NCBI RefSeq assembly: GCF_003334335.1
Contig: NZ_QOWQ01000135.1
Length of the DNA stretch: 953 nt
Source of the DNA: Escherichia coli
Lineage (GTDB): Bacteria > Pseudomonadota > Gammaproteobacteria > Enterobacterales > Enterobacteriaceae
Direction: 5' to 3' (one strand)
In this document: positions 1-953 of the stretch, piece by piece
How positions within the stretch are numbered: position 1 is the first letter of the stretch
Layout of the letters: each line of letters opens with the position of its first letter
Position numbers and translations under genes: made by a program
Notes under the pieces: model-generated
The model's input: only the letters and a program-made list of their open reading frames with translations
Databases searched by the model: none
What the model was told of the DNA's origin: nothing

Positions 1-1
1 G

Positions 2-34
2 CGTCGCCGTCGTCCGCTGGGAGTGAGGTTATGA
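2..34 (+). CDS. W: 3' end of upstream gene (5'-partial), probable gpW-like head-tail joining / head completion protein; last 10 codons only
   Basis: Reading from base 2 gives RRRRPLGVRL followed by TGA at 32-34. This arginine-rich tail resembles the C-terminus of lambda gpW as I recall it (...QRRRGPAGFYV), and W-then-B is the lambda gene order. Only 10 codons are visible and the comparison is from memory, so the call rests mostly on synteny. Confidence 0.45.
   Translation, partial: RRRRPLGVRL
19..28 (+). promoter_or_regulatory. Ribosome-binding site (Shine-Dalgarno) for the portal gene
   Basis: Purine-rich GGGAGTGAGG at 19-28; the GGAG core at 20-23 sits 7 nt upstream of the ATG at 31. It lies inside the 3' end of the upstream gene, consistent with coupled translation. 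Confidence 0.5.
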
Positions 35-953
35 AACGAACGCCTGTCCTGATTGATGTGAACGGCGTTCCGCTTCGGGAGAGCCTCAGCTACACCGGTG
101 GCGGTGCAGGATTTGGCGGGCAAATGGCAGAGTGGTTGCCACCCTCGCAGAGTGCCGATGCGGCCCTGCTGCCCGCGTTGCGTCTGGGGAATGCCCGTGC
201 AGATGATCTGGTGCGCAATAACGGAATAGCGGCCAATGCGGTGGCCCTGCATAAGGATCACATTGTCGGGCATATGTTTCTGATTAGCTACCGTCCGAAC
301 TGGCGCTGGCTGGGGATGCGGGAGACCGCGGCAAAAAGTTTTGTCGATGAGGTGGAGGCGGCCTGGTCAGAATACGCAGAAGGGATGTTTGGTGAGATCG
401 ACGTGGAAGGGAAACGCACGTTTACGGAATTTATCCGTGAAGGTGTGGGCGTTCATGCGTTTAACGGCGAAATCTTTGTGCAGCCGGTCTGGGATACGGA
501 GAGCACGCAACTGTTTCGTACGCGTTTTAAAGCCGTGAGTCCGAAACGGGTGGACACGCCAGGACACGGTATGGGGAACCGTTTTCTGCGGGCCGGTGTG
601 GAGGTCGATCGATATGGCCGTGCCGTCGCGTACCATATTTGTGAGGATGATTTTCCGTTCTCTGGTAGTGGACGATGGGAACGGATCCCGCGTGAACTTC
701 CCACCGGACGTCCGGCCATGCTGCATATTTTCGAGCCGGTGGAGGACGGGCAGACCCGTGGGGCTAATCAGTTTTACAGCGTCATGGAACGGCTGAAGAT
801 GCTCGATTCCCTGCAGGCAACACAGCTTCAGTCGGCCATAGTGAAGGCGATGTATGCAGCGACGATTGAAAGTGAACTTGATACCGAAAAGGCCTTTGAA
901 TATATCGCCGGTGCGCCGCAGGGGCAGAAGGATAATCCGCTTATTAATATTCT
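31..953 (+). CDS. B: Portal protein, lambda gpB family (3'-partial; N-terminal ~307 aa, gene continues past the window)
   Basis: ATG at 31 opens a frame with no stop through base 953 (307 full codons). Translation begins MKRTPVLIDVNGVPLRESLSYTGGGAGFGGQMAEWLPPSQSADAALLPALRLGNARADDLVRNNG... and includes ...FEPVEDGQTRGANQFYSVMERLKMLDSLQATQLQSAIVKAMYAATIESELDT.... These match lambda gpB as I remember it (MKTPTIPTLLGPDGMTSLREYAGYHGGGSGFGGQ...; ...FEPVEDGQTRGANVFYSVMEQMKMLDTLQNTQLQSAIVKAMYAATIESELDT...). The upstream gene stops at 32-34 in another frame, and an SD precedes the ATG. The identification is by recall, not a database search. Confidence 0.94.
   Translation, partial: MKRTPVLIDVNGVPLRESLSYTGGGAGFGGQMAEWLPPSQSADAALLPALRLGNARADDLVRNNGIAANAVALHKDHIVGHMFLISYRPNWRWLGMRETAAKSFVDEVEAAWSEYAEGMFGEIDVEGKRTFTEFIREGVGVHAFNGEIFVQPVWDTESTQLFRTRFKAVSPKRVDTPGHGMGNRFLRAGVEVDRYGRAVAYHICEDDFPFSGSGRWERIPRELPTGRPAMLHIFEPVEDGQTRGANQFYSVMERLKMLDSLQATQLQSAIVKAMYAATIESELDTEKAFEYIAGAPQGQKDNPLINI

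Follow-up and report, generated by a model that had tools for sequence, protein, structure and literature searches.

Which gene fills the 953-base stretch of DNA analysed here (the window), in what kind of genome does it lie, and does the gene stand alone or does the opposite strand carry a second one? According to the evidence presented below, we hold it to be very nearly certain that positions 31–951 are the 5′ 58% of a phage 21-like lambdoid portal gene, most probably lying in an E. coli chromosomal prophage, and that the end of a W-like gene at 2–34 overlaps its start by ATGA.

The plus-strand frame opens with an ATG at position 31 and is stop-free to base 951, giving 307 codons, while the last two bases of the window (952–953) begin codon 308. 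Base shuffling of the window produced an open stretch of at least 307 codons, in any of the six frames, in 4 out of 20,000 trials, and the codon-position GC of the frame (0.65/0.44/0.59) is consistent with that of a coding frame. Additionally, mapping of the coordinates of annotated relatives onto the window placed the portal start of phage 21 and that of an E. coli prophage exactly at position 31. The open frame and its 307-aa translation, assigned to 31–953 in an earlier note on this DNA, therefore stand as described. The portal gene is incomplete in the window. Since full-length relatives (99% identity) have 530 codons, the window covers approximately the N-terminal 58% of it, and the remainder of the gene would be expected to continue intact beyond the 3′ end. 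Neither the codons past 307 nor the end of the W-like gene had been mentioned in the earlier note.

The translation was compared with four independent libraries, which returned E-values from approximately 1e-69 to 1e-118. The NCBIfam equivalog TIGR01539 (portal_lambda) was matched with 396 bits, above its curated cut-off of 172.7, at profile positions 1–270 of 457. The Pfam family PF05136 (Phage_portal_2, “Phage portal protein, lambda family”) was matched at model positions 2–258 of 354 (E-value = 5.2e-69), and the coverage of both profiles is partial solely because the window ends. Among the PHROG families, phrog_21 (“portal protein”) was recovered with an E-value of 2.3e-107. The best solved structure, as searched with phmmer against the PDB, is the lambda Portal protein B (8k38 and six more entries; E-value = 4.7e-117, residues 5–298), and the frame is thereby homologous to a portal whose dodecameric ring (lambda gpB, 12-fold) has been solved. 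Pairwise BLASTP gave 62% identity with lambda gpB (180/292) with a single one-residue gap, which falls inside the 60–70% that had been estimated by eye. These results bear out the reading as a lambda gpB-type portal, and the search against phage portal families that had been proposed as a check on it returned the lambda-type portal family. The frame is thus a member of the lambda portal family, and none of the evidence gathered contradicts the assignment. The 560-residue chain named ‘Portal’ of PDB entry 8vhx also matched, with an E-value of 5.3e-40 over query residues 30–292, which makes it a much more remote representative of this portal lineage.

Within this family, sequence comparison yields a refinement, namely that the nearest characterised relative is gp4 of phage 21 and not lambda gpB. 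Gene 4 of phage 21 (OL657228.1, M81255.1; genus Jouyvirus) is 96.8% identical to the window in DNA over positions 3–953 and its product shares 303 of the 307 residues (99%), against approximately 66% in DNA and 62% in protein for lambda B. The window and phage 21 also agree in where the start codon lies, in the Shine-Dalgarno-like sequence and in the ATGA shared with the gp3 gene upstream. The two portals differ by four substitutions (N22T, A39S, T158S and E298G) in the part compared, which is codons 1–307 of 530. The in-frame base differences number 30, and the fact that 26 of them are synonymous and four are not reveals purifying selection on the portal frame. Overall, 19 phage records match the window DNA at 96.6–97.9%, all of them Escherichia phages, and each of the 18 that are annotated has a portal gene and a W-type adaptor or head-completion gene beneath the match.

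Lambda's own B gene was considered as the identity of the frame and rejected, as blastn aligned it over 801 bases with approximately 66% identity and lambda was absent from the megablast matches, being too diverged for that search to find it. Concerning the alignment of lambda gpB (NP_040583.1; PDB 8k38/8k39 and related) with the window, almost no change is seen around the first stem helix, whereas divergence is evident in the N-terminal 20 or so residues and at the beginning of the clip (window residues 296–307). Some phage records are at variance in their labels. In the Escherichia phages ON470596.1 and ON470627.1 the portal-homologous region is labelled ‘plasmid partitioning protein’, while the sister records ON470604.1 and ON470624.1 carry ‘portal protein B’ there; the former label is probably an annotation error.

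The segment is widespread in the chromosomes of E. coli. It was detected in 1,863 of 5,426 complete genomes at 2,983 matching places, nearly all of them chromosomal, and the copy number per carrier has a median of 2 and reaches 5. All of the matches listed carry the annotation ‘phage portal protein’, and those of full length carry ‘phage head-tail joining protein’ as well; a sample spread down the E. coli ranking showed the same annotation, with the exception of one 110-base remnant. Seven of the 2,983 places are on plasmids instead of chromosomes, for which phage-plasmids and integrated prophages are both possibilities. The best DNA identity (99.6%, five bases differing) is with a prophage of E. 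coli strain S1-CAM-02-A (NZ_CP145707.1), whose portal (WP_032270771.1) matches the window at 305 of 307 residues. Both differences, K4T and N22T, are in the N-terminal segment. An exact (100%) match to the window was absent from the phage and E. coli collections searched. The placement of the window inside a lambdoid phage or prophage genome, as expected beforehand, is supported, and a prophage of E. coli or of a close relative is its most probable source. Regarding the two variable residues, codon 22 (window 94–96) encodes T in the window and N in both phage 21 and the S1-CAM-02-A prophage, and codon 4 (window 40–42) encodes T in the window and K in the closest prophage. Both codons lie in or beside the N-terminal segment that lambda gpB loses on maturation, and T at these two residues is probably neutral.

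The first bases of the window belong to a second morphogenesis gene (Table 1). Read from base 2, its encoded tail differs from the C-terminus of phage 21 gp3 (...CRRRPLGVRL*) by one residue, C to R, and the annotated end of the W-like CDS in both phage 21 and the E. coli prophage maps to window position 34. Hence the portal gene lies directly 3′ of a gpW-type adaptor gene and overlaps it, as in the lambdoid head module, and the identical 4-base overlap is found in phage 21, in the E. coli prophage and in W/B of lambda. The two gene ends mark the surrounding contig as phage or prophage DNA. The ATGA arrangement is typical of translational coupling, and the adaptor and portal genes may well be coupled in this manner. 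Just before the portal start, GGAGTGAGG would act as its Shine-Dalgarno sequence, judging from its position and from the phage 21 record, where a ribosome_binding_site is annotated at the bases mapping to window 20–23 (GGAG).

Table 1. Features of the 953-base window; residue numbers are those of the portal translation unless lambda is named.
Feature	Position	Strand	Description
gpW-like head-tail adaptor gene, 3′ end (phage 21 gene 3)	2–34	+	Last 10 codons RRRRPLGVRL; TGA stop at 32–34
Shine-Dalgarno-like GGAGTGAGG	20–28	+	Putative; just 5′ of the portal ATG, within the W-like coding sequence
ATGA overlap	31–34	+	Portal ATG (31–33) shares bases with the W-like TGA (32–34)
Portal gene, codons 1–307 (phage 21 gp4 type, lambda family)	31–951	+	Runs past the 3′ end of the window
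N-terminal 20 residues	31–90	+	Aligned with the lambda gpB stretch that is annotated as cleaved off during maturation and that the virion structure lacks
Wing domain, first segment	91–768	+	Residues 21–246 (lambda 24–249); predicted from homology
First stem helix	769–858	+	Residues 247–276 (lambda 250–279); within the best-conserved stretch of the alignment; predicted from homology
Clip domain, start	859–951	+	Residues 277–307 (lambda 280 to about 310); predicted from homology
Antisense ORF, 119 aa	367–726	-	In codon register with the portal gene; judged not to be a gene

The C-terminal tail of the adaptor is one of the points where the two types of module differ, being RRRRPLGVRL in the window and RRRGPAGFYV in lambda W (2633–2839 of lambda). 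In lambda, the C-terminal arm of gpW pairs with the clip of gpB by beta-sheet augmentation (PMC10721106), and by analogy the ten W-like residues of the window would lie in the arm that contacts the portal. Because the tails differ at a site of pairing with the clip, co-divergence of the adaptor arm and the portal between the phage 21-type and the lambda-type modules is possible.

Synteny with near-identical relatives extends the picture beyond the window, whose 953 bases end before the terminase and protease genes. In the prophage that is 99.6% identical, the lysis genes are followed by the small terminase, the large terminase, the head-tail joining protein and the portal, and then by an S49 peptidase, the decoration protein, the major capsid protein, FI and FII and the tail genes. 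Phage 21 has the same layout from cos and so has lambda, where B likewise stands after W and before C. Accordingly, the full order Nu1-A-W-portal-C/Nu3-D-E, followed by tail genes, occurs in records 96.8–99.6% identical to the window. The terminase predicted upstream and the protease/scaffold and capsid genes predicted downstream were therefore found in these relatives and in lambda, outside the window's own span. As the window does not reach these neighbours, it is from the relatives that terminase and protease genes would be expected to flank its portal gene.

The S1-CAM-02-A prophage has another feature, approximately 7–10 kb 5′ of its portal (2277–5482 of the locus), where a late region resembling that of Stx phages is located. 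It contains a DNA methyltransferase, a tRNA-Ile/Arg/Arg trio, an unannotated gap of about 970 bp, a SASA-family esterase and a holin. This interval, from the tRNA trio to the esterase, presumably corresponds to the site of stxAB in Stx phages. In this prophage the gap holds ORFs of 40–68 aa alone, and no ORF of toxin-gene size was detected in it.

Whether the portal gene of the window still serves virion assembly has to be weighed against the state of its genome. Many of the lambdoid prophages found in E. coli are defective, and the same gene could be a relic in a decayed, cryptic prophage, truncated or no longer used for virions. The multiple copies per carrier genome (median 2, up to 5) fit such a history, as does the record that retains just a 110-base piece of the segment, and the 3′ 42% of the portal gene, where a truncation could fall, is outside the window. 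The PHROG families point in the same direction. Specifically, phrog_3993 (‘unknown function’, 195 positions) matches portal residues 1–191, window 31–606 on the plus strand (E-value = 3.2e-107), and phrog_27056 (‘unknown function’, 135 positions) matches the N-terminal part of the portal (E-value = 1.6e-27). Both appear to be families built from truncated or split portal calls and not distinct proteins, and PHROGs made of such N-terminal pieces imply that gene calling in phage records has picked up truncated copies. However, none of the 307 codons in the window is a stop, and the start codon is intact, as are the Shine-Dalgarno-like sequence and the overlap with W. The ratio of 26 synonymous to 4 non-synonymous differences from phage 21 is the pattern of a selected gene, and a portal of the full 530 codons is present in the closest relative (99.6%), within a complete-looking morphogenesis module. 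We therefore consider a cryptic relic unlikely, though not negligible, and favour the reading as the 5′ part of an intact phage 21-type portal gene.

The minus strand required separate consideration, since its 119-aa ORF matches phrog_19427, a family of unknown function, from end to end (119/119 positions, E-value = 2.1e-76), and since tblastn located the antisense translation in 29 phage records. On these grounds it could be a real second gene, nested in the portal gene of some phage 21-like prophages. The conservation of the ORF speaks otherwise. In phage 21 the antisense frame is broken by an in-frame stop and the terminal stop codon of the window's ORF is absent, while in lambda the antisense stops are at other positions. 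The substitution pattern is equally adverse, as the 14 base differences from phage 21 within 367–726 alter 12 antisense residues and 1 portal residue. Moreover, because the ORF is in the codon register of the portal gene, it can be closed only by the rare sense codons TTA, CTA and TCA, one of which occurs among the window's 307. When the portal codons were shuffled synonymously, 4,307 of 5,000 shuffles gave an antisense open stretch of equal or greater length, and an antisense opening of 119 aa is therefore what codon usage alone leads one to expect. The phage records matched by tblastn have no gene annotated at the antisense ORF; every annotated feature beneath these matches is the portal, and the matches of the antisense translation mirror the conservation of the portal. 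Promoter-like sites are likewise absent from both strands of the window. A nested gene is thus very improbable, and conservation, substitution pattern and codon register all led us to reject the ORF as a gene. As the ORF failed these three tests, phrog_19427 is most likely a family of antisense miscalls.

Finally, that the portal frame is a chance opening, or encodes a non-portal protein of superficial similarity, is already refuted by the rarity of such a length among the shuffled windows and by the concordance of the four libraries.

The window offered no other features. A search of both strands against Rfam (E-value ≤ 1) gave 0 matches, and scans for sigma-70 promoters (both strands) and for intrinsic terminators gave 0 sites, no more than the shuffles did. 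Direct or inverted repeats were not found in the window. Out of four further ORFs screened against the PHROGs, the 119-aa antisense one was the sole match, while those of 88 aa (minus strand), 65 aa (plus strand) and 66 aa (plus strand) had none.

Homology with lambda gpB permits a domain assignment for the part of the portal encoded in the window (Table 1). The limits were taken from the lambda structure (PMC10721106) and carried over via the gpB alignment, where, starting at window residue 14, the lambda numbering is ahead by three (n+3 against n). What is left of the clip is encoded beyond the window, as are the second stem helix, tunnel loop, second wing segment and crown. Concerning the N-terminus, the lambda record annotates a gpB leader of 22 residues, and the cryo-EM model of lambda gpB is without 23 N-terminal residues (PMC10721106). 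By analogy, the N-terminus of the window's portal may be processed as well, even though the residues at the lambda maturation cleavage, between YA and GY, are not conserved in the window, where SL and SY are aligned with them.

The lambda portal consists of twelve gpB subunits at a single special vertex, and the terminase-DNA complex docks on this portal, through whose channel the DNA is translocated (PMC4669245). In the lambda virion, the 12-fold gpB ring is found with the gpW adaptor ring below it (PMC10721106). Given the 62% identity with lambda gpB and the 99% identity with the phage 21 portal, the product studied here would be expected to share this function, the dodecameric state and the conduction of DNA. 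Twelve copies of it would make up the ring that occupies the single special vertex of the prohead. After packaging, this portal would bind first the gpW adaptor ring and subsequently gpFII and the tail.

The phage 21-type portal gene is thus an already known, ordinary and very common gene in E. coli. The description of the locus as a well-known system holds good: since about a third of the complete E. coli genomes carry the same segment, the gene is well known and not novel, and the portal family has been thoroughly studied in lambda and phage 21, both structurally and for the part it plays in nucleating the prohead, docking the terminase and passing DNA. The value of the present finding lies mostly in annotation, where the window can be labelled with confidence as the 5′ portion of a lambdoid portal gene of phage 21 type together with the last codons of the adaptor gene. 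A practical point follows for the family as a whole, as at least three PHROGs (phrog_3993, phrog_27056 and phrog_19427) are apparently portal fragments or antisense miscalls and not independent proteins.

What the first reader, a model, noticed from the sequence alone, without database searches (positions are those of the whole stretch)
19..34. Upstream gene stop overlaps portal start (ATGA), suggesting translational coupling
The upstream frame ends with TGA at 32-34, sharing two bases with the portal ATG at 31-33, and the portal SD lies within the upstream gene's last codons. My recollection is that lambda has a short intergenic gap between W and B, so this junction appears more compact. Such overlaps usually imply coupled translation, which would help fix the stoichiometry of the head-tail joining and portal proteins.
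Basis: partly seen in the sequence, partly recalled or inferred. Interest (0 to 1): 0.25.

Follow-up and report, generated by a model that had tools for sequence, protein, structure and literature searches.

The report
Ordinary gpW–portal ATGA gene overlap
The stop codon of a phage head-tail adaptor gene (gpW) overlaps the start codon of the portal gene by four bases, but phage lambda and many relatives have the same arrangement, so it is real, conserved and already known.

Summary
ATG at 31-33 starts a lambda-family portal gene. TGA at 32-34 ends an upstream frame whose last residues are RRRRPLGVRL. A GGAG Shine-Dalgarno at 20-23 lies inside that frame, 7 nt before the ATG.

In a 99.6%-identical E. 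coli prophage the upstream ORF is a 68-aa gpW/Ad1 adaptor, 55% identical to lambda W. The window is 96.8% identical to phage 21 genes 3/4.

The comparative claim is wrong. Lambda W (2633..2839) and B (2836..4437) overlap by the same four bases (gtATGAaa). The 4-nt overlap also occurs in phage 21 (annotated with its RBS in GenBank M81255), N15, phi80, Gifsy-1 (GTGA), two Aeromonas phages and Chi. A Vibrio relative has a 1-nt overlap.

Four-base overlaps make up 4 of 18 lambda and 5 of 20 phage 21 late-gene junctions. They are also the commonest arrangement of co-directional E. coli gene pairs.

Termination-reinitiation coupling is plausible. gpB and gpW are 12:12 in the virion and touch each other. 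It is untested here, and no RNA structure suggests RBS occlusion. Partial coupling plus independent SD-driven initiation is most likely.

Verdict: already known; low interest.

The parts
2..34 (+). 3' end of the gpW-type head-tail adaptor (Ad1) gene, phage 21 gene 3 homologue: last 10 codons (RRRRPLGVRL) plus the TGA stop. It runs off the left edge of the window.
   Evidence: Translation. The identical C-terminus occurs in the 68-aa ORF of a 99.6%-identical prophage (L004 3827-4033). That ORF matches phrog_75 Ad1 at 1.6e-28 and NF047331 at 46.7 bits against a cut-off of 33. It is 55% identical to lambda W.
20..23 (+). Shine-Dalgarno GGAG for the portal gene, embedded in the Gly-Val codons of the adaptor gene, 7 nt upstream of the ATG.
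   Evidence: Sequence. The same bases are annotated as the RBS in phage 21 records OL657228 (2813..2816) and M81255 (2979..2982). The anti-SD duplex energy is -6.8 kcal/mol.
31..34 (+). ATGA overlap: portal start ATG (31-33) and adaptor stop TGA (32-34).
   Evidence: The same -4 overlap occurs in lambda, phage 21, N15, phi80, Gifsy-1 (GTGA), phiARM81ld, PCAh2 and Chi.
31..953 (+). First 307 codons of a lambda-family portal gene (gpB / phage 21 gp4 homologue). It runs off the right edge of the window.
   Evidence: TIGR01539 at 396 bits and phrog_21 at 2.3e-107. It is 62% identical to lambda gpB. DNA identity is 96.8% to phage 21 and 99.6% to E. coli prophages.

Best explanation
Window 19-34 is the junction between the gpW-type head-tail adaptor gene and the portal gene of a phage 21-type lambdoid prophage. 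The two genes lie on one late transcript. The adaptor stop (TGA) and the portal start (ATG) share the sequence ATGA, and a moderate GGAG Shine-Dalgarno sits in the adaptor's last codons. This arrangement is inherited: lambda and most lambda-family head modules have it. The most likely mechanism is mixed. A ribosome that terminates at the adaptor's TGA is already positioned on the portal ATG, and some fraction reinitiates there (termination-reinitiation), helped by the nearby SD. The same SD also allows some independent initiation. The result is roughly matched output of two proteins that are used 12:12 and bind each other. Shown here: gene identities, the overlap, the SD, conservation of the overlap, and the absence of an occluding RNA structure. 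Inferred: that reinitiation actually happens, and what share of portal translation it accounts for.
For: The same ATGA is present in lambda. The -4 or -1 junction is kept while flanking bases diverge. It is found in N15, phi80, Gifsy-1, two Aeromonas phages, Chi and Vibrio Valp1, and probably in Serratia BZS1 through an unannotated TGATG start. The junction is identical in 80 of 80 close relatives. No promoter-like or terminator-like site was found in the window, which fits co-transcription. No stable local structure was predicted (z-scores +0.97 and +0.58), so any coupling would be by reinitiation rather than by unmasking of the RBS. The virion holds 12 gpB and 12 gpW, and the gpW C-arm (residues 55-68, the part encoded here) binds gpB by beta-sheet augmentation (PMC10721106). 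In dual-reporter tests, 4 of 5 native E. coli -4 pairs showed coupling. Coupling needs an overlap or a very short distance, and such pairs are enriched for subunits of heteromeric complexes (PMC6728339 and PMC10666635).
Against: No experiment on W-B coupling was found in the searchable literature. One tested E. coli -4 pair (bioBF) showed no coupling, so geometry alone does not prove it. The SD here is of average strength, so independent initiation is feasible. More distant relatives have short gaps instead: +13 in Stenotrophomonas BCU1, +19 in Exiguobacterium and possibly +9 in Burkholderia AH2. The overlap is therefore not essential to the module. From my own recollection of classical lambda genetics, not checked here, W and B amber mutants complement each other, and W-defective infections still make DNA-filled heads that need portal. 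That argues against strict dependence of B on W translation. The two proteins also act at different times: portal at prohead initiation, gpW after packaging.
Confidence: 0.6

Rival explanations
1. The overlap is only genome compaction or mutational drift. Four-base overlaps arise easily and are neutral. The portal is translated entirely by independent initiation at its own GGAG SD, with no dependence on adaptor translation.
For: The SD is of average strength for this operon. -4 overlaps are the commonest junction type in E. coli and make up 20-25% of junctions in the lambda and phage 21 late operons, whatever the partner proteins. The bioBF pair shows that a -4 overlap can exist without coupling. 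Distant relatives with +13 and +19 gaps still function. Classical genetics as I recall it has W amber mutants still making portal-containing heads.
Against: The -4/-1 geometry is retained across portals only 34-60% identical while the surrounding nucleotides changed. Lambda, N15, phi80 and Chi have weak SDs before the portal start (lambda -4.1 over -20..-4; the others -4.1 to -8.4 over -22..-1, with the N15 and phi80 pairing 16 nt or more upstream), which makes purely independent initiation less attractive there. 4 of 5 tested E. coli -4 pairs were coupled.
Confidence: 0.32
2. The true portal start is another codon, for example the in-frame GTG at 58-60 or the ATG at 124-126. In that case there is no real stop/start overlap.
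For: Both are in-frame potential starts. No protein N-terminal data were available here.
Against: The 99.6%-identical relative L004 has no in-frame start codon between ATG 31 and the next upstream stop (phage 21 itself has one in-frame GTG 30 nt upstream). The residues encoded from ATG 31 onward (MK..P.L...G..LRE) align with lambda, Aeromonas, Vibrio and Serratia portals. The only properly spaced SD precedes ATG 31. Every curated record starts the gene at this ATG.
Confidence: 0.03
3. The overlap serves a programmed -1 frameshift that makes an adaptor-portal fusion protein.
For: The portal frame is -1 relative to the adaptor frame and is open for at least 30 nt upstream of the ATG.
Against: There is no slippery heptamer in 2-31. 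There is no stable downstream structure and no Rfam frameshift element. No such product is described for lambda in the structural and mass-spectrometry paper consulted.
Confidence: 0.01

Closest known systems
Phage 21 genes 3 and 4 (GenBank M81255 and OL657228)
   Same: The window is 96.8% identical in DNA. The ATGA overlap, the GGAG RBS and the 68-aa gene 3 product are the same.
   Different: A few substitutions only. For example, window 2-4 is CGT (Arg) where phage 21 has TGT (Cys).
Lambda W-B junction (NC_001416: W 2633..2839, B 2836..4437)
   Same: Same gene order (terminase A, W, B), same 68-aa W length and same 4-nt ATGA overlap.
   Different: The flanking sequence has diverged: W is 55% and B 62% identical. 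Lambda's SD before B is weaker, AGGA with 8-nt spacing and -4.1 against -6.8 kcal/mol. The A-W junction is -4 in lambda and -17 in the phage 21 type.
Termination-reinitiation coupled -4 gene pairs of E. coli (hyfHI, astDB, ydbH/ynbE, menDH; Huber et al. 2019 and 2023)
   Same: Co-directional ATGA overlap, an SD inside the upstream gene, and products that are subunits of one complex.
   Different: Coupling was measured for those pairs and has not been measured for this one. This is a phage late-operon pair whose products act at different assembly steps.
Other -4 junctions in the same late operons (lambda A/W, Z/U, H/M; phage 21 Z/U, H/M, stf/orf23)
   Same: Identical junction geometry within the same transcript.
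   Different: Different partner proteins. This shows the geometry is a general habit of the operon and not special to W-B.

Membership tests
gpW / head-tail adaptor Ad1 (PHROG 75; NCBIfam NF047331) | Profile match above the curated cut-off | tested here: met
   The full ORF from the 99.6%-identical locus L004 scores 46.7 bits against a cut-off of 33, and 1.6e-28 against phrog_75. The window itself holds only the last 10 codons, which are identical to that ORF's C-terminus.
gpW / head-tail adaptor Ad1 (PHROG 75; NCBIfam NF047331) | Small protein of about 68 aa encoded between the large terminase and portal genes | tested here: met
   The ORF is 68 aa and lies between the terminase large subunit and portal genes in L004, phage 21, PhiR12_1 and 80 IMG/VR relatives.
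gpW / head-tail adaptor Ad1 (PHROG 75; NCBIfam NF047331) | Basic C-terminal arm (RRR.P.G motif) that contacts the portal | tested here: met
   R60 and P63 are invariant in the alignment of 7 homologues, and the C-terminus is arginine-rich in all of them. The contact role of the C-arm is taken from the lambda structure (PMC10721106) and was not modelled here.
Lambda-family portal (TIGR01539 portal_lambda; PHROG 21) | Profile match above the curated cut-off | tested here: met
   396 bits against a cut-off of 172.7, and phrog_21 at 2.3e-107. It is 62% identical to lambda gpB over 292 residues.
Translationally coupled (termination-reinitiation) gene pair | Co-directional genes with a -4 or -1 stop/start overlap | tested here: met
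   ATGA at 31-34.
Translationally coupled (termination-reinitiation) gene pair | Both genes on one transcript | tested here: inconclusive
   No promoter-like or terminator-like site was found in the window, and the overlap leaves no room for one. That lambda has a single late transcript is established knowledge and was not measured for this prophage.
Translationally coupled (termination-reinitiation) gene pair | Downstream translation depends on ribosomes reaching the upstream stop codon | not testable with these tools
   This needs a premature-stop reporter assay with transcript quantification. No published W-B test was found.
Structure-mediated coupling (RBS occluded until the upstream gene is translated) | Stable RNA structure sequestering the SD or start codon | tested here: not met
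   The 116-nt junction folds no better than shuffled sequence, with z-scores of +0.97 (this type) and +0.58 (lambda). There is no Rfam match.

The most novel reading that the evidence does not exclude
The adaptor-portal overlap could be an obligatory dosage device conserved across lambda-family head modules. Portal synthesis would then come mainly from ribosomes reinitiating after gpW, locking output to the 12:12 virion ratio. The same 30 nt would encode both the gpW C-arm that grips the portal and the portal's translation signal, so the protein interface and the RBS would have to co-evolve.
Probability: 0.2. Interest if true: 0.25.

Novelty: already known. Interest (0 to 1): 0.07.

Why it matters
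It matters little beyond correct annotation. The result fixes the portal start and shows the junction is the standard lambda-family arrangement, not a derived compaction. If coupling were demonstrated, it would add one more example of overlap-mediated stoichiometry control for two proteins that assemble 12:12. That principle is already documented for many E. coli complexes.

Tried and rejected
- **RNA structure at the junction:** folding for an RBS-occluding hairpin gave no structure more stable than shuffled sequence.
- **Rfam:** a scan of the window at E<=1 gave no match.
- **Promoters and terminators:** the scan found none.
- **IMG/VR scan:** a scan with a 7-sequence portal alignment, meant to widen the junction survey, returned only relatives at 98% identity or more. 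It was therefore uninformative about deep conservation. I used individually fetched divergent phage records instead.
- **Literature:** searches for a direct lambda W-B coupling or polarity experiment, and for per-gene lambda ribosome-profiling values, found nothing usable. The PNAS 2013 lambda ribosome-profiling paper is not held.
- **Frameshift fusion:** considered and rejected, because there is no slippery site and no structure.
- **Source of the window:** no exact copy was found in any fetched locus. The best match is 99.6%.

Full report
**What is in the sequence**

The window begins gcgtcgccgtcgtccgctgggagtgaggttATGAaacgaa.
- Frame 2 (bases 2-34) reads RRRRPLGVRL and stops at TGA 32-34.
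- The frame opening at ATG 31-33 stays open for 307 codons to the end of the window.
- GGAG at 20-23 (GGGAG 19-23) lies in the upstream frame's Gly-Val codons, 7 nt before the ATG.
- A second purine run, GAGG at 25-28, is only 2 nt from the ATG.

**What the genes are**

The downstream ORF is a lambda-family portal.
- It scores 396 bits against TIGR01539, cut-off 172.7.
- It matches phrog_21 at 2.3e-107.
- It is 62% identical to lambda gpB.

At the DNA level the window is 96.8% identical to phage 21 and 97.9% to several E. coli lambdoid phages. It is up to 99.6% identical to prophages in E. coli chromosomes. The module occurs in 1863 of 5426 complete E. coli genomes.

The window holds only ten codons of the upstream gene. 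In the 99.6%-identical locus L004 the same frame is a 68-aa ORF with the identical C-terminus.
- It matches phrog_75 'head-tail adaptor Ad1' at 1.6e-28.
- It scores 46.7 bits against NF047331 'phage head-tail joining protein', cut-off 33.
- It is 55% identical to lambda W.
- Nearly all of the 80 close relatives from IMG/VR carry the same 68-aa ORF (two have no intact one), and all 80 have a junction identical from -27 to +4.

**Is ATG 31 the real portal start?**

The evidence favours ATG 31.
- In the 99.6% relative L004, the portal frame has a stop 54 nt upstream and no ATG, GTG or TTG in between. Phage 21 itself has one in-frame GTG 30 nt upstream.
- The residues encoded from ATG 31 align with the N-termini of the lambda, Aeromonas, Vibrio and Serratia portals.
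- Every curated record begins the gene at this ATG, including the original phage 21 head-operon deposit M81255.
- Alternative in-frame starts (GTG 58-60, ATG 124-126) have no SD and would truncate conserved sequence.

**The comparison with lambda is wrong**

In NC_001416, W is 2633..2839 and B is 2836..4437. The sequence there is ...ttttatgtATGAaaacg. Lambda therefore has the very same 4-nt overlap and no gap. The window's junction is not a more compact derivative. It is the family's standard arrangement.

**How far the arrangement is conserved**

| Phage | Adaptor-portal junction |
|---|---|
| Phage 21, N15, phi80, Aeromonas phiARM81ld and PCAh2, Salmonella phage Chi | -4 overlap, ATGA |
| Gifsy-1 | -4 overlap, GTGA (GTG start) |
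| Vibrio Valp1 | -1 overlap, TAATG |
| Rhodobacter RcCWillis | Annotated -10, but in-frame ATGs also sit at -4 and -1 |
| Serratia BZS1 | Annotated +65, but an in-frame ATG forms TGATG with the adaptor stop |
| Stenotrophomonas BCU1 | +13 gap |
| Exiguobacterium 137 | +19 gap |
| Burkholderia AH2 | Annotated +144, possibly +9 |

- Chi's portal is only 34% identical to the window's portal.
- The Serratia alternative start restores an N-terminus (MSDIKILGPNG...) that aligns with the family.
- The bases flanking ATGA differ between lineages while the overlap stays. That argues for retention by selection or strong mutational stability, at least among enterobacterial, Aeromonas and Chi-like modules.
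- The gaps in the more distant phages show the overlap is not indispensable.

**How unusual is the geometry?**

It is not unusual.
- In lambda's late operon 4 of 18 junctions are -4 overlaps (A/W, W/B, Z/U, H/M).
- In phage 21 the figure is 5 of 20.
- About half of all junctions in both operons overlap in some way.
- In E. coli as a whole, -4 ATGA is the commonest arrangement of co-directional gene pairs (PMC10666635).

**Mechanism**

No promoter-like or terminator-like site lies in the window. The overlap leaves no room for one, so the two genes must be co-transcribed.

The 116 nt around the junction fold no better than shuffled sequence, in this type (z +0.97) and in lambda (z +0.58). No Rfam family matches. 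Coupling by unmasking of an occluded RBS is therefore not supported.

The geometry fits termination-reinitiation. A ribosome stopping at TGA 32-34 already covers ATG 31-33, with an SD 7 nt upstream.
- In dual-reporter tests with premature stop codons, 4 of 5 native E. coli -4 pairs showed coupling. One, bioBF, did not (PMC6728339).
- Coupling collapses when the distance grows to about 20 nt (PMC10666635).
- Overlapping pairs are enriched for subunits of heteromeric complexes (PMC10666635).

gpB and gpW qualify as such subunits. The lambda virion has a 12-fold gpB portal ring and a 12-fold gpW adaptor ring. The gpW C-arm (residues 55-68) binds gpB by beta-sheet augmentation (PMC10721106). That C-arm is the very segment encoded by window 2-31, so these 30 bases both encode the portal-binding arm and carry the portal's SD.

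The SD here is of average strength, -6.8 kcal/mol, about the middle of the range for phage 21 late genes. Lambda's SD before B is among the weakest, at -4.1. I therefore favour mixed initiation: reinitiation plus some independent entry at the SD.

**Limits**

No experiment on W-B coupling or polarity was found in the searchable library, and the lambda ribosome-profiling paper is not held.

From my own recollection of classical lambda genetics, not verified here, W and B ambers fall in separate complementation groups. W-defective infections also yield DNA-filled heads, which require portal. That would exclude strict dependence of B on W translation, though not partial coupling. The two proteins also act at different steps: portal at prohead nucleation, gpW after packaging. 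Matched synthesis would be convenient but is not obviously required.

**Verdict**

The gene assignments are confirmed. The claim of greater compactness than lambda is refuted. Translational coupling remains a reasonable but untested inference of a well-known kind. The junction and its RBS are annotated in the original phage 21 head-operon record (GenBank M81255) and in the lambda reference sequence. Novelty: already known. Interest: low.

Noticed in passing
L094 1445-1513 (Serratia phage vB_SspM_BZS1, MT843275): The portal start is annotated 65 nt after the gpW stop. An in-frame ATG at L094 1447 overlaps the stop as TGATG. It restores an N-terminus (MSDIKILGPNG...) that aligns with lambda and Vibrio portals, so the deposited start is probably too far downstream.
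   Followed up: partly
L095 1366-1513 (Burkholderia phage AH2, NC_018283): The portal start is annotated 144 nt after the gpW-like stop. An in-frame ATG lies at L095 1378, only 9 nt after the stop. The N-terminal alignment is too weak to decide between them.
   Followed up: partly
L093 1345-1356 (Rhodobacter phage RcCWillis): Three in-frame ATGs (1345, 1351, 1354) straddle the gpW-like stop TGA at 1352-1354. They give possible -10, -4 or -1 overlaps, and the annotated one is -10.
   Followed up: no
L005 1701-1704 (Gifsy-1, NC_010392): The portal uses a GTG start, so the overlap is GTGA rather than ATGA. The adaptor C-terminus (GVRL) matches the window's type and not lambda's (GFYV).
   Followed up: no
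L001 2621-2637 versus L003 2633-2636: The terminase-large-subunit/adaptor junction differs between types. It is a 17-nt overlap in phage 21-type modules and a 4-nt ATGA in lambda, whereas the adaptor/portal junction is the same in both.
   Followed up: no
window 2-4: The codon is CGT (Arg) here and TGT (Cys) in phage 21 and in 4 of 80 IMG/VR relatives. Other relatives have Ser a codon earlier. This is a small polymorphism in the arginine-rich C-arm of the adaptor.
   Followed up: partly
L097 2816-2835 (lambda): Lambda's predicted SD pairing before gene B (-4.1 kcal/mol) is among the weakest in its late operon, together with nu1 and E. The window's type has a clearer GGAG (-6.8).
   Followed up: partly
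window 367-726, minus strand: A 119-aa ORF lies antisense to the portal gene, with an 88-aa ORF at 453-719 on the same strand. Both lie wholly inside a well-supported coding region and are most likely spurious.
   Followed up: no
window 1-953 against E. coli genomes: This head-module segment is present in 1863 of 5426 complete E. coli genomes, with a median of 2 and up to 5 copies per genome. Many strains therefore carry several prophages with near-identical phage 21-type head genes.
   Followed up: no

Follow-up and report, generated by a model that had tools for sequence, protein, structure and literature searches.

The N-terminal leader of a phage-21-type portal protein from an Escherichia coli prophage: variable tip, conserved motif and glycine-rich segment

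The portal protein of phage lambda, gpB, is converted to gpB* by the loss of an N-terminal leader. The figure of about 20 residues, from which the original prediction started, is acceptable, with sources giving 20-22: the lambda RefSeq record annotates B codons 1-22 as a leader peptide and a mat_peptide from 2902, with the mature protein starting at G23, and in PMC3224144 the number is 22 in a table (“22 aa removed”) and 21 in the text (“a 21 amino acid peptide”). The protease that modifies gpB is gpC (PMC12617516). The cryo-EM model of the virion (PMC10721106) is without the first 23 residues, its wing domain beginning at residue 24, and the effect of leader removal on the interaction properties of the portal is described as not known (PMC3224144).

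Lambda and phage 21 have a common gene order (terminase, W, portal, S49 protease/scaffold, D, E). In phage 21 the order is annotated as terminase small and large subunits, gpW homologue, portal, protease/scaffold, scaffold, decoration protein and major capsid protein. The phage 21 portal, the product of gene 4, is the orthologue of gpB and 60% identical to it over the full length; processing is documented for lambda alone. Outside these families, the portal gpQ of phage P2 has its N-terminus trimmed by the gpO protease during maturation. Like gpB, gpQ thereby loses a short N-terminal peptide to a prohead protease, but the portal and protease families differ.

The portal gene and its surroundings

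The window, by which we mean the whole 953-nt stretch of DNA that was analysed, carries the 5' part of a lambda-family portal gene from an E. coli prophage that resembles phage 21 (Table 1). The open reading frame begins at the ATG at 31 (start MKRTPVLIDVNGVPLRESLSYTGGGAGFGGQ; codons 1-21, MKRTPVLIDVNGVPLRESLSY) and continues beyond the end of the window. Its product scores 396 bits against TIGR01539 (portal_lambda, an equivalog model with a cut-off of 172.7) over residues 26-302, and matches PF05136 (Phage_portal_2) over residues 29-295 with E=5.2e-69. Lambda gpB and gpB* belong to the same PF05136/TIGR01539 family, and lambda portal chains (8k38 and others) match the window protein with E=4.7e-117, based on sequence. 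At the DNA level, the window is 96.6-97.9% identical to 19 phage-21-type coliphages, and the matched features are the gpW-like adaptor and the portal. The 3' end of the gpW-type adaptor gene comes directly before the portal, and the S49 protease gene lies beyond the window, in the order seen in phage 21.

The window portal is an allelic variant of phage 21 gene 4 (M81255, OL657228), to which it has 96.8% nucleotide identity. Four of the 307 residues differ (T22N, S39A, S158T and G298E), and leader residues 1-21 are identical. The closest of the fetched IMG/VR loci, L003 (IMGVR_UViG_2602041671_000001), is 28-29 nt and one residue (T22H) off the window. It is listed at 100% protein identity despite T22H, and an exact copy of the window is present in none of the fetched loci. 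Near-identical alleles vary at portal position 22 (T/N/H/S/I).

The gpW-like gene terminates at a TGA (32-34) that overlaps with the ATG of the portal gene, the two together reading ATGA. The gpW homologue of phage 21 is annotated as ending 4 nt past the portal start, and lambda W and B have an overlap of like kind (RefSeq lambda record). The occurrence of the ATGA stop/start overlap in the window, lambda and phage 21 suggests translational coupling. Other readings of this DNA were set aside. A downstream start (e.g., the GTG at 58-60) was rejected because the ATG, the GGAG and the ATGA overlap are conserved and codons 7-19 have substitutions of the coding type; small open reading frames on the opposite strand and in other frames were dismissed since they lie inside a strongly conserved coding frame; and an RNA element was rejected, as an Rfam search of the window gave no family match up to E=1.

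Table 1. Features of the 953-nt window
Feature	Position (nt)	Strand	Description
gpW-like head-tail adaptor gene, 3' end	2..34	+	Frame 2, ends in RRRRPLGVRL-stop; read off the sequence
Shine-Dalgarno GGAG	20..23	+	7 nt upstream of the portal ATG; equals the annotated ribosome_binding_site 2813-2816 of phage 21
Portal protein gene (lambda gpB/phage 21 gene 4 family)	31..953	+	First 307 codons, cut by the window end
Variable leader tip, codons 2-6 (KRTPV)	34..48	+	Sequence and length both vary; high ω, low identity
Leader motif ΦΦDxxGxPΦ followed by R-E, codons 7-17 (LIDVNGVPLRE)	49..81	+	Clade conservation, codon counts, distant portals
Predicted cleavage site, codons 19-20 (L/S junction)	85..90	+	Homologous to lambda A22/G23
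Glycine-rich motif, codons 21-31 (YTGGGAGFGGQ)	91..123	+	Predicted N-terminal arm of the mature wing domain

Conservation and constraint along the leader

Judged from the alignment, the window leader is homologous to residues 1-22 of lambda gpB. Both proteins have a leader of about 20 residues that ends in L-R-E, followed by Y-x-GGG-x-GFGGQ, and the N-terminal peptide and the glycine motif lie exactly where the original prediction had placed them. The aligned matches within the leader and at its border are P5=P7, L7=L9, G12=G14, L15-R16-E17=L18-R19-E20 and Y21=Y24, and the glycine motif is conserved with lambda, as had been noticed (GGGAGFGGQ vs GGGSGFGGQ, plus the Y before the motif). The leaders themselves are of different types (VLIDVNG-VPLRESLSY in the window vs TLLGPDGMTSLREYAGY in lambda), that of the window lacking one residue in the core and two in the tip relative to lambda. 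The earlier claim that the first ~20 residues differ from those of lambda is correct to the extent that only 8 of the first 20 alignment columns are identical (3 are gap columns), vs 60% overall, but the difference is neither uniform nor exceptional. In the phage 21/lambda alignment, 96 of 515 20-column segments (19%) match the N-terminus in divergence or exceed it, and the identities are clearly fewer, down to 2 in 20, in columns 167-206, 285-313 and 497-515. In window coordinates, residues 167-206 are 529-648 and residues 285-313 are 883-951 and beyond, and in both stretches phage 21 and lambda are further apart than at the N-terminus.

Conservation was followed in a clade alignment of 84 full-length proteins, all except two with an identity to the query of no less than 60%. 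Information content averages 2.63 bits over residues 1-19 and 3.08 over the whole protein, which puts residues 1-19 at the 15th percentile of 19-residue segments, and this deficit sits in residues 2-6. Conservation in the clade is 0.92 for L7, 1.00 for G12, 0.88 for P14, 0.95 for L15 and 0.96 for R16, and these five rank with the most conserved positions. Residues Y21, G23, G25, G27, F28, G29, G30 and Q31 are 93-100% conserved, and the glycine motif is in the top 15% of 8-residue segments by information content. The flanks of the site homologous to the lambda cleavage site are kept in character (LRE-x-[A/L/M], then [G/S]-Y), with position 19 being A/L/M and position 20 G/S/A across the clade; for lambda, the leader removed is 20, 21 or 22 residues long, depending on the source.

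The N-termini of the clade are of two types. The 21-type has the form x-x-L-[IV]-D-[VI]-x-G-x-P-L-R-[EQ]-S-[LM]-[GS]-Y, and the lambda-type, which is one residue longer, L-L-[GA]-P-D-G-x-T-[PS]-L-R-[EQ]-Y-A-[GSA]-Y. Within the 21-type, mean pairwise identity is 0.65 for residues 7-19 and 0.69 for the body (residues 32-530); within the lambda-type it is 0.77 and 0.68, and between the types 0.37 and 0.60, respectively. For residues 2-6, pairwise identity is only 0.11-0.26 in every comparison, within or between types. The nearest neighbour by protein body shares the N-terminal type in 83 of the 84 sequences.

Several individual entries deserve mention. One 21-type sub-group from IMG/VR (e.g., VNGELVDLHG...) has an apparent GTG start and a tip of just 3-4 residues (M-N-G-E-L-V-D...), and another 21-type sub-group is without most of the glycine run (MKNVQILDHKGQPMxESYKGAAHGFGGQ). 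NCBI and UniRef attach the name “plasmid partitioning protein ParB” to P0232 from Cedecea neteri, a full-length lambda-family portal (PF05136) with 67% identity to the query; the name is probably a misannotation. Five entries (P0154, P0223, P0261, P0005 and P0006) either combine the portal with domains foreign to it (PF06316/PF13505, PF06805) or reach a length of 770-970 residues, and are probably artefacts of gene calling or assembly in prophage regions.

Constraint was measured in 229 unique portal genes from IMG/VR loci, with synonymous and non-synonymous changes counted per codon by parsimony on a distance tree. IMG/VR scans with the window protein and lambda gpB gave just loci of 98-100% identity, and the diverged queries P0170, P0183 and P0198 were added for the rates. 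The rates are crude (UPGMA tree, saturation uncorrected, recombination ignored), and ω is to be read as an index, not an estimate. For all sequences (21-type alone in brackets), ω is 0.74 (0.52) for codons 2-6, 0.21 (0.21) for codons 7-19, 0.127 (0.135) for codons 20-31 and 0.127 (0.125) for the body (codons 32-530). The contrast between codons 2-6 and 7-19 is large despite the crude method: residues 7-19 are under purifying selection, and residues 2-6 are nearly unconstrained. The ω of codons 7-19 is slightly above that of the body, at weak significance (Fisher p=0.015-0.034), but 16% of the 13-codon segments of the body have an ω as high, and codons 285-313 (ω 0.31) and 497-530 (ω 0.275) are more relaxed. 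By codon, the non-synonymous/synonymous counts are 0/15 for G12, 1/14 for P14, 1/20 for L15 and 3/29 for R16, and close relatives of lambda have 0 non-synonymous vs 28 synonymous changes in codons 7-19. The abundance of synonymous change argues against constraint at the mRNA level as the source of leader conservation. The relaxed constraint that the original prediction had invoked for the leader is thus found in residues 2-6 (ω ~0.5-0.7) but not in residues 7-19, where ω is 0.21 and G12, P14, L15 and R16 are near-invariant. Within each type residues 7-19 are as conserved as the rest of the protein, or more so, which for these residues is the alignment outcome that the original prediction had named as refuting it; residues 2-6 are not.

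The tip has some peculiarities of its own. Among loci L321-L400, which are of the lambda-type and have 99-100% protein identity, parsimony gives 14 non-synonymous vs 1 synonymous change in codons 2-6, and the tip variants found in close lambda relatives are MKTPTIP, MKTSTIP, MKMSTIP and MKTPTTP. This excess could represent recurrent or diversifying change, or the counts could be inflated by recombination. Synonymous change per site is lower at codons 2-6 (10.4) than elsewhere (15-16).

The leader motif in the wider portal family

An exhaustive HMMER search gave 2,701 relatives, from which a family alignment was made of 89 full-length representatives of 50%-identity clusters together with the phage 21 and lambda portals (91 sequences). 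In this alignment the region ahead of the W-x-P...S-A-D core is of very variable length, and in the distant family the place of GGGxGFGGQ is taken by [YF]-x-[GA]-[AGS] and residues unrelated to it. The family-wide information content of the glycine motif is 1.60, below the protein mean of 1.80 (91 sequences). GGGxGFGGQ is conserved just in the lambda/21 clade and not throughout the family, which agrees with the TIGR01539 and PF05136 models starting at residues 26 and 29.

The leader motif has a wider distribution. The strict pattern [LIVMF][LIVMFY][DN]xxGxP[LIVMFA] occurs within the first 45 residues of 19 of the 85 distant representatives, which are 29-44% identical to the query; the number expected by shuffling is 0.05 (maximum 2). 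Across all 42,620 residues of the 85 distant portals, the pattern has no further occurrence. In the distant portals, the motif starts at residues 1-19 (i.e., there are 0-18 residues before it), and its glycine is 21-36 residues ahead of the conserved Trp, with a mode of 23, the same as in the window. About three quarters of the distant family members are without the motif. One motif-bearing and one motif-lacking distant portal are both located in terminase-gpW-portal-S49-gpD-gpE modules. Since the motif-lacking portal is also beside an S49 protease, the motif would not be a general requirement of S49 proteases, nor would it track the type of protease, on one case of each kind.

The window fits the strict pattern (LIDVNGVPL), and lambda does not (LLGPDGMTSL). 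Because the 21-type leader fits the ancient family motif and that of lambda does not, the 21-type appears ancestral and the lambda-type derived. The divergence between the lambda and 21 leaders therefore looks like a discrete change on the lambda-type lineage rather than drift in the window homologue. In the original prediction the window homologue was the diverged party; this framing is reversed here, as it is the lambda form that looks derived.

Predicted processing and possible role of the leader

In the alignment, lambda A22-G23 corresponds to window L19-S20, and lambda E20-Y21, which is the bond on the “20 residue” count, to window E17-S18. The protease was examined in the phage 21 orthologue, as the window ends before the protease gene. 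Directly downstream of the portal, phage 21 gp5 has an SppA/S49 domain (E=1e-31) and is 54% identical to lambda gpC, with Cys-Ser-Ala kept at the position of lambda Ser166. In gpC, this serine is what we take to be the catalytic residue (attributed to Medina et al. 2010). The homology of the leaders, the conserved flanks of the site and the S49 protease encoded downstream together make processing of the window portal as in lambda a plausible and reasonable inference, with the bond predicted at either L19-S20 or E17-S18. The phage 21 records (M81255, OL657228) have no leader, mat_peptide or processing annotated.

For a structural view, an AF2 monomer was computed of the full-length protein, consisting of window residues 1-307 and the remainder from locus L003 (pTM 0.82, mean pLDDT 86.6). 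The pLDDT is 74 for residues 1-10, 70 for residues 11-20, 60 for residues 21-30 and 80 for residues 31-40, and the lowest N-terminal confidence (~60) is in the glycine motif, which is coil throughout. Within the leader, residues 8 and 14 form isolated strand bridges in the model, and residues 15-18 a short helix. By its per-residue confidence and secondary structure, the model would fit a semi-ordered leader joined to the wing domain via a flexible glycine-rich arm.

The account that we favour, and regard as probable, is that residues 1 to ~19 are the counterpart of the lambda leader and are removed by gp5 at or near L19-S20, with a near-neutral tip, a segment (residues 7-17) that is functional before cleavage, and Y-x-GGG-x-GFGGQ serving as a flexible arm. 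As part of this account, the leader would consist of the variable tip (2-6), the conserved element (7-17) and a small-residue junction, [L/M/A]-[G/S]-Y. By analogy with the conversion of gpB to gpB*, the S49 (gpC-type) protease encoded downstream would cut at or near L19-S20 in prohead maturation, and S-Y-T-GGGAGFGGQ would then form a flexible arm at the N-terminus of the wing domain. Before its removal, the leader may guide preconnector/prohead assembly or may present the cleavage site to the protease/scaffold; we propose that it is conserved because it acts before it is removed. The two fixed versions of the leader would then be a 21-type that keeps the ancestral motif and a derived lambda-type with one additional residue (LLGPDGxT[P/S]LREYAGY). 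A more tentative extension is that the leader functions as a tethered and conserved module for docking or assembly (ΦΦDxxGxPΦ with a variable tip, ~23 residues before the Trp) that is present in about one fifth of distant portals and acts before cleavage, e.g., by recruiting the protease/scaffold or by keeping the portal competent for assembly; its two exclusive versions may set partner specificity.

The evidence bears differently on other readings of the same leader. For residues 2-6, the data fit a passively discarded propeptide that has drifted neutrally from lambda under relaxed constraint (ω 0.52-0.74, identity 0.11-0.26, variable length), and when this reading is extended to the whole ~20-residue leader it can still call on residues 1-19 as a block being in the lowest 15% of clade segments for conservation, and on codons 2-19 together having an ω of 0.32 vs 0.127 for the body. 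As an explanation of the whole leader, however, it is very improbable: codons 7-19 are under purifying selection (ω 0.21; 0 vs 28 in the lambda-type), G12, P14, L15 and R16 hardly vary, the within-type identity of residues 7-19 about equals or exceeds that of the body (0.65 vs 0.69; 0.77 vs 0.68), and the motif persists in relatives that are 29-44% identical. For residues 7-19 the drift reading is largely refuted. Purifying selection on these residues would also be expected if the 21-type portal were left uncleaved and its N-terminus were a permanent structural element, such as a hairpin on the wing or on a neighbouring subunit. Further points in keeping with such an element are the AF2 confidence, which is moderate rather than that of a disordered segment, with strand bridges at 8 and 14 and a helix at 15-18, the distant motif-bearing portals, which are without a conserved cleavage context between motif and core, and the two phage 21 records, neither of which annotates processing. 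We nevertheless consider an uncleaved N-terminus unlikely, because LRE-x-[L/M/A]-[G/S]-Y-x-GGG is common to lambda, where the cut is documented, a protease of the same family with a catalytic Ser is encoded next door, and the equally conserved segment of lambda is missing from the virion model (PMC10721106).

A somewhat unlikely reading, which concerns the difference between the types rather than the fate of the leader, is that lambda and phage 21 diverge at residues 7-20 because this segment is a specificity determinant that has co-evolved with a partner, whether the protease/scaffold (gpC/Nu3 vs gp5/gp6), a chaperone requirement, gpW or terminase. The two leader forms are indeed sharply distinct and internally conserved, 83 of the 84 nearest neighbours are of the same type, and between types residues 7-19 are far less alike than the body (identity 0.37 vs 0.60). 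Yeo and Feiss reportedly found in 1995 that the lambda and phage 21 terminases tell their own proheads apart via the portal, but a leader that is removed before packaging could not be the terminase determinant. Moreover, the head genes are all linked, which makes co-variation inseparable from shared ancestry, and a more divergent stretch is present at residues 285-313, in the clip region. In the lambda structure, residues 280-342 form the clip domain, of which 303-319 are disordered (PMC10721106). This clip-region stretch is a more plausible site than the N-terminus for lambda/21 partner specificity (terminase, gpW).

Much of this is familiar ground. GenBank has contained the phage 21 gene 4 sequence for a long time (M81255), and the processing of the lambda portal is textbook knowledge. 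The finding is for the most part ordinary, its practical value is modest, and the understanding of portal biology is unchanged by it. What is mildly new is the family-wide ΦΦDxxGxPΦ leader motif and the existence of two fixed leader types, of which no description was found in a search that covered literature other than older subscription titles. Annotation pipelines leave the leader unmodelled, the family HMMs beginning at residues 26-29. For the 21-type portals, the mature N-terminus is predicted to be near S20, or at S18 if lambda loses 20 residues, and the G12, P14, L15 and R16 motif would be a cheap mutational target for the role of the leader before cleavage.

What the first reader, a model, noticed from the sequence alone, without database searches (positions are those of the whole stretch)
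730..885. Near-identical block shared with lambda gpB inside an otherwise moderately diverged protein
Residues encoded around nt 730-885 (FEPVEDGQTRGANQFYSVMERLKMLDSLQATQLQSAIVKAMYAATIESELDT) are almost identical to lambda gpB, while adjacent regions (for example nt 540-700, ...VDTPGHGMGNRFLRAGVEVDRYGRAVAYHICEDDFPFSGSGRW...) differ much more. This could reflect strong functional constraint on a structural core element, or mosaic recombination between lambdoid phages. Which applies cannot be decided from this window.
Basis: partly seen in the sequence, partly recalled or inferred. Interest (0 to 1): 0.3.

Follow-up and report, generated by a model that had tools for sequence, protein, structure and literature searches.

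The report
Conserved stem helix of lambdoid portal
The near-identical stretch shared with phage lambda is the channel-forming core helix of a common prophage portal protein, kept the same by selection on the protein rather than by recent gene swapping, so it is an ordinary feature.

Summary
The window is the 5' part of a phage-21-type portal gene, a prophage gene found in 1,863 of 5,426 complete E. coli genomes.

Nt 730-885 encode residues 234-285. These are 47/52 (90%) identical to lambda gpB, against 60% for the whole gene and 42% for nt 540-700. It is the best 52-residue window in the gene (permutation P<1/5000).

- Four-fold sites are 35% identical in the block and 39% elsewhere.
- Same-codon use sits at the saturation null.
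- dS is about 1.5, while dN is 4.6 times lower than in the rest of the gene.
- The longest exact nucleotide match is 17 nt.
- No lambda/21 hybrid portal was found among the genome hits inspected.

On the solved lambda portal, the block is the wing-to-stem loop (GQTRG), the whole first stem helix and the entry to the clip. The diverged flanks are the coat-contacting outer wing and the clip surface that binds terminase and gpW.

In passing, nt 844-851 (AAGGCGAT) is the published attachment core of helper-embedded satellites (site B:Phage_portal_2:241). It is unoccupied here.

Everything found is already known, so interest is low.

The parts
2..34 (+). 3' end of the upstream gpW-like head-tail joining (adaptor) gene. 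Its stop codon TGA at nt 32-34 overlaps the portal start codon (ATGA).
   Evidence: Nt 2-34 read RRRRPLGVRL*, matching the C-terminus of phage 21 W (...CRRRPLGVRL*). Relatives are annotated 'head-tail joining protein W'.
31..953 (+). 5' 923 nt of a phage-21-type portal gene (lambda gpB family, Pfam Phage_portal_2). The gene runs off the 3' end of the window.
   Evidence: The frame is open from nt 31 to 951. It is 96.8% nt identical to phage 21 and 97.9% to Escherichia phage PhiR12_4. phmmer against the lambda portal 8k38 gives E 4.7e-117. The full-length phage 21 orthologue matches PF05136 at E 5.7e-100.
529..684 (+). It corresponds to the part of the lambda wing that includes the coat-contacting loop 208-218.
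   Evidence: Identity to lambda is 30-37% aa, and pN is 0.42. Divergence is greater than family-wide conservation predicts, z=-3.8. In lambda, loop 208-218 morphs to fit the portal-coat contacts (PMC10721106).
730..885 (+). The reported block: portal residues 234-285, equivalent to lambda gpB 237-288.
   Evidence: 47/52 aa identical to lambda, and the best 52-residue window in the gene. dN 0.086, dS 1.56.
733..768 (+). Ordered wing-to-stem loop EPVEDGQTRGAN (residues 235-246). It carries Q241, R243 and G244, which are at least 90% conserved across the family (nt 751-753 and 757-762).
   Evidence: In the AF2 model it lies between strand 231-234 and helix 247-275, with block-mean pLDDT of 96-97. 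Q241, R243 and G244 are at least 90% conserved among 123 family representatives.
769..855 (+). First stem helix (residues 247-275, equivalent to lambda stem 250-279). All five substitutions relative to lambda lie in its N-terminal part (residues 247, 254, 255, 260, 263).
   Evidence: DSSP on the model gives H247-250 and H252-275. The model matches 8k38_A with TM 0.87. The lambda stem is residues 250-279 and 343-367 (PMC10721106). The substitutions are read from the alignment.
820..885 (+). Longest perfectly conserved amino-acid run of the whole portal across phage 21, lambda, N15 and phi80: TQLQSAIVKAMYAATIESELDT (22 residues). It covers the C-terminal half of the stem helix and the entry into the clip.
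   Evidence: Run-length analysis. Third-codon positions match lambda at only 11/22.
844..851 (+). AAGGCGAT, the unoccupied crossover core of the known satellite attachment site B:Phage_portal_2:241 (helper-embedded PICIs). It lies in codons K272-A273-M274.
   Evidence: There is a single occurrence in the window. The core 'aaggcgat' and the attL/attR alignments are in the supplements of PMC10111431. Matching junctions occur in E. coli J-8, with a complete 10.8-kb element, and in an O121 strain, with a decayed copy.
886..953 (+). Start of the variable clip surface (residues 286 onward). Identity to lambda drops abruptly here, to 20-33%.
   Evidence: Sliding windows, and pN 0.48 for residues 286-330. 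In lambda, residues 303-319 are a disordered outer loop and residues 320-324 bind the gpW C-arm (PMC10721106).

Best explanation
The block is the structural core of a lambda-family portal protein. It comprises the last wing strand and an ordered loop carrying the family motif GQTRG, the entire first stem helix, and the first residues of the clip.

Twelve copies of this segment pack side by side to build the stem that lines the DNA channel and links wing to clip. Nearly every residue is therefore constrained by packing within and between subunits, and amino-acid changes are removed by purifying selection.

The flanking segments are exposed, partner-specific surfaces. The outer wing contacts the coat protein, and the clip loop contacts terminase and the gpW adaptor. 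These surfaces are free to co-diverge with partners that are themselves diverged between phage 21 and lambda.

The similarity exists at the protein level only. The DNA has drifted to saturation at silent sites, so the two portal lineages have not exchanged this segment in recent evolutionary time.

Shown: the identity contrast, the synonymous saturation, the mapping to wing, stem and clip, and the divergence of the partners. Inferred: that inter-subunit and channel packing is the specific source of the constraint, and that partner co-evolution drives the flanks.
For: 1. Identity contrast: 90% in the block against 60% for the gene and 42% for the adjacent stretch, P<1/5000.
2. Silent sites. Four-fold sites are 35% identical in the block and 39% in the rest (p=0.81). 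Same-codon identity is 0.52 against a codon-shuffle null of 0.47±0.07 (P=0.24). pS is 0.66 against 0.73. dN is 0.086 against 0.394, giving dN/dS of about 0.055. The method has power: lambda/N15 still shows an excess (0.51 against 0.38, P<0.0005).
3. The longest exact nucleotide run is 17 nt, and third positions in the invariant 22-codon run match at 11/22.
4. Structure. The AF2 model (pLDDT 88) gives strand 231-234, loop 235-246 and helix 247-275. It matches the lambda portal 8k38 with TM 0.87. The published lambda domains are stem 250-279 and clip 280-342 (PMC10721106). The review PMC7617512 states that the stem lines the channel, the wing varies most and contacts the coat, and the clip binds the packaging machinery and the adaptor.
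5. Family-wide, Q241, R243 and G244 are at least 90% conserved, and the motif LQxAxxNAxYAAxIESxL appears in the consensus of 123 representatives. The phage Chi portal 8vhx keeps the same motifs.
6. The other core elements behave alike. The second stem helix with the tunnel loop is 79% identical and the crown 75%, for similar family-wide conservation.
7. The partners are diverged: gpW is 49% identical, and the large terminase C-terminal tail falls from 45% to 17%.
8. No hybrids were found. Phage hits are bimodal (19 at 95-99%, 101 at 60-80%). 1,860 of 1,863 E. coli genomes carry the whole window.
Against: The block is more similar between phage 21 and lambda than its conservation across 122 distant family members predicts: 47 identities against 32.6 expected, z=4.7, gene-wide P of about 0.001. 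Across the wider family it ranks only 124th of 479 windows, and residues 350-400 are more conserved. Block identity to phage 21 is the same (0.90) for lambda as for the much closer Gifsy-1-type portal. So a simple uniform low rate does not fit perfectly.

Synonymous sites are saturated, so they cannot exclude a very old exchange. One of three non-independent comparisons (phage 21/phi80) shows a nominal same-codon excess (P=0.029, uncorrected).

The packing argument therefore rests on published domain descriptions.
Confidence: 0.85

Rival explanations
1. Ancient gene conversion. A segment of about 150-200 bp was exchanged between the 21-type (or 21+Gifsy-1-type) and lambda-type portal lineages long ago. 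Silent sites have since drifted to saturation, while the protein sequence stayed frozen.
For: The block exceeds the identity predicted from family-wide conservation (z=4.7, gene-wide P of about 0.001). Phage 21/lambda block identity equals phage 21/Gifsy-1-type identity (0.90) even though the rest of the gene differs far more (0.56 against 0.73). There is a sharp downstream boundary at residue 285/286. There are marginal same-codon excesses (0.51-0.56 against 0.42-0.47).
Against: Synonymous identity is statistically at the saturation null. The excess over prediction also appears in lambda/Gifsy-1-type (z=3.3), phage 21/Gifsy-1-type (2.1), phage 21/P0005 (2.2) and lambda/P0005 (1.9). That fits a clade-wide slow rate better than one pairwise event. 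The five substitutions per lineage are distributed in a star-like way (alignment). Other core segments show nearly the same behaviour. The sharp boundaries coincide with structural domain boundaries. No hybrid portal was seen in the collections searched.
Confidence: 0.08
2. The conservation is imposed at the DNA or RNA level, for example by the satellite attachment site, an embedded RNA, a regulatory site or an overlapping reading frame, rather than by the protein.
For: The block contains the published HE-PICI crossover core AAGGCGAT at nt 844-851, and the 17-nt exact match between 21-type and lambda-type genes (nt 841-857) covers it.
Against: Silent positions across the block are saturated. 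N15 and phi80 carry a synonymous change inside the core (AAGGCTAT). There is no Rfam match at E<=1. Neither strand folds better than shuffles, with z-scores of +0.83 and +1.24. No alternative-frame ORF of at least 30 aa spans the block. An 8-bp core cannot explain 52 conserved codons. A site that lets a parasite split an essential gene is unlikely to be selected for by the phage.
Confidence: 0.03
3. There is no real contrast: divergence is uniform, and the reader's recollection of lambda gpB overstated the similarity.
For: None after testing.
Against: A direct alignment to a lambda record gives 90% against 42% for neighbouring segments. Permutation gives P<1/5000 and Fisher's test 8e-7.
Confidence: 0.01

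Closest known systems
Bacteriophage lambda portal protein gpB (PDB 8K38/8K39/8XOT/8XOW; Pfam PF05136 Phage_portal_2)
   Same: It has the same family, fold and gene position (after W, before the S49 protease C). It is 60% identical overall. In the block it is 90% identical, corresponding to lambda residues 237-288: the end of wing part 1, stem helix 250-279 and the start of the clip.
   Different: The outer wing (30-42% identical), the clip surface loop (20-33%) and both termini are strongly diverged. From established genetics of lambda/21 hybrids, as I recall Feiss-laboratory work cited in PMC9026076 and PMC4669245, terminase-prohead docking is phage-specific.
Bacteriophage 21 portal (gp4, OL657228) and the many 21-type prophage portals of E. 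coli
   Same: The window is 96.8% nt identical to phage 21. It has three amino-acid differences in 307 residues, and the block is identical. The best genome matches are 99.6% identical.
   Different: Only a handful of point differences. The window is simply another allele of this gene.
HE-PICI attachment site B:Phage_portal_2:241 (Mageeney et al. 2023, PMC10111431)
   Same: The window carries the 8-bp core AAGGCGAT at the same codons (K-A-M of AIVKAMYAA). The flanking sequence matches the published attL and attR portal arms.
   Different: Here the site is unoccupied, so the portal gene is intact. Whether this particular allele is used by a satellite is not shown. A decayed copy lies next to a 21-type portal 3' half in an O121 strain.
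Phage Chi portal (PDB 8VHX) and canonical portal stem helices of SPP1, T4 and T7
   Same: It has the same wing, stem, clip and crown architecture. Chi retains GQTRG and LQNAIVNATYAAAIESEL in the equivalent positions.
   Different: It is only about 37% identical overall. Outside the motif skeleton the helix sequence differs, which shows that near-total invariance is specific to the enterobacterial lambdoid clade.

Membership tests
Lambda-family portal protein (Pfam PF05136 Phage_portal_2) | Significant match to the family profile or to a founding member | tested here: met
   The window protein against the lambda portal 8k38 gives E 4.7e-117 over residues 5-298. The full-length phage 21 orthologue (3 aa differences in the shared 307 residues) matches PF05136 at E 5.7e-100 over residues 29-397.
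Lambda-family portal protein (Pfam PF05136 Phage_portal_2) | Canonical portal fold with wing, stem, clip and crown | tested here: met
   The AF2 model of the phage 21 orthologue has pLDDT 88.4 and pTM 0.84. Foldseek gives TM 0.87 to 8k38_A, 0.84 to the Chi portal, and weaker matches to the T4, T7 and HFTV1 portals.
Lambda-family portal protein (Pfam PF05136 Phage_portal_2) | Position in the head-gene cluster: large terminase, W adaptor, portal, S49 protease/scaffold | tested here: met
   The W 3' end overlaps the portal start inside the window. Phage 21, lambda, N15, phi80 and E. coli prophages all show the full order.
Lambda-family portal protein (Pfam PF05136 Phage_portal_2) | Assembles as a dodecameric ring at a unique capsid vertex | not testable with these tools
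   This is known for lambda gpB (PMC10721106). It is not testable from sequence for this allele.
Recently recombined (mosaic) segment | Locally elevated synonymous-site identity relative to the flanks | tested here: not met
   Four-fold sites are 7/20 identical against 55/142 (p=0.81). Same-codon identity is 23/44 against 111/258 (p=0.32) and sits at the shuffle null. pS is 0.66 against 0.73.
Recently recombined (mosaic) segment | Long tracts of exact nucleotide identity | tested here: not met
   The longest in-register exact run between 21-type and lambda-type genes in the block is 17 nt. The maximum anywhere in the gene is 20 nt.
Recently recombined (mosaic) segment | Existence of hybrid genes with junctions at the block in the population | tested here: not met
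   Phage hits are bimodal. 1,860 of 1,863 genomes (21-type) and 3,161 of 3,255 genomes (lambda-type) have at least 80% coverage. The inspected partial hits were a lambda-like gene split by BLAST (ev243), a satellite insertion (J-8) and an IS1-decayed satellite (O121). Not all 94 partial lambda-type cases were inspected.
Recently recombined (mosaic) segment | Phylogenetic incongruence between the block and the rest of the gene | tested here: inconclusive
   Only distance comparisons were made. Block identity of phage 21 to lambda equals that to the Gifsy-1 type (0.90), but the substitutions are star-like and 52 sites give little power.
HE-PICI attachment site B:Phage_portal_2:241 | Crossover core AAGGCGAT at the conserved K-A-M codons of a Phage_portal_2 gene | tested here: met
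   There is a single copy at window nt 844-851. The core is listed as 'aaggcgat' in the paper's supplementary table.
HE-PICI attachment site B:Phage_portal_2:241 | Satellites with int-alpA...primase...terS found inserted at this position in homologous portal genes | tested here: met
   E. coli J-8 has a 10.8-kb element between portal halves, and its junctions match the published attL and attR. An O121 strain has an IS1-decayed copy abutting a 21-type portal 3' half.
HE-PICI attachment site B:Phage_portal_2:241 | Integrase-mediated integration into and excision from this particular allele | not testable with these tools
   This needs an integration or excision assay. The window's site is unoccupied.

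The most novel reading that the evidence does not exclude
The segment formed by the first stem helix and the clip entry is under an extra constraint specific to enterobacterial lambdoid phages, beyond the general portal fold. Candidate causes are a shared assembly partner or host factor. GroEL/ES-dependent portal assembly is known for lambda (from my own knowledge, not tested here), and the scaffold/protease is another candidate. Alternatively, the pattern records a very old conversion between the lambda-type and 21-type lineages. Either would explain why the block exceeds its family-wide predicted identity (z=4.7) and why satellite integrases have settled on it as a target shared across otherwise diverged helpers.
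Probability: 0.12. Interest if true: 0.35.

Novelty: already known. Interest (0 to 1): 0.15.

Why it matters
It matters little for discovery, but the result is a clean resolution. The block is also placed on a solved structure as the channel-forming stem helix.

Two practical points follow. The domain-level pattern of conserved stem against variable wing and clip surfaces marks where lambda/21 chimeric portals could be joined without disturbing the core, and which segments probably carry the coat, terminase and adaptor specificity. The invariance of this helix also explains why a known satellite family can use one 8-bp site to embed itself in the portal gene of otherwise diverged helper prophages.

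Tried and rejected
1. ev243 (H38) appeared as a two-piece, 58%-coverage hit and looked like a possible mosaic. A codon alignment shows it is 96-100% lambda-like throughout, so the split was a BLAST artefact.
2. H92 (E. coli O121) matches only window nt 844-953, and I suspected a hybrid junction. It is a truncated 21-type portal next to an IS1-decayed satellite. The left portal half has been lost, and there is no lambda-type half.
3. H121 (E. coli J-8) matches lambda only to nt 835, and I again suspected a hybrid. It is a complete HE-PICI insertion with both portal halves of the same lambda type.
4. I looked for an RNA or DNA element in the block. There is no Rfam hit at E<=1 and no fold stability on either strand.
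5. I tried to map the lambda gpB cosQ-suppressor mutations (Wieczorek et al. 2002) onto the block, but the paper is not held.
6. A search for papers by PDB code (8XOT, 8K38 and others) returned nothing useful on the stem helix.
7. I considered whether the hyper-diverged wing segment, rather than the block, is the recombinant piece. Phage 21 and lambda are both about equally far from distant relatives there (0.30 and 0.28). Phage 21 is only slightly more family-like, by 1.3 residues (p=3e-4). So this is fast divergence, not replacement.

Full report
WHAT THE WINDOW IS

Frame +1 is open from the ATG at nt 31 to the end of the window. The DNA is 96.8% identical to phage 21 and 97.9% identical to Escherichia phages PhiR12_4 and ECO111 5-P. 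It is only about 66% identical to lambda and its close relatives. Relatives annotate the gene as the portal protein, and the upstream gene as the head-tail joining protein W.

Nt 2-34 encode the last ten residues and the stop codon of the W-like gene (RRRRPLGVRL*). That stop codon overlaps the portal start as ATGA.

The full-length phage 21 orthologue matches Pfam Phage_portal_2 at E 5.7e-100. The window protein matches the solved lambda portal at E 4.7e-117. This portal type occurs in 1,863 of 5,426 complete E. coli genomes, often in several copies, and the best matches are 99.6% identical. It is an ordinary, very common prophage gene.

CHECKING THE OBSERVATION

The coordinates are exact. Nt 730-885 encode residues 234-285, which is the quoted peptide.

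In a codon-aware alignment with lambda B from a real record, the figures are:
- Block: 47/52 amino acids (90%) and 79% of nucleotides identical.
- Whole gene: 60% amino-acid identity.

Over the full-length phage 21/lambda alignment, the 52-residue window starting at residue 234 is the best in the gene. No shuffle out of 5,000 reached it, and Fisher's test of block against rest gives 8e-7.

The block contains the longest perfectly conserved run of the whole protein across phage 21, lambda, N15 and phi80: the 22 residues TQLQSAIVKAMYAATIESELDT at nt 820-885. The one caveat is that other conserved segments exist at 77-83% identity (residues 41-80, 341-400 and 441-480).

CONSTRAINT OR RECOMBINATION

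- Four-fold degenerate sites are 7/20 (35%) identical in the block and 55/142 (39%) elsewhere (p=0.81).
- Among identical amino acids with degenerate codons, the same codon is used in 23/44 cases in the block and 111/258 cases elsewhere (p=0.32).
- Nei-Gojobori estimates give pS 0.66 (dS about 1.56) in the block and pS 0.73 in the rest. dN is 0.086 against 0.394, so dN/dS in the block is about 0.055.

I built a null by shuffling synonymous codons within the gene. Both the block (0.52 against 0.47±0.07, P=0.24) and the rest (0.43 against 0.39) sit at saturation. The same test still detects shared ancestry at silent sites for lambda/N15 (0.51 against 0.38, P<0.0005) and for N15/phi80, so it has power.

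The longest in-register exact nucleotide match in the block is 17 nt. In the invariant 22-codon run, third positions match lambda at only 11/22. The similarity therefore exists in the protein, not in the DNA. A recent or middle-aged exchange is excluded.

I also looked for hybrid genes in the population.
- Phage records are bimodal: 19 at 95-99% and 101 at 60-80%.
- 1,860 of 1,863 genomes with the 21-type gene hold at least 80% of the window.
- 3,161 of 3,255 genomes with the lambda-type gene hold at least 80% of the equivalent lambda query.

None of the three suspicious partial matches I inspected is a hybrid portal.

WHERE THE BLOCK SITS IN THE PROTEIN

An AlphaFold model of the phage 21 orthologue, built on 123 family representatives, has mean pLDDT 88.4. 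It superposes on the solved lambda portal with TM 0.87 and on the phage Chi portal with TM 0.84.

Phage 21 residue n corresponds to lambda residue n+3. The lambda structure paper defines wing 24-249 and 368-452, stem 250-279 and 343-367, clip 280-342 and crown 453-511 (PMC10721106).

The block is therefore made of:
- the end of the last strand of wing part 1;
- an ordered loop, residues 235-246, containing Q241, R243 and G244, each at least 90% conserved across the family;
- the whole first stem helix, residues 247-275;
- the extended entry into the clip, residues 276-285.

All five differences from lambda fall in the N-terminal part of the helix.

The strongly diverged segment upstream (residues 167-224) is outer wing. 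In lambda it includes loop 208-218, which changes conformation to fit the coat protein. The diverged segment downstream (residue 286 onward) is the outer clip. In lambda this part has a disordered loop at 303-319, and residues 320-324 bind the C-arm of gpW.

A review summarises the general rule. The wing varies most and contacts the coat. The stem lines the channel. The clip contacts the packaging machinery and later the adaptor (PMC7617512).

The partners encoded next to the gene are themselves diverged between phage 21 and lambda. gpW is 49% identical, and the extreme C-terminus of the large terminase falls from 45% to 17%. I recall from Feiss-laboratory work, cited in PMC9026076 and PMC4669245, that this tail is the portal-docking specificity element.

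A NUANCE THAT KEEPS A SMALL DOOR OPEN

Among 122 distant family representatives (28-51% identical), the block is above the gene average (0.37 against 0.32) but not the top region. Residues 350-400, the second stem helix and tunnel loop, are more conserved.

A per-site logistic model trained on family-wide conservation predicts 32.6 identities in the block for phage 21/lambda. The observed number is 47, giving z=4.7 and a gene-wide corrected P of about 0.001. Block identity to phage 21 is 0.90 both for lambda and for the much closer Salmonella Gifsy-1-type portal. It falls to 0.69 for the next relative, P0005.

This could be read as an old conversion. However, the same excess appears in lambda/Gifsy-1-type (z=3.3), phage 21/Gifsy-1-type (2.1), phage 21/P0005 (2.2) and lambda/P0005 (1.9). 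The substitutions are star-like. The other core elements behave almost the same way, with about 0.40 identity to distant relatives and 0.75-0.79 between phage 21 and lambda.

The simpler reading is a clade-wide slow rate in core helices of enterobacterial lambdoid portals. I put about 8% on an ancient exchange.

Conversely, residues 167-218 are more diverged than predicted (z=-3.8). Both lineages are about equally far from distant relatives there, so this is fast surface evolution, not a replaced segment.

NO HIDDEN NUCLEIC-ACID ELEMENT

There is no Rfam match at E<=1. Neither strand of nt 730-885 folds better than shuffled sequence, with z-scores of +0.83 and +1.24. No alternative-frame ORF of at least 30 aa spans the block.

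SEEN IN PASSING AND RESOLVED AS KNOWN

Two partial hits had junctions inside the block, on the same short sequence.

In E. coli J-8, a lambda-type portal gene reads ...GTGAAGGCGAT and then enters a 10.8-kb element. The element encodes a tyrosine integrase, a small HTH protein, a BRO-N protein, an Icd-like protein, a primase, an SSB, a major capsid protein, a decoration protein, an HTH regulator and a small terminase subunit. The rest of the portal gene follows the element.

In an O121 strain, the right end of a similar element runs ...CTTTTCATAAAGGCGATGTATGC into a 21-type portal 3' half. That copy is broken by three IS1 insertions and has lost its left flank.

This is the helper-embedded PICI configuration described by Mageeney et al. 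(PMC10111431). Their supplementary table lists site B_Phage_portal_2_241 with core 'aaggcgat', and their attL and attR alignments match my junctions. The window carries that core once, at nt 844-851, unoccupied.

N15 and phi80 have a silent change in the core, AAGGCTAT. The site exploits the protein-level invariance and is not the cause of it.

VERDICT

The interpretation 'functional constraint on a structural core' is right, and 'mosaic recombination' is not supported. Everything found is already in the literature or follows directly from it: the gene family, the fold, the pattern of conserved stem against variable wing and clip surfaces, and the satellite attachment site. Novelty: already known. 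Interest: 0.15.

Noticed in passing
window 844-851 (context 841-857): AAGGCGAT in codons K272-A273-M274 is the crossover core of the published helper-embedded satellite site B:Phage_portal_2:241. It is unoccupied in the window. It lies inside the 17-nt exact match between 21-type and lambda-type portal genes. N15 and phi80 have AAGGCTAT instead.
   Followed up: yes
L008 (E. coli J-8, NZ_CP047002.1) about 19145-29965; portal halves at 18362-19144 and 29966-30799: A complete HE-PICI of about 10.8 kb (int, small HTH, BRO-N, Icd-like, primase, SSB, own major capsid and decoration proteins, HTH regulator, terS) splits the lambda-type portal gene of an otherwise complete lambdoid prophage.
   Followed up: yes
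L009 (E. coli O121, NZ_CP119441.1) 2153-15576: A decayed copy of the same kind of satellite abuts a 21-type portal 3' half. Three IS1A copies interrupt its capsid gene, its replication region and its integrase, and the portal 5' half is missing. This shows that 21-type portals are also targets.
   Followed up: partly
window 31-34: The portal start codon overlaps the stop codon of the upstream W-like adaptor gene (ATGA). The same arrangement is annotated in phage 21, lambda, N15 and phi80, which suggests translational coupling.
   Followed up: partly
window 529-684 (portal residues 167-218): This outer-wing segment is more diverged between phage 21 and lambda than family-wide conservation predicts (z=-3.8). 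Phage 21 retains slightly more family-consensus residues than lambda (for example LRAGVEVDRYGRAVAYHI against CRAGVQINDSGAALGYYV). This is probably co-evolution with the coat protein.
   Followed up: partly
E. coli complete genomes: The 21-type portal is present in 1,863 of 5,426 genomes and the lambda-type in 3,255. Partial-coverage best hits are far commoner for the lambda type (94 genomes) than for the 21 type (3 genomes). This may reflect different satellite occupancy or prophage decay. Only two cases were inspected.
   Followed up: no
cluster of P0002: The 90%-identity cluster of the Salmonella Gifsy-1-type portal also contains members named 'S49 family peptidase' of 421-492 aa. This probably reflects the overlapping or adjacent protease gene, or fused gene calls in the source annotations.
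   Followed up: no
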